A DNA stretch of 64,000 bases from Spirochaetota bacterium (GTDB taxonomy: Bacteria; Spirochaetota; UBA4802; JAFGDQ01), in assembly GCA_043803405.1 (NCBI GenBank), contig JAZDKB010000019.1, positions 128,001 through 192,000 on the forward strand, in the 5' to 3' direction. Under the pieces are notes generated by a model. It saw only the letters and a list, made by a program, of their open reading frames with translations, did not search any database and was not told the DNA's origin. Position numbers and translations under genes: made by a program. Below, piece after piece: positions 1 to 64,000 of the stretch. The first letter of the stretch is position 1, and every line of letters starts with the position of its first letter.

Positions 1-465
1 ACACAAGGGATGAAACCGGAGAAGTCGGATTTTCTTGTTAAAAGCTATCAGGAAATGGTTTTGTTATTATGTAATTTTCCAGAACTGATAGAACAGGCAA
101 AAATGGATCTTAATATAGAAGAATTCCCGGATCCGGTGTCAAAAAATATTTTTACTAAATTAACGGAATTATATTCAAATAACGAGAAAATATCCATAGA
201 TAAAATATACGATTTTTTTCCGGACGGGGATGAAAAATCGGTTCTTGAAAAGAACAACTGCAGCGTAGATGATTCTGAAGCCGCATATTATGATTATACA
301 AAAAGATATATTAGAATAAAAGTTGAACATATTGAGAAAAAGATAGATTACTATGAAAAGATTATAAATAATCCCGGCAAATTAAGCAGCAGGGAATTGA
401 ACGATTGTCTTATTGAATACCAGGTGTGGCAGAGAGAAAGAGACAAGCTTTCGTCGCATTTGTAA
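1..465 (+). CDS. dnaG: DNA primase, C-terminal part (5'-truncated by window edge)
   Basis: Frame open from base 1; helical C-terminal region directly upstream of rpoD, the conserved dnaG-rpoD order. Confidence 0.7.
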   Translation, partial: TQGMKPEKSDFLVKSYQEMVLLLCNFPELIEQAKMDLNIEEFPDPVSKNIFTKLTELYSNNEKISIDKIYDFFPDGDEKSVLEKNNCSVDDSEAAYYDYTKRYIRIKVEHIEKKIDYYEKIINNPGKLSSRELNDCLIEYQVWQRERDKLSSHL

Positions 466-545
466 ACTCTGCTGAAGATTCGGATTATTTAAGGGGCATA
501 GAAGCTGATATATTATAAAAATTTATATTTTAATGAAGGAGTGTT

Positions 546-2315
546 ATGAAGGAAGGAGAATTCGCGTTAGAAAAACTTGCGGAAGTTAAAAAGCTAATTC
601 AGCTGGCAAAATCGAACAGTGAAATAACTTATGATGAGATAAACGATATTCTGCCGGATAAGCTGCTGAACTCGGAGAAAATAGACGATATTTTTATTTT
701 GTTGAACCAGCTCGGAATTGAGGTAGTTGAAGAAACATCCAGAAAACCGATGGGGATTGCCTCTGTAAAGAAGAAGGAGCCAAGCGCTGCTAAAAAAACG
801 TCTTCTGTAGCAACAGACTCGGCTTCTATTGACGATCCGGTGAGACTGTATCTTAAGGAAATAGGCAGGGTGTCGCTATTATCCGGAGATGAAGAAGTTG
901 ATCTTGCCAAAAGAATAGAAGAGGGCGAGAATATAATAGAAAATGCGATTCTTAATTCAACGCTCCTTGTTAATGATTTAATCAGAAATTATCCGAAGGT
1001 TAAAAGCGGTAAGATAAAACTGACCGATGTTATGAGGGTTTCCAAGCTGTACTATTTTTCATCAGTCGACATAAAGGCTCTGGAACGCAAATATGCGTCC
1101 AGGATGAATGTTATACTGGCTAATGATAAAAAGGTGCTGCAGCTTGAAAATAAAATGAAAAGGATAGGGAACGATGCTCAGAAGACGAAGGACTGTAAAG
1201 AGAAGATCGACAAGCTAATCGAATCCAGCTGCGAGTCGATCAGAGAAATGGGCATTAATCAGAATGAAATAGGGAAGGTTTCCAATAAAATACAGTCAAT
1301 GGTCAGCAGGCTGAACGATACATACGATATGTTTCTGGAGATCACGAAAAAATATGGCAAGTCCGTTAAAGAATTAAAACAAATTGCCCGCAAAGTGGAA
1401 AAGGACGGGCACTCCAAACAGAACATAAAGGCATTCGGCCTGAAAGATAAAGAGGAACTGGTTCAGCTTGTTAAAGAGATCAGAAATAACGAGAGAAAAA
1501 TAAGAAGAATAGAGCAGGAAGCAGGCGCCACGGTTGAGCAGATTATGGAATGGGGGAAACAGATTGAACTAGGGCAAAGAAAGATTTCCATAGCAAAGAA
1601 AGGATTGATCAAAGCCAACCTGAGACTGGTTGTAGCCATAGCAAAGAAGTATGCCAACAGAGGAATGCATTTTTTTGATCTTGTTCAGGAAGGCAATATA
1701 GGACTGATTAAAGCTGTTGATAAATTTGAATACCGCAAGGGATATAAGTTTTCAACTTATGCGACATGGTGGATAAGGCAGGCTATTACAAGAGCCATCT
1801 CGGATCAGGGCAGGACGATACGCGTTCCGGTACACATGATAGAGCAGATAAATAAAGTAATGAGAGAGACGAGATTATTCCAGCAGGAGTTCGGCAGGGA
1901 ACCTACTTCCGAGGAACTTGCAGACAGGCTCGGATGGCCGCTCTCCAGGGTAAAAGGGGTAAAGAATATTGCGCGGGAGCCGATTTCCCTGGAAACTCCC
2001 GTAGGGGAAGAAGAGGACTCGCTTCTAGGCGACTTTATTGAAGATAAGGAAGTTGACTCACCGGCCAATACTGCTGCATATAATTTGTTGTCCGAGCAGA
2101 TCGATTCAGTGTTAAGCACTCTGCCGGCAAGGGAGCAGAAGGTAATCAGGATGAGGTTCGGACTGGATGACGGGTATTCCCATACTCTTGAAGAAGTAGG
2201 TTATGTTTTTAAAGTCACAAGAGAGCGTATCCGGCAGATAGAAGCCAAAGCTCTGAGAAGGCTAAGGCATCCCACAAGAACAAGAAAGCTCAAAGATTAT
2301 CTGGATGGTTTTTAA
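546..2315 (+). CDS. rpoD: RNA polymerase primary sigma factor (sigma70)
   Basis: Region 1.1, [38 protein letters not shown], region 4 [32 protein letters not shown]. Confidence 0.98.
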
Positions 2316-2408
2316 GCTAATCCAGAAATTTATCTAAAAATTCAAATACTTCGTTTAAGGAATTTGCGATATGCATATCGCTTCCTTTCCTGTCGTCTAT
2401 GTTTAATT

Positions 2409-3365
2409 TCATTTGAGAATATCTCCTGTTGCCAGGTAATTCTCAAAAGTGAGGAGCTTGTCCCACAGGCTGTAAATATATTCTTTTGTATCTATTTTTA
2501 ATCTAATTGAATGATAAGGAATATTAACTGACTTGTATAAAAATTCAAGTTTTTGCGCGCTGGTTTTAAATGTGTCCTTCTTATTAATCTTTTCGAGCAC
2601 AATATAATCCCTGATTGAGAGCGCAAGGCATCTGGAATTATGCCTGTAATTTTCACTTAGTATTTTTAATACCTCATCAGAAACTTCAAGGAGAGAATGA
2701 ATGCCAGTATGATTAAATATTTTTTCAAGCATGTTGAAAACAAATAACGTAACTCTTACCGAATGCACATCATCAATGTTATTGTTAAGGTAATTCTCAA
2801 CCTCTTTTGAAACATTGTTAAAATAGTTATCTTTAAATTGTTCCGTTTTATCGAGTAAAACAGAGAACACATATTTAATCAGTTTTGCCAGAAAAATGAA
2901 TTTATCTTCAGAAAAAAATACAGATGATGAAACAGATGCGAAAACTGTCTTTGCTGATTCATCCGAAAAAACCGGGAAAACAAAAATGTTATACGGGAAG
3001 TTTTCATCTGACGAAGGGATTTGAAATATTTCATTGTCCGAAATAGTTTCCGTATTATCTGCGATCGATTTCATAGTGTTTGAGTTAAGATTGTTGTCCC
3101 CGTAATAAGCCATATAATATATATTATTTTTACTTAAATTGTAGATGCCGGATAACAGGGAATAGTTTTCGATGTTGTTATAATAACATAATCCTTCTAC
3201 CTGGTTGAGGCTTTCGTTTTTTTTATATTTATTCGCAGTATTATTATATTTACTGCACAGGTTATTGTATTCTTCCAATGCATCATTGCGGGAAAGTTTG
3301 CCTTCTGCAAAATCTTTTAATGACTTGCTGACCGATACAATGAGATTATCAATATCTTTCGACAT
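2409..3365 (-). CDS. hypothetical protein, possible degenerate GGDEF-like C-terminus
   Basis: 318-aa ORF with RBS GGAGA; no intact catalytic motif. Confidence 0.7.
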   Translation of the reverse strand: MSKDIDNLIVSVSKSLKDFAEGKLSRNDALEEYNNLCSKYNNTANKYKKNESLNQVEGLCYYNNIENYSLLSGIYNLSKNNIYYMAYYGDNNLNSNTMKSIADNTETISDNEIFQIPSSDENFPYNIFVFPVFSDESAKTVFASVSSSVFFSEDKFIFLAKLIKYVFSVLLDKTEQFKDNYFNNVSKEVENYLNNNIDDVHSVRVTLFVFNMLEKIFNHTGIHSLLEVSDEVLKILSENYRHNSRCLALSIRDYIVLEKINKKDTFKTSAQKLEFLYKSVNIPYHSIRLKIDTKEYIYSLWDKLLTFENYLATGDILK

Positions 3366-3445
3366 ATTTTCTCCGGCTGATTTTTTTTCCTGATTATTTT
3401 TGCATATTGAATTAATCCAATAACATTAAAAATGCAAGAATAATT

Positions 3446-4774
3446 TTAAATTGCTTTTATAAGCTTTTTTGCAATGCCGTAAATTCTGAAAGACCCTGTT
3501 ATAACGAGCAAAATATCCGGTTCTAATGATGAACGAATCTTTTCCTTTAGTTTTTTAAAATCACTTATGGAAATGATATTGTTATATAATGATTTTCTAC
3601 TGCTTTTTAACTCAGGGATTTTAAAGCACCTAACATCGTCCAGCTCATAATAAAAGATATTCCCAGTAAGCTCCTTTTGTAATATTTTGAACATTAAAGT
3701 ATGGTCTTTGTCGGTCATGAATGATACCAGCACGCTGTATTTTTTTTCCGGGTAAAGCTCTTTAATCGCTCTGACTACGGAAGTTATCGCAGCAGTATTA
3801 TGCGCCGGGTCGAAAATGATGAGCGGGTCCACGGACAGCGTCTGCAGGCGGCCGGGGATGTGTGCGTTTCGGAGCCCTTTGCGTATATCGCGTTCGGTTA
3901 CTATAATGCCGGATTTCGTTAGCAGAAGCGATGACGTAATCGCGAGTGATGCGTTGATTACCTGGAATTTGCCAGGGATTGGCAGTTCAACTTTATTAAA
4001 AGCGAAAGTATTAGGTGTTTCATTACTATCTTTTTTTAAAAGATAATCAAAAGATGTTCTTTTATTATTGTTTAAAGTTGTTATATTTTCTGTAAGAAAA
4101 TTTTTTTTTAAAGCATACAGCTCCGAGTGTTCCAGCTTTGATTTTTGAGCGAGCATATTTAAAATTTTTTTATTTTGATTTGAAGTAACAACAACAGTAT
4201 TTTTTTTTATTATACCTGCCTTTTCGTGTGCTATTTCATTAAGAGTTCTTCCAAGGATATGAGTATGGTCCAGTGATATGTCGGTTATCACTGAGATTTC
4301 CGGAGATATAACATTCGTAGAATCCAGCCGTCCGCCCAGGCCGGCTTCTATTACTGCTATTTCCGCTTTCTCTTCAAAAAAAAATCTGAAAGCGAACAAT
4401 GTTAAAGCGTCAAAATAGGTCGGATGAAGATTTTTGTTTTTTGCGAGAACAGTAAAAAGCTCATTTGTGTATTTAACCAATTGTCGAGAAGGTATTTCCA
4501 TGTTGCTTATTTTTATTCGTTCGTTAATACGGACAAGATGCGGCGATGTGTAAAGCCCGGTCCTTTTTCCTGAGGCGATCAAAATGCTGTTAAGCATGTA
4601 GGCTACGGAACCTTTTCCGTTTGTTCCGGCTATATGTATTGTTTTTATTTTTTTATGAGGATTCCCGAAAAGTTTTAGAAGTTTTTCAATATCATTTAAA
4701 TTATAGTTTTTAAAATTATTACCGGATTTTTCATTGTTGATAAGAGTGTCTAATTTTTTTATTATCGGGTGCAT
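3446..4774 (-). CDS. folC: folylpolyglutamate synthase/dihydrofolate synthase
   Basis: IHIAGTNGKGS, YTSPHL, EAGLGGRLDSTN, DPAHN motifs. Confidence 0.95.
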   Translation of the reverse strand: MHPIIKKLDTLINNEKSGNNFKNYNLNDIEKLLKLFGNPHKKIKTIHIAGTNGKGSVAYMLNSILIASGKRTGLYTSPHLVRINERIKISNMEIPSRQLVKYTNELFTVLAKNKNLHPTYFDALTLFAFRFFFEEKAEIAVIEAGLGGRLDSTNVISPEISVITDISLDHTHILGRTLNEIAHEKAGIIKKNTVVVTSNQNKKILNMLAQKSKLEHSELYALKKNFLTENITTLNNNKRTSFDYLLKKDSNETPNTFAFNKVELPIPGKFQVINASLAITSSLLLTKSGIIVTERDIRKGLRNAHIPGRLQTLSVDPLIIFDPAHNTAAITSVVRAIKELYPEKKYSVLVSFMTDKDHTLMFKILQKELTGNIFYYELDDVRCFKIPELKSSRKSLYNNIISISDFKKLKEKIRSSLEPDILLVITGSFRIYGIAKKLIKAI

Positions 4775-4822
4775 AATAAGTCTGGCTTAATTAAAGTGTC
4801 CTAGCGGAAGCTTGATAATCCG

Positions 4823-5698
4823 CTATATAACTGTGTTGTTAAGATATTTTTTTACGGCTTTTTCCATGACGGATACAGGCGCTTTTTTACCAGTCCATAT
4901 TTCGAACTGCCGTGCGCCCTGATTTACGAGCATATCAATGCCATATATTATTTTACATCCCTTGCTTTTGCTTGTTTTAAGAAGACTGGTTGCATGAGGC
5001 GAATAAACAATGTCGAATACAGTGTGTTCTTTTTGAATAAGATCAGGATCGATGGGGATACTGTCCTTATCCGGCAGCATGCCGACCGGCGTTGTATTAA
5101 TAATTACATTCGTTTTCCGTGTGCTGTCTTCATTAAGTTCATCTGTAAGAATATAATCAATTTGTTTATGTTTTTTTCTGATATCCTTAACCAGATGCAA
5201 TATTCTTTTCTTATTCCTGCCCGCAATGGTAACTTTAGCACCGCCGCTTAAAAGAGCGAAGGCGATAGCCCTTGCCGAGCCGCCGTTTCCGAGCAAAAGC
5301 GCGTTTAGTCCCCTTATTTGAACGCCGTTCTTTACAAGCGCTTCCACGGCTCCTGTACCGTCTGTATTGTATCCGCAGATTTTCCCGTGGTCATTACAGA
5401 GAGTGTTTATTGATCCGATATCCAGCGCAAGCGGATCGATTGTATCGGCATATTTAAGAGCTGAGGTCTTGAACGGGATTGTGATGCTGGCGCCCCGGAT
5501 GTTTAACTCTCTCATGGCTGCAACTGCGTTTTTAATGCTGCCCGCCTCAAAGGCAACATAGACTGCGTCAATGCCCAGCTCCCTGAAAGCGGCATTGTGC
5601 ATAGCCGGTGAAAGCGAGTGTTTAACAGGGTTCCCGAAAATGCAATAGACTCCTGTGCCTGCGTTGATTTTTGAAATATTATTTTTTTTCATTTGCAT
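4823..5698 (-). CDS. aroE: shikimate dehydrogenase
   Basis: GNPVKHSLSPAMHN, TIPFK, GYNTDG, GNGGSARA, INTTPVGM, DIVYSP. Confidence 0.96.
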   Translation of the reverse strand: MQMKKNNISKINAGTGVYCIFGNPVKHSLSPAMHNAAFRELGIDAVYVAFEAGSIKNAVAAMRELNIRGASITIPFKTSALKYADTIDPLALDIGSINTLCNDHGKICGYNTDGTGAVEALVKNGVQIRGLNALLLGNGGSARAIAFALLSGGAKVTIAGRNKKRILHLVKDIRKKHKQIDYILTDELNEDSTRKTNVIINTTPVGMLPDKDSIPIDPDLIQKEHTVFDIVYSPHATSLLKTSKSKGCKIIYGIDMLVNQGARQFEIWTGKKAPVSVMEKAVKKYLNNTVI

Positions 5699-5777
5699 AA
5701 CAGTTTACATCTTCTGCGATAAAAGCTTATCTTGATATTATGCGCAAGTATTTTTTACATATTAGGGGCAGGTTATG

Positions 5778-5819
5778 TAACCTAATGTGTAAAGGCAATC
5801 GCTGTTACACATTAGGTTA
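5778..5819. terminator. 15-bp inverted repeat just after the YeeE/YedE pair (probable terminator/hairpin)
   Basis: TAACCTAATGTGTAA (5778-5792) / TTACACATTAGGTTA (5805-5819); no clear U-tract. Confidence 0.45.
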
Positions 5820-5826
5820 TTTTGCA

Positions 5827-6390
5827 TTAAAGGCCGCGCTTTTGCAAAAATTTAAGGAAGAAGATAATTGCAGCGCAGATAATAAATATAAGAATCCAGT
5901 GGAAAGGCGCGCTTAACCCGGCTATATCGGGTAAGGTTATTTTGCCATAGGATCCCAATTTAAATAATGAATCCTTTAATGAAGAATAGGCTTTTGCATA
6001 AATGCCTGCTCCTGCAAGCATGCCAGGAATAGCCCCGAATAAAGCGTCAAACCGGCCTTCGGAAACAGCACCTATTCCTGTTGTCGGGCAATATCCTGCA
6101 ATGGCGAATCCTATACCGAAAATAAGACCTCCAAGAATATTTGCGCCAACATAAGTTGATTTTGGCTTCAGTGTAAGTATGCCGATATCCCTGAAAAAAT
6201 AAATACCTATCATGCCAACAATTATTGCGGTCAGCATAACTTTAATCATTGTAAAGTCTTTAAGCCTTAATTGGCCTACAATTGTTTCATAGCGGGTCAT
6301 TCTGCTTTTTTGAATCGAAAATCCAAAAATAATACCAATAAGCAAACCTGCTATAAGTTTAAGTTCCGGTGATGAAATAAAAGGAGCCAT
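5827..6390 (-). CDS. YeeE/YedE family (thiosulfate/sulfur compound transporter) half-protein, Cys form
   Basis: GLLIGIIFGF..., GGLIFGIGFAIAGYCPTTG motif; hydrophobic helices; SD GGAGG. Confidence 0.9.
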   Translation of the reverse strand: MAPFISSPELKLIAGLLIGIIFGFSIQKSRMTRYETIVGQLRLKDFTMIKVMLTAIIVGMIGIYFFRDIGILTLKPKSTYVGANILGGLIFGIGFAIAGYCPTTGIGAVSEGRFDALFGAIPGMLAGAGIYAKAYSSLKDSLFKLGSYGKITLPDIAGLSAPFHWILIFIICAAIIFFLKFLQKRGL

Positions 6391-6908
6391 TATTTACCTC
6401 CTTTCCCATACATTATACGGGCTGTAATGATACCCGTTAAAAACATAAAAGGTACAGTAAGCCAGCTGCTTACTGCAAGCTGCAGGATCCCACTGATCCC
6501 GTGTCCCAGTGGTCAACCGTCTGCCATGCGGGCGCCGAACATAAGTATAATTCCGCCAACGAAAGCAAACAGCCAGCGGCGCAGCCTGCCTGTTCCGAAA
6601 CGTTTTTCCCACATTTCAGGGATGAACCTGTTTGCCATGTTACCTGAAAGTTTTGCTGAGATAAATGCTCCGATCAGGCATCCGATCACAAACATCCATT
6701 GCCAGTCAATCATCGGTGTTTCTTTAATGTAGTAAGGCAGGTTTTTAACGTATTCCGGTGCAAAGATTTTTTCAATCATACCGGATGTGCGCACATAGGA
6801 GGTTGACGCGCCGAGCGGCGCTATTGCCAGAAAAGCTATCCAGCTTAAAAGCCCGATTATCACTCCTCCTGCATACGGCGACCAGCTTTCTTTTTTTAAC
6901 CAGTTCAT
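6390..6908 (-). CDS. YeeE/YedE family half-protein, probable selenoprotein (in-frame TGA at 6513-6515)
   Basis: ATG at 6908 with RBS CAGGAG; WSPY.GG, LGAST, GARMADG-TGA-PLGHGISG matches the family GARxAxGCxSGHGxSG motif; frame continues through a hydrophobic helix to TAA 6390-6392 overlapping the next ATG. Confidence 0.85.
6483..6512 (-). promoter_or_regulatory. candidate bacterial SECIS hairpin
   Basis: CGGGAUC-AGUGG-GAUCCUG stem-loop starting 11 nt after the UGA, G at loop position 2. Confidence 0.6.
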
Positions 6909-7229
6909 ATATATCTCCTGATTATAAAAAATTTTAAACTCGCGAATAATAATTTTTAATTTTATTATTTCCGTACGACTTTTTGTTGATTTTAAAATGA
7001 TAAAGTTAAAAATGAAGAAAGTCAATTTTATTTCACAAATTCTGTAATTGTTTATTGAATATTAGTATAGTGCGCGAACAGATATCCGGCATCGAATCCG
7101 GAAGAAGGCCGGATTGCTCCGGCACAGATTGTTGCGGGAAAACCATAAGTTAAATATAAACTTTTATTTTTCTTGACGGATTTTATACTGAATTATTAGA
7201 GTATAAAAAAATCAATCAGGAGGCATGTT

Positions 7230-7511
7230 GTGTTTAAAAGAATTACAGGTTTCTTTGCAGTGGCTTTATTTTGTCTGGTATTGGCATGCGGAGGTAAGTC
7301 GGAAACGGCAGGCGGCCCACTGGACAAAATAAAAAATGGGATGACTTATGAGGAAATTGAAAAAATTATCGGGTCTAAAGGTGAAGCATCGAAAGATACA
7401 ACCGGCGGAGGAGAATTGTATACGTGGGATAATGTAAACGGTAACAGGCTTATTTTAATGTTTAAAGACGGAAAACTTGTTAATAAAATGGTTACATTGA
7501 AGCTGGATTAA
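7230..7511 (+). CDS. small lipoprotein (BLIP/BamE-like alpha-beta fold)
   Basis: Signal peptide with lipobox VLA-C; KIKNGMTYEEIEKIIG..Y.W..F.DGKLV pattern; RBS AGGAGG. Confidence 0.8.
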   Translation: MFKRITGFFAVALFCLVLACGGKSETAGGPLDKIKNGMTYEEIEKIIGSKGEASKDTTGGGELYTWDNVNGNRLILMFKDGKLVNKMVTLKLD

Positions 7512-7535
7512 TTTAAAATTTAATATATTTTTATT

Positions 7536-7563
7536 AAAAGGCAGCTCAATAGCTGCCTTTTTT
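7536..7563. terminator. bidirectional intrinsic terminator
   Basis: AAAAGGCAGCT-CAAT-AGCTGCCTTTTTT between convergent genes. Confidence 0.85.
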
Positions 7564-7663
7564 ATTTTGTACACTCACGGCGCAGGGTATATAAAATAAA
7601 ACAGCCCCTGCTTCTAACTGCAGAGGCTGTCTATTATTGACTAAGATATTGTAAGTTTTAAGC

Positions 7664-9244
7664 TTACTTTGCGCGAAGTTTAAAGCGCTGAATCTTTCCT
7701 GTCGGTGTTTTTGGAAGAGCGTCGATAAACTCAACCCAGCGCGGGTATTTGTACTTGGCCATTTTGTCAAGGCACCATTGCTGGAGTTCTTTTGCAAGAG
7801 CATCCGAGGGTTTTTGACCGGCTTTAAGCACAACCCATGCCTTTGGTTTAATAAGGTCTTTTTCGTCTGCTTTTGCCGTTACTGCTGCTTCAAGCACTGC
7901 CGCGTGCTCCATGAGGCATGCTTCAACTTCAACCGGGGATACCCAGATTCCGCCGACTTTCAGCATGTCGTCGCTGCGGCCTGCGCAGAAATAGTATCCG
8001 TCTTTGTCTTTGTAATATTTGTCGCCTGTGTTGAACCATTCGCCCTGCATTGTGGTGCGTGTTTTTGCGCGTTTTTTCCAGTACAGGATGGCTGCACTAT
8101 CGCATCTTACCATCATTGTGCCCGGTTCGTCCACTGCGGCTTCTTTGCCTTCGTCATTTATGATCTTGAGTTCATAGTTCGGAGTTGCTTTTCCGCTTGC
8201 GCCCGGTCTGATATCATTCGGACGGTTGGAAATGTATATGTGCAGCAGCTCTGTTGAGCCGATACCGTCTAAAATGTCTACGCCGTAACGGGCTTTCCAT
8301 TTGTTATAGAGTTCAGGAGGAAGTGCTTCTCCTGCCGATACGCACATGCGGATCGATTTGCCGTCGTGATCGTCTTTTGGCCCTGCATTTGTCAGCCCTT
8401 TTGCTTTATCTTGCTGATCCTGATACGCCAGCATTGCGCCGTAGAGGGTTGGTACCCCGAAATATACGGTGGGTTTAAATTTTTTAAACAGTTCGTACAT
8501 TCCGTCCGGTTTCGGTGCGCCCGAGTTGAGCACTGTTCCGCCGCCGACTGCGAAAGCAAAATAGCCGGCATTGCCGAGGCCATAAGCAAAGAATAGACGC
8601 GCTGCCGACAGGGTTATATCGGTTTCTTTCAGACCCAGTACGGCTTTGGCGTAATTATCAGCTACTGTCTGCATGTCTTTTTGCGCGTGTATTGCGCCTT
8701 TTGGTGCGCCTGTTGATCCTGAGCTGTATAGCCAGAAGCAGTTGTCATCAGCTGTTGTATATGCGCAATCAAGCTTGTCGGAAGCCATATTGTAAAGATG
8801 ACTGTATGGCAGGCTGAATCCTTTAACTTCGTTGAAAACTATAATGTCGCGAAGATATAAAAGGTCGTCTTTAATTGCTTCTATCTGAGGAAGAAGCGCA
8901 TCGGACACAACAAGAGTCTTTGCGCGGCTGTCATTCAAATAATACTTGTAATCATCCGGCATCAGCATTGTGTTGATCGGGATTGGATTAGCTCCAATCT
9001 TGATGGCGCCGTAGAATACGCCGAAAAACATTGGAACATCCAGTAAAAGAATCATGACGCGGTCATCAATTTCTATCCCCATTTTTAGAAGCATATTACC
9101 GGTCTTATTTACCATTGCCTGGAGTTCTTTATAAGTGTAGTTTTTTTGAGGCGAATAAACTGCCATCTTATCGCTGCGGCCTTCGCGTACGTTCCGGTCA
9201 ATTAACCAGTCGGTCGCGTTATAAAAATCTTCTCCGTATTGCAT
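7664..9244 (-). CDS. benzoate-CoA ligase family protein (aryl-CoA ligase)
   Basis: FWLYSSGSTGAPKG, LFFAYGLGN, SAGEALP, DGIGSTE, GRSDDMLKVGGIWVSPVEVE, LPKTPTGKIQRF. Confidence 0.92.
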   Translation of the reverse strand: MQYGEDFYNATDWLIDRNVREGRSDKMAVYSPQKNYTYKELQAMVNKTGNMLLKMGIEIDDRVMILLLDVPMFFGVFYGAIKIGANPIPINTMLMPDDYKYYLNDSRAKTLVVSDALLPQIEAIKDDLLYLRDIIVFNEVKGFSLPYSHLYNMASDKLDCAYTTADDNCFWLYSSGSTGAPKGAIHAQKDMQTVADNYAKAVLGLKETDITLSAARLFFAYGLGNAGYFAFAVGGGTVLNSGAPKPDGMYELFKKFKPTVYFGVPTLYGAMLAYQDQQDKAKGLTNAGPKDDHDGKSIRMCVSAGEALPPELYNKWKARYGVDILDGIGSTELLHIYISNRPNDIRPGASGKATPNYELKIINDEGKEAAVDEPGTMMVRCDSAAILYWKKRAKTRTTMQGEWFNTGDKYYKDKDGYYFCAGRSDDMLKVGGIWVSPVEVEACLMEHAAVLEAAVTAKADEKDLIKPKAWVVLKAGQKPSDALAKELQQWCLDKMAKYKYPRWVEFIDALPKTPTGKIQRFKLRAK

Positions 9245-9916
9245 GATACCCCCCTTGAGTATAAATTATATTTACTAAATCATATTGATATATGATTGGC
9301 GATCAACAATAAAAAAAGTCAACGAAATTTTCGTTATTTCATTACAATTTTTATTAAAAATCGGGATTAGCTTAACTTTCCGGCTCCGCTACGCATTAGT
9401 CCGGAAATAAAAATACGTTAATAAAAGGCTATATTTAATTTTTTTGTTGACTTTTAAATTTAATGGCATATCGTGTTGCGTATTATTCACGTTAAAAAAG
9501 AAGAAGTTCAGTAACCCTTCGTCCGGATATGCGACTTTGAACTGTGAATACGATGCTCATACAATCATACAGATAATAAATCCGGACGATAAAAATCTGA
9601 AGGAAGATATTTACAAGTAGATTCAGTCAGACACTGCCTAAAATTTAGTGGCTCAATATATAAGCTTACCAAAACAGCCACAGGAAAGATATATAGTTTA
9701 AAGCAAAATTTTTAATAAGGAGGTGAAATTTAAACAGAAGGACACCTGCAAGGCAAATAACCTGTAATAAGGATCAGGGGGGGATTTCCCTGTGTGTACG
9801 GGCAGAATTTTTGCTGCTTTTTTGGCAGGTGAAGAAAGAAAATTTTCCGGGTATTTACACGGAAGAGTATAAATTTAAGACTTAGCTGTAGCTTACATCA
9901 CGAAGGAGGTGACAGT

Positions 9917-10132
9917 ATGAGTAATAGAAAAGGTATAGAAGCTTTTGTTTATGTTGTAGCAGCTATTCTATGCGTTATTCGTATCGATTTTTGGTGGTGG
10001 GGGACAAAGATCTATCCAATCTATGCTGGCTGGATCACTGTACCAATGATTTATCAATTCTTCATCTGGCTCGCAGGTACTGCATTAGTTTATATTATAT
10101 GCTTTACTGTATGGCCGGAAGACGAAGCATAA
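9917..10132 (+). CDS. small 2-TM accessory protein of solute symporter (DUF3311-like)
   Basis: RIDFWWW motif, two hydrophobic segments, strong RBS AAGGAGGT, directly upstream of an SSS gene. Confidence 0.8.
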   Translation: MSNRKGIEAFVYVVAAILCVIRIDFWWWGTKIYPIYAGWITVPMIYQFFIWLAGTALVYIICFTVWPEDEA

Positions 10133-10153
10133 AAAAATAGGGGGTAATAATCT

Positions 10154-11623
10154 ATGTCTGGATCAAATATTCAGATTCTTTTAATCCTTGCCGCATACAC
10201 AGTCGGGGTTATGGTGCTCGGTCTTATGAGCTATAAGAAAGAGGCAAATATATCGGACTATCTAATGGCAAACAGGGAATTCAAATTCTTTGTTTTGTTC
10301 GCCGCGGTATTCGGTGCTAACATTTCTGCTGTAACGCTGGTTGGTCTGCCGGGTACTTCGTACCATGTCGGCTGGATCACATGGCCGTATTTTGCCACTA
10401 CATGGGCATGGCTTTCTCCGCTTCTCTTTTATACAATAGGTCTAAGAACCTATAAACTGGGAAAGAAATACGATGTTGTAACAATATCGGAACTTTTCGC
10501 AAAGAGATGGAGAAACAAGAGTATCCAGTGGGTATCCGCGTTCTTTTTGCTTTTTTATATTGTTCCTTATATGATGGTCGGTATTATAGGCGGCGGCAGA
10601 TCGCTTGCCGGTATTACTGGGGGATTTGTTCCTTACTGGCTTGGATGCTTTCTTGTAACTGCAATAGTTTGCGGTTATGTTCTTGTTGGCGGGATGCGCG
10701 GAGCTGCATGGGTAAATACATTCCAAACAATTATATTCCTTTGTGGCGGTCTTGCTATATTCCTTGTAATAGTTTACTCGCTTGGCGGTTTTGAAACAGC
10801 AACAACCGAAATCGTTGAGAAATATCCGGAACTTTTAAATAGAAGCAAAATGCCGTGGCAGAGGTTCTTCAGTTATGGCATTGTTGTCGCACTGGCTGTG
10901 CCCGTATTCCCGAACGTGTTCTCCAGAATACTTACCGGAAAGAAACCTTCGGAATTAAAGAAAGTTGTTATGATTTATCCTATTGCCGGCGTATTCCTGT
11001 TCATTCTTATGGCATATTCGGGCATGTGGGGAAAGATTCCTTTCCCGGAATTAAAGGGACAGGCTTCGGATGCTATTCTCGCTATGCTTCTTAATAAATA
11101 CGCGCCTGCATGGATGGCGGGTGTTCTGGGCGCAGCGATCTTCTCAGCTCTTATGTCTACAGTAGACAGCCAGCTGATCGCCATAGGCCAGATATTCATG
11201 AAGGACGTTGTTCTTCCTTTAAGAAAAGACGGACAGACCAAAAAAAGCGATACAATGATGACACGTCTGGTGGTTCTTGCACTGGCTATTGTTGCATTCT
11301 TAATATCGCTTACCCAGCCTGCCGGTATTATCAAGATCATTGAGTGGGGCTTCGGGGGATTCGCGTGTATGTTCTTCCCTGTAGCTGCGGCTCTTTACTG
11401 GAAACGCTGCAGCCTTACTGCTGCATTCATCTCAGTAGTAGTTTCTGAAGGCCTTTCAATAATAATACCTTTGACAGTGCCTAAGGAAATGCTTTACGGA
11501 ATGCTGCCTGCATTCTGGTCAATAGTTGCCGGTCTTATAGTGCTTCTTGTTCTTGGGTTAATACTCCCTGCACAGAAGAAAGAAGAAACTGATGATTTCT
11601 TTGCAGCTATGACTGTTAAATAA
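10154..11623 (+). CDS. sodium:solute symporter family protein
   Basis: Many TM helices; DYLMANR, SAVTLVGLPG, GGMRGAAW, SALMSTVDSQL motifs. Confidence 0.93.
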   Translation: MSGSNIQILLILAAYTVGVMVLGLMSYKKEANISDYLMANREFKFFVLFAAVFGANISAVTLVGLPGTSYHVGWITWPYFATTWAWLSPLLFYTIGLRTYKLGKKYDVVTISELFAKRWRNKSIQWVSAFFLLFYIVPYMMVGIIGGGRSLAGITGGFVPYWLGCFLVTAIVCGYVLVGGMRGAAWVNTFQTIIFLCGGLAIFLVIVYSLGGFETATTEIVEKYPELLNRSKMPWQRFFSYGIVVALAVPVFPNVFSRILTGKKPSELKKVVMIYPIAGVFLFILMAYSGMWGKIPFPELKGQASDAILAMLLNKYAPAWMAGVLGAAIFSALMSTVDSQLIAIGQIFMKDVVLPLRKDGQTKKSDTMMTRLVVLALAIVAFLISLTQPAGIIKIIEWGFGGFACMFFPVAAALYWKRCSLTAAFISVVVSEGLSIIIPLTVPKEMLYGMLPAFWSIVAGLIVLLVLGLILPAQKKEETDDFFAAMTVK

Positions 11624-11655
11624 GCTTTAAGCTTAAAAATTACTTTGATAATTTT

Positions 11656-11690
11656 AAAACACCGCTGAGTAAAATCAGCGGTGTTTTTTT
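11656..11690 (+). terminator. intrinsic terminator
   Basis: AAAACACCGCTGA-GTAAAA-TCAGCGGTGTTTTTTT. Confidence 0.9.
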
Positions 11691-11755
11691 AGAAAGGTTT
11701 CTTTTAATCATAAGTAACCGCTGCATAAACAACCCAAATGACGAACTAATTATCA

Positions 11756-12577
11756 TTAACTGATTATGCTTTTGTAGGTTTTTTTCTGAAAGCAGATTTT
11801 TAATGTAGAGTCTTCCCAGCGTTTTCCCTGCTCAAGGCGTTTTACAAAATCCGTGCTGTCGCCGACAACTCGGCCGCCTACCACATCAACGCCGCAGGCA
11901 AAGAGCGGATCGGGAAAATATCCGGCAGTAGGGCCAAGAACGGAAACAAAAGCATCCGGTGAACAGTTGGCCAGAACATTATCCAGCGAATTGTTCAACA
12001 CAGTGACGCCTGTGCATAAAATTTTATTGCATGATGCCAGTTGTGTCACGTCAAGTGTGATCGGCAGGTTGCGGTATTTTTCCAGCAAAGATTCTTTTTT
12101 TTCTATTATGATCAACCCGGCTCCGGCCTTTCTAATAGTATCAATTAGCCCGGCAAACAGTCCGACCATGCCGATCCTGTCACCTTTCCCGACCGCAAGC
12201 AGCCCAAGCGAATCTGTGACAGTATCATACGGGAAGTTTGTCTCCTTCATTACGTGCTGGCAGACAGCATTAATCGCTGCCATGCTGATCATCTCTTTCA
12301 GGGGATCTTCATTGCCGAATTCGAGCGCAAATCTTTGCGGGTCCTTTCCCGCAAAATCCTCTGGCTTTAATGCAGCGTATTCCGGCATCTTCTCGTCGGG
12401 AAGAAGAATAAAGCTTATGCCGGTTGCGCCGCCTTCGAGGACAATAGCCATGAACTGGGCATCCTTGGGCTGGCCGCCTTTATGAAAAGGAGGAAGGAAA
12501 ATTTTCGCAATATGCGGGATAGCATACTTCGCACTTAACAAACCAATCATTTTTTTAAATTCATCTTTTAGATTCAT
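11756..12577 (-). CDS. DUF364 / Rossmann-like domain protein
   Basis: AAINA, IGMVG, TGVTVLNNSLD..L, LGPTA..P..LF..GV..VGG pattern; start uncertain (12577 or 12610). Confidence 0.8.
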   Translation of the reverse strand: MNLKDEFKKMIGLLSAKYAIPHIAKIFLPPFHKGGQPKDAQFMAIVLEGGATGISFILLPDEKMPEYAALKPEDFAGKDPQRFALEFGNEDPLKEMISMAAINAVCQHVMKETNFPYDTVTDSLGLLAVGKGDRIGMVGLFAGLIDTIRKAGAGLIIIEKKESLLEKYRNLPITLDVTQLASCNKILCTGVTVLNNSLDNVLANCSPDAFVSVLGPTAGYFPDPLFACGVDVVGGRVVGDSTDFVKRLEQGKRWEDSTLKICFQKKTYKSIIS

Positions 12578-12628
12578 AAAATACCTTGATCCGTCCGTCG
12601 CTGAAATCAATCGTACTTAACAATTTTC

Positions 12629-13582
12629 TTAAAGCTGACTGATTGCCTCACTTAGAATTGCGGCTGAAGAATGAAGCGCTGCAAGCTCATGCTCCGGAAA
12701 ATTGTTCTCGACGATTCTGCTTACTCCTTTGCCGGATACGATGCAGGGCACGCCGAGACATACATTGCGAAGTCCGAATTCTCCGTCGAGCATGGCTGAA
12801 ACTGTAAGAACACTGTTTTGTCCCCGGAGGATTGCGGCACTTATCCGGATAAGTGCAAGGCCCACGGCGAACCATGTAGCGCCCTTGTACCCGATAATGT
12901 GGTAGGCGGATTCGCGTACAGCCTGCTCAATCCTGGCTCGTTCGGCGGGCCAATCGTCGCAACGGCCGCAAACAGAGCAATATGCGTCGATAGGCATGCC
13001 GGCAATATTTGTCATAGACCATGCTGCAAATTCGCTGTCGCCGTGTTCTCCAAGTATATATCCATGAACGTTGTGAACGTCAACATCGCAATGAATGCTA
13101 AGTAAGTGCCTCAGGCGGGCGCTGTCCAGAACAGTGCCTGACCCCATTATCCGCGTACGGTCCCATCCGGTGGACTTGAGTGCAACGTAAGTCATAAGGT
13201 CAACCGGGTTGCTGACCATAAGTATTACTGCAGAAGAATTCTGCTCAATAATATCGGTCATAATACTGCGGATAACAACAGCGTTCTTCTTCAGCAGATC
13301 AAGTCGCGTTCCACCCAAACCATGTGTCGCACCTGCGGTGACTACGATCAGTTGTGCATCTGCGTAATCGGATTTATTGCCTGTGTGGATGGATACTGTC
13401 GGAAAGAACGGCTGACCATGTACCAGGTCGAGCACTTGCCCGCGGGACAGATCTTCGTTCTTATCGATCAGTGCGATATCTTCAGCCAGTCCGCTTTGAG
13501 CAAGTGCGTAGCAGAATGCGGATCCGACCGCCCCTGCACCGACTACCGTGACTTTCCGTCCCTTTGGCGAATAAGATAGCAC
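12629..13582 (-). CDS. ldh: L-lactate dehydrogenase family 2-hydroxyacid dehydrogenase
   Basis: VGAGAVG, TRLDLLKKN, SNPVD, GSGTVLDSARLR, GEHGDS, KGAT. Confidence 0.9.
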   Translation of the reverse strand: MLSYSPKGRKVTVVGAGAVGSAFCYALAQSGLAEDIALIDKNEDLSRGQVLDLVHGQPFFPTVSIHTGNKSDYADAQLIVVTAGATHGLGGTRLDLLKKNAVVIRSIMTDIIEQNSSAVILMVSNPVDLMTYVALKSTGWDRTRIMGSGTVLDSARLRHLLSIHCDVDVHNVHGYILGEHGDSEFAAWSMTNIAGMPIDAYCSVCGRCDDWPAERARIEQAVRESAYHIIGYKGATWFAVGLALIRISAAILRGQNSVLTVSAMLDGEFGLRNVCLGVPCIVSGKGVSRIVENNFPEHELAALHSSAAILSEAISQL

Positions 13583-13712
13583 TGTTTCTCCTTGACTGGC
13601 TGGTATTTTAGCTGATGCTCCTGCATTGCAAAAATAGCCGGTATAATTCTGTCAAATCGAACGATTTCAAACACCGGTAATAATTATAAGATAAGTTTCA
13701 CTGATTTTTAAA

Positions 13713-13740
13713 CCGGGGGCTTGCCCCGGAGAATTTTATT
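13713..13740. repeat. dispersed palindromic repeat copy 1 (GGGGCTTGCCCCGG.GAATTTTATT)
   Basis: CCGGGGGCTTGCCCCGGAGAATTTTATT overlapping the hemerythrin stop codon. Confidence 0.85.
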
Positions 13741-14272
13741 TTAGCTCCAGATCGGCAACTAATGCCTCGTACTTTTCATGTATCATTTTTCTGTCAAATT
13801 CCCGAAACTCTGAAAGCATCTCCCGATCTTCTTCTGCAGTAAAGTAATTCCGGGAAGCCGGAAAGAATATATTGTCTTCCTTCATAATATGTTTCGGATA
13901 AAACTCGGTGATAGTTTTAAGGCGGGCTATTACCCTCGGAAATGATGCCGAATCGCCGTTGTGGTAACGCGCATTGGCATCGGACAGTGATTGTGTGGTT
14001 TTTCTTCCAAGCATATGGTCCTTAATGAGTTCGTCCATCAGCTGATTATCTTTGTCCGACAGCTTTTTTTTCTTAAGCTTACTGAACAGGATGTCTTCTT
14101 CCTTCCCGTGATGTGTACGGTCTGCATATATCCTGATGAAATCAACTGCTGTATCAACAAAATACGGATCAATAAATAGCGTTTGTCCGGCAATTTCCAG
14201 TTTTTTCTGGATCACAGTGATCATCTTTTCGATCAGCCTGTGTTCTATCATAAGAGGTCCCCGCGCTTGCAT
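13736..14272 (-). CDS. hemerythrin (HHE cation-binding) domain protein
   Basis: LMIEHRLI, HHGKEEDILF, DH..GR, HIMKEDNIFF. Confidence 0.9.
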   Translation of the reverse strand: MQARGPLMIEHRLIEKMITVIQKKLEIAGQTLFIDPYFVDTAVDFIRIYADRTHHGKEEDILFSKLKKKKLSDKDNQLMDELIKDHMLGRKTTQSLSDANARYHNGDSASFPRVIARLKTITEFYPKHIMKEDNIFFPASRNYFTAEEDREMLSEFREFDRKMIHEKYEALVADLELK

Positions 14273-14448
14273 GTTTTATCTCCGTTTTTAATTATAATGA
14301 CACAGTAAATATTCCGCGTAAATTATAATCTGTGATAATATGAAAGTCAAAAGGAATTTATAAAATTGTATTTAACCTGCAATAAAAAAGGTTATTTCGG
14401 AAAGGGCTAAACAATTAACCATCGGGGAAGGTAAGGTATAATGTAGTA

Positions 14449-14979
14449 TTACTTTTCAAATTGTCTATCGACCTGAAAGAAATTAATTTCTGTTTTATTA
14501 TGAAAAAGATCGCGTACTTTCTCTCCGGGTTTATGGTAAGGAGCAGGACCGATTAAAAAATTCGAAAGATACATATTAAGGTGAGACAGATCGCCATCCG
14601 GCTCGGTTAACAGCCACATCCGTGCGCCTTTAATCAAATTATTCATGTTGCCTGACAGGCTTCTGTTTTTTGTGCGTGCGTAATTAATACTGCTCAACTC
14701 TTTTAATTCGATTTCAATTTTTTCTTTATCGAGTCCTATTGACTTTAACAATATTTCCAGTGACTGAATAAATCGCGGTATTATAGAGGATAATTTTTTT
14801 GCAGGTATAATGACGGACAACGTAGTTATTTCATTCGTAAAAATAATAAACTGATTACGGCCGATATTGAAATAATCTGCATACCAGTCACCAAGGATAT
14901 TGGAAGAAATAGTTCCTTCTTTGATCTTGGTAATATGAAGCTTTTCCAGTAATTTCTTAGTGCACCTGAGATTTACCAT
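14449..14979 (-). CDS. DUF6933-like protein
   Basis: LRCTKKLL..LGDWYA..NE.T.LS..TKNRS..G.MN pattern. Confidence 0.65.
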   Translation of the reverse strand: MVNLRCTKKLLEKLHITKIKEGTISSNILGDWYADYFNIGRNQFIIFTNEITTLSVIIPAKKLSSIIPRFIQSLEILLKSIGLDKEKIEIELKELSSINYARTKNRSLSGNMNNLIKGARMWLLTEPDGDLSHLNMYLSNFLIGPAPYHKPGEKVRDLFHNKTEINFFQVDRQFEK

Positions 14980-15004
14980 TAAATAATTTTCCGTAAAATT
15001 TTAA

Positions 15005-16156
15005 TTAAAGCGTGGTCATTTTAATTAAACGATCCTTTAACTCTCCTGGTAAAATATTGTTTGCTTCTACAAAGATCAGCCTTGGCACACCGCCAAAGAT
15101 CTCATAAGCCCGGTTTAGAATCCTGTCGTCCCAGATGTCCCTGATATCGTTCCGAATATATTTTTCAGCACATAAAGCCAGTCTCAAGCCGCCTAAAAGG
15201 TTAACGACCCAGCGGTTGCCTGCTCCTGCGATCAACTGGCTTTTATACGGATCGAACCATAATTTTCCCCCAAGAGGAACATTCGCCCTGATATAAAGCA
15301 GCCATGCAAGCGATACCATATCATGAGCTACTACGGACCCGGATGCGAATATAAGGCCGTACTCGGGTTGAGACACATATCCCTCGTCTGGTCCGCCGGT
15401 TGTAAGCACTTTGTCTGCAGTTGTAACTACAAGCCGCTGCTTTTTCAGAAGTGTACTGACTGTATTGCTTTCGGCAGCTTTCTCCTGAAGAGTGGAAGCA
15501 TCACCATGAAATTCAAGCCGCGTATCTGTCCGCCAGTAACCCACGGCATTTTTAATGCCTAGGGTGCTGCCTGTCAGTATATGACGGCTGCAGCGCGGCA
15601 TAAGTATAATGTGATCTACTTTTTTTAAAATGTCCGGCATCATAAGTCCGCGTTTCCAGTGCGAGCCTGCAACAGGGAAATCCTCATAAAAAGCATTCCA
15701 GCCAGCCTCCTCAAAAAAATGTATTTCACCGCCGCTTGTCAGAACAGGTTTTGCCAGGCCGGAGGTCACCATTAGATGCCGGGTGCTGCCCAGTACTCCT
15801 TTACGCGAAAGTTTTACGTGCTGTATACCTGCCATATCTCCCACGATTACGCGGCTAGCGCCCTTCTCCTTTAATATTTTAATCATCACCTCAACAGCTG
15901 TCGGATTCGTGGTGGCCGGGTAAGCATAACCGGAGTTAAGGGCAGGCTTGATAAACACATTGTCGCCTTTTGACAGCCATGAAAAGTCGGTAATTGTTTC
16001 TATAGTTGACCTGATTGCGGACTTCATGTCCTGTTCAGGCGATCCCTTCCGCACTGCTGCGAGAGCGACTCGGGTTTTGCTCCCGGATCCCGGAATTGCC
16101 GCTGAATTGGTGTTTACGGATGATCCTGAATTTTTATTGCAGTTTAATTTGTCCAT
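15005..16156 (-). CDS. DUF362 domain protein
   Basis: GDNVFIKPA, TTNP, GA..VIVGD, H..TG.TLGIKNAVG, VAHD. Confidence 0.85.
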   Translation of the reverse strand: MDKLNCNKNSGSSVNTNSAAIPGSGSKTRVALAAVRKGSPEQDMKSAIRSTIETITDFSWLSKGDNVFIKPALNSGYAYPATTNPTAVEVMIKILKEKGASRVIVGDMAGIQHVKLSRKGVLGSTRHLMVTSGLAKPVLTSGGEIHFFEEAGWNAFYEDFPVAGSHWKRGLMMPDILKKVDHIILMPRCSRHILTGSTLGIKNAVGYWRTDTRLEFHGDASTLQEKAAESNTVSTLLKKQRLVVTTADKVLTTGGPDEGYVSQPEYGLIFASGSVVAHDMVSLAWLLYIRANVPLGGKLWFDPYKSQLIAGAGNRWVVNLLGGLRLALCAEKYIRNDIRDIWDDRILNRAYEIFGGVPRLIFVEANNILPGELKDRLIKMTTL

Positions 16157-16348
16157 TGTAAAAAAACCGCCTTAAAAAACCGAGGGATTATGTGCGTTTC
16201 ATTACTATTATGTTTCCTCCCGGATTTAAATACGAATTAAAACAGGAAGATTAAGGTATTGTTTAGCTGATAGTAAAAATATTTTTTACACTTAATAAAT
16301 GCAATATATTTTTAAGTATTAAAGCGGTTTATTCTGGAGGCAGTAAAC

Positions 16349-17221
16349 TCAGAATTTTTGCAGAAACTTTTCTTTGAACTTGCATTTTCTGCATAAAAGC
16401 TCTACTGCCTTATTGGATAAAAATCCGTCAGATATATTTTTTGCTTTTTTTGCGATGATTATTTCGCTGAATTTTTGATTAAAAATATTGCCAAGATTTA
16501 TGACTCCTTCTCCATCAAGGCAGCAGGGTACAACCGTGCCGTCCGAAAGTATAGCTGCGTGGTCTTTTAACCCAAGACAAAATCCTGCAGGATTGTCATT
16601 CTCATCATTAATATCCGGCCAAATAAATTTATAATCGGAGTTTAAATATAACCTTTCGGCAATTTTAAAACCTTTGCCTGGAATTACTTTTTCTTCTAAT
16701 TTATATGGAAGCTGAAATTCTTTTTCCAGGAGTTCAAACTTTTTCCTGTTCTCTGCGGGCTGATTGTTGCAGGGGTCAAGGTTCCAGAAACGTAATGATA
16801 TAATAATTTTTGTTTTATTAAGAGCTTCTTTTGTAAATAAAATTACATTCTTAATGTATTCATCATTTATTCCGGATGATCCACTCTCATAACTGTGAAG
16901 CGAAAAATTTATTTGCCTCAGGGCCGGTTTTGTGATTAGCATTTCATGAACCTTGTGTATCAGGCTACTGTTTGTAGTGATATTAACTATAAATCCCTTT
17001 TCATGGCTAATGTCCAGTATTTCGCCGATTTGTCCATGAAGAAAGGGTTCGCCCTTTACATGCAAATAGATATAATCAGTAAATGGTTTTATTTCATCCA
17101 GAATTTTTATGAATGATTCAAGTGTTATAAATTCGGTTTTTCTTTTACTCCGAGGACAAAAGCTGCAATTCATATTACATGCGTTTGTGATCTCAATGTA
17201 TATTTTCTTAAAATGTTTCAT
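16349..17221 (-). CDS. radical SAM protein with SPASM/twitch domain
   Basis: EITNACNMNCSFC, KGEP, C-terminal FC..DGTVVPCC..GN..CRKC. Confidence 0.92.
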   Translation of the reverse strand: MKHFKKIYIEITNACNMNCSFCPRSKRKTEFITLESFIKILDEIKPFTDYIYLHVKGEPFLHGQIGEILDISHEKGFIVNITTNSSLIHKVHEMLITKPALRQINFSLHSYESGSSGINDEYIKNVILFTKEALNKTKIIISLRFWNLDPCNNQPAENRKKFELLEKEFQLPYKLEEKVIPGKGFKIAERLYLNSDYKFIWPDINDENDNPAGFCLGLKDHAAILSDGTVVPCCLDGEGVINLGNIFNQKFSEIIIAKKAKNISDGFLSNKAVELLCRKCKFKEKFLQKF

Positions 17222-17250
17222 TTATTAAACTTATGCATAATTTACTTTAT

Positions 17251-17366
17251 ATTTTGCCACGGAGTCACAGATACACTGAGTTTTTTCAGGGGGTTTGCCC
17301 CGGGGAATTTTATTATAAAAATAATTAATTTGTCTTCTCTGTAACTCTGTGCCTCTGTGGCAAAAT
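17251..17366. repeat. 116-bp inverted-repeat element (CACAGAG-type arms) containing repeat copy 2
   Basis: Arms 17251-17280 and 17337-17366 match at 24/30; internal CAGGGGGTTTGCCCCGGGGAATTTTATT at 17287-17314. Confidence 0.8.
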
Positions 17367-17509
17367 CAATTTGAATTTATCCGGCCTAAGCGTATAGTTA
17401 TGATACGCACACTTAGTAAAATTCAATTGACTTATTAAAATTTTCCTGTCAATATTTCTATATCTTCAATCTGAACGCAATAAAAAAACTTGTATTTATA
17501 GGTGCCTTT

Positions 17510-18382
17510 GTGATCGAACGCGTTAATATTTTTCTCGAAAGACTTGTCGACAGGCTGGCAGTACAACTCGATCTGATTGAATACTGCATTGTTTCAGGAA
17601 GCTGGATAAGATACAGGAACGGACTTGAGACATTAAAACCGAATGATGTGGATGTTTTACTTATAGGCAAGGATGCCGCTAATCTGGTTACTCCTAAGCT
17701 GGAGATTGCAGATATATGCAAAGAAACCGGCGGCATATATATCTTTTCCGATTTTGTTTCGCAACCGCCGGTAGAGACGCTTTCTAAACGCATATACGAT
17801 GACCCGACAGGGATTCATCTTTATTACTATGCAGACTTTAAACAGGCGATTGGCGCCATTTCCCCGTCCCTTTTTATTTCACTTATGCGCGACTCGGATG
17901 TGCTTTACGGGAACAGGGAAAAGCTGGAACAACTTGTGCCCCGGATTGAAAAACAGGCTTCCCTGCTTGCATTCGGCAAAAGGTTAAGGCTGCCTGCCCT
18001 GATTGAACAGTGGTATTCGCTTATGCTTCTCGGTAATGAGCATCTTGAGGCGGACGCGTTCGGCAGAGAGATGCTGTTTGAGTATTACAGAAAATTCGCC
18101 CGGTACATGACGAAGTATGTTCTCATTGAAGTTCTTAGAGAGCATGGCGTTGAGGCGGCGTCGGGCAACTGGAATGATATAAGTGCTGCTGTCATGAAAT
18201 CAAAACAACAAATAAGAATACTTAATATTGAGCAATATCTGAAAGTTTTATGCGAACTCTTTGATTCTGCTTCTAAGCTTGGCCCCAAAGACATTTCGCT
18301 GGTTAAGGAAATGTTTATTAAAAGTTTAAGATTATATGAATCGGCGCTCAAATGCTACGGGACGAATTCTCCCGTCTCTTAA
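17510..18382 (+). CDS. putative Pol-beta-superfamily nucleotidyltransferase with helical C-terminal domain
   Basis: IVSGSW...NDVDVLLI (hGS..DhD) motif. Confidence 0.55.
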   Translation: MIERVNIFLERLVDRLAVQLDLIEYCIVSGSWIRYRNGLETLKPNDVDVLLIGKDAANLVTPKLEIADICKETGGIYIFSDFVSQPPVETLSKRIYDDPTGIHLYYYADFKQAIGAISPSLFISLMRDSDVLYGNREKLEQLVPRIEKQASLLAFGKRLRLPALIEQWYSLMLLGNEHLEADAFGREMLFEYYRKFARYMTKYVLIEVLREHGVEAASGNWNDISAAVMKSKQQIRILNIEQYLKVLCELFDSASKLGPKDISLVKEMFIKSLRLYESALKCYGTNSPVS

Positions 18383-18477
18383 TGCTTTTGAATCCACCAA
18401 GCATATATGAAAACACTAACATAATTCCTTTGTTTCCGACTCGGCTGATGCCGGTGCGATTGCCCCTGGGAATTTTT

Positions 18478-18554
18478 TTTAACACTTTTTTAACACAACA
18501 GGCTGTTTCCTTAACAGTCTTTATATTGACTACAGTGTAAAATAATTATAAAAT
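18478..18554 (+). promoter_or_regulatory. kdp promoter with candidate KdpE box
   Basis: TTTAACAC-TTT-TTTAACAC direct repeat (18478-18496); TTGACT-N17-TAAAAT (18526-18554). Confidence 0.6.
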
Positions 18555-18601
18555 CATGAGAAACAAACCAAATGCAGTGTTTTTAGGGTTAAGGAGGGAA
18601 T

Positions 18602-20308
18602 ATGAATCAATATGATATTATAGCAGCAATCGTATTTTTTGCTGTACTGATCGCTCTTGCAATCCCGCTGGGAAAATATATGGCCGGAGTATACAATGGC
18701 GAGCGCAGCTTTATGAGCGCGTTTCTCCTGCCGGTTGAGAAAGCAATTTACCGCGTTTGCGGGGTAAACGAGTCGGAAGAGATGCCGTGGAAAACGTACG
18801 CATTGGCATTCATAATCTTTAACATTATCGGCATTATTTTTTTAATGCTTCTTCAGATGATACAGGGATATCTGCCGCTGAATCCGCAGAAACTTGCGGG
18901 CGTTCGCTGGGATACTGCTTTTAACACCGCGGTTTCATTTGTCACAAACACAAACTGGCAGTCATACGGCGGGGAATCAACCATGAGTTATCTGACTCAG
19001 ATGCTAGGGCTTGCTGTGCAAAACTTTTTGTCTGCAGCCATAGGCATGGCTGTGGCTCTTCCGCTGATTAGGAGTTTTATCCGGAAAGAGAGGGACACAG
19101 TCGGAAATATATGGGTGGATTTAACGCGATCTGTACTTTATATTCTGCTGCCGCTTTCAATTGTTGTCGGCATCCTGCTTATGTCGCAGGGTGTTGTTCA
19201 GAACTTAAGCCCGTATGTTACGGCAGACACAATAGAGGGGAGCAGACAAATAATTCCAATGGGGCCTGCCGCATCGCAGGTCGCCATTAAGCAACTTGGC
19301 TCTAACGGAGGCGGATTTTTTAACGCGAACTCGGCGCACCCGTTTGAGAACCCGACGTTTTTATCCAACATAATCGAAAATTTTTCAATATTATTCATAC
19401 CGATGGCCTTTGTATTTATGTTCGGATTTATGATAAAAAATTCAAAGCAGGGCAGAGCGCTTTTTTATGCCATGCTGATATTGTTCGTAATCGGTTTTAC
19501 AGTAATACTCTATACGGAATTTATGCCGAATCCGAATTTTACGAAAATCGGATTAATAACAGGCGGAAACATGGAAGGCAAGGAAACACGCTTCGGCGTT
19601 TTCTGGTCCGCGCTCTGGAGCCAGTCCACTACTGCTACTTCGAACGGATCGGTAAACAGCATGCACGACAGCTTTATGCCTCTTGGCGGAATGATACAGA
19701 TGTTCAACATCGGTATAGGCGAAGTGATTTTCGGCGGAGTGGGTGTAGGGCTCATAGGGATGCTTTTCTATGTAATATTATCCATGTTCATTGCCGGGCT
19801 TATGATCGGCAGGACGCCCGAATTCATGGGTAAAAAATTCGGACCTTACGAAATGGTAATGTCAATGATCTCAATGCTTTTGCCCATGATCTCAATGGTA
19901 ATTTTTTCTGCAATTGCAGTCTCAACAAAGGCAGGGCTTTCAGGCCTTAATAATCCGTCATCGCACGGGCTTTCGGAAATACTATACGCATTTTCTTCCG
20001 GGCACGGTAATAACGGTTCAGCGTTTGCAGGGTTAAATGCAAATACGGTATTTTACAATACGACAATAGGCGTGGCAATACTTATAGGCCGTTTCGCGAC
20101 AGTAATACCTGCGCTTGCTGTAGCGGGCTCGCTGGCGAAGAAGAAAACAGTCCCGTTCGGCAGCACTACATTCCCGACAACAGGGCCGATGTTCATTATA
20201 ATACTTATAAGCGTGATTTTTATAATGGGCGCACTTACATTCTTCCCTGTTTATTCGCTTGGCCCTATCCTGGAACATTTTTTTATTAGTGAAATGAAAT
20301 TATTTTAA
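18602..20308 (+). CDS. kdpA: K+-transporting ATPase subunit A
   Basis: SFVTNTNWQSY, KQLGSNGGG, SAHPFENP, SNGSVNSMHDS, NNGSAFAG. Confidence 0.98.
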   Translation: MNQYDIIAAIVFFAVLIALAIPLGKYMAGVYNGERSFMSAFLLPVEKAIYRVCGVNESEEMPWKTYALAFIIFNIIGIIFLMLLQMIQGYLPLNPQKLAGVRWDTAFNTAVSFVTNTNWQSYGGESTMSYLTQMLGLAVQNFLSAAIGMAVALPLIRSFIRKERDTVGNIWVDLTRSVLYILLPLSIVVGILLMSQGVVQNLSPYVTADTIEGSRQIIPMGPAASQVAIKQLGSNGGGFFNANSAHPFENPTFLSNIIENFSILFIPMAFVFMFGFMIKNSKQGRALFYAMLILFVIGFTVILYTEFMPNPNFTKIGLITGGNMEGKETRFGVFWSALWSQSTTATSNGSVNSMHDSFMPLGGMIQMFNIGIGEVIFGGVGVGLIGMLFYVILSMFIAGLMIGRTPEFMGKKFGPYEMVMSMISMLLPMISMVIFSAIAVSTKAGLSGLNNPSSHGLSEILYAFSSGHGNNGSAFAGLNANTVFYNTTIGVAILIGRFATVIPALAVAGSLAKKKTVPFGSTTFPTTGPMFIIILISVIFIMGALTFFPVYSLGPILEHFFISEMKLF

Positions 20309-20321
20309 TGGAGATAAAACA

Positions 20322-22343
20322 ATGACATTATGGCAATCTAAATTCATCATACGGGGAATCAGGGACGCGTTTATAAGGCTTAATCCTCTTATCCTATATA
20401 GAAATATCGTTATGCTTATTGTTGAAACAGGCGCAGTTATTACAACCGGTATCACAATCGGATATATTGTCAGCGGGCAGAGTTACGCTTTGGGCATTCA
20501 GGTGAGTATTTGGTTCTGGCTTACGGTGCTGTTTTCAAATTTTGCGGAAGCGCTTGCTGAGATCCAGGGAACCGCGAGGGCTGAGTCTTTAAGGAGTACG
20601 CGCAAAGAGCTGACAGCATTAAAAAAGACTGAAAACGGAAAATCGGAAGAAGTATCCGCAGGTGATTTAAGGAAGGGTGATATAATAATCGTCCGGGAAC
20701 AGGAGACGATCCCGGGAGACGGCGATATCATTGAAGGCACGGCACTGGTGGATGAATCCGCGATAACAGGCGAATCTGCTCCGGTTATAAGAGAGTCGGG
20801 CGGGGACAGGTGCGGTGTGACAGGCGGGACAAAAGTTCTTTCGGGAACAATAACAGTTAAAATTACGGTTAATCCGGGCGAGACTTTCCTTGATAAAATG
20901 ATAGGGATGGTTGAAAGCGCGAAAAGGCAAAAGACTCCTAACGAGGTCGCACTGGAAATACTGCTTGTAAGCCTTACGGTTCTTTTTCTGGTGATCGTGT
21001 TCACACTGCCGGCTTTTGCCTCTTACATGAGAATATCGGTATCTATCCCGGTTTTAATCTCTCTTCTGGTATGTCTTATGCCTACAACGATAGGCGGCCT
21101 ATTGCCCGCGATAGGAATCGCGGGCATGGACAGGCTTCTAGCGCACAATGTTATTACTGTGAGCGGCAGGGCCGTCGAAGCATCGGGCGATGTGACTACT
21201 GTCCTTCTGGACAAGACAGGCACAATTACGCTGGGAAACAGAATGGCTACCGACTTTATACCGGCAGATGGAGTATGCCTAAAGGATCTCGCGGAGGCGG
21301 CCCTGTTTTCATCACTTGCCGATGAAACTCCCGAGGGGCGAAGCATTGTTGTACTGGCAAAAAACGAACTCGGAATACACGGACGCGATATACGCCAGCC
21401 GGAAGGATCAACCTTTGTTCCTTTTACTCCCGAATCCGCAATGAGCGGAATAAACCTGCTGAATAAAAAAATCCGGAAAGGTTCATATAAGTCGATTGAA
21501 GAGTATCTGAAAAATTCAGGCTCATCAATTCCCGCTGCTATCGGCAACGAGGTTGACCGGATAAGCACTTCGGGCGGAACTCCGCTGGTTGTTGTGGAAA
21601 ATAATACATGCATCGGCATCATACAGTTAAGAGATGTTGTTAAGCAGGGAATTGCAGCGCGCTTATCCGACCTTCGCAGAATGGGAATCAAGTCTGTGAT
21701 GATAACCGGCGATAATCCGCTTACCGCGGTTTCCATAGCAGCTGAGGCCGGGCTGGACGATTTCCTCGCGCAGGCGAAACCGGAGACAAAGCTCGACGTG
21801 ATAAGAAAATATCAAAGCGGCGGTCATCTTGTTGCGATGATAGGCGACGGTACCAACGACGCACCTGCGCTCGCGCAGGCAGATGTCGCAGTAGCAATGA
21901 ATGCCGGTACGCAGGCAGCGCGCGAGGCTGCGAATATGATCGATCTCGATTCCAATCCGACAAAGCTTCTGGATATAGTTGAAATCGGAAAAGAAATACT
22001 GATTACGCGCGGTGCGCTCACAACGTTCAGCATCGCCAATGATGTCGCAAAATATTTCGCGATTATCCCTGCCATCTTTGCGGTAAAATATCCGGAACTG
22101 GGTATTCTGAATGTCATGCATCTTACTAACCCGGCAACAGCAGTACTCTCTGCCGTAATTTTTAACGCGATTATTATCCCATCTCTTATTCCGCTTGCCC
22201 TTCGCGGAGTTAAATACCGGTTTACGTCAGTATCGTACTTGCTTCAGAGGAATTTTTTTATTTACGGTATCGGGGGTATTATATTGCCGTTTATAGGTAT
22301 TAAGTGTATTGATTTTTTAATTGCATTACTAGGTCTGGTGTAG
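20322..22343 (+). CDS. kdpB: K+-transporting ATPase subunit B (P-type)
   Basis: TGES, PTTIGGLL, DKTGTIT phosphorylation site, GDGTND, TTFSIANDVAKYF. Confidence 0.98.
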   Translation: MTLWQSKFIIRGIRDAFIRLNPLILYRNIVMLIVETGAVITTGITIGYIVSGQSYALGIQVSIWFWLTVLFSNFAEALAEIQGTARAESLRSTRKELTALKKTENGKSEEVSAGDLRKGDIIIVREQETIPGDGDIIEGTALVDESAITGESAPVIRESGGDRCGVTGGTKVLSGTITVKITVNPGETFLDKMIGMVESAKRQKTPNEVALEILLVSLTVLFLVIVFTLPAFASYMRISVSIPVLISLLVCLMPTTIGGLLPAIGIAGMDRLLAHNVITVSGRAVEASGDVTTVLLDKTGTITLGNRMATDFIPADGVCLKDLAEAALFSSLADETPEGRSIVVLAKNELGIHGRDIRQPEGSTFVPFTPESAMSGINLLNKKIRKGSYKSIEEYLKNSGSSIPAAIGNEVDRISTSGGTPLVVVENNTCIGIIQLRDVVKQGIAARLSDLRRMGIKSVMITGDNPLTAVSIAAEAGLDDFLAQAKPETKLDVIRKYQSGGHLVAMIGDGTNDAPALAQADVAVAMNAGTQAAREAANMIDLDSNPTKLLDIVEIGKEILITRGALTTFSIANDVAKYFAIIPAIFAVKYPELGILNVMHLTNPATAVLSAVIFNAIIIPSLIPLALRGVKYRFTSVSYLLQRNFFIYGIGGIILPFIGIKCIDFLIALLGLV

Positions 22344-22354
22344 GAGATTATATT

Positions 22355-22915
22355 ATGAAACAATTTAAAATTTCTTTTTTAATATTTCTGATAATGTCAG
22401 TTCTTCTGGGCGTAATTTATCCGCTTGTAATGACAGGAATTGCGGAGATCGCATTATCAAAAAAGGCTAACGGCAGTCTGATCAAAATAAATAATGTTGT
22501 TTCCGGTTCCGAATTAATCGGGCAGAATTTTTCGGGGCAAAGATATTTTCACGGAAGGCCGTCCGCAAATAACTATGACGGCGTTAATTCCGGAGGGTCT
22601 AATTTCGGGCCTACAAATAAAAAGCTTATTGACCAGGCGGTTAATTATGCAGACCGTATAAGAAAAGAAAACGGTCTGGCATCGGACGCAAAAATTCCGT
22701 CTGACCTTACGCTCGCTTCCGGGAGCGGCCTTGACCCGCATATAAGACTTGATTCAGCAATGCTGCAGGCGCCGCGTATTGCACGAGAACGAAAAATAAA
22801 TGAATCGGTTATTAACGATCTTATCAAAAAGAATAGAGAAAGGCGATATTTCGGATTATCAGGAGATTCATTTGTAAATGTGTTAAAATTGAATATCGCG
22901 CTGGATTCTATGTAA
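22355..22915 (+). CDS. kdpC: K+-transporting ATPase subunit C
   Basis: ANGSLI, GSELIGQ.F, YFHGRPS, SGSGLDPHI, VNVLKLNIALD. Confidence 0.97.
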   Translation: MKQFKISFLIFLIMSVLLGVIYPLVMTGIAEIALSKKANGSLIKINNVVSGSELIGQNFSGQRYFHGRPSANNYDGVNSGGSNFGPTNKKLIDQAVNYADRIRKENGLASDAKIPSDLTLASGSGLDPHIRLDSAMLQAPRIARERKINESVINDLIKKNRERRYFGLSGDSFVNVLKLNIALDSM

Positions 22916-22920
22916 GAATT

Positions 22921-23064
22921 GCCCCCCTAACCCCCGGAGGGGGGCACCGGCTTGGAAGGATTTAGCAATGTGTCTCGATGTTTTCTCCAATTAATAGGGA
23001 AAGCGGGAGTAAAATAGAATTATTTTGCAGATTGATTTTGTGCCCCCTCTGGGGGTTAGGGGGC
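22921..23064. repeat. G/C-run inverted-repeat element between kdpC and kdpD
   Basis: GCCCCCCTAACCCCCGGAGGGGGGCAC (22921-22947) / GTGCCCCCTCTGGGGGTTAGGGGGC (23040-23064). Confidence 0.8.
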
Positions 23065-23121
23065 CGAAATGGCAATTGCGATTATATTCACAATTGGCCG
23101 CTGTAAATAAAATACAGGCAG

Positions 23122-25833
23122 ATGTTTAACAACATGACAAACGATTACAAAAGACCTGACCCGGACGCTATCCTGCGGTCAATAAAAGATGATGAGAAGA
23201 AAAGCGAAAGAGCCGGCAAACTAAAAATCTTTTTCGGCATGGCCGCAGGAGTCGGCAAGACTTATGCAATGCTCGAATCTGCTCAGCGCCTGACCCGCGA
23301 AGGCGCCGATGTTGTCGTCGGATACGCTGAAACCCACAGCCGGATCGAAACTGAAGAACTGCTAAAAGGCCTTGAAATTATACCCCGCAAAAAAAATATC
23401 TACAGGGGCATTACTATAGAGGAATTCGATATCGATGCTTTATTGGCCAGAAAGCCGGCCATTGCGCTTGTAGATGAGCTGGCGCATACAAATGCCGAAG
23501 GATCACGGCATGCTAAGCGATATCAGGACGTTGTTGAACTTCTCGATAACGGGATTAACGTCCACACTACTTTAAACGTTCAGCATCTCGAAAGCCAGGC
23601 GGATGTAGTTGAAAAGATAACCGGGATTAAGATACGTGAAACCATTCCGGATTCGATCCTTGACCTCGCGGACGAAATTGAACTGGTAGATATTCCGACT
23701 GAAGAGCTTTTAAAGCGGCTCGCGGAGGGTAAAGTATACGTACCGGAAAAAGCCGGACTCGCTGCGGATCGTTTTTTTAAAAAGAGCAATATAAGTGCTT
23801 TACGGGAAATGGCGCTTAATTACACTGCTCGCCGCGTAGGATACGAACTTAGAAATTACACGCAGAAAAAGAATATCAAAGGTCCGTGGAAATCAGGTGA
23901 GCGTCTTTTAGTCGCAGTCGGGCCCGGGCCGTACTCGGAATACCTTATCCGCTGGACGCGGAGAATCGCGTTTAACTCAAACATTCCGTGGATTGCCTTG
24001 TATATTGAACAGCAAAAAAAGCTTTCGAAAACAGCGGAGGAAAACCTTACAAAGAATTTAAATCTTGCGCAGGAACTGGGTGCAGAAATTATTTCAACTG
24101 CCGACGAAGATATCGTGAATGGCCTGCTGCGGACTGCGGAAAAGATGAACATTACTCAAATCGTAATCGGAAAACCCTTGCGGAAATATTTTTCCGACTT
24201 TATCTCAGGCGGGAACATAGTAGAACGCCTGTTGAAATCGAGCGGCGACATTGAGATCCATGTTGTGACACAACCGGAGGATGTTCATAAAAAAAAGAAG
24301 TCCAGATTGTTCAGAAATTATTCATACGACTCGGCATTTGCAGAATACATCAAAGGAATCTCTGCAGTCGCAATCGTTACTCTTGTGAGCCTGCTTCTTG
24401 TGACTGTTACAGGATACTGGACAATCGCCCTTATTTATCTTTTAAGCGTAGTTATAGTTTCGCTTTTTATCGGGAGATGGCCGGTATTATTAACGGCAGC
24501 CTTAAGCGCTTTATTATGGAATTATTTATTTATACCGCCGTTATTTACTTTTCAGATAAGCAAACCTGAAGATGCGCTTATGTTTGTGATGTATTTTGTG
24601 GTTGCGGTGATACTTGGATATCTTACATCAAAACTAAGGCTAAAGGAGCAGGCGCTGAGGATACGCGAACAGAGGATTTCCGATCTGTACGAGTTTTCAA
24701 GAGCGCTCAGCACAGCATTCGGTACCGACGAAGTTATAAGCGCGGCAATAGTATATATTGAGGACTATTTTAAATCCAGGGTTGCTGTTTTTTTAGCCGA
24801 TGAATCAGGAGAATCTCTGAACAATCCTCATCCGGGAAGCAGTCTCAATATAAATGAAAAGGAAAGAGTAGTCGCTGAATGGTCGTTTAAAAATAAAAAG
24901 CCGGCAGGTCTTTTTACGAATACACTGCCGCAGAGCCTCGCTCATTATATTCCTCTTGCCTCTCCCGGAAGCGTAGTAGGTGTTATAGGTTTTCAGCCGT
25001 ATGCCGAATCTGTTTTTAATCTTGAACAGCAGACTTTTTTTCAGAACATTGCTTATCAGCTGTCAATTCGTCTTGAGCGGGAAAATCTTTCTCTTGTAAA
25101 CCAGAAAGCTTTGCTGGCAACGGAGTCCGAGCGCCTGTATAAAATACTTTTAAATTCCGTATCGCACGAGTTTCGCACTCCGCTGACCACAATAACAGGG
25201 GCTTCGAGCACGCTGCTCGATCAAATCGCCGGGGACAAGCCGGAAAACAGGCTTGAACTTGCCGGGGAGATAAAGAAAGCGGGTGAAACGCTGAACGCTC
25301 TTGTGGAAAATCTGCTCGATATGAGCCGTCTGGATTCAGGCAGGCTCAAACTGAATCCGGACTGGAACGATATTTCCGATATACTTGGAACCATACTCAA
25401 CAGGCTCGATTCGTATTTAAAAATTCATCCTGTAACAATACTTTGTCCTGATGACATTCCGCTGGTACGCGTAGATTACACTCTGCTGATGCAGGCTCTG
25501 TACTGCATTGTGCATAATGCGTTTGTGCACACTGAAAACGGCACACCTGTCAGGATATTCGTATCAAGAGCCGAACGGGGAAACGGCATCACCATTATTA
25601 TTGAGGATGATGGAAAGGGATTGCCGCTGAAAGATATCGATAAGCTTTTCGGTAAATTCTACCGCGCAGAAAAATCTCAATCGGGCGGCGGTCTCGGATT
25701 AGGGCTTTCGATAAGCAAGGGCATTATCGAGCTTCACGGGGGGCGCATACAGGCGGAAAATAAAATGCCTTCGGGGGCGCGTTTTATTATACATCTGCCG
25801 GTTGAGACGAAAGAAAAAAAAGAGCATATATAA
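23122..25833 (+). CDS. kdpD: sensor histidine kinase KdpD
   Basis: GMAAGVGKTYAML, VDELAHTN, USP region, 4 TM, GAF, SHEFRTPLT, HATPase GLGLGLSI. Confidence 0.97.
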   Translation: MFNNMTNDYKRPDPDAILRSIKDDEKKSERAGKLKIFFGMAAGVGKTYAMLESAQRLTREGADVVVGYAETHSRIETEELLKGLEIIPRKKNIYRGITIEEFDIDALLARKPAIALVDELAHTNAEGSRHAKRYQDVVELLDNGINVHTTLNVQHLESQADVVEKITGIKIRETIPDSILDLADEIELVDIPTEELLKRLAEGKVYVPEKAGLAADRFFKKSNISALREMALNYTARRVGYELRNYTQKKNIKGPWKSGERLLVAVGPGPYSEYLIRWTRRIAFNSNIPWIALYIEQQKKLSKTAEENLTKNLNLAQELGAEIISTADEDIVNGLLRTAEKMNITQIVIGKPLRKYFSDFISGGNIVERLLKSSGDIEIHVVTQPEDVHKKKKSRLFRNYSYDSAFAEYIKGISAVAIVTLVSLLLVTVTGYWTIALIYLLSVVIVSLFIGRWPVLLTAALSALLWNYLFIPPLFTFQISKPEDALMFVMYFVVAVILGYLTSKLRLKEQALRIREQRISDLYEFSRALSTAFGTDEVISAAIVYIEDYFKSRVAVFLADESGESLNNPHPGSSLNINEKERVVAEWSFKNKKPAGLFTNTLPQSLAHYIPLASPGSVVGVIGFQPYAESVFNLEQQTFFQNIAYQLSIRLERENLSLVNQKALLATESERLYKILLNSVSHEFRTPLTTITGASSTLLDQIAGDKPENRLELAGEIKKAGETLNALVENLLDMSRLDSGRLKLNPDWNDISDILGTILNRLDSYLKIHPVTILCPDDIPLVRVDYTLLMQALYCIVHNAFVHTENGTPVRIFVSRAERGNGITIIIEDDGKGLPLKDIDKLFGKFYRAEKSQSGGGLGLGLSISKGIIELHGGRIQAENKMPSGARFIIHLPVETKEKKEHI

Positions 25834-25835
25834 AC

Positions 25836-26528
25836 ATGCTGAAAGAAACAATACTTATTATAGACGATGAAATCCAGATACGCAGATTTCTGAAAATCGG
25901 CCTCGAAAGCCAGGGGTATACCGTATACGAAGCGGAAAAAGGCGAAGAAGGGATTACCAATACCGTACTGAAGAAACCCGACCTCATCCTGCTCGACCTG
26001 AACCTCCCTGATATGAGCGGCGTGGATGTCCTTAAAAAGATCCGTGAATGGTATCACGCCCCTGTGATAGTTCTCACTGTGCGCGAGTCCGAGTATGATA
26101 AAATCGAACTGCTTGACAATGGCGCTGATGATTATCTTACTAAACCTTTTAATATGGGAGAGCTTCTTGCTCGCATCCGGGCAATTTTACGCAGGACAAA
26201 ACAGGAACCTCAAGCGCCGGTTTTTCAATACAGGGGAATTGTAATCGATTTTTCAAAAAGAAATGTTTCAATAAACGGCGAGAATGTAAAATTTACTCCG
26301 CTTGAATACGAACTTTTAAAATTATTCGCAAAAAATCACGGCAAAGTTCTTACGCAAAGACAGATCATGAAAGAAATATGGGGACCTGGAATGGAGAGTG
26401 AAACCAACTATCTCCGCGTTTATATTGCAGCAATAAGAAAAAAGATTGAGAAGGATCCTTCGCGTCCGAAAATACTTATCACTGAGCCTGCAGTAGGTTA
26501 CAGATTTGTTTTTGATGAGACAGGGTAA
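25836..26528 (+). CDS. kdpE: response regulator KdpE (OmpR family)
   Basis: Receiver DD..D..K plus winged helix YLRVYI..IRKKIE.DPS.P..TEP.VGYR. Confidence 0.95.
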   Translation: MLKETILIIDDEIQIRRFLKIGLESQGYTVYEAEKGEEGITNTVLKKPDLILLDLNLPDMSGVDVLKKIREWYHAPVIVLTVRESEYDKIELLDNGADDYLTKPFNMGELLARIRAILRRTKQEPQAPVFQYRGIVIDFSKRNVSINGENVKFTPLEYELLKLFAKNHGKVLTQRQIMKEIWGPGMESETNYLRVYIAAIRKKIEKDPSRPKILITEPAVGYRFVFDETG

Positions 26529-26576
26529 TCACTCTTAATAATATTTTTCAACTCTGACTTTATCTGCATTATTGTA

Positions 26577-27059
26577 CTATTTTTTGCCGGCATTTATCTT
26601 TTCCGTTTCTTCAGCTATCATCTTTTCAAGTTCGTTTATGTTGTCCTGAACTCTTTTCTGGCCCAGCGCAGCGCCCTCTGCAGTTAACACCGGCAGAAGC
26701 ATTGCTGTCTTTTTCCCCAGCGGCGTCTGGTAAAATTCTTTTAATTTGTTGATCTCTTCAACAGTAAATTTGTCGGTGTATATTTTAGCCATCTCCTTTT
26801 TCAGGCTCTCCCATCCCATATACTTATCGAAAAAACTGAGCATAACGTTTCTGTATGGAGCAATTTTCGGATTTTGCTGAATTTGTAAATCCACCATTTT
26901 TACGATTGTCTGGCCGAATGTGTTTGCCAGGTCCATTGCGTCGAACAGTTCATATGCTGCTTTGGTGGAGGTTTCTTCTTCTGTCTTAGCTTTTACATTA
27001 GTGGAAATAAAAACAATTGCAACAGCAACAATCAATAACCATGAATTTAATTTACGCAT
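26577..27059 (-). CDS. DUF2059 domain secreted protein
   Basis: Signal peptide; Y..KFT.EEI..L.EFY.TPLGKK; RBS AGGAGG. Confidence 0.85.
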   Translation of the reverse strand: MRKLNSWLLIVAVAIVFISTNVKAKTEEETSTKAAYELFDAMDLANTFGQTIVKMVDLQIQQNPKIAPYRNVMLSFFDKYMGWESLKKEMAKIYTDKFTVEEINKLKEFYQTPLGKKTAMLLPVLTAEGAALGQKRVQDNINELEKMIAEETEKINAGKK

Positions 27060-27437
27060 TTTTCCTCCTTGGGTAATTAATTATTTAAAATATTTTGGAG
27101 CAATCCGTTTTTACGCGGGCTGCCCTGAACAAATGTAATTTTATTTGCCATTTTTTCTTTTCCTTATCTAATAAAATATTTACGGATTGGATGTGCTGTT
27201 TGCAGCGCCGGTTTTTAAATGCTGTTATCCGTTAATGAGTTGACGGCATTTATTAAATAATTTTTTATCTGCCGAGACAGGCTCTGGATTAATCCACACA
27301 TATTCTATTTTCCGTAACGGGAAAATGCAATCTATTTTCCCGTAAAATAATAATTCCATTTAAAAGCCTGTTAAAGTATAATAGGCTTTAGTTAATCATC
27401 AACTGTTATTTTTCTGATTTCAACAACGGATCGAACT

Positions 27438-28124
27438 ATGCCAATCGCAACATTGATAAATGCTCTCGCAATAATTGCCGGAAGTATTATAGGGATCATA
27501 TTCAAAGGCAGATTCCCGGATAAAATAAAAAATATTATCTTTCAGGCTATGGGATTATCGATCGTTTTATTAGGAATCCAGATGTTTCTTGAAGCAGAAA
27601 ACGTCCTTATTGTAATAATATCGCTTGTGATTGGAGGAATAGCAGGGGAGATGTTAAACCTTGAAATTAATTTTGAAAAGTTTATCGAATTCATCAAATC
27701 AAAATCCGGCTCAAAATTAACTTCCGGGAAGTTCTGTGAAGGATTGATAACAGCAACACTTATTTTCTGCGTAGGCTCAATGGCGATAGTCGGCTCAATA
27801 GATGAAGGACTACGCGGCAACAGAACTATAATACTAACCAAATCAATACTGGACGGATTCCTGTCAATAGCACTTGCTTCGTGTTACGGGATCGGAGTCC
27901 TGTTCTCGTCCATATTTATAATTTTATATCAGGGCTCAATTACAATAATTGCTCACTTCGCGCAGTCGTTTTTTACTCCGGTTATAATCGCGCAAATGAC
28001 GGCGTGCGGCGGAATAATGATAACCGGAATAGGCTTGAATATCCTTGAAATAAAAAAAATAAATGTTTTAAACCTGCTGCCCGGACTTATTATAGTTGTG
28101 ATATTAACTATATTTTTTTTATAA
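27438..28124 (+). CDS. DUF554 family membrane protein
   Basis: TLINA.AII.GS, FCVGSMAIVGS, KSILDG, YQG, NLLP. Confidence 0.9.
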   Translation: MPIATLINALAIIAGSIIGIIFKGRFPDKIKNIIFQAMGLSIVLLGIQMFLEAENVLIVIISLVIGGIAGEMLNLEINFEKFIEFIKSKSGSKLTSGKFCEGLITATLIFCVGSMAIVGSIDEGLRGNRTIILTKSILDGFLSIALASCYGIGVLFSSIFIILYQGSITIIAHFAQSFFTPVIIAQMTACGGIMITGIGLNILEIKKINVLNLLPGLIIVVILTIFFL

Positions 28125-28177
28125 TAATTATACAAATTTAAAACCAGACCAACTTGCATTTATTAATAATAAAAAAA

Positions 28178-29185
28178 TTATTTTTTATTATAGTACTCCG
28201 GATATAATTTTGCCGCGCAATCCGGGCAAAGCCCGTGGGTGAACTCAACCTGGGAATGATCATGAAAGTAACTCTCAAGCTGTTGCCAGTAACCGCTGTC
28301 ATCGCGTATCTTCTTGCAGGATGCGCAAATTGGCAGCAGGCCGCTTAATTGCTTTACCTCGCTGAGCGCGTGTTCAAGTTCCTTGTTTGCAGATTCCAGA
28401 TTGTCCTTTGTAATTATAAGCTGAGTATTTAAGCTTTCCAGTTCCCGGTTTCTCTGCTGAAGCTCTTCATGTGATCGCGTATGCTCCTTTATTTCCTGCT
28501 GGAGCTGCATATTAAGCTCTTTTTCCTTTTCCTTTTCTTCTGTTAAAACGGAATTAAGCGTCTCATTGCGGATACCCATTACAAGTGCGCCCAGGCTGGC
28601 GTCGTGCATCAGTTTTCCTGTCTGGTACAGAACGACTGTAAATACAAGTCCAAGTATTCCAATGATGGTATACACGGAACCGCCTTCGGCAAGCAATCTA
28701 AGCGATATCGGAACAACTGTCAGTAAAAGATATGGAAGATAGGATGGCGTCCATATACAATACTTTGCAACTGCAGAAGCTGCCAGGGATACAATACATA
28801 TAGGCCAGATTATCTGATGAACAACGGAATCGCCAGGCCACAAAAATGCTGACGGTAAAGCCCACATAATGCCGGAAGCTATAGTTCCAATAGTGTGCGT
28901 TCTTGCCCACCGGTTGATTCCTGTTCCTGATGGCTCCACGCGTTGAAAGGCTGCAATTGAAATAGCCCGTACAATGCTCAGTAAAACCAGTGTGCCCGAC
29001 CACAGTAAAAGCTTATAATGGGGAACTACCTGCCAGAGAGCGATGCAAACCGACACCATGATGATCATAATGCCGGCAAGGCCGCTCCATGTCTGCTTAT
29101 ATAACTGCCGAATCTGCGCTTCCCGGACTTTCAGCATTATATCAGCATTGTCCTTGGCATTCCATTTATCTGATAATTTATTCAT
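28178..29185 (-). CDS. membrane protein with coiled coil and C-terminal CxxC..HGxCxxC domain
   Basis: 5-6 hydrophobic helices, coiled coil, LPICASCKKIRDD..FTHGLCPDC. Confidence 0.8.
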   Translation of the reverse strand: MNKLSDKWNAKDNADIMLKVREAQIRQLYKQTWSGLAGIMIIMVSVCIALWQVVPHYKLLLWSGTLVLLSIVRAISIAAFQRVEPSGTGINRWARTHTIGTIASGIMWALPSAFLWPGDSVVHQIIWPICIVSLAASAVAKYCIWTPSYLPYLLLTVVPISLRLLAEGGSVYTIIGILGLVFTVVLYQTGKLMHDASLGALVMGIRNETLNSVLTEEKEKEKELNMQLQQEIKEHTRSHEELQQRNRELESLNTQLIITKDNLESANKELEHALSEVKQLSGLLPICASCKKIRDDSGYWQQLESYFHDHSQVEFTHGLCPDCAAKLYPEYYNKK

Positions 29186-29569
29186 TCATCTTTAATTATC
29201 TCTGATCTTTTATAATCGTTTAAATATGAAGGATGCTTCTCATGTTCAGGCTTACAATTTTTAATTATTATAATTATAACACTTAAGTATTACTTATTTT
29301 ATTAATGTCAATTTATTTATTCTAATTCTTCTGAACGAAAGTTTATATACCCTGTAATTTTATATTTAAGACTGGGATTCAATATCGGATGCAATTGCTC
29401 AGATATAGCTGTCATATTTTATATTAATGGAATACGTTAGAAAATCGTGAATATATATAACAATATCTATTATTTAATAATCAAAGAAGCCGTGAATTGA
29501 CATATCCGGGTTTTTAAATAAAATGCTTATCTATAATATTAAATAAATGATATTAAAAGGAGCATTTAA

Positions 29570-29722
29570 ATGAAAACAAGACGAAATTCTATTCATATGT
29601 TGTTAAATTATGGCTGGTCCGACATTTCCATAGCAAAATACCTGATGATTAAACCGAATATTGTTAAGTATTATCGCTTTAAATTCGGTATAATTAAAAA
29701 TGAGTATCAGGGTTTCTACTAA
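29570..29722 (+). CDS. uncalled 50-aa putative helix-turn-helix mini-protein
   Basis: RBS AAGGAG, upstream TTGACA; MKTRRNSIHMLLNYGWSDISIAKYLMIKPNIVKYYRFKFGIIKNEYQGFY. Confidence 0.6.
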   Translation: MKTRRNSIHMLLNYGWSDISIAKYLMIKPNIVKYYRFKFGIIKNEYQGFY

Positions 29723-29854
29723 AATTATTCATCTAATAGGAGTTATTAATAAAAATTTTTAAAAATTTTACAGACGATATAAATTTGTTGTTGAAATAAA
29801 AATATAATATAATAATAATATTCTTTTTGCACATCAAATTAAAAAAGTATATTC

Positions 29855-30520
29855 ATGTCTCAGAAAAGCAAAAAGAAGATTGTTATTATTGATGATCACC
29901 CTGTTGTTCGCCAGGGGCTTAAGCTCATTATTGAGGACGAGGAGGATCTTTCTGTTTGCGCTGAGACCGGCAATGCCAACGAAGCCATAAGAATAATAGG
30001 CGAACTTAAACCGGACCTTCTGCTGGTCGATTTACAGCTGGAAAGTAATGCGAGCGGACTGGATTTAATAAAATCGGTGCAGCAGCGTTACCCATCTATT
30101 CCTGCCCTGGTAGTATCAATGCACGATGATTTCCTTTATGCCGAACGGGCTATTTCCGCAGGGGCAAAGGGATATATAATGAAAAGCGAGGCAGAGGATC
30201 ATATAATATCCGCTATCCACGATGTGTTGGCCGGCAAATTATATCTGCGCAATGAAACGTCTCTGAATATAGTTTCTAAAGTGCTTCATCGGTCTTCAGA
30301 ACCGTTAGAGCCTTCAATTGAACGGCTAACGGATAGAGAATTTGAAGTGTTTCAACTCCTGGGCAATGGCCTTGGGACTCAGAAAATAGCAAAAAAATTA
30401 AATCTTAGCATTAATACAATTGAAACCCACAGAAGAAATATAAAGTTGAAACTTAAGCTGAAGGACTCGGATGAACTGGTGCAGTATGCAATTCGCTGGT
30501 TTATAGACTCTCAGAAGTAG
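29855..30520 (+). CDS. NarL/LuxR family response regulator
   Basis: IDDHPVVRQG receiver; LTDREFEVF..IA..L.LS.NTIETHR HTH. Confidence 0.95.
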   Translation: MSQKSKKKIVIIDDHPVVRQGLKLIIEDEEDLSVCAETGNANEAIRIIGELKPDLLLVDLQLESNASGLDLIKSVQQRYPSIPALVVSMHDDFLYAERAISAGAKGYIMKSEAEDHIISAIHDVLAGKLYLRNETSLNIVSKVLHRSSEPLEPSIERLTDREFEVFQLLGNGLGTQKIAKKLNLSINTIETHRRNIKLKLKLKDSDELVQYAIRWFIDSQK

Positions 30521-30590
30521 TTGTTGCAGGCGAAATTATAAATTATCTGTTTGTAATTGTCTGCCCTTACTTCATATTCTTATCGATCAA

Positions 30591-31187
30591 TTATGATAGT
30601 GCCTTGGAATATTCGAAGCTGAGTGTGTAAGCAGTTTTTCCGCCATACTCTTTTTTAGATTGAAACATCTTTTGAATTGCAGGAGATGTTTCATTGTAAA
30701 CATTTTCCGATACGGAAAGCCCGTTTGCACATGTAGCGTTTTTCTCCAGTTTTGAAGCATAATTTATTACATCCGAAACGATGCTCCCTGTATCGTTATA
30801 AAATTTAACTATTCCGGAGTCTACACCCAGTCGGATATTAATTTCATCAGGGATCTTCTTTAAAGGTGAGGTGTTAAATACAGGAAGCGAGAATAATAGT
30901 TCCATACAGCAGGCAACGCCGGATATCATTTTTCCGTCGTTTCTGAATGCAATTATTGAACCGTCTCCGGAACGCGACCATATCCTGCCGTCAAACAGCT
31001 CGCATTTCTTTCTTATGAATTCCCATAAATAATAATATACTTCTTCAATGATGGAATTTTTATATTTTTTTACAAGGTTGGAATTATCACATATATCTAA
31101 TGTAAATAAGAAGCTGATGTTCGACAAAGCATTCCTTGAGAGAGCGTAATATTTGATGCAGAACCCGGTATCCAAAGGACGAAGCAC
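30591..31187 (-). CDS. class III nucleotide cyclase-like domain, possibly N-terminally truncated
   Basis: LDICDNS, SGDG, IRLGVDSG, INYASKLE; GTG start without clear RBS, in-frame TAG two codons upstream. Confidence 0.55.
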   Translation of the reverse strand: MLRPLDTGFCIKYYALSRNALSNISFLFTLDICDNSNLVKKYKNSIIEEVYYYLWEFIRKKCELFDGRIWSRSGDGSIIAFRNDGKMISGVACCMELLFSLPVFNTSPLKKIPDEINIRLGVDSGIVKFYNDTGSIVSDVINYASKLEKNATCANGLSVSENVYNETSPAIQKMFQSKKEYGGKTAYTLSFEYSKALS

Positions 31188-31254
31188 TAGCTATTTTTGA
31201 GATGAGTTGCAGGCATTTATAATACAAATAATTATCGAGTATATAATACTTTTT

Positions 31255-32625
31255 TCAATTGTCAGTATACAATTCATAATAGTAACCATCGCCGGTGTAT
31301 AGTCTGCTCCGTTCATTGGGATTTATATAATGATCACCCTCCCGGATGAATTTTTTTATTACAGTGCCGGACTTAACCTTTCCATTCTTATGAAAGATAA
31401 CGATGCTTCTACCCTGGTCATTTTCATTTTCTTTCACGCCGCAGAATTTCAGATAGCCTTCAGAAGTTGATAAACTCTGGTTGTGTTCAAGTGAGCCCTG
31501 CATCAGTGTCCCATCCTTATGAAAATAAACTTTAAACTTCAGTGAGTCTGTATAAGCACGTTTATCTAAACCAGTAAATGCGACCTCTCTACGGTCAATA
31601 TTTATCTTCTGTGTATTTGCAAGGTATCCGCTTTCTATAAATCCATCCGGAAAAAATGAAACCGAATGTTTCCAGATGGATTCAAGTTTATTTTTATCTA
31701 TATTATCACTATAAATTTCAATATGTTGATTACTGCTGGTGAATGAATATGGGCGGCCATTAATGTTTAACATTAACATGGTGCCGTAGGTTAAATTAAT
31801 ATGATGTATTTGTCCATCCGGATACAGTGAAACTGCCGAAAGAAATATTTCAGCATCCGACTTTTTATACCTGATTCCTATAAAATTATTATCGGAACAG
31901 TAGTCCGATATATCTCTTAGATTATCTTTTTCATCCTGTCTGATGCAGTGCGGTTTAATGTTAAAAGCGTATTCAATAGATCCGTTTTCTTTAAATACAA
32001 GCAGCGTATTTTTGTTAAAAATTAATGTTCCGGATTTTGTTTTAAGTTCATAAGATACGGGCCTGCCTGCTAAAACCAAACCATTGGGATAGAATGAGAT
32101 GTAATCGTTTGAAAATAATATCATCTCCTTTCCGGCCGGAAGATCAATTTTATCTGTTAGAAAACCTTTTTTTATTGATCCGTTTTTATTAAAGAATGTC
32201 CGTGTCGGGAAAAATCTTATTCTTTTATTAAATATGCCGGTTTCAATTTCTTTTAAAGGTGTTCCTGAAAGCAATGCACCGTCAGGATAAAATTCAATAC
32301 CTGTATTATTCTGAAATTTAATATTTACTCCGCCAACAGGAATACTTGCATCGCCTGCAAGTTTTCCGTCTTTAAAAGGTTTCCCTTTAATGTCATAATA
32401 ACGGCCAATAGTATTTTCATAAATTTTAAATTTTACACCATTTATTTCGATTGTTTCAGTTCTGTTTTTATTTATGTATTCTGATAGTTTCTGAAAAGGC
32501 ATAATCATTATTAAACAGCAGCCCTCATACCATGTGTACTCACCCGAAGGAGGATGCGCCATAAGCATTTTGCTGCAAAAGCAAAAAGATAATAATATCA
32601 TCAAATACCGGATTTTTTTTCTCAT
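31255..32625 (-). CDS. secreted hypothetical protein with repeated F(Y/H)xxG beta motifs
   Basis: Signal peptide; recurring FYPDG/FNKNG/FYPNG/FHKDG units. Confidence 0.75.
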   Translation of the reverse strand: MRKKIRYLMILLSFCFCSKMLMAHPPSGEYTWYEGCCLIMIMPFQKLSEYINKNRTETIEINGVKFKIYENTIGRYYDIKGKPFKDGKLAGDASIPVGGVNIKFQNNTGIEFYPDGALLSGTPLKEIETGIFNKRIRFFPTRTFFNKNGSIKKGFLTDKIDLPAGKEMILFSNDYISFYPNGLVLAGRPVSYELKTKSGTLIFNKNTLLVFKENGSIEYAFNIKPHCIRQDEKDNLRDISDYCSDNNFIGIRYKKSDAEIFLSAVSLYPDGQIHHINLTYGTMLMLNINGRPYSFTSSNQHIEIYSDNIDKNKLESIWKHSVSFFPDGFIESGYLANTQKINIDRREVAFTGLDKRAYTDSLKFKVYFHKDGTLMQGSLEHNQSLSTSEGYLKFCGVKENENDQGRSIVIFHKNGKVKSGTVIKKFIREGDHYINPNERSRLYTGDGYYYELYTDN

Positions 32626-32700
32626 GGTGACTATTTACTTTAATATATTATATTTAAGAAAGAATTTTGCGGCAAAATTGTTTAGATTGGATTTTTATTC

Positions 32701-34185
32701 TTAATCTTCTGTCAATCTCTCCTCAACTAAATAAACTCCGTAGTCTTTAACGGCAAGGTAATACAGGCTTTCGGATGAGTAAAAAAATATTTTTCCTATT
32801 CCATAGGTATTAATATTATCATACTTATTTCCCTCTTTCCCATCAAGAACGACACACAGCTTGTTGTCTGTTACAGCTTCGTAAGCTGTATGCTTGCTGT
32901 CCTGGCTGAAAACAAGTGTGTGTGCAACAATTTTATCATATTGCCTTTCTTCTTTTCCATCAACAACGACAAATTCTTTATTGTTGGATACAGCTGCATA
33001 CGCCACATGTTTGCCGTCCGGGCTGAAAACAGCATCCTTAATAAAATCATAACCTTTTGTTTCATTTTTTCCATCAATGACAACGAAATATTTTTTACCG
33101 GTTTTGCATATATATAATAAATGTTTACTATCCGCGCTGAAAACCGGATTTTCGGGGATGTTATAACACTGCTTTTGCTTTTTTCCATCAATGACTATAA
33201 AATATTTATCAGCTTTTTGAGCCGTAAATGCCAGGTGCCTGCTGTCAGGGCTGAAAATAAAATCCTCGGAAAAATCATACTCGCCTTCCATTTTCCCATT
33301 AACGACTGCACGCCAGTAATCGGCATAGGCAGCTGCATAAACCATACACTTGCTGTCAGGACTGAATACAGGATATCCAATGCCCTGGTATTCTTTTCCC
33401 TCCTGTCCATCGGTGACGACAAAATACTTATTATGTTTTTCAGTCGGGTCAACTACATAAGCCACGCGTTTGCCATCCGGGCTGAAACCAAGAGAGAGTA
33501 TCACAATTTCATTGTATTTTTTCTGCTCTTTTTCATCAACAACTACAAAATATTTATTATTTGCTACAGCTACATAAGCCACATGCCTGCCGTCAGGGCT
33601 GAAAGTAAGATAATTTTGTTTAACTTTAACAATATAATCATACCGTTTTTTTTCTATTCCGTCTACAACTGCAAAATATCTGTTCCCTTCGCGCGCAATA
33701 TATGCCACTGACCTGCTATCCGGGCTAAAAACAAGAGAATATATCTCGACATCACTGTAGTGTTTTTCCTCTTTCCCGTCAATAACTACAAAATATTTAC
33801 TGTCTGCTGCGGCTACATACGCCGTGTGTTTGCTGTCAGGGCTGAAAATAATACCGGAATAAATTTTATCATAGTGTTTCCCTTCTTCTCCATCAACCAC
33901 TGTGCAATACTTATCTCCTGTTAAAGCTTTATATGCTATGTGTCTGCAATCCGGGCTGAGAAACACATTCTCAATAACATTGTATTGTTTTTTCTCCCTG
34001 CCATCGATTAAGATAAACGATCTATTCTTTTTTTCATTTACGGATACATAACGCTCGTTTTCTTTGGCAGTAAAGCTCAAAGGAGAAAACATTTGAGCAA
34101 CAAGAGTTTCTTTTACCTGAATCTTGCCGGTTGCACTGCCAACGGTAAAACTGAAACATATTAACAATAAAAGTAATTTTTTCAT
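32701..34185 (-). CDS. secreted beta-propeller (WD40/TolB-like repeat) protein
   Basis: Signal peptide; about ten ~40-aa repeats FSPDxxHxAY...YFVVxDGKExKxY. Confidence 0.88.
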   Translation of the reverse strand: MKKLLLLLICFSFTVGSATGKIQVKETLVAQMFSPLSFTAKENERYVSVNEKKNRSFILIDGREKKQYNVIENVFLSPDCRHIAYKALTGDKYCTVVDGEEGKHYDKIYSGIIFSPDSKHTAYVAAADSKYFVVIDGKEEKHYSDVEIYSLVFSPDSRSVAYIAREGNRYFAVVDGIEKKRYDYIVKVKQNYLTFSPDGRHVAYVAVANNKYFVVVDEKEQKKYNEIVILSLGFSPDGKRVAYVVDPTEKHNKYFVVTDGQEGKEYQGIGYPVFSPDSKCMVYAAAYADYWRAVVNGKMEGEYDFSEDFIFSPDSRHLAFTAQKADKYFIVIDGKKQKQCYNIPENPVFSADSKHLLYICKTGKKYFVVIDGKNETKGYDFIKDAVFSPDGKHVAYAAVSNNKEFVVVDGKEERQYDKIVAHTLVFSQDSKHTAYEAVTDNKLCVVLDGKEGNKYDNINTYGIGKIFFYSSESLYYLAVKDYGVYLVEERLTED

Positions 34186-34416
34186 TTGAGATTATCTATA
34201 CTATTTGTAAATTTCAGCCGGCTCGGTGCGCTGTTAGATTCTTTTAGGAGTATCTCTTAACTTTTTCAAAGAGAATAAATAAATTTTATCCTCATGAATC
34301 GTGCCGATTCTTCCAATATATTCACATTATTTAGCCCGATTCAAGGAATTAAGTTATATATAATAATAAAACATATTATAGGAGTCAATGCATATTTGTC
34401 TTCTCAATTTTAGTAT

Positions 34417-34650
34417 TTATTTTTGTTCAAACAATATCGCAGCTACGGGACAGGTAGCCACCGCAAGCTGGAAATCGCAGGATTCATCAGGATTCGGGTC
34501 AATTACAATAGCTTCCTTTGGGCGAAGTTCCAGTACCCCGGGCTTAATGATCCAGTCTTTTCTTTCCCTGAGTTCAAAAACCTTTGGACATATTTCAACA
34601 CATAATCCGCATCCGATGCAAAGATCGGTATCAACACTAATAGATGCCAT
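34417..34650 (-). CDS. single-cluster 4Fe-4S ferredoxin
   Basis: CIGCGLCVEICP..TCPVAAI; ATG 34650 with RBS AGAGGA. Confidence 0.88.
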   Translation of the reverse strand: MASISVDTDLCIGCGLCVEICPKVFELRERKDWIIKPGVLELRPKEAIVIDPNPDESCDFQLAVATCPVAAILFEQK

Positions 34651-34672
34651 AATATTCCTCTTTTTATTAAAT

Positions 34673-35689
34673 TTAACCAATCTGCCGGAGCACTGATTTC
34701 ATCTTTCTGTGAGCATCTTTAAAGCTGATCAACCTGCCGGTTTCCTCATCCCAGAGATGAAGCCGCAAAGATTTGAATCCGGTTTTAAGAGTAATTGGTG
34801 GTTTATAATGAAGCTCTGATATCTCGTTATAGCATCTCCGAAGATTGTAACATGGGATCCGTGGATTCATATGATGCAAATTATGATATCCTATATTTCC
34901 GGTAAACCAGCTTAACGCCCCGGGAAGGTTGTAAAATGAAGCCCCTTTTAACGCAGCGCTGATTAAATCCCATTTTTCTCCATGCGCCCAATAGACATCT
35001 TCGAATTGATGCTGTATGTAGAACAGCCATACACCCACTGATGTCGCAATAAATATAACAGGTAACTGGACTGCTATATAATTTTTAATGCCTACGGTAT
35101 AGTGCATTGTAATAACGATAAATACAAGAATGATATCTGTAAATATTATACTGAAATAATCCTTCTTTCTAGTGCTTTTTTGAGGAAACCTGTACACGAT
35201 TACAAATAGAAAAACCGGGGCGATGATAAAAAGAAAAATCGGGTTCCTGAATAATCTGTAAGATAGTCTGACTCTGAAATTCGACGCCTTATATTCATCA
35301 AGCGTCATTGTCCATACATCACCTGTGCCGCGCTTATCTAGATTGGAAACAGTAGCATGATGTATCCCATGATTTCGCTGCCAGTCAAAAAACGGCGTAA
35401 ATGTCAAGACACCGCAGAAAAGACCAAGTATGGTACAGATTTTTTTTGAGTTTATAAAAGATGTATGCGAGCAATCATGAAATATAATAAACGTCCTGAC
35501 ATAAAACCCGACAGCAAAGATCGAAACAACTAATATAATCCAATACGGATATCCTCTCATGAGCATCAGGAACATGATCGCCACTATAGCAAGATAAGGG
35601 ACAAAGGATGTTAATATATAAAACACTGCGCGACGAATATCGTGATTTGCATACGGCTTTAATTTATCAAACCATTCCGGTCTATTCAT
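34673..35689 (-). CDS. des: membrane fatty acid desaturase (Des-like)
   Basis: His boxes HDCSH, HGIHH, HNLHH; GDVWTMT, WLFYIQHQFE. Confidence 0.92.
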   Translation of the reverse strand: MNRPEWFDKLKPYANHDIRRAVFYILTSFVPYLAIVAIMFLMLMRGYPYWIILVVSIFAVGFYVRTFIIFHDCSHTSFINSKKICTILGLFCGVLTFTPFFDWQRNHGIHHATVSNLDKRGTGDVWTMTLDEYKASNFRVRLSYRLFRNPIFLFIIAPVFLFVIVYRFPQKSTRKKDYFSIIFTDIILVFIVITMHYTVGIKNYIAVQLPVIFIATSVGVWLFYIQHQFEDVYWAHGEKWDLISAALKGASFYNLPGALSWFTGNIGYHNLHHMNPRIPCYNLRRCYNEISELHYKPPITLKTGFKSLRLHLWDEETGRLISFKDAHRKMKSVLRQIG

Positions 35690-35849
35690 TATTGTTTATT
35701 CTTAACTGCTAATAAATTAGAATTCGGGTGGCTAAATAATAAATATTATTTTGAAATAAAATGACTGATTTTTCAAGCAAAAATTTATCTGCATGTGCGT
35801 ATTCAATATCTATATATTGCTATGTTGTGTATCGGGACAATAATAATAC

Positions 35850-35914
35850 CCAGCCGACACCATAGGTGGCGGCTGGTACGTAAGTACCAGGGGCTTGCCC
35901 CGGGGAATTTTATT
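35850..35914. repeat. dispersed palindromic repeat copy 4 with an additional upstream hairpin
   Basis: CCAGCCG..CACC-ATA-GGTG..CGGCTGG then CCAGGGGCTTGCCCCGGGGAATTTTATT overlapping the cheY stop. Confidence 0.85.
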
Positions 35915-36266
35915 CAAAGAGACGTTTCAATGATTTAAGCACCCTGTCCGGTTCAAAGGGTTTTACTATAAAATCTTTGGCGCCCATTGCAAGTGCATCA
36001 AAGACAATCTGCCTCTGGCCAACTGCGCTTACAATAACTATTCGTGCATCAGGAAATTCCGATATCAGGTTATGCAGCGCATCAAGACCGTTCATTTCAG
36101 GCATTGATATATCAAGGGTTACAAAGTCCGGCTTGAATTGTGAATACATCTTAAAGGCTTCTGCTCCATTTGACGCTTCTGCAATTATATCAAAATCATT
36201 CATAAGTATGGTTCTTAAGCGCTGTCTCATAATAGCTGCATCATCAACAATTATTCCTTTGAGCAT
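35910..36266 (-). CDS. cheY: single-domain response regulator (CheY-like)
   Basis: VDDA..MR, LDISMPEMNG, SAVGQ, GAKDFIVKPF. Confidence 0.9.
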   Translation of the reverse strand: MLKGIIVDDAAIMRQRLRTILMNDFDIIAEASNGAEAFKMYSQFKPDFVTLDISMPEMNGLDALHNLISEFPDARIVIVSAVGQRQIVFDALAMGAKDFIVKPFEPDRVLKSLKRLFE

Positions 36267-36274
36267 GGTTTACC

Positions 36275-36742
36275 TCATTCATTTTCTATCAATGCTATAT
36301 TGATCTCGAGCTCTCCAATTTCGCTTATAAGCGATAATGATACTGTAGGAACCTGAAGAAAGTCCATTACCAGATCGGTTGCTCTGAGCACTGCCGGCGG
36401 TGTCAGGTTGATTCTGTTCTTTTCGCCTGCAAGTATTATGCTTGCCTGGCCTGTTATTATATTTGCGATTTCGCTGACTGCGCTGTTCTCCATCTTTTTT
36501 ACTTCAGCAGGAAGACTGTTTGGTAATAAAGCCTGTGCTAATTTATACGCGAAATCATCATCCATTGAATAAACGACCTGTCCTGTGAGATAACCTGTAA
36601 TTCCAAAAATAATTGATACAGGAAGATTGGGTGCAGGCGAATTTTTCTTTGACAGGGCTTTTCTGGAAAGATGGATTTTCATTTCCTGTTTAAAAACGTT
36701 TACTGCGCTGGTAATGAAAATATTAACAAATTCCGCTTTCAT
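36275..36742 (-). CDS. cheX: CheY-P phosphatase CheX
   Basis: GITG.L.G, SAVSEIANIITG (ExxN), TPP. Confidence 0.9.
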   Translation of the reverse strand: MKAEFVNIFITSAVNVFKQEMKIHLSRKALSKKNSPAPNLPVSIIFGITGYLTGQVVYSMDDDFAYKLAQALLPNSLPAEVKKMENSAVSEIANIITGQASIILAGEKNRINLTPPAVLRATDLVMDFLQVPTVSLSLISEIGELEINIALIENE

Positions 36743-38868
36743 GCTGTCATTTCCTCCTGTTCCATCTGGTTTATCGGTATTGTGATTGAAAATATTGTTC
36801 CTTTGTTAGGCGATGTCTTAACCTTAATATGACCGTCCATTTTTTTTACTGCATGACGCACTGCAGCAAGACCTACACCGCGGCCTGATATATGACTGAC
36901 TGTCGGAGAAGTAGAAAAATTATCCCTGAATATATAAGACAGCAATTCACTTTCCGTAGGTTTGCTTTTATCTTTAATAAATCCGAGCTGTTTTGCTCTT
37001 TCGGCAATTTTTTTAAACTGAATTCCCTTTCCGTCATCTGAGAAGTGAAACGTAATTTTTTTGTTATTGTTTTCTATTTCTATTTTGATTGATCCGGTCA
37101 GGGGTTTGCCGTGTTTTTTTCTTTCCGGCGGATGATCAATGCCGTGATCAATGCTGTTGCGGATGATATGAGAGAAAGATTCTATTAGTTCTTCAAAATC
37201 ATCAGGCACCACATTTATATTTCCGCCGATTATCCTGACAGGCGCAATGCGTTTGCCGAGCCTTTTTGCAATTTCTTCCGCCATTTTAGGAATTTTGGCA
37301 AACAGGTCCGGCAGCGGTTTCTTTCTGTGCTCATCCATAGCATTTGTCAGTGCAGGGTTAGGGCAGTGAGTTATAATATGATCTTTAATTAAAAGATATT
37401 CTGATTTCGGAATTTCGATAACGTCTACGTCAAGCCGCCAGTTCATTCCGAGTGTATCTGTAACGTCTGCCATTTCTTCGGCAAATGAAGTCATCAGATT
37501 TTCTATCTGTTCTTTGGGGTGAACTTCTTCATCAAGCTCAAATTGGCTGCTTAGAAAATCTTCGAGCATGTGTGCAGATTCGTGCGTTTTTTTGAATCCA
37601 AGAAATCCCGCATTGCCCTTGAGCGTGTGCAGATCGGGCAGCAGGCTTTCAAAGCCTTTTTCTTTATTTTTAAGCTCAGTAAAAAGCGTTTTTGCTTCGC
37701 GGTCAAACACTGCAAAGCTTTGCCTGTTTATAATTACTTTTCGAATCAGGTTCCATTTTTCATTTTCTTTGCGCGATTCTTCCTGCAGTCTAATCTCTTC
37801 AGTAATGTCACTGAGCACAACCATTACTCTATTGCTGTGAACCGCTTTATATACTATGTTGAAAGTCCTGTCTGCAATTTTCAGAGTATTATCGAGGTGG
37901 TCGAAGATAACATCAGGCTTGACAGCGCCTTTAAAACATAAGCTTAAACCTTTTTTAAATTCATTTCTGGTTTCAGGATTATTAAATAGAATTGCATCAA
38001 TTGACTGACCTTCAATTTCCTGGCCGAATATTTTTGCACATTCTCTTGAATATTCAGGACTAATAATAAAATTTGAATCAAAAGACAGAAATCCCTGGCC
38101 CGAAACATCCAGCAGACTTTTCAGAGACGCTGTTCTTTCCTCCACCTTTTCTTTTTCCTTCTTCAGGTCGTCCTGGATTTCTTCAAGGTCAACGAGTAAG
38201 TTAAATTCATTTTTCATGAGCCTGAACCGGACAAAGTTAATGCCAATTGACAGGACAGTAGTCCCACTTAAAAAGAAAAGATTATTAAGAAGTGAAGATA
38301 TTTCGATAGCATTATTATAAGCAAGATTTACGGCGACATACATTAGAATTATTATGGATGAATTGAAAAATGTATGCCTTGCCTTCCACGGCATAAGCAG
38401 GTTTGCGCCGATGATTACGAGATTAAGACCCGCATAATAACTGGAACTAAACCCTCCAAGGTCCGCGGTCATAAGACAAATGACCCCGCCTACATGAAAT
38501 GATAAAAAATAACCGTGCAGATATGACAACAAGCTTGGCTTTGTTTTGTATATAATGATAATTTGAATGATCGCGATAAGTGTTGATACAGCTCTGTAAA
38601 TTGCGAATCTTGACAGCAGAACTGCAGGCATAAGAATAATGTCAAGAATGAAGAATAGTGGAACAAGAACCGATGCCATTCCTACGAGAGTTCTAAGCCA
38701 GTCATGCATTATTGCCAGATGATAAGCATAAAAATCTCTTGATTCAATTGCGCTTAAAACCCATTCGTCTCTGGCTTCTTTTTTGCCGAGTTTAAGCTTT
38801 TCTTTTAAAAATGTTTTATTTTGCTTTTCCAAAACTCTAACCCTTGATAAAGGACTTTTCGTTCGCAT
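36739..38868 (-). CDS. membrane-bound CheA-like histidine kinase (TM-PAS-Hpt-HATPase, no CheW domain)
   Basis: N-terminal TM helices; PAS-like LLD..GQGF; Hpt LHTLKGNA; HIIRNSIDHG, DDGKGI, SGRGVGL; ends right after HATPase; ATGA overlap with cheX. Confidence 0.88.
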   Translation of the reverse strand: MRTKSPLSRVRVLEKQNKTFLKEKLKLGKKEARDEWVLSAIESRDFYAYHLAIMHDWLRTLVGMASVLVPLFFILDIILMPAVLLSRFAIYRAVSTLIAIIQIIIIYKTKPSLLSYLHGYFLSFHVGGVICLMTADLGGFSSSYYAGLNLVIIGANLLMPWKARHTFFNSSIIILMYVAVNLAYNNAIEISSLLNNLFFLSGTTVLSIGINFVRFRLMKNEFNLLVDLEEIQDDLKKEKEKVEERTASLKSLLDVSGQGFLSFDSNFIISPEYSRECAKIFGQEIEGQSIDAILFNNPETRNEFKKGLSLCFKGAVKPDVIFDHLDNTLKIADRTFNIVYKAVHSNRVMVVLSDITEEIRLQEESRKENEKWNLIRKVIINRQSFAVFDREAKTLFTELKNKEKGFESLLPDLHTLKGNAGFLGFKKTHESAHMLEDFLSSQFELDEEVHPKEQIENLMTSFAEEMADVTDTLGMNWRLDVDVIEIPKSEYLLIKDHIITHCPNPALTNAMDEHRKKPLPDLFAKIPKMAEEIAKRLGKRIAPVRIIGGNINVVPDDFEELIESFSHIIRNSIDHGIDHPPERKKHGKPLTGSIKIEIENNNKKITFHFSDDGKGIQFKKIAERAKQLGFIKDKSKPTESELLSYIFRDNFSTSPTVSHISGRGVGLAAVRHAVKKMDGHIKVKTSPNKGTIFSITIPINQMEQEEMTA

Positions 38869-39049
38869 TCTGACAAAATGTCATCGCAGGTTAAAAAAGA
38901 AGTATGGAAAGAAAATGCAGTACTTGTGAAAAGTATAAATCTTATAACAAAAAATATAACCCAGGAAGATGAAAAATTCAAATATTTTTTTAATTATTAA
39001 AATAATAAAACAGGATTTCAAATTGTGAATTATTCACCAAGAACTAATT

Positions 39050-39100
39050 AAAAAAAAATCAGGAACCCCGGGGGTAGTATGCAACAGCAGGGTTCCTGAT
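39050..39100 (-). terminator. intrinsic terminator-like hairpin with U-run
   Basis: ATCAGGAACCC (39058-39068) / GGGTTCCTGAT (39090-39100), followed by a T-run on the minus strand. Confidence 0.65.
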
Positions 39101-39184
39101 CAGTATAACACCAAAGGGTAGTACGGAATTACTTCGCAGCTACCGCCGCCGTGCTCTTAGTCATCGGCCGCAGACATCTTTTGT

Positions 39185-39475
39185 CTAGCCGATGTAACCA
39201 GTCATTTGAATTATGTCAGACTCCTTGTTATTATGGTAATTGTTAATTTTCACTTTGTTGGCGTGCCCCTTGCTGTCACAGTCCAACCTGTCAAACTCGC
39301 TTGTCTTTGCGTTGCGATCAATGCCCTTACTACTCTCGCTTTTGCCCATCATAATGCTGTTGCTGTTTATTTTATTGATGTTAATGCTCATTTTAAGGCA
39401 ATCGCGGACAACCAGAGTGATATCCACAGACAATTTTAAGATTTTAAATATTATTTTACTAATATAAGAGAACAT
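39185..39475 (-). CDS. hypothetical 96-aa protein
   Basis: ATG at 39475 preceded by GGAGGA; no recognisable motif. Confidence 0.4.
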   Translation of the reverse strand: MFSYISKIIFKILKLSVDITLVVRDCLKMSININKINSNSIMMGKSESSKGIDRNAKTSEFDRLDCDSKGHANKVKINNYHNNKESDIIQMTGYIG

Positions 39476-39807
39476 ATTTCCTCCGTTAGGAATTTTTCTT
39501 ATGCGAACAATGCACATGCGGGTGCAAAAATTCCTTTTAGTTAGTGTTTTAAAACATATTCTCTAATGAGTTGTTATTTAAGAGGGCGGCATGTATTGTT
39601 TAAGTCGGTTAATGGCGTATTAGGGGAAGTACTTAAATGCGCTTAAAAGAAAGCTGTACGCCAGTTTATGATAACATTTTAATACATGCCGCTTTAAATC
39701 CCCAGGGGAATGCACTAGAAATGCGTATTGACTAGTAAATATTGTCGGCAAAACACATTTCAAAATAAAGCGATTAAATTAAAAACATTAAAATTATTCT
39801 AAAATAA

Positions 39808-40278
39808 TCAAAATCCTGTCAATTTATTTTTTATTTTTTTTCTGTGCTCATCTAGTTTGCTTAAAAAGAATTCAGGAACAGGAACAGGCTTTCTGTTTAT
39901 CCTGTCAAAGCACACAATGCCTGTCTGCACCCTTGCGATCTCTTTTGAATCGCTAACGCGCACAAGCTGAAAGAATGCTTCAAAATCGTTATTCTGATAA
40001 TCTCCCACAGTGACTTTTGCGTTTATAATATCGCCGTGAAAGCCCTCAGCTTTGTATACAATAACAGCGTTCCTCATTACTACGGAAACATTATTGCCCC
40101 CGCTGATGTCGAAGTCGCTGAGTCCCATGCTGTACAAAAAACGTATGCGCGCTTCATTAGTCAGCCGCAGTATCGCGTCATTGGATAAATGATTTCCGTA
40201 ATTGATATCCCCGAAAACAATGGCGATCTCGGTTTCAAAATCGAATTTTTCAGGCAGGTTTATCTTAACATAGTTCAT
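39808..40278 (-). CDS. thioesterase family protein (4HBT hot-dog fold)
   Basis: DINYGNHLSND..EAR, YKAEGFHGD, TGIVCFD. Confidence 0.9.
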   Translation of the reverse strand: MNYVKINLPEKFDFETEIAIVFGDINYGNHLSNDAILRLTNEARIRFLYSMGLSDFDISGGNNVSVVMRNAVIVYKAEGFHGDIINAKVTVGDYQNNDFEAFFQLVRVSDSKEIARVQTGIVCFDRINRKPVPVPEFFLSKLDEHRKKIKNKLTGF

Positions 40279-40293
40279 AAACAAATCTCTCTC

Positions 40294-42210
40294 TTAAAAT
40301 TTCTTAATAAGCGCCCTTATCTCGTCCCTCATTTTCTCGGCGGCCTCCCACGTTTCCTTTACAAACGGATCGTGAATTGCGTCCGTGTGCGCGTCCTTGT
40401 AATCCGCAATTATTTTTATGCCGCGCACATCGTCCTTCTCCTTTGCTTTCTGCACGTCAAACGCGATCTCCGCCTCCAGCGCTGCAAGCCGCAAAAGATT
40501 ATCCTTAACAGTGCGGCCGGCGAAACCGTTGTCAAGCAAAGTCCTGCGCTGATGCTCCCACACAGGGCTGTCGGTTTCAGCATCGTATATTGCCGCGTTT
40601 ATTTCCTTCCCGTTTGCTTTTATAAGCTCATCGATGCGCTCTTTTAACCCGCGCAGCGAGTAGTATTCAATATATTTTCCATAAGCCCCGATCGCTTTAA
40701 CGCGGCTTTCTTCTGCCATGAAATTTTTCCCAAGGCCGGGAATATCCTTCTCTGTATAAAAATCCTTTATGTCTGATATTTCATTAAGGCGCTTTTTTGC
40801 TTCAGCCATCATGTCGACGATCTCCGGCCTCAGAACGTCGGACACAAAAGCTGTCCTTTTCGCCTTATTGCGCCTTTTGAATTTCGCCTCGTTTCTTTTT
40901 ACTGCGTACGCATTTTCGTAAAGCGCCCACGTGGGCAATATCTCGTTGTAAGCAGGCTGCTCGCAGTCAAAGCGCTGCGACGGGGTATTGATAAGCGAAA
41001 ACGGAAATTCAACGCGCTGCGGAAGCGTTGTAACGCCTGTAGCTATAATGGAGTAGGGCGCATTTGTAAAGTCAGCCGGGAACTTGATGTTCACGCCCAG
41101 GCCGAAGAACGTTCCTTCTCCGCACCATATTTCCTGGTCCGGCGCCTTGGAAGTATGATTCGATCCGATGTTCGCTCCGTAAGCAACGTTTCCTTTTCCT
41201 TCCGGCCATATCGCGGCAATGAGCATTGCCTGGTGATGGAACCCGACAAAGGGCCCGACAAGGCTCGCAGTCACTTCGCCTTCGGCTACACCCGTGTTCG
41301 GGCCAATTATGCTTTGCGTGACCTTGGCGTGACGCTCAGCATGAGAATGTTCTGTGAGTATTGAATCGTCTACAATTGCCATAGATGTGACGCAGCAGCC
41401 CCATTGTATGCACGAGTTTTTAACGTAAGCGCCGTGGCTTATCTCGACAGGCTCTTCAGAGGAGCTGAGGATCGTGCAGTTCTGCACAAGCGTTGCGCCG
41501 TCAATTACGGCTGCTGCTCCAATATAGCAGTCTTCAATCTTAGCAGTATTGCGAATAACGCAATTGCTTTCTATAATGCCAAAGCCTGCGGAGCACGCTT
41601 CAGTATATCTGCTGACGAAATCTTTGTATTCTCCGAGCAATGAAGCATTGCTTCTTTGAGTGCATACAGACTGCGCTATCGGTATTGTCATCTCCGCGAA
41701 CGAGAGCACTCCGCGTCCGCCTGTTTCAATGCCTATCGGGATATCTCTCCCGTTCCCGAAAGCCGATTTGCCCCCGCAAACAAGGCTGCCTGTATAAAAA
41801 ACCACAGAGCCTGCTTTAACAATGTAGTTCGAGACGCATTTCGCTTCCCATATACAGCAGCCGTCCCCTATCTCCGAATCTATTATAGTGCTTTTATAAA
41901 TGCCGGAAGGCAGCGCCGCGGACTCTTCTGCTTTTATTTCTCTTCCGCTGAAGAATCCGAGCACGCATTTTCCTGCGAAGTAATTATCCGAAATGTTTTC
42001 TGTTTTAAATTTGCTGCAGACCAGGATATTCTTCCAGTCTCCGGCGCGGTTTCCCTGGGCTTTGAGCTTTTTTATTTCCTGCGCAGTAAGCAGCCGCACC
42101 CTGTTCCCGAATATCCTGCTTTTAGTTCTGCTTTTATTCACTGAACCGATAGATTTTAAAAATGACGAGGATTCCAGAATTGTATACAGTTCCGCGATAT
42201 GGTTTTCCAT
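40294..42210 (-). CDS. DUF4954 family protein (left-handed beta-helix repeats)
   Basis: RLLT..EI..L..QGN.A.DW, GANIGSNH, FPFSLI; hexapeptide-like repeats. Confidence 0.85.
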   Translation of the reverse strand: MENHIAELYTILESSSFLKSIGSVNKSRTKSRIFGNRVRLLTAQEIKKLKAQGNRAGDWKNILVCSKFKTENISDNYFAGKCVLGFFSGREIKAEESAALPSGIYKSTIIDSEIGDGCCIWEAKCVSNYIVKAGSVVFYTGSLVCGGKSAFGNGRDIPIGIETGGRGVLSFAEMTIPIAQSVCTQRSNASLLGEYKDFVSRYTEACSAGFGIIESNCVIRNTAKIEDCYIGAAAVIDGATLVQNCTILSSSEEPVEISHGAYVKNSCIQWGCCVTSMAIVDDSILTEHSHAERHAKVTQSIIGPNTGVAEGEVTASLVGPFVGFHHQAMLIAAIWPEGKGNVAYGANIGSNHTSKAPDQEIWCGEGTFFGLGVNIKFPADFTNAPYSIIATGVTTLPQRVEFPFSLINTPSQRFDCEQPAYNEILPTWALYENAYAVKRNEAKFKRRNKAKRTAFVSDVLRPEIVDMMAEAKKRLNEISDIKDFYTEKDIPGLGKNFMAEESRVKAIGAYGKYIEYYSLRGLKERIDELIKANGKEINAAIYDAETDSPVWEHQRRTLLDNGFAGRTVKDNLLRLAALEAEIAFDVQKAKEKDDVRGIKIIADYKDAHTDAIHDPFVKETWEAAEKMRDEIRALIKKF

Positions 42211-42301
42211 ATATATTATTCTTTCTAATTGTAATATGCGGTCAGTTTTTTCTGACTTACTCTGAATTTATTATTTAAAGTATATTTTTTTTATATTATA
42301 T

Positions 42302-42751
42302 TTACGGCAGATGCTCCAGATCTTCCAGATCTTTATGCCTGCCGGCAGCTTTTTTATTTTTTTTAAGATCTCTGAGCGAGATGAAATATACCGGAGTGCC
42401 GTCAATGTCAGCCAGTTCCTTACTTGAATAACATTTCTTAAAGTCAACACCCGAAGCGCCTGTTATAATTTCTATTCGTACCGGAGGTTCTCCCATTCTG
42501 ATTATTTTGTCTTTTTGCAGAAACAAATCATTGGAAATTGCTTCAGGCGGCATACCGAAATCACGCAGCACAGATGCAACCTTATCTGCATTGGACGCAC
42601 TCACCTCTATCCAGATATCCATATCTCCGGTGGCTCTCGGATAACCGTAATATCCTACCGCGTAACCGCCTACAAGCAGATATTTAACTTCGTGTGAGAT
42701 CAGTAATTTCAATAGATCTTTGAAGTCTGGATGCAACTCTATCTTTGCCAT
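42302..42751 (-). CDS. nucleotidyltransferase (DUF6036-like)
   Basis: YLLVGGYAV..GYPRATGDMDIW; K.AAGR.KD..D. Confidence 0.88.
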   Translation of the reverse strand: MAKIELHPDFKDLLKLLISHEVKYLLVGGYAVGYYGYPRATGDMDIWIEVSASNADKVASVLRDFGMPPEAISNDLFLQKDKIIRMGEPPVRIEIITGASGVDFKKCYSSKELADIDGTPVYFISLRDLKKNKKAAGRHKDLEDLEHLP

Positions 42752-42890
42752 AAACTAACCTTCTGTTTAATTCAACAGCATTAAGCCTTTCGCTGTGTCC
42801 TTTTGACAGCCAGTATTTTTTTTCTTCTTCTGATTCATCCAGGGAAGCAATTGAAATTATTTTTTTATTAAGCGGTTGAAGATTCTTCAT
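42684..42890 (-). CDS. small partner protein of the nucleotidyltransferase
   Basis: YWLSK..SERLNAVE..R..RLQR pattern; overlaps the NTase start. Confidence 0.7.
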   Translation of the reverse strand: MKNLQPLNKKIISIASLDESEEEKKYWLSKGHSERLNAVELNRRLVYGKDRVASRLQRSIEITDLTRS

Positions 42891-43126
42891 TTGAAGTATC
42901 CTTATCATCAATCCGGAAGAGAAATCCTGTAATAGATATTTAAAATAGTATTTTATATTTTATTAAAATGTCAAGTAATTTAAGCAGCAATAGAGTTCGC
43001 TATTATAAGCAGCAGTATCTTACCAAGTTGTTTTTATACCGCCGGTTACTCAACTGAAAAGTTCTTGTAATGAATACAGGAAGCAGGAATAATTGAGATG
43101 CATACATAATAAAAATATTAATACTA

Positions 43127-44548
43127 ATGAAAAAAACTATAAAAGATATTTACTCAAGAATTCTTGATTTTATTAATGAAAATAAACTTATCTCCGGCGG
43201 AGAAAGAATTCTGCTTGCCCTGTCTGCAGGTAAAGACTCAATGATGCTCCTCGACGCTTTTCTCCATCTTAAAGATGAGCTTTCTGTCGACATCGGCATC
43301 TTTCATCTGAATCATCTTATGCGCGGAAAGGAATCGGATGATGACGAGAGCTTCGTTGCAGAAATAGCGGCCGCCAACAGGCTCGAGCTATTTTCGCACA
43401 GGTTCGATTTTCAAACGAACAAACCGCACGGCATCTCCTTCGAAGATTATGCGAGGACAAAGCGGTACGAGCTTCTCTCTGCCGTTTGCAGTGAGAACAA
43501 ATACCATAAAATCGCAACCGCACATAACTGCGACGATAACATAGAGACTATTTTAATGAGGATTTTCAGCGGAACAGGCATTCATGGGCTTGGAGGGATC
43601 GATCCTGTGCGCGGGAACATAATAAGGCCGCTTCTCTTTCTTAAAGCAAAGGAGATATACGAACATTTGAGCGCTAACGGCATTTTATGGAGAGAAGACG
43701 CTTCGAACAGGGACAATAAATATCTCCGCAATTATGTGCGGAATTCGCTTATCCCGGAAATAAATACGCGCTTTGAAAACGCAGGTGAGTCAATTCTGGC
43801 GCTTTCGGGCATTGCAAAGGAATATACTTTGCTGATCGGCGAGCTTTTAAATGAACGCGGTGAATTGTATAAATTTAAAAATAATAGCGCCATTCTGGAT
43901 AAAGATACATATATTAGGAACAAAAAACTCTTTAAATTCGTAATTTCCAAAGCAATGCGGGAAAATTTCGGGGAATTTGTCACAACCGGAATGCTTGAAG
44001 AAATATATAAAAAGGCAGTTACTAAGAAAACCAATCTGAGCCTTTACCGCAACCGGAATCTTATCATAAAAAAAACACTGGATGAGAATAAAAAAAAGAT
44101 TATTGTAATTTCCAGGGATATTGAATATAATATAGATAACGCAGACTGGGAATATAAAATAGACCTGGACTTTAACGGCGAACAAAGCATATATTTAAAA
44201 GAGATAAAAAGAACGCTTTTTTTAAAGCAAGCGGATTATGGATCTTTTTTAAATGAAAAAGAATCCGGGAATAAGGTTTTTATTGCGCTTAACGGAAATG
44301 AAGCAAATATCATTATAAGAAACAGGCGCAAAGGCGATAAGATAAAACTGGAAAACGGGACTAAAAAGATCAAAGAGCTGATGATTGAGTATAAGCTTGA
44401 TGCAGATGTCAAGCATTCCATCCCTATTGCGGCAATCGGCTCCTGTGTCGCAGCTTTTATGCCCGGTATAATTGATGTACCGCCCAACAGGGTCTCGCCC
44501 GATTTTTATGTAAAAAGCGATTCAAAAAAAATACTTGCTATACAATGA
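43127..44548 (+). CDS. tilS: tRNA(Ile)-lysidine synthetase
   Basis: LSAGKDS PP-loop, AR..RY, TAHN.DD..ET, IRPLL, D.SN..RN.VR. Confidence 0.95.
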   Translation: MKKTIKDIYSRILDFINENKLISGGERILLALSAGKDSMMLLDAFLHLKDELSVDIGIFHLNHLMRGKESDDDESFVAEIAAANRLELFSHRFDFQTNKPHGISFEDYARTKRYELLSAVCSENKYHKIATAHNCDDNIETILMRIFSGTGIHGLGGIDPVRGNIIRPLLFLKAKEIYEHLSANGILWREDASNRDNKYLRNYVRNSLIPEINTRFENAGESILALSGIAKEYTLLIGELLNERGELYKFKNNSAILDKDTYIRNKKLFKFVISKAMRENFGEFVTTGMLEEIYKKAVTKKTNLSLYRNRNLIIKKTLDENKKKIIVISRDIEYNIDNADWEYKIDLDFNGEQSIYLKEIKRTLFLKQADYGSFLNEKESGNKVFIALNGNEANIIIRNRRKGDKIKLENGTKKIKELMIEYKLDADVKHSIPIAAIGSCVAAFMPGIIDVPPNRVSPDFYVKSDSKKILAIQ

Positions 44549-44602
44549 GAAAAATATCAACTGTGTTAATATTTCCCAAAATTTTCAGGAGTGAATAATT
44601 AA

Positions 44603-46516
44603 ATGAATAAAAATGTCAAAAATATAGCATTAGCCTTATTGATTGTCATTTTAATAATGGCAATTTATAAGATGAATGATGTAAATAAACAGAAGGTCGA
44701 ATCCCTTCAATACAGCGATTTTATCAAAAAGGTTTACGATAAAAAGATAAAAGGAGTAAGTATTGTAGGCGGGACTAAAATTAAAGGCCAGTATGTAAAA
44801 GGGGATAAGGTTTTTGTATTCGAGACAGTTATACCGTACAATGACCCCGAATTAATTAAAACTTTAATTGCCAATAATATTGAGATTGAAGGTGAAGAAG
44901 CAGACGAGAACTTTTTTGTGAAAGGGCTGTTGAGCTTTGTGCCGTGGCTTATTTTTCTCGGTTTGATATGGTTTTTGATGATGCGCCAGATTCAGGCTAC
45001 GGGCACAAAGGCAATGTCGTTCGGTAAGAGCAGGGCCAAGATGAGCCCGGAGACAAAGAATAAAGTTACCTTTGCCGATGTTGCGGGCGTTGATGAAGCA
45101 AAAGAAGAGCTTAAAGAGATTATAGACTTTCTTAAGGAGCCGAAGAAATTCGTAGGCATAGGAGCAAAAATACCGAAGGGCGTTCTGCTGATGGGCTCTC
45201 CGGGTACAGGCAAAACTCTGCTTGCGCGCGCTATTGCAGGGGAAGCGGATGTGCCGTTTTTCTCCATAAGCGGATCCGACTTTGTCGAGATGTTTGTCGG
45301 TGTCGGCGCATCGCGCGTGCGAGATCTTTTTGAGCAGGGCAAAAAAAGCGCGCCATGCATCATCTTTATTGATGAGATAGACGCTGTGGGAAGATTGCGC
45401 GGAGCAGGACTCGGCGGCGGTCATGACGAAAGGGAGCAGACGCTTAATCAGCTTCTTGTAGAGATGGACGGATTTGAAACGAATGACGGTGTAATTATTG
45501 TCGCTGCAACGAACAGGCCCGACATCCTTGACCCGGCACTGCTGAGACCTGGCAGGTTCGACAGACAGGTTGTTGTAGATATTCCGGATGTCAGGGGACG
45601 CGAGAAAATACTGGCTGTCCATTCAAAGAAAGTACCGCTTTCCAGGGAAGTAAATCTTAAAATAATCGCACGCGGAACCCCTGGTTTTACGGGAGCGGAT
45701 CTGGCTAACCTGGTAAACGAAGCGGCACTTCTTGCCGCACGCAGAAACAAAAAGAGAGTTTCCATGCCCGAGATGGAGGACGCAAAGGATAAAGTACTCA
45801 TGGGACCGGAAAGAAGGTCTGTGCTTATAACCGATGAGGAAAAAGAAATAATTGCGTTTCACGAATCCGGGCACGCTATACTCGGAAAGCTACTCCGCAG
45901 CGAAGATACGATTCATAAGGTTACTATTATTCCAAGAGGCAGGGCGCTCGGACTCACAATGAATCTCCCGAAAGAAGAAAAGCATCTTCATTCAAAGACT
46001 TACTGGATTAACCAGATCATTCAGCTTTACGGCGGGCATATAATCGAAAAGATTCAGTTTAATGATGTCACCACGGGGTCAAGCAATGATCTTGAGAGGG
46101 CGACTGACATAGCAAGAAGAATGGTTTGCGAATGGGGCATGAGCGAGAACATGGGATCGCTCACATTCGGCAAGAAGAACGAACAGATTTTTTTAGGCAG
46201 GGAAATTTCCCAGCATAGGGATTACAGCGAGGCGACAGCGGAGCTTATTGATAAGGAAGTTAAATCTATACTTAGCGAATGTGAAGGTAAAGCGAGAAGT
46301 CTCATTCTGGAAAATAAAGACAAAGTCGAAAAAATCGCAAGGTATTTAATAGAACGTGAAAGCCTGAACGAGCAGGAAATTAATATGATAATGAATAATG
46401 AGGAGCTGCCGGCATTACAGCTTACGGACAAGGCAAGGGCAGCCAGGATCGAGAAAGATAAAAAGAACGATTCAAAGACAGTTGAAGATAAAAAGTTGCG
46501 TCCTGCTGAGTTATAG
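44603..46516 (+). CDS. ftsH: ATP-dependent zinc metalloprotease FtsH
   Basis: [41 protein letters not shown]. Confidence 0.98.
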
Positions 46517-46567
46517 AGTATAATTTCAAGTTGACTTGCTTTTTGAACTATTAACTACAGCCAAATC

Positions 46568-46682
46568 GATAAAGTGATCTAATTTTAATCAATTTCCAGC
46601 CGCTAATGCATACATCCTGTATGAAGCGGCTAGCGGCAACTTCCTGTTGCCTTGAAATTGATTAAAATTAGATCACTTTATC
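46568..46682. mobile_element. 115-bp MITE-like element with perfect 29-bp terminal inverted repeats
   Basis: GATAAAGTGATCTAATTTTAATCAATTTC (46568-46596) and its exact reverse complement (46654-46682); mobility not shown. Confidence 0.55.
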
Positions 46683-46790
46683 AAAGATCTTTACAATTTA
46701 GCATTAAGAAGTCAGCTAAATTAGCCAATTTCTTTAAATGTTTTACGGCACCTGATCAGTCATAAAAAATAATATTAAGGTATTTCATTT

Positions 46791-47843
46791 ATGAAGTATG
46801 ACGATATAGATGATTTGCTTATCAATATTGAAGAAAGTCAGGGACAATTAAAAGCTTCGAAAGAGGAACCGGCAAAGAAAGAATCGCCCAAAAAGCCGGA
46901 AAAACCAGCGGAATCCTCTAATATACATGAGACAACCGATTTATCATTTCTTGAGAATGTAGATTCAAATGATCCGGCTGAAAAGAATAGGGAATTTGAA
47001 GAATCCCTTAAACAGGCTGTTGTCGAAAGCAAGGATGAAGAGCCGGACAAATCCGCAGAAAAAAAACCGGAAGAAAAACCCCGGCCAATAAAAACCGAAA
47101 AACAACCGGCGTTCACCAGTGTCGTGTTTAAAGTAAGAGGCACCAGGTCATGGAATACCCGCGAGCCGTACGTTATTGAAATAAGTGAAGAAAAGCTGGA
47201 CTCGGATTATAAAGATTTAACCAGGACATTTTACTTTATTAAAGAGCAGGATAGTGAACAGGCCGTTCAGAGTGAAATGAAAAGGGCCCTGTTTAAATTT
47301 ATCAGGGGTTCAGGGAAAAATATTACTGATGAATATTCCGCATTTATCGGCAGCAGGCTGTTTTCGCTGGTGGCGGACTGGGGAACCGAATTCGGCTTTC
47401 AGAAAGATATGCTGCATCTGTTCGTCTATCATCTTGGCGTGTTGAGCCTTTATAAAATATTACTGCTGACGTTTCAGTCCGGAAAAACAGGATATTGTTT
47501 TAAAGCCTTGACCGGGAATAATGTGGTAAAATACATACCACAGGAATTCATCAAAGAATTAATTTTAAAATGGCATAATGAAAATATAAACAGCAATGCC
47601 CTCCAATACGATGGAATTATTGAGTACAATGAATTAAAGCGGGTAGTTTCCAAAAAGTACTCGGCCGAATTCGAAAAGATAAACAGCAGGCTTGACGATC
47701 TGATAGCGAAATCAAATTTAAACGTAAGCCCGCCCGACAGGGAACAGATTTTAAAAAGTAAATGGGATGAGTGGTTCGGTAAAATTAATATTTTAATATA
47801 TAACCGGTTTCTCGAACGCACAATATTTAAAATGGTTAAATAG
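46791..47843 (+). CDS. hypothetical protein (low-complexity acidic N-terminus)
   Basis: 350-aa ORF; no motif recognised. Confidence 0.75.
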   Translation: MKYDDIDDLLINIEESQGQLKASKEEPAKKESPKKPEKPAESSNIHETTDLSFLENVDSNDPAEKNREFEESLKQAVVESKDEEPDKSAEKKPEEKPRPIKTEKQPAFTSVVFKVRGTRSWNTREPYVIEISEEKLDSDYKDLTRTFYFIKEQDSEQAVQSEMKRALFKFIRGSGKNITDEYSAFIGSRLFSLVADWGTEFGFQKDMLHLFVYHLGVLSLYKILLLTFQSGKTGYCFKALTGNNVVKYIPQEFIKELILKWHNENINSNALQYDGIIEYNELKRVVSKKYSAEFEKINSRLDDLIAKSNLNVSPPDREQILKSKWDEWFGKINILIYNRFLERTIFKMVK

Positions 47844-47847
47844 CCAT

Positions 47848-49944
47848 TTATGATAAAATCGACAGCACTTTTTTTGTCCTTATGCCTGCCAGCAGCGGTG
47901 AAAGCCTGACATCTTTCAGCAAATCGCTTAAATTCTCAATTTTTAATACAGCCGCTTCTGCTTCTTTTTTTGCTTCGAGTATCAGGTCAATATCCGTAAC
48001 AATGTTTGCGAACTCAAAACCTGACGCATAGCCGTGCTGCCTGCTGCCGGTTATATCACCGGCCCCCCTCAGTTTCAGGTCTTTCTCTGCTATCCGGAAC
48101 CCGTCTTCTATTGCTGTCAGTGTTTCTATTCTTGTTTTAGCTTCGGATGAAATATTGTCCGGATACACCAGCGCGCAGAATGACTGATGCCGCCCTCTGC
48201 CGACCCGGCCTCTTAGCTGATGCAGCTGCGAAAGTCCGAATCGCTCCGCGTGTTCTATTACCATTATATTCGCATTCGGAACATCAACTCCGACCTCTAT
48301 TACAGTGGTGGAGACAAGTATGTCGATATCCCCTGATTTAAATTTTTTCATTACGGTGTCTTTTTCACAGGAGGACATTTTCCCGTGAAGCAGTTCAATC
48401 CTCCGGTGGCTGAATACTTCCTTGTGCAATTTGTTGTATTCCTCGACAGCAGACTTTAGATCAATTTTTTCGGATTCCTGGATGATTGGAAGCACAAAGT
48501 AAACCTGCCTTCCCTGTGATATATATTTTTCAACCGAATTGTAAACACCCTCTATACCGGATTCCGGAAACGACATGGTTTTAACAGGAAACCTTCCGCC
48601 CGGTTTTTCTTTAATATACGATATGTCAAGATCGCCGTAAAGAGTAAGCGCAAGGGATCTTGGGATCGGAGTGGCAGTCATTACCAGGAGATCGCATAAT
48701 TGTCCTTTCCCGCGGAGACTAGCTCTCTGGTTGACTCCGAATTTATGCTGTTCATCAATTATTATAAGGCCGAGTTTGTTAAAGACGACTTTTTCCTGAA
48801 ATAAGGCATGTGTGCCGATAACTATATGGATTTCTCCTTTCGATATTTTCTCATATATATTTTTTCTGTCGGCGGCCGAAGTGCTGCCGGTCAGAAGCGC
48901 TATATTAATATCACCGGCAATGAAGTTTTTGTATGTTTCATAATGCTGATTTGCCAGGATTTCGGTTGGAGCCATATACGCGGCCTGGTCACCGCGCCCG
49001 CAGGCAAAAAGAGCTGCTGCTATTGAGACCAGCGTTTTTCCGCTTCCCACATCGCCCTGCAGCAGCCTGTTCATGGGATACGATTTTTCCAGATCAGCTT
49101 TAATTTCGCTGATGCAGGTAAACTGATCTGCTGTTAATTTAAAAGTTAAATCCGATAAAAGTTTTTTACATAATGAATCATCAATTTGTTTTTTTTCAGT
49201 GTGAATCTCTTCGCGATTGTATTTTTTTGAAACAGATAAATAATATTGCAGAAAGAACAGCTCATTAAATGACAGCCTTCTTCTCGCTTTTTCCGCTATT
49301 TCAATAGATTCCGGAAAGTGGATCGAGAAAATCGCTTCCTTTAATGAAAGCATGCCAAGTCTTTCAAGGAGTGCCGGATCAAACGGATCGATAATTAATT
49401 CAATGTCGGCATCGATGATAGTGCGGACAATCCTTCTGAAACCTCTTGAATCAAGTCCTATTCTTTTAAGTTTTTCTGTGGATCTGTAAAGCGGTATTAT
49501 TCTGCCTGTATTAATGGATTTTATCTGGGAGTCTTCATCAATAAAATCGAAATCCGGATGGACAATCTGTTTCTGTTTATAATATTCCACTGTTCCGGAA
49601 AACAATATGTACTCTCCGGGTTTAAAAAGTTTGGAAAAATAGTTAAGCGAATTAAAAAAAATGCCTGCGACAGAATCGCTTCCGTCGTCAATGATTACCT
49701 GAAGGTATTTTCTTTTTTTGCCTGTTATTATTGTTTCGATTATATTCCCGCCAACGGTTACGCTTTCGCCGGCAAAGACATCTTTAATTTGCTTAAAAGA
49801 AGATCTGTCGATATATCTTCTCGGACAGTAATACAACAGATCTTCAACAGTTTCAATTCCGGCTTCGCATTTTAACGCTTCAGCCTTTTTGGGGCCTATG
49901 CCTTTCAGGTACTGTATGCTCTTGTTGAGAAAATGACTGTTCAT
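47848..49944 (-). CDS. recG: ATP-dependent DNA helicase RecG
   Basis: LKGIGPK, QGDVGSGKT, DEQH, TATPIPR, QLRGRVGRG; start 49944 or 49971. Confidence 0.97.
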   Translation of the reverse strand: MNSHFLNKSIQYLKGIGPKKAEALKCEAGIETVEDLLYYCPRRYIDRSSFKQIKDVFAGESVTVGGNIIETIITGKKRKYLQVIIDDGSDSVAGIFFNSLNYFSKLFKPGEYILFSGTVEYYKQKQIVHPDFDFIDEDSQIKSINTGRIIPLYRSTEKLKRIGLDSRGFRRIVRTIIDADIELIIDPFDPALLERLGMLSLKEAIFSIHFPESIEIAEKARRRLSFNELFFLQYYLSVSKKYNREEIHTEKKQIDDSLCKKLLSDLTFKLTADQFTCISEIKADLEKSYPMNRLLQGDVGSGKTLVSIAAALFACGRGDQAAYMAPTEILANQHYETYKNFIAGDINIALLTGSTSAADRKNIYEKISKGEIHIVIGTHALFQEKVVFNKLGLIIIDEQHKFGVNQRASLRGKGQLCDLLVMTATPIPRSLALTLYGDLDISYIKEKPGGRFPVKTMSFPESGIEGVYNSVEKYISQGRQVYFVLPIIQESEKIDLKSAVEEYNKLHKEVFSHRRIELLHGKMSSCEKDTVMKKFKSGDIDILVSTTVIEVGVDVPNANIMVIEHAERFGLSQLHQLRGRVGRGRHQSFCALVYPDNISSEAKTRIETLTAIEDGFRIAEKDLKLRGAGDITGSRQHGYASGFEFANIVTDIDLILEAKKEAEAAVLKIENLSDLLKDVRLSPLLAGIRTKKVLSILS

Positions 49945-50186
49945 ATATAGTTGTTTTGTGCATCGAGACAATAATTATTAATTTTCTCGCCGCTAATCAG
50001 ATGATGAGAAAGCTGCTGATTATAATCAGCAGGTTGCTTGCTTTGTATTAAAAATAAAATACAGTAGGTTAGTCAATTATATTTAAATCTTGATTTTATT
50101 TTTTGTTTCTGTTATAATAAGAAATGTGCTAAATTGTTTTTTGCTGCCTAATTCACCCGTTAATTACTTTTCGGAGATTTGAAAAA

Positions 50187-51269
50187 ATGAAAGGTATTAA
50201 TACAATTACAGACAGACGCCTGTTCCAGGATATATTGGGAAAATTCTTTTTTAATAAAAGCTGTTTTTTATATGGTAAAGAAGGCGCGCTGGAAGTTAAA
50301 TTTAATAGATCTTCCGATGGGCTGATCGTGATAAAGATTCCTTTTTTTACGGAAGAGCCGACAAACTGTATCGCATTTACAAGACAGGGTGCTAATATAA
50401 TATTTGTTTATCTGAAGTTATGCGGGAGAAAGGAAGACAATATTTATATTTTTAATCCGGCTAAATTCCAGATCGCGGAAGCGGACAGGAAGGATGAAAG
50501 AAAGTCTCTTATAAAAAATACAAACAGTAAATCCGTTTTATACATAACTAATTTTATTTCGGATAATATTATTAATAAATCGCTTAGCAGCCAGGCAGAA
50601 AAGCTGGACCGTATTAAGGAAATTATTGCGTACGATCATTTAAATGAATATGAATATCTGAAATTATTTTTTTGCAATGAAGAAATGAATGATGCAAGAA
50701 TGAAATATTTTAACAATAGCAGAATACCTATATTTATCCCCAATATACATTCGGAAAATGCAAATGATGAATTACATGAGTATTATAAAAATTACATTTA
50801 TAATAATGATGAATATTTGAAAATTCACAAGGAAATTGTTTCTGAAGTTGCAGTGCCGATATTGTTTGATTCAAAAATACCTTATGGTTACATACAAGTG
50901 AATAAAACCGGTCCCTTGCCTACATCAACGATTTCAGTTATGAAAAGAGTTGCAGCATTAACGGACGATATTACAAAAAAATCTAAATTGTTTTCCGTTT
51001 CCAGCGATAAATTACTTGTCTGGGATATTTCGGAAAAAGGTGTCGGCATAGCATTTAAGAATACAAAATATATTCCTTATTACAGAAGAGACAGCTTTGT
51101 ATCGCTTGATTTGCTTCTTCCAAGATATAAAAAAGCTTCAATACTTGCGGACGTAAGGCATCTGGAAATGCTGGAGAATAAATTAATTAAAGTCGGGTTC
51201 GAGATAAAAGATATGGACACAGCAAGCAGGGATAATTATGAGAAATTTCTCGGCTCAATCAGCGCATAA
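50187..51269 (+). CDS. PilZ-type domain protein with central GAF-like region (DUF1577-like)
   Basis: RKDER, VPILF..PYGYIQV, DISEKGVG, C-terminal VGFEI. Confidence 0.7.
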   Translation: MKGINTITDRRLFQDILGKFFFNKSCFLYGKEGALEVKFNRSSDGLIVIKIPFFTEEPTNCIAFTRQGANIIFVYLKLCGRKEDNIYIFNPAKFQIAEADRKDERKSLIKNTNSKSVLYITNFISDNIINKSLSSQAEKLDRIKEIIAYDHLNEYEYLKLFFCNEEMNDARMKYFNNSRIPIFIPNIHSENANDELHEYYKNYIYNNDEYLKIHKEIVSEVAVPILFDSKIPYGYIQVNKTGPLPTSTISVMKRVAALTDDITKKSKLFSVSSDKLLVWDISEKGVGIAFKNTKYIPYYRRDSFVSLDLLLPRYKKASILADVRHLEMLENKLIKVGFEIKDMDTASRDNYEKFLGSISA

Positions 51270-51569
51270 GCGGAAAAATCCCTTAGCCTGATATACCTGA
51301 TTGAAACCCGCCCTCGCAGGCCCCCGGTATTTTATTCCTTCTGATAAATATCTTGATAATTTCAATAGATATAAAAACCATGTCACCGGTAATCATTACC
51401 GTCTTTATACGGATGTCACTGCATACACCCAGCGATGCTTTTGGGGCCGGATGGGAAAGGCAATTCTTCAATATTTTTCCCTTGACTGGATTAGCAGTTG
51501 AAATAATTTTTAATTGAATTTATTATGATTTTCTGAATAAGTTGTTAATATGACTGCCCGGTTATAATA

Positions 51570-52064
51570 ATGAATCAGGAAAAACTGGAAAAATACCTCA
51601 CTCTTTTCTGCCTGCGCAATGATTTTACCATGGAAGACCTGACTGCGTCCTACAGGGTACTCGCAAAACTTAACCATCCGGATGTAAGCAAAGATAAAGA
51701 TTCCGTTAAGCTGATGGCAGGCATTAATGAAGGATATCAATTTTTAAAAGATGCTTTGCTGACCGGAGAAGTAATAATTTATTTCAATAATTTAAAAAAG
51801 GCGGAACCGGAATCTGAAAGAAGAAGAGTAGAAGATATTTTTTACGACCAGTACAAGAAAGGCTTTGTTATACTTAAATCCGCTTTTGAGGATTATTACG
51901 GAGAGAAAGAGGACAAATTTCTTACGGGGAAAGCTGATATTTTAAAAAAGGAATTGTTGCGAGCCAAAATCGAGTTTGCAGTTTTAATTAATGACCTGCC
52001 GTATAATCTATGGGTAAATGATGCGATCGATAAAATAAGCAGTATTAATAAATGGCTGGATTAA
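51570..52064 (+). CDS. J-domain protein
   Basis: YRVLAKLNHPD..INEGY..L. Confidence 0.85.
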   Translation: MNQEKLEKYLTLFCLRNDFTMEDLTASYRVLAKLNHPDVSKDKDSVKLMAGINEGYQFLKDALLTGEVIIYFNNLKKAEPESERRRVEDIFYDQYKKGFVILKSAFEDYYGEKEDKFLTGKADILKKELLRAKIEFAVLINDLPYNLWVNDAIDKISSINKWLD

Positions 52065-52072
52065 ATAAGCTT

Positions 52073-52768
52073 TTATTTTTTCGAGGATGCTTCTGCGGGA
52101 TTTAACTTCTGCCTTTTCTGCGACAGTCTCTTCAAATGATCGTCTATAATTTTACCGTAACTTAAATCGCCGCGCGCAATTGAAAACCGCTCCGATTCAA
52201 TAAATCCCAGGTCCGTTGTTATTTTAATATCGCTTGCGTCCATCGCATATCTTTTTGCGTTTTCCCAGTATGGTATCGCTTCCTTGTAAAGTTTTTCAGC
52301 TATATCGAAACTTTCGTTTATTTCTTTGGCAAACGGCGAATTATAAAACTTAATGCTTTGCTTGTCGTATCGTGATGCAATCGACATATAATTTCGCATA
52401 ATGAGAATATTCAGATGCATGAACATAAGTCTGCGGTATTTTAAATATTCCGCTTCGGAGTCGATTTTAACAAGCGCTTCGGACGGATGTCTGAACTTGC
52501 AGGCGAGGGCGGTTTTAAGCCTGTCTATATTTTTCCGGAGTGAATTTTCGTTGTAGTGCTGTTTCATGCCGTACAGCTGATAAAAATCTTCAAGGTAATG
52601 CGGTACAGTAAAATAATGAAGCCTGATCTTTGGTATGTAATCCGAGAAAGGGACGTATTTATCTTTTTCGTGATTAAAATACTGATACTGATAGTCTTCC
52701 GGGTGCAGTCCAGGCTGCAGCAGCATAACAAGACTAAAGATAATTACTATTTTTAGCAATGGTTTCAT
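52073..52768 (-). CDS. secreted hypothetical helical protein
   Basis: Signal peptide; 231-aa ORF. Confidence 0.75.
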   Translation of the reverse strand: MKPLLKIVIIFSLVMLLQPGLHPEDYQYQYFNHEKDKYVPFSDYIPKIRLHYFTVPHYLEDFYQLYGMKQHYNENSLRKNIDRLKTALACKFRHPSEALVKIDSEAEYLKYRRLMFMHLNILIMRNYMSIASRYDKQSIKFYNSPFAKEINESFDIAEKLYKEAIPYWENAKRYAMDASDIKITTDLGFIESERFSIARGDLSYGKIIDDHLKRLSQKRQKLNPAEASSKK

Positions 52769-52822
52769 TTATTTGATTATCGGTAATTATTTTTAATTAG
52801 TGAAGCAGCAGAGCAGTTAATT

Positions 52823-53737
52823 TTAAATCCCTGCGCTGTGCCGTTGAGCGGAATATTCCGAAAAGAAGAGGTTCAAATACTCTTTAACTGAAAGCGCGTA
52901 TTGAAGTTTTATTTTTGTTTCCACTGCCCATGTAGAATGCGGGAATATCTTAAGTACGTTTTTAAAATTTATCTCTGCTTTCAGAAGCAGGTCGTCCGCT
53001 ATGTCTTTTTTGAAGAATCCTCTGTTGTGCCTGTCATAGAATATTTCCTTTTCGCACGGGTGAAGCATGTCGTCGCCTCTCTTGAAGAGCCTGTACGCTT
53101 CCACTTCTATGGAATCGCTGTAAGAATCGATTACATTAACGCATTCCGACGCCATATAAAAATAATATATCATTGCGCTGAAGACTTCAAAATGTTTGAG
53201 AAAATCGATATCTTTTGTTTTATTATTCAAGCTCATTATGGAGTGATAGTGTTTTTTTAAATTCGAAGTGATGTTGACGAATATGTTTTTGTTTGCCGCG
53301 TTGTTTCTTCTGGCAATATTGTATATTCCGTACTGGAAATATCTGTAAAGATCGTTTTTTGCCGATTCCCTTATTTTAACAAATTCTTTTGTCAGGATAT
53401 CGTGATGAAGCGCTTCATTTGCTTCTTTGTCCGGATCGTAATAGCTCTTTTTTAATTTTGGTTTTTTAACAGGTTTTTCTGCATATACATTCTGCTGTGT
53501 GCCCGAAGGTTTTACATCTTCTTTTCCTGGTTCTTTCTTCTCTTCCTGGAAACGCAGCTGCATAAGCGTTGTGTATGCCATGTTAAGAGCAGACATAGCA
53601 TTGTTCGCCCATTCGATCCTGTCAGGATTTTTGTCGGGATGAAACTTGTGCGCAAGCATCTTGAACGATTTTTTAATCTCGTCATCAGTGGCGCTTACCG
53701 GCAATCCCATAATTCTGTAGCAGTCTGATAAATTCAT
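52823..53737 (-). CDS. J-domain protein
   Basis: Y.IMG...EIKKSFKMLAHKFHPDKN..LNMAY. Confidence 0.88.
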   Translation of the reverse strand: MNLSDCYRIMGLPVSATDDEIKKSFKMLAHKFHPDKNPDRIEWANNAMSALNMAYTTLMQLRFQEEKKEPGKEDVKPSGTQQNVYAEKPVKKPKLKKSYYDPDKEANEALHHDILTKEFVKIRESAKNDLYRYFQYGIYNIARRNNAANKNIFVNITSNLKKHYHSIMSLNNKTKDIDFLKHFEVFSAMIYYFYMASECVNVIDSYSDSIEVEAYRLFKRGDDMLHPCEKEIFYDRHNRGFFKKDIADDLLLKAEINFKNVLKIFPHSTWAVETKIKLQYALSVKEYLNLFFSEYSAQRHSAGI

Positions 53738-54009
53738 TTGAGCACAATTCTTTATTATTATAACAAATATGCAATAATACTATTTGGTTATGGAATATGT
53801 CAAATTAGATTTTGTTATCGGGAGCATGGAAAAGATAAATTATAGATATACATCGATTACAAGTCATCTCAAAATATAATTTTATAAAAAAAGCTGACTT
53901 AAAATTTCAATACATTACAAATCTTAATTTTGAATTTTTAACTTTCTTGACGCTCCGGGCAATATTGAAGATAATGTTCACATATATGTTTTAATTTCGA
54001 GGTAATAGA

Positions 54010-55272
54010 ATGATAGATCCAAAACTGATTAGGGAAGACATTGAAGGTATACGCATCCTATTAAAGAACAGGAATATGACGAATGCCGTTGATCTTGATG
54101 TTTTGCATAAGACCGAGGAACAGAGAAGAGAGCATGTATTAAAGATAGATAAGCTCCGTGAAAAAAGGAATGCCTTGTCAAAAGAGATCGGCAGGCTAAA
54201 GGGAGCAGGTAAAGACGATTCGCAGCTGAGGCAGGAAGTGCAGGCCATTACCGAAGAAATGAAACAACTGGAAGCGGGCATTGAAAGCCTCAACGAAAGG
54301 TTCAATGATATGCATTTATCCGTGCCGAACATTCTGGATAAGTCCGTTCCTGTCGGCAGGGATGAGAAAGAAAATAAAGTGATACGCGAATGGGGGAAGA
54401 AGCCGGTATTCACATTTGCTCCGAAGCCTCATTACGAGATCGGCGTAGACATGGGCATACTGGATTTTGAAAGAGGAGTAAAGCTTGCAGGCGCGCGCTT
54501 TTACGTATACCGCGGCCTGGCCGCAAAACTTGAAAGAGCGATCATAAGCTTTATGCTGGATCTGCACACCAGGGAGCACGGATATACTGAAATATTCGGG
54601 CCGTTTATCGTGAACGATGAGAGCATGACAGGCACCGGACAGTATCCGAAATTCAAGGACGAGTTTTACAGGATAGAACGCGACGGCCTGTCGCTTATAC
54701 CTACTGCGGAAGTCACTCTTACCAATCTTTACAGGGACGAAATACTGGACAAGGAGAACATGCCGGTTTACGTAACAATGCAGTCTTCGTGCTTCAGGCG
54801 CGAGGCCGGCGCAGCAGGCAAAGACACGCGCGGGCTTATACGCGTGCACCAGTTCCAGAAAGTCGAGCTTGTGAAGTTCGTTGAACCGGAAACCTCGTCC
54901 GATGAGCTTGAGAAACTTACTGCGGACGCAGAGGCAGTGCTGCAAAAGCTGAATCTTCATTACCGCGTTATGCTTCTTTGCAGCGGCGATACATCCGCAT
55001 CATCTTCAAAAACATATGATATAGAAGTATGGATGCCCGGGCTCGACAGGTACATGGAGATAAGCTCGTGTTCCAATTTTCTTGATTACCAGGCAAGGCG
55101 CGCGAAGATAAGGTACAAAAAAGCGAAAGGCGAAAAACCTGTGCTTGTGCATACGCTTAACGGGTCAGGACTGGCAGCAGGAAGGACCATGGCAGCAATA
55201 ATGGAAAATTACCAGACTTCTGATGGAAAAATCGAAATACCGGAAGCGTTATCGAAGTATATGAATTTATAG
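54010..55272 (+). CDS. serS: seryl-tRNA synthetase
   Basis: [42 protein letters not shown]. Confidence 0.98.
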
Positions 55273-55277
55273 GCCGC

Positions 55278-55586
55278 CTATCGGACGTCTTTTAATTCGC
55301 CGGAAATGATAAACAGATTATCCGAGTCTTTTGTTACGCGTTTTACAGCTAAAACCGCCTGCAGCGGAGGCTGTTCAATTCCACCGGAAACTTTAACTGC
55401 AATATCCAGCTCGGAGCCTTCTTTTATATGCTTAGAAGTTGAAAGTTGAATCCCTGTATGGGAGAGGTTTTTGCAAATAGCTTTAAATTCTTCATTATTC
55501 CCGCGTATTTTACAAATTACTTCAGTTTGTATTTCCATACGTATAAAATCTCTTTTTTCTTTGTTAATAACTGATGAGCCAGGCAT
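55278..55586 (-). CDS. single PilZ domain protein
   Basis: EKRDFIR (RxxxR) and NLSHTG (D/NxSxxG); ATG 55586 with RBS GGAGA. Confidence 0.88.
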   Translation of the reverse strand: MPGSSVINKEKRDFIRMEIQTEVICKIRGNNEEFKAICKNLSHTGIQLSTSKHIKEGSELDIAVKVSGGIEQPPLQAVLAVKRVTKDSDNLFIISGELKDVR

Positions 55587-55894
55587 AACATTTCTCCGAA
55601 AATAATAGTTCAAATAATAATAATATTTACATGCGCCCGGTAGAATAGAACCAGCAACGCACGGATTCAAAGTTTTAGAAAACGCTTTCCATTAACAATC
55701 CATAGTGATCTGTATATATAAGTTCATAAAATCGTCAATAAAAATTGCTATAGAATACTTCAGTTAACGCTTTTTTCTAATTGTTTTTGTTATTTCAATA
55801 CTTAACAAAAATATTTAAAATGAAAATAATAAACATCTATATAGACGAATTAACTATCATCAAATAAAAATGTATTCTATAGAACACCGGTAAA

Positions 55895-56374
55895 CTATTC
55901 AATGTTCCCTAATTCAGTAATAACCTGCGGATTAAAATAACAATGTTTTTGTATCAATCTCTCATTAATTTCATTTTCATTTAAATCCGTTACAAATATC
56001 ATCCTGCCATTATACTGATTAAAACCTGCAATTTTATATTGATCGTAGTCCGGATCCCAAACGGTATTTTTAATTTCAAATTTAACCGGTTCCATAAATT
56101 CATAATTTGATATATGATTAAGTATCGGCGTATATTGAGAATTCGTCCGTTTTTTAAGTAAATGATCATTATTAAAAAATATTATTATGTCATTAGCTTT
56201 TGAATACTCATTTAAAAGCATAAACAGGGACTTTCTGTCTTTAACTTTATGGTCTACAACACAGGATGCATTATTTTTAAGAAAAACAGTAATATCGGAA
56301 TGATGTTCCTCCGGTAATTTAACGGCTGAAATATGTGAAAAAGCTAATCCAAGCATAATGTTTTCAAAGTGCAT
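55895..56374 (-). CDS. hypothetical protein
   Basis: 159-aa ORF with RBS AAGGA. Confidence 0.65.
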   Translation of the reverse strand: MHFENIMLGLAFSHISAVKLPEEHHSDITVFLKNNASCVVDHKVKDRKSLFMLLNEYSKANDIIIFFNNDHLLKKRTNSQYTPILNHISNYEFMEPVKFEIKNTVWDPDYDQYKIAGFNQYNGRMIFVTDLNENEINERLIQKHCYFNPQVITELGNIE

Positions 56375-56506
56375 TTTTAATTCCTTATTATTATTGTATA
56401 AATTACTTTATCAGTAGGCACTGCATAAAAAGTTCCATTACGGATGATTCTTTTGATGGCTTTTTGATTCTTACGGAAATCCTGTAATCCTCAGGATTAT
56501 CGGAGG

Positions 56507-56579
56507 CGCGCCCGGCAGGAGTCGAACCTGCGACGCACGGATTCGAAGTCCGACGCTCTATCCACTGAGCTACGGGCGC
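56507..56579 (-). tRNA. tRNA-Arg (anticodon TCG)
   Basis: GCGCCCG acceptor stem, D arm GCTC/GAGC, anticodon loop CT-TCG-AA, T arm GCAGG-TTCGACT-CCTGC; CCA not encoded (CCT); upstream TTGACA. Confidence 0.95.
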
Positions 56580-56635
56580 CTAGCTGTCTGAATTTTTTTT
56601 GAATGACGCATTATGTCAAGGAGAAAAAAACATCC

Positions 56636-56742
56636 AATTCCCCGTGCGCAGCCTCCCTGTGGGTCTCTCTGCTTCGTAAAGAGGGGGAAAATACTGTTTT
56701 CTCCCCTTCTCTTTTTAAAGAGAAGGGGGCGGGGGATGAGTT
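56636..56742. repeat. G/C-run palindromic intergenic element
   Basis: CCCCTTCTCTTT-TT-AAAGAGAAGGGG (56703-56728) followed by GCGGGGGATGAG; degenerate left arm. Confidence 0.6.
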
Positions 56743-56786
56743 AAACAAGGTTTCTTTTAGCGAGTGGCATCCCTGGGGGAGTCCGG

Positions 56787-57857
56787 TTATTTAACAGATC
56801 TGAATTTATTATCGATTGCTTCCAGGTCCAGCGGGCTGTCAACATCGTTTTCCCATCTTGACGCGTTCTTTTTTATGTGATAAATAAGTATACCCATGCT
56901 GCTTAAATCTATTTTATATAATCCGGATATTATATCAATAATAGCGTTCACGAGTTCGGTCTCGACGATACACTTATTTTTTATTTGCCTGATAATTTTT
57001 AAATGTCTTGTCTTTAAAAAAAGAAAGAAAATTTTTGATATGTTGCTTGGTGTTAATGCTTTACGCAGATTATAAAAAACATTTATAGCTTCATATTCAA
57101 TTAAACCGTCCAGGGATGTGTCCATTAAAATAGCAGATGAATTGCCGATCCTTGACTGGAAATTTTCAAAGCCCATAAAGCTTTTTAGCTTTCCTTTGTT
57201 ATGCCCGTGTTTAATATATTTTATTCTGTGTTCCAGCCAGTTATCTTTTAAATCCGCAAAGTCAGCTAAACTAAAAATAAGTGAAACAGGAACCCCTCTG
57301 TGATCTTTTGTTCTGCCGAGTATTTTATTAAATTCTTCATGAATCCATTCCACATCGCTTGAAGTTATCCTTGGTGTATCCCCGAAAAAAATATCGACCC
57401 TCTGCCCGTATTCAATATAGTTTTTGCAGAAATCTTTCAGGTGGCCGCCTACTGAGCTTTTCATCTGGTTTACTGCAAGATGCGGATACTTTGAAAGATC
57501 GATCGCCTGTTTTATGCTTTTTATGTCGTTATAGACATATATTTTATCGTATAACCTTTCGGATTTTTTGCTGCCTGCAGAGCCCGATTTTTTTGCATTG
57601 TATACCGCGTTTATAACGTATTCAATAATCGGTTTTCCCGCGATCTTTTTCAGGAATTTATTCTGTCCTATGTATATTACCTCGCCGTCGTATGCTTCCT
57701 GCATTTCTTCTATTATCTTTTTTTTCTTTTTTCTGGATTCAATTTTATTGAAACCTGCGAGAATAAGAGCGACTGGTTTTAAAATGGGTTTGGTTTTTGT
57801 CTGTTTTTTTTTCGTTTTTTCGGGAGATTTCTTTTTTGCCGGCATATTTATTTCCAT
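56787..57857 (-). CDS. NTP-transferase (MobA/GT-A-like fold) family protein
   Basis: LILAG, NKF..IAGKPIIEYV, GDTP, DVDSP.DL. Confidence 0.7.
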   Translation of the reverse strand: MEINMPAKKKSPEKTKKKQTKTKPILKPVALILAGFNKIESRKKKKKIIEEMQEAYDGEVIYIGQNKFLKKIAGKPIIEYVINAVYNAKKSGSAGSKKSERLYDKIYVYNDIKSIKQAIDLSKYPHLAVNQMKSSVGGHLKDFCKNYIEYGQRVDIFFGDTPRITSSDVEWIHEEFNKILGRTKDHRGVPVSLIFSLADFADLKDNWLEHRIKYIKHGHNKGKLKSFMGFENFQSRIGNSSAILMDTSLDGLIEYEAINVFYNLRKALTPSNISKIFFLFLKTRHLKIIRQIKNKCIVETELVNAIIDIISGLYKIDLSSMGILIYHIKKNASRWENDVDSPLDLEAIDNKFRSVK

Positions 57858-58122
57858 AAAGTCAGTTAATTATATAATTACACACGAAAATGGAAAATTT
57901 TGTATTGATGATTACAAGACGATAATCTTTAAAAAAAAGTTGTCTTGTCAAGAGAAGTTCCTTGTATTTTGATATTTAATAATAAATTTTGTCAACTATC
58001 AATTTGGTTGACTTATTGAAATAAGAAATAAAGTTTTATAAATTACATATAGTGTGTCCCAAAATCTAAAACGATATAAATACAGATGCAGGGGCGCAGT
58101 ATAAATTTTACAGGAGTTAAAA

Positions 58123-58746
58123 ATGATAATTGAGCAGATATTAGTAACAGGTTATGCAGTATTCTGTTACCTGATCGCGGATGAAAAGACAAAGGAAGGC
58201 GTTCTTGTTGACCCTGCCGGTGACATTCAAAAAATCTATTCCGTAATTGATAAACATAATGTTAAAATTAAATGGATCATTAATACACACGGCCATTTTG
58301 ATCATACGGGCGGCAATGATATTATAATGAAAGAAACAGGGGCCGGTCTTCTGGTGCATGAAGAAGAAGCTAACTCGATAGATTGTATTGACGGAAAAAT
58401 AAAATCTAAATTTTCAAATACGAAAAGTTTTCCCGAAACAGTATCTTTCATAAAAGACGGGGATGTTATTGAAGTCGGTTCCATTAAGCTGAAGGTGCTG
58501 CATACTCCGGGACACAGTGCGGGAAGCATTTGCCTGTATACAGATGGAAATATCTTTACAGGAGATACGCTCTTTACGGAAGGCATGGGCAGAACGGACC
58601 TGCGCGGAGGCTCCGAAAGGCAGATAATGCATTCAATACGCAATATCATACTGGGGCTGCCGGATGACACGGTCATCTGGCCCGGCCATCATTACGGAAG
58701 ATACCCGAAGTCTACTGTGAGAGAGCAGAAGAAATATTACATGTAG
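58123..58746 (+). CDS. MBL-fold metallo-hydrolase (glyoxalase II-like)
   Basis: THGHFDH, HTPGHS.GS, FTGDTLF, GRTDL, PGH. Confidence 0.95.
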   Translation: MIIEQILVTGYAVFCYLIADEKTKEGVLVDPAGDIQKIYSVIDKHNVKIKWIINTHGHFDHTGGNDIIMKETGAGLLVHEEEANSIDCIDGKIKSKFSNTKSFPETVSFIKDGDVIEVGSIKLKVLHTPGHSAGSICLYTDGNIFTGDTLFTEGMGRTDLRGGSERQIMHSIRNIILGLPDDTVIWPGHHYGRYPKSTVREQKKYYM

Positions 58747-58963
58747 CTGAAAGTTATCCTGCTAACTCGTTGATAGATAAATTTATCTTCTGGAAAAAGT
58801 GCTAAATACAGCGAATCTTTTGCATACGGAATCAAATAGAATCTGAAGCAGATTGGCGATTATCATGTCAGGGGAAAATTGATTCTACAGAAGGTCAGAA
58901 TACTAAAATATATTCGATTTTAGAATAATTTTATCAAAATTATTTATATATTCGAATATATAA

Positions 58964-59028
58964 TTGACAAAATTATCGATAATCGTATATAATACCTCCG
59001 TATTTAAAAAAACACGGAGGTATTATAT
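58964..59028 (+). promoter_or_regulatory. panB promoter with 15-bp inverted repeat covering -10 and RBS
   Basis: TTGACA 58964-58969, TATAAT 58988-58993; ATATAATACCTCCGT / ACGGAGGTATTATAT. Confidence 0.7.
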
Positions 59029-59848
59029 GTATTCAGCTGATTTTAAATCAAAAAAATTCAATATCAATGATTTTGAGGCAAGGAAGAAAAACGGCATCCC
59101 TGTCACAATGATAACATGCTACGATTATGCCTTTGCCCGGATTCTGGATAATACGAATATCGATGTGATACTTGTTGGCGATTCGCTGGGAAACGTGTTT
59201 GCAGGATACGACACAACAGTGCCGGTTACGATTGATCAGATGATTTATCACACTGCTATTGTAAAACGCGGCGCTCCATCGAAGCTTGTAGTAATAGATA
59301 TGCCTTTCATGAGTTATCATATATCGGTGGAAGATACTCTTCGAAACGCAGGCAGAATGATAAAGGAAACAGGGGCAGGCGCTGTAAAGCTTGAAGGCGG
59401 CAGGGATTTTTACGATGTTATAAAGGCCCTTACGAGAGCATCGATTCCGGTAATGGGGCATCTGGGGCTAACGCCGCAGTCGATTCATAAGCTCGGAGGA
59501 TTTTCGGTTCAGGGGCGCAGCGAAGAGCAGAGAAAAAGGATTATTGAAGACGCAATGATTCTCGAAGAAGCTGGGGTGTGTTCTATTGTGCTGGAAAAGG
59601 TTCCCGCATCTCTCGGTAAAGAAGTGTCCGAAAGGCTCTCTATCCCCACAATAGGCATAGGCGCAGGGAAATTCTGCGACGGGCAGGTTCTTGTGCTTAA
59701 CGACGTCCTTGGGATTGATAAGGACTTTAACCCTAAGTTTGTAAAAAAATACGCGGATTTATATTCAGCAACAAAGAACGCGCTTGAATCTTATATTTGC
59801 GAAGTTAAGGAACGCGCATTCCCGTCAGCCGAGAATTCTTTTGAATAA
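59027..59848 (+). CDS. panB: 3-methyl-2-oxobutanoate hydroxymethyltransferase
   Basis: MITCYD, LVGDSLG, DMPF.SY, VKLEGG, GHLGLTPQS, IGIGAG..CDGQVLV; ATG 59027 after GGAGG. Confidence 0.97.
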   Translation: MYSADFKSKKFNINDFEARKKNGIPVTMITCYDYAFARILDNTNIDVILVGDSLGNVFAGYDTTVPVTIDQMIYHTAIVKRGAPSKLVVIDMPFMSYHISVEDTLRNAGRMIKETGAGAVKLEGGRDFYDVIKALTRASIPVMGHLGLTPQSIHKLGGFSVQGRSEEQRKRIIEDAMILEEAGVCSIVLEKVPASLGKEVSERLSIPTIGIGAGKFCDGQVLVLNDVLGIDKDFNPKFVKKYADLYSATKNALESYICEVKERAFPSAENSFE

Positions 59849-59893
59849 TAAAAGTAAACAAATTTCATAACAGGTGTTTGGAAGCCGGTAAAC

Positions 59894-60364
59894 ATGTCGA
59901 ACGATAAAAGAAACTTAGACGATATGGACGCGAAGATAATCGCTGTTCTTCAATCGGACGGAAGAATAAGCAATACGGATATTGCGAAGTTGCTCGATGT
60001 GTCCGAGGCTACGGTGCGCGGAAGAATTAAGCGCCTCATAGATGATGAAATTATACAGATAGTGGCAGTCTCGAACCCCCTTAAACTGGGATTTGAGATT
60101 ACCGGCGACTTGTATATCACTGTTGACATGAAAAAGATGGACAAAGTGATCGGCGCTCTTAGGGAATACAAAGAGTTGTGGTACATTGTAGCTACTACAG
60201 GCAGGTCGAACCTGAACGCGGAATTTGTCGTTAAGAACCTCGACGAGCTGAACGATCTTGTGTATAACCGCCTTAGCCACATAGACGGCATTGAGCAGAT
60301 TGAAACTTCTATCATTATGAAATACGTTAAGCGCAAATACGATTTCGGAACTTCTCTGGACTGA
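59894..60364 (+). CDS. Lrp/AsnC family transcriptional regulator
   Basis: LDDMD.KII..LQ.DGR.S..IA..L.VSEATVR.RI.RL HTH plus RAM domain. Confidence 0.95.
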   Translation: MSNDKRNLDDMDAKIIAVLQSDGRISNTDIAKLLDVSEATVRGRIKRLIDDEIIQIVAVSNPLKLGFEITGDLYITVDMKKMDKVIGALREYKELWYIVATTGRSNLNAEFVVKNLDELNDLVYNRLSHIDGIEQIETSIIMKYVKRKYDFGTSLD

Positions 60365-60798
60365 ACCCGGTCTTTTGTTTTCTGGAGAATTCCTGCATTT
60401 ATTGTTTTGTGAGGATAATGCGGCACTTGAAAATGATTATACGAATCATTCGTATAATCATGCGAGAGTTTCGTCAAACTATGCGCGAGATGAAAATGAT
60501 TATGCTAATACCTAAAATATACTCATTTGGTGCTTTTTTAACATAAAATGCACTTTTATCGTATTTATTTTAGCTTTATTGGAGTAAATATATAGAATAT
60601 ATCAGGTTAAATCATAAGTGGAATAGTTTTACATTGACAGACCCCTTAAATATGCTAATAATTAGCGAAAACTTTCATTTAGATTTTTTAATATCAGGGT
60701 ATCTTTGCTGTTTAATACTATGTTAGGTTTAAAAATGCTTGATTTGTGATATAAACTGTAATAAATTGTACAAAATTCAGTAATAAATAAGGTACAAT

Positions 60799-61074
60799 AT
60801 GCAAAGATTAAAGCTTGACCAAGATATCCGACCTCTTTCAGAAGTCAGGACGGAAATTGCCAGCTGTATAAAGCAAGTTCATGATACAAGAAGACCATTG
60901 ATTATTACTCAACATGGGAAAGGTGTAGCTGTTTTATTAGATGTTCAGGAATATGAAGTAATACAGGAAAAACTTGAATTGTTATCTGATGTACAAAAAT
61001 CTTTATCGCAAATCGAAAATGGTAACGGGATAGAACATAAAAAAGCAAAAGCCATACTTATAAAACGAGTTTAG
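60799..61074 (+). CDS. Phd/YefM family antitoxin
   Basis: IRPLSE.R, PLIITQHGK..AVL..V.EYE. Confidence 0.92.
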   Translation: MQRLKLDQDIRPLSEVRTEIASCIKQVHDTRRPLIITQHGKGVAVLLDVQEYEVIQEKLELLSDVQKSLSQIENGNGIEHKKAKAILIKRV

Positions 61075-61076
61075 CA

Positions 61077-61373
61077 ATGAAAATTGTATGGTCTCCACTT
61101 GCCCTCGAAAGAGCTTCTGAAATAATTGATTATATTGCACAAGATAAACCATCCGCAGCAATAAATTGGATAGATATTGTCTTTTCAAAAGTTGAATTAC
61201 TTGCATTATCTCCAGAGATGGGTAGGGTTGTGCCAGAGATAGGGAATATTCAATTTAGAGAAGTGATTTATGGTAATTATCGAATTATTTATCGGTTTTA
61301 TAAAAAACAAATATTTATTCTTACTATCCGTCATGGAAAGCAAATATTACCAATTGATGAAATTTCATCATAA
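61077..61373 (+). CDS. RelE/ParE family toxin
   Basis: KIVWS..A...I.DYIA.D.P.AA, P..GRVVPE, RE...GNYRIIYR, I.H. Confidence 0.92.
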   Translation: MKIVWSPLALERASEIIDYIAQDKPSAAINWIDIVFSKVELLALSPEMGRVVPEIGNIQFREVIYGNYRIIYRFYKKQIFILTIRHGKQILPIDEISS

Positions 61374-61405
61374 AAATTGTTGCACTCTATTTCAGGTATA
61401 GAAAA

Positions 61406-61492
61406 GCTCAACATTTGTTCAAGTCGTTGCGCCATTAGTCAGTTAAACTCTATTGCCAGCACTCGCAAAAACCGCTGAGCCAACTGTTAAAG
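61406..61492 (+). other. attC-like recombination site (degenerate)
   Basis: GCTCAAC..GTTCAAGT..TTGCG...CGCAA..GCTGAGC..GTTAAAG. Confidence 0.4.
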
Positions 61493-61514
61493 TTCTTTTT
61501 CGGGAGTTAAGTAA

Positions 61515-62594
61515 GTGATAGTTGTATTGTTTATTCTGGGTGTAGTTTTGTTGCTGGTGGGCGGCGAATTATTAGTGCGTGGGGCGTCACGCCTTGCAGT
61601 CGCATTAGGTATCTCACCTCTGATTGTCGGGCTTACCATTGTAGCTTTTTGTACCAGTGCCCCTGAATTATCTGTTACCCTTCAAGCGGCCTATGCCGGT
61701 ACAGCTGATATTGCGCTGGGGAATGTCATTGGAAGCAATATTGCAAATATTCTATTAATTCTCGGTATAAGTGCAGCTATTATACCGCTGATCGTTTCAC
61801 AAAAATTATTACGAGTAGATGTGCCCTTGATGATTGGCATAACTGTTCTCCTGTATGTGTTAGGCCTGGATGGGAAAATCAGCCGTTCTGAAGGTTTCTT
61901 GCTTTTTGGGGGCATTGTTGCTTACGTTGCATATGCGATCTGGCAAAGCCGTCATCCGGAGCCGGGTGTACAGAAAGAATATGCACAGGAATATGGGGAG
62001 GAGCCTGCGAAAGCGAAGCGTCAATGGGGTCTCAACCTTTTATTTATTGGAATTGGCGTATTGATGTTGGTATTTGGTGCGACATGGCTGGTAGAAGGGG
62101 CTGTTGCCTTCGCCAAGGCATTGGGATTAAGTGAGTTGATCATTGGATTAACTGTCGTAGCTATTGGGACATCTTTGCCTGAAATTACAACTTCGATTAT
62201 AGCAAGTAGACACGGGGAGAATGATATAGCAGTCGGCAATGTTATAGGAAGCAATATCTTCAACATTTTGTCGGTCTTGGGAATAACGGCTATAATAGCG
62301 CCTGATGGAGTTCCCGTAGCCCGATCAGCATTACACTTTGATATACCAATCTTGATAATTGCCTCTATTGCATGCTTACCGATATTCTTCACCGGGCATC
62401 AAATTTACCGATGGGAAGGTCTCCTTTTTGTGGGATATTACATTATTTACGTCACCCATTTAGTTCTTAATGCGACGGCCCACGAGGCGCTTTTATTATT
62501 CGATAATATGATATTATGGTTTATTATACCATTGACGATTATAACGTTAATAATATATTTCTGGAGAAGCTGGCACATTCCTGCAAAACGATGA
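61515..62594 (+). CDS. Ca2+/Na+ antiporter (CaCA/YrbG family)
   Basis: Two alpha repeats TSAPEL..GNVIGSNI.N and GTSLPE..GNVIGSNIFN. Confidence 0.93.
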   Translation: MIVVLFILGVVLLLVGGELLVRGASRLAVALGISPLIVGLTIVAFCTSAPELSVTLQAAYAGTADIALGNVIGSNIANILLILGISAAIIPLIVSQKLLRVDVPLMIGITVLLYVLGLDGKISRSEGFLLFGGIVAYVAYAIWQSRHPEPGVQKEYAQEYGEEPAKAKRQWGLNLLFIGIGVLMLVFGATWLVEGAVAFAKALGLSELIIGLTVVAIGTSLPEITTSIIASRHGENDIAVGNVIGSNIFNILSVLGITAIIAPDGVPVARSALHFDIPILIIASIACLPIFFTGHQIYRWEGLLFVGYYIIYVTHLVLNATAHEALLLFDNMILWFIIPLTIITLIIYFWRSWHIPAKR

Positions 62595-62612
62595 GCAGTT
62601 CTTCATAGTAAT

Positions 62613-62650
62613 GAGCCGCCTGAAGCCGGCTTGCCCCGGGGAATTTTATT
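62613..62650. repeat. dispersed palindromic repeat copy 5
   Basis: GAGCCGCCTGAAGCCGGCTTGCCCCGGGGAATTTTATT. Confidence 0.8.
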
Positions 62651-62702
62651 TTCAATGTCGGCAGCGCAGTTTACTCTGCTGAATTTCAGGTTGAAAATAT
62701 TG

Positions 62703-62738
62703 TTGACGATTTATTTAAGTATGATATATTGTCATACT
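62703..62738 (+). promoter_or_regulatory. TA promoter with operator palindrome
   Basis: TTGACG at 62703; AGTATGA-N7-TCATACT (62718-62738). Confidence 0.65.
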
Positions 62739-62751
62739 ATAGGTAACTAAA

Positions 62752-62994
62752 ATGGCAGCTTCAAAAATAGCAATAACAATTGATAATAATATTTTAAAGC
62801 GCCTGGATCTCCTCGTTAAATCAAAGTTATACCCGAATCGAAGCAAAGCAATTCAGGATGCAGTTGCTGAAAAAGTTAAAAAACTTGAAAAGAACCGTCT
62901 CGCTTTGGAATGTGAGAAACTTGATCCTGAATTTGAGCAATCAGTCGCAGAAGAAGGATTTTCGGCGGATATCGAAGAATGGCCAAAATATTAA
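62752..62994 (+). CDS. ribbon-helix-helix (CopG-like) antitoxin
   Basis: KIAITID..L..LD..YPNRS.AIQ.AV; acidic C-terminus; overlaps toxin start. Confidence 0.9.
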   Translation: MAASKIAITIDNNILKRLDLLVKSKLYPNRSKAIQDAVAEKVKKLEKNRLALECEKLDPEFEQSVAEEGFSADIEEWPKY

Positions 62995-63314
62995 GAGGTG
63001 AAATATACTGGGCTGATTTAAATCCGGTAATCGGACATGAACAAGGTGGATTGCGTCCGGTTTTGATAATAAGTCAGGATGTTTTCAATGAAAAATCGGG
63101 TACAGTCATAGTTATTGCTTTAACCAGCCAGCCTCAAAAAGCCGGTTATCCATTAACATATCAACTAAACAATTTAAAACTGCCGAAGACTTCCTGGGTA
63201 AAAATAAGTCAAATCCGAACGCTTTCAATTCAAAGAATAGGGAAAAAAATCTCTAAAGTATCAGATAACGAGTTAAATCAAATTATTGATGGTTTGAACG
63301 AAATAATTAGTTAA
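62979..63314 (+). CDS. mazF: PemK/MazF family toxin
   Basis: RGEIYWADLNP..GHEQ.G.RPVLIIS.D.FN, QIRTLS..RI. Confidence 0.93.
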   Translation: MAKILRGEIYWADLNPVIGHEQGGLRPVLIISQDVFNEKSGTVIVIALTSQPQKAGYPLTYQLNNLKLPKTSWVKISQIRTLSIQRIGKKISKVSDNELNQIIDGLNEIIS

Positions 63315-63332
63315 TAATTCAGCGAGGCAAAT

Positions 63333-64000
63333 ATGATAATCAAATCTGGAATTTCAGCAGTAACAGTTTATAACGACAGGGCAGAGGTTACAAGAACTGC
63401 GTCGGAAAATCTTGATAAGGGCGAGCATGTGCTCATTTTCGATTTTCTTCCTGAATACATTGAACCGAACAGCGTGCAGGTTAGGGGCAGTGGGAACGCC
63501 ATGCTTAAGGACGTTAAATTCAAGACAGTGTATTACGAAGAGCTTCCGGACCCGAACGCAAAGCTCCTGTTCGATGAGAAGCTGAAACTGGCAGAGGCGA
63601 TCTCCGAGCTGGATGATAAGATCGCGCACGCTGAAAAAGAGAAGGGCTTTATTGAGGATATAGCAAAGCGCCTTACTGTTTCCACAGGCAAATCCGAAGC
63701 ATTCGAATTTAATCCCGATAAATGGATTAAGATGGTGGAATTCTACAGGATTAAAAACGACGAGCTCGATAAAGAGATACGCGCTGCAAACAAAGAGAAA
63801 AATATCTTAAAAAATAAAATGGAAAAAATTCTGAAAGATATTGCGGCGGTTGGGAGTACCAGGGAGAAAAGCAAAAACCAGGTTGAGGCGTCTGTTCTGA
63901 TGAACGGGCAGGGCGCTTTGATACTTGATCTGATATATATTGTGTACGGGCCTTCGTGGGCCCCTGTTTATGACCTGCGCGTTTCAACAGACAGCAAGAG
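63333..64000 (+). CDS. DUF4140/DUF4139 (MuiA-like) protein, 3'-truncated by window edge; absent from ORF track
   Basis: ATG 63333 after GAGG; MIIKSGISAVTVYNDRAEVTR...LP..I..NSVQV, coiled coil, SWAPVYDLRV. Confidence 0.88.
   Translation, partial: MIIKSGISAVTVYNDRAEVTRTASENLDKGEHVLIFDFLPEYIEPNSVQVRGSGNAMLKDVKFKTVYYEELPDPNAKLLFDEKLKLAEAISELDDKIAHAEKEKGFIEDIAKRLTVSTGKSEAFEFNPDKWIKMVEFYRIKNDELDKEIRAANKEKNILKNKMEKILKDIAAVGSTREKSKNQVEASVLMNGQGALILDLIYIVYGPSWAPVYDLRVSTDSK

Follow-up and report, generated by a model that had tools for sequence, protein, structure and literature searches.

The window, that is, the whole stretch of 64,000 nucleotides that was analyzed, carries on its minus strand two adjacent half-size genes of the YeeE/YedE family, the first of which contains an in-frame TGA that almost certainly serves as a selenocysteine (Sec) codon. 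The features of the locus are:

6997..7025, minus strand: candidate sigma-70 promoter, a 10/12 match to the consensus, about 90 bases upstream of the gene pair
6908→6390, minus strand: C-half YeeE/YedE half-size subunit (PmpA-like), 172 aa with predicted Sec132, from PF04143 and the alignment to 6LEO/8J4C
6515-6513, minus strand: in-frame TGA, predicted Sec codon, codon 132, motif GUPLGHG, from homologous loci
6483..6501, minus strand: predicted bacterial SECIS, 7-bp stem, 5-nt loop with G as its second base, loop 18 nt after the UGA, -8.4 kcal/mol
6390→5827 (5827..6390), minus strand: N-half YeeE/YedE half-size subunit (PmpB-like), 187 aa, matching PF04143 positions 2-150 of 310

The table-11 ORF list ends the first gene at position 6513. 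Translation through the TGA reproduces the frame put forward in the original prediction: positions 6390-6908 give 172 residues and a TAA, with the TGA at codon 132 as the single internal one, in the context GARMADG-TGA-PLGHGISGILQLAVSSW...GKGGK-TAA. As also foreseen, the TAA (6392-6390) overlaps the ATG of the partner gene, with which it shares one base, and the last predicted helix lies in the read-through part. The read-through protein matches PF04143 over positions 171-309 of 310 (E 3e-27); in a homologue truncated at the TGA, the match covers only 171-280. When 76 full-length homologues are aligned to the read-through protein, Cys is invariant at the TGA column, and so are G135, H136, G137, S139, G140, Q143, S147, W149, F156 and G159, all encoded 3' of the TGA. 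The original prediction had set the TGA at the Cys of a family motif, GARxAxGCxSGHGxSG; the consensus of the 76 homologues at this column, GARWAGGCTSGHGISG, bears out the motif and the place of the TGA in it, but the window gene itself departs from the motif in having Leu where the family has Ser134. The partner gene carries a separate AGGAGG immediately before its ATG, and for this reason we discarded the idea that its translation is obligatorily coupled to read-through. A 10-pair hairpin followed by a T run, with a terminator-like score, lies inside the read-through part (window 6477-6453, minus strand); should ribosomes halt at the UGA, this element might, speculatively, influence transcription entering the partner gene. 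The promoter is a weak candidate, defined by consensus match only, since 9 such sites were found against 5.9 +/- 2.2 in shuffles.

A contig scan found 104 relatives, the best 80 of which were analyzed as homologous loci. The codon at the TGA column is TGA in 57 of these 80 and TGC or TGT in the other 23, with no other codon present (kin are not independent of one another in this or in any other count of homologues or SECIS elements given here). A chance TGA and an assembly error at this position are thus excluded, and the TGA is not the isolated nonsense mutation that the original prediction had held out as an alternative. GUPSG is the motif in 52 of the 57 TGA relatives, and GUPLG, as in the window gene, in 5. 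This alternation between TGA and Cys, together with the conservation 3' of the TGA, supports the proposal that Sec recoding occurs in a YeeE/YedE transporter. The search of the genome for sel genes that had been suggested along with that proposal was also positive: selD (itself with an internal TGA), tRNA-Sec(UCA), selA and selB are clustered at C26:6414-12197 (plus strand), the proteins scoring over curated cut-offs. A methyltransferase-like ORF, so labelled from a motif, lies within the same cluster.

A bacterial SECIS, according to the criteria set out in PMC13188914, has a loop of 3-9 nt, a stem of 4-16 bp, a G in the first two loop positions, a spacing of 16-37 nt and an MFE at or below -7.5. 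The hairpin at 6483..6501 agrees with all of these, the optional N1-N2 loop pair being absent, and its geometry is that of the hairpin after an FdhA-type TGA in the same genome. In the source genome, only 4 of the 395 long open frames that end in TGA are followed by a hairpin of this kind with an energy of -6 kcal/mol or below. In the six-sequence GUPLG subclade, 42/42 cells of the stem are paired, with one two-sided change, A-U in the window and G-C in the other five; this exchange alters two amino acids together (GISGI in the window, GVSGT in the other five), and 69 of 500 shuffles also yield a single such change. Taken by itself, the folding energy does not reach significance (z -0.85 over 61 nt and -0.13 over 38 nt). 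Moreover, over the 38 nt, a competing fold that hides the SECIS loop is 0.4 kcal/mol more stable in naked RNA; its 5' arm, however, lies within 10 nt of the codon on the 3' side and should be covered by the ribosome. Among rows at least 40% identical, a G-loop hairpin at -4 or lower is found in 46/46 distinct TGA rows versus 9/24 Cys rows, by a threshold chosen after the sequences had been seen, and the synonymous-shuffle z-scores of TGA and Cys rows do not differ significantly (Mann-Whitney p 0.076). The SECIS hairpin is supporting evidence for Sec, and not the main argument. In relatives, at least two other hairpin registers follow the same codon (the L034-L086 and L038-L081 groups), and synonymous two-sided changes in the hairpin are seen in some, for example L052, L080 and L086 versus L040. 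These differences in register and the synonymous changes indicate that the SECIS was reshaped as the family diverged.

The partner half adjoins the C-half in 78 of the 80 homologous loci (best 80 of 104 relatives), always with its Cys, and the two half-genes are the only PF04143 matches in the source genome. Both are homologous to YeeE/TsuA of Spirochaeta thermophila (6LEO, 8J4C; E 2e-6 and 9e-10). U132 aligns with Cys293 of that protein (numbering counted from the alignment), partner Cys101, in GYCP, with Cys91, and partner Thr32 with Cys22. In the account of the pore given in PMC11073785, the cysteine relay of YeeE runs from C293 (first) through C91 (second) to C22 (third), and C91 and C293 are described as indispensable in PMC11582611. 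Because U132 corresponds to Cys293 and the partner Cys101 to Cys91, the TGA occupies, in a split channel, the outer of the two essential relay positions. Unlike StYeeE/TsuA and E. coli TsuA-TsuB, the window system is split, with the C-half preceding the N-half; it further differs from StYeeE/TsuA in having Sec for Cys293, Thr at Cys22 and no adjacent YeeD/TusA gene. The TsuA/YeeE thiosulfate-transporter equivalog is defined by a full-length chain of 330-350 aa, three relay cysteines and the NCBIfam cut-off; the window pair falls short of it, its 39-62 bits lying far below the cut-offs of 400 and 645, and reaches none of the NCBIfam equivalog cut-offs. PmpA and PmpB of Serratia and Hyphomicrobium, likened to the window pair by description, are likewise encoded by two adjacent half-size genes with one relay cysteine each, and a heterodimer of the two halves has been put forward (PMC11582611); however, the window halves are longer (172 and 187 aa, versus about 130 aa), and it is the PmpA-like half that carries the Sec. 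An AlphaFold2 model of the single 172-aa half was of low confidence (pLDDT 63, pTM 0.42, residues 130-147 below 50) and is given no evidential weight; a Foldseek search with this model gave nothing that reached E 0.001, and YeeE 6LEP, with an E of 2.5, ranked first.

The pair sits between aroE and a small divergent gene, with no YeeD/TusA neighbour, and TusA-like domains are encoded elsewhere in the genome. Neighbour clustering across the 80 homologous loci revealed no conserved operon beyond the YeeE pair, and the neighbourhoods of these loci held no consistent clue to the substrate. Elsewhere in the window (11756-16156, minus strand), DUF364/DUF4213 and DUF362 genes flank two ORFs that we take to be lactate-dehydrogenase-like and hemerythrin-like.

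From the comparison of sequences, we have little doubt that the TGA at 6515-6513 is read as selenocysteine. The best overall explanation, to which we assign a probability of about 0.93, is that the gene encodes the Sec-containing half of a split YeeE/YedE channel, with Sec insertion directed by the hairpin. The hairpin 3' of the UGA would recruit SelB-GTP-Sec-tRNA, causing Sec to be inserted at residue 132, and the 172-aa and 187-aa products would then pair to rebuild one YeeE/YedE channel. Homology and gene pairing make it likely that a heterodimer of the two halves restores the YeeE fold. In the relay, Sec132 would be the first and outermost residue (Cys293) and partner Cys101 the second (Cys91), the third (Cys22) being represented by Thr. 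The selenolate may provide a more reactive entry site for a reduced-sulfur cargo. We lean slightly toward thiosulfate, polysulfide or sulfane sulfur as that cargo, imported through the two-residue Sec-Cys relay.

With the same Sec recoding, the pair could instead import selenium, as selenite, selenide or selenosulfate, for the selenoproteome, which we regard as unlikely. YedE-type proteins have been linked to selenium transport (PMC9312934; introduction of PMC11582611). In the source genome, moreover, all that is left of the canonical selenium-related YedE (TIGR04112) is a C-terminal remnant next to a TusA/YedF-like gene; 3 of 4 relatives searched have this protein intact. One of these, the genus mate G002, nevertheless carries both an intact TIGR04112 YedE and the Sec pair, so that the two are not simple substitutes. 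Furthermore, no sel gene family was found in the neighbour clusters seen in at least 3 of the 80 loci (19 cluster representatives scanned), and a selenium importer that itself requires selenium would be an awkward design under scarcity. The selenium-metabolism YedE proteins (TIGR04112, NF033796) belong to the same superfamily as the window pair but are full-length, with 337-387 model positions, and the window pair scores 35-41 bits against their cut-offs of 200 and 350. They are not known to be selenoproteins. The yedE remnant (C13:38826-39284, plus strand) retains only the C-terminal 69 model positions and is followed by the intact TusA/YedF-like gene and, on the opposite strand, by a short fragment resembling SelD; full yedE genes are present in G001, G002 and G006, and the broken copy reflects either gene decay or an assembly fault.

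It is very improbable that the TGA is a true stop, resulting from a nonsense mutation or an assembly error or marking a naturally shortened 131-aa subunit. Database annotation would agree with a stop, in that 42 of the best 120 protein-database matches end at the TGA codon (of the rest, 75 have GC..GHG and 3 show neither pattern), but the TGA recurs at the 57 loci across many families and the frame 3' of it is conserved and equally long: 55 of the 57 remain open for 38-41 codons to the next stop, like the Cys forms, one for 47, and one is cut by a contig end. Termination at the TGA would, in addition, cost the subunit both its equivalent of the essential Cys and its last predicted helix. Moreover, selA scores over cut-off in every TGA-bearing genome examined (25/25, the sample covering 25 of the 57), versus 17/23 Cys-bearing genomes, these being mostly incomplete MAGs related to each other. 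Decoding of the TGA as Trp, Gly or Cys by a variant code or a suppressor is less credible still, because TGA is an ordinary stop that ends 319 of the 1672 open frames of at least 300 codons in the source genome, which excludes genome-wide recoding, because the sole UCA-anticodon tRNA called there is tRNA-Sec, and because neither TGG nor any other codon occupies the TGA column in the 80 loci.

The preferred reading, a Sec-containing channel half, places the window gene in a family that is on record. Reviews of selenoproteomes, PMC9312934 among them, include in their lists an entry for the YeeE/YedE family (PF04143, GUxSG, one Sec), and supplementary file 4 of PMC5029168 (Peng 2016) counts 5 such proteins in 5 organisms; neither 'YeeE' nor 'YedE' occurs in the main text of PMC2398784 (Zhang and Gladyshev 2008), which the reviews cite for the family. 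A literature search, with most subscription journals outside it, found no function for the Sec form of a YeeE-type protein. Like the catalogued proteins, the product of the window gene belongs to PF04143 and has a single Sec, which stands at the cysteine of GC.SG. The catalogued GUxSG motif, a descriptor in the review and not a strict rule, fits the GUPSG of the 52 relatives; the GUPLG of the window gene lies at the same column, one substitution (Ser to Leu) away, and groups with GUPSG forms in the tree, although the GUPLG forms (the window gene and 5 of the 57 relatives) differ from the catalogued type in having a SECIS register of their own as well. Subfamily identity with the review example WP_012471001.1 rests on family and motif. 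The window gene is a mis-called further member of an already catalogued selenoprotein family and the family itself is not new, which settles the point on cataloguing that the original prediction had left aside; the discovery is modest for this reason. The annotation ought to cover all 172 aa, including U132, since gene callers cut a real gene short, and the share of best database matches ending at the Sec codon indicates that such truncation is common. With TGA in 57 of the best 80 relatives, the family is also much commoner than the 2016 count.

Within the class, a match at E 1e-25 or better was found in 9 of 122 genomes, with TGA only in the source genome and its genus mate G002; a search with the window query did not find the Sec half in G001 (90% complete) or in four other family members. 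A spirochaete host, as originally suggested, fits, the closest named match among the best 80 of 104 relatives (L019, 83% identical) being from an uncultured Leptospirales bacterium. Next come four Syntrophaceae or deltaproteobacterial MAGs at 73-76%, which share the GUPLGHG variant with the window gene. A quick IQ-TREE analysis of 88 concatenated pairs, with TGA read as X, left out L007, L018, partnerless loci, identical rows and five closer Cys homologues (P0004-P0008, 63-68% identical). In this tree, the window, L019 and the four Syntrophaceae or deltaproteobacterial rows form a clade (SH-aLRT 99) beside mostly Desulfobacterota rows, and the Sec/Cys character changes 6 times, with at least 2 changes forced by strong branches. 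The simplest reading of these relationships is that the cassette was probably gained horizontally from Syntrophales-like Desulfobacterota.

In a more distant split-YeeE subfamily, the TGA lies in the partner (Cys91-like) half, as GY/F-U-PG, and the C-half keeps its Cys. Of 110 loci examined, 108 yielded the motif, and 8 of these have this form: L013:807-1415 (minus strand), L014:861-1448 (minus strand), L101, L129, L144, L169, L176 and L195. In each, a SECIS-like G-loop hairpin follows the TGA, and the frame stays open beyond it for at least 79 codons. The form does not match the single GUxSG entry of the reviews. Two of the genomes concerned (G009, G015) have selA and selB, and a third (G090, 65% complete) gave no selA match. 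The genes of this subfamily adjoin polysulfide/tetrathionate-reductase-like operon genes and a rhodanese gene. We raise only tentatively, as a rather doubtful proposal, that split YeeE/YedE channels took up Sec separately at the Cys293 site, with three SECIS registers, and at the Cys91 site, where the distribution of Sec calls for a minimum of 2 and a maximum of 6 changes on a tree. If so, the repeated exchange of Cys for Sec would point to covalent or redox chemistry in the pore, such as a selenopersulfide relay, in contrast to the current description of the YeeE pore, in which thiosulfate is bound by hydrogen bonds; a comparison of the natural Sec and Cys variants could reveal whether covalent chemistry takes place at the relay residues.

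A dicodon-plus-hairpin scan of the source genome (TGA, downstream hairpin and coding signal on both sides), the output of which is not a full selenoproteome, gave 23 candidates. Besides the window gene and SelD, they include in-frame TGAs followed by similar hairpins at C4:209431 (plus strand), C4:215690 (plus strand) and C4:83719 (minus strand), in genes that, from their motifs, we take to encode FdhA, HdrA and a HesB-like protein; most of the remaining candidates look like noise.
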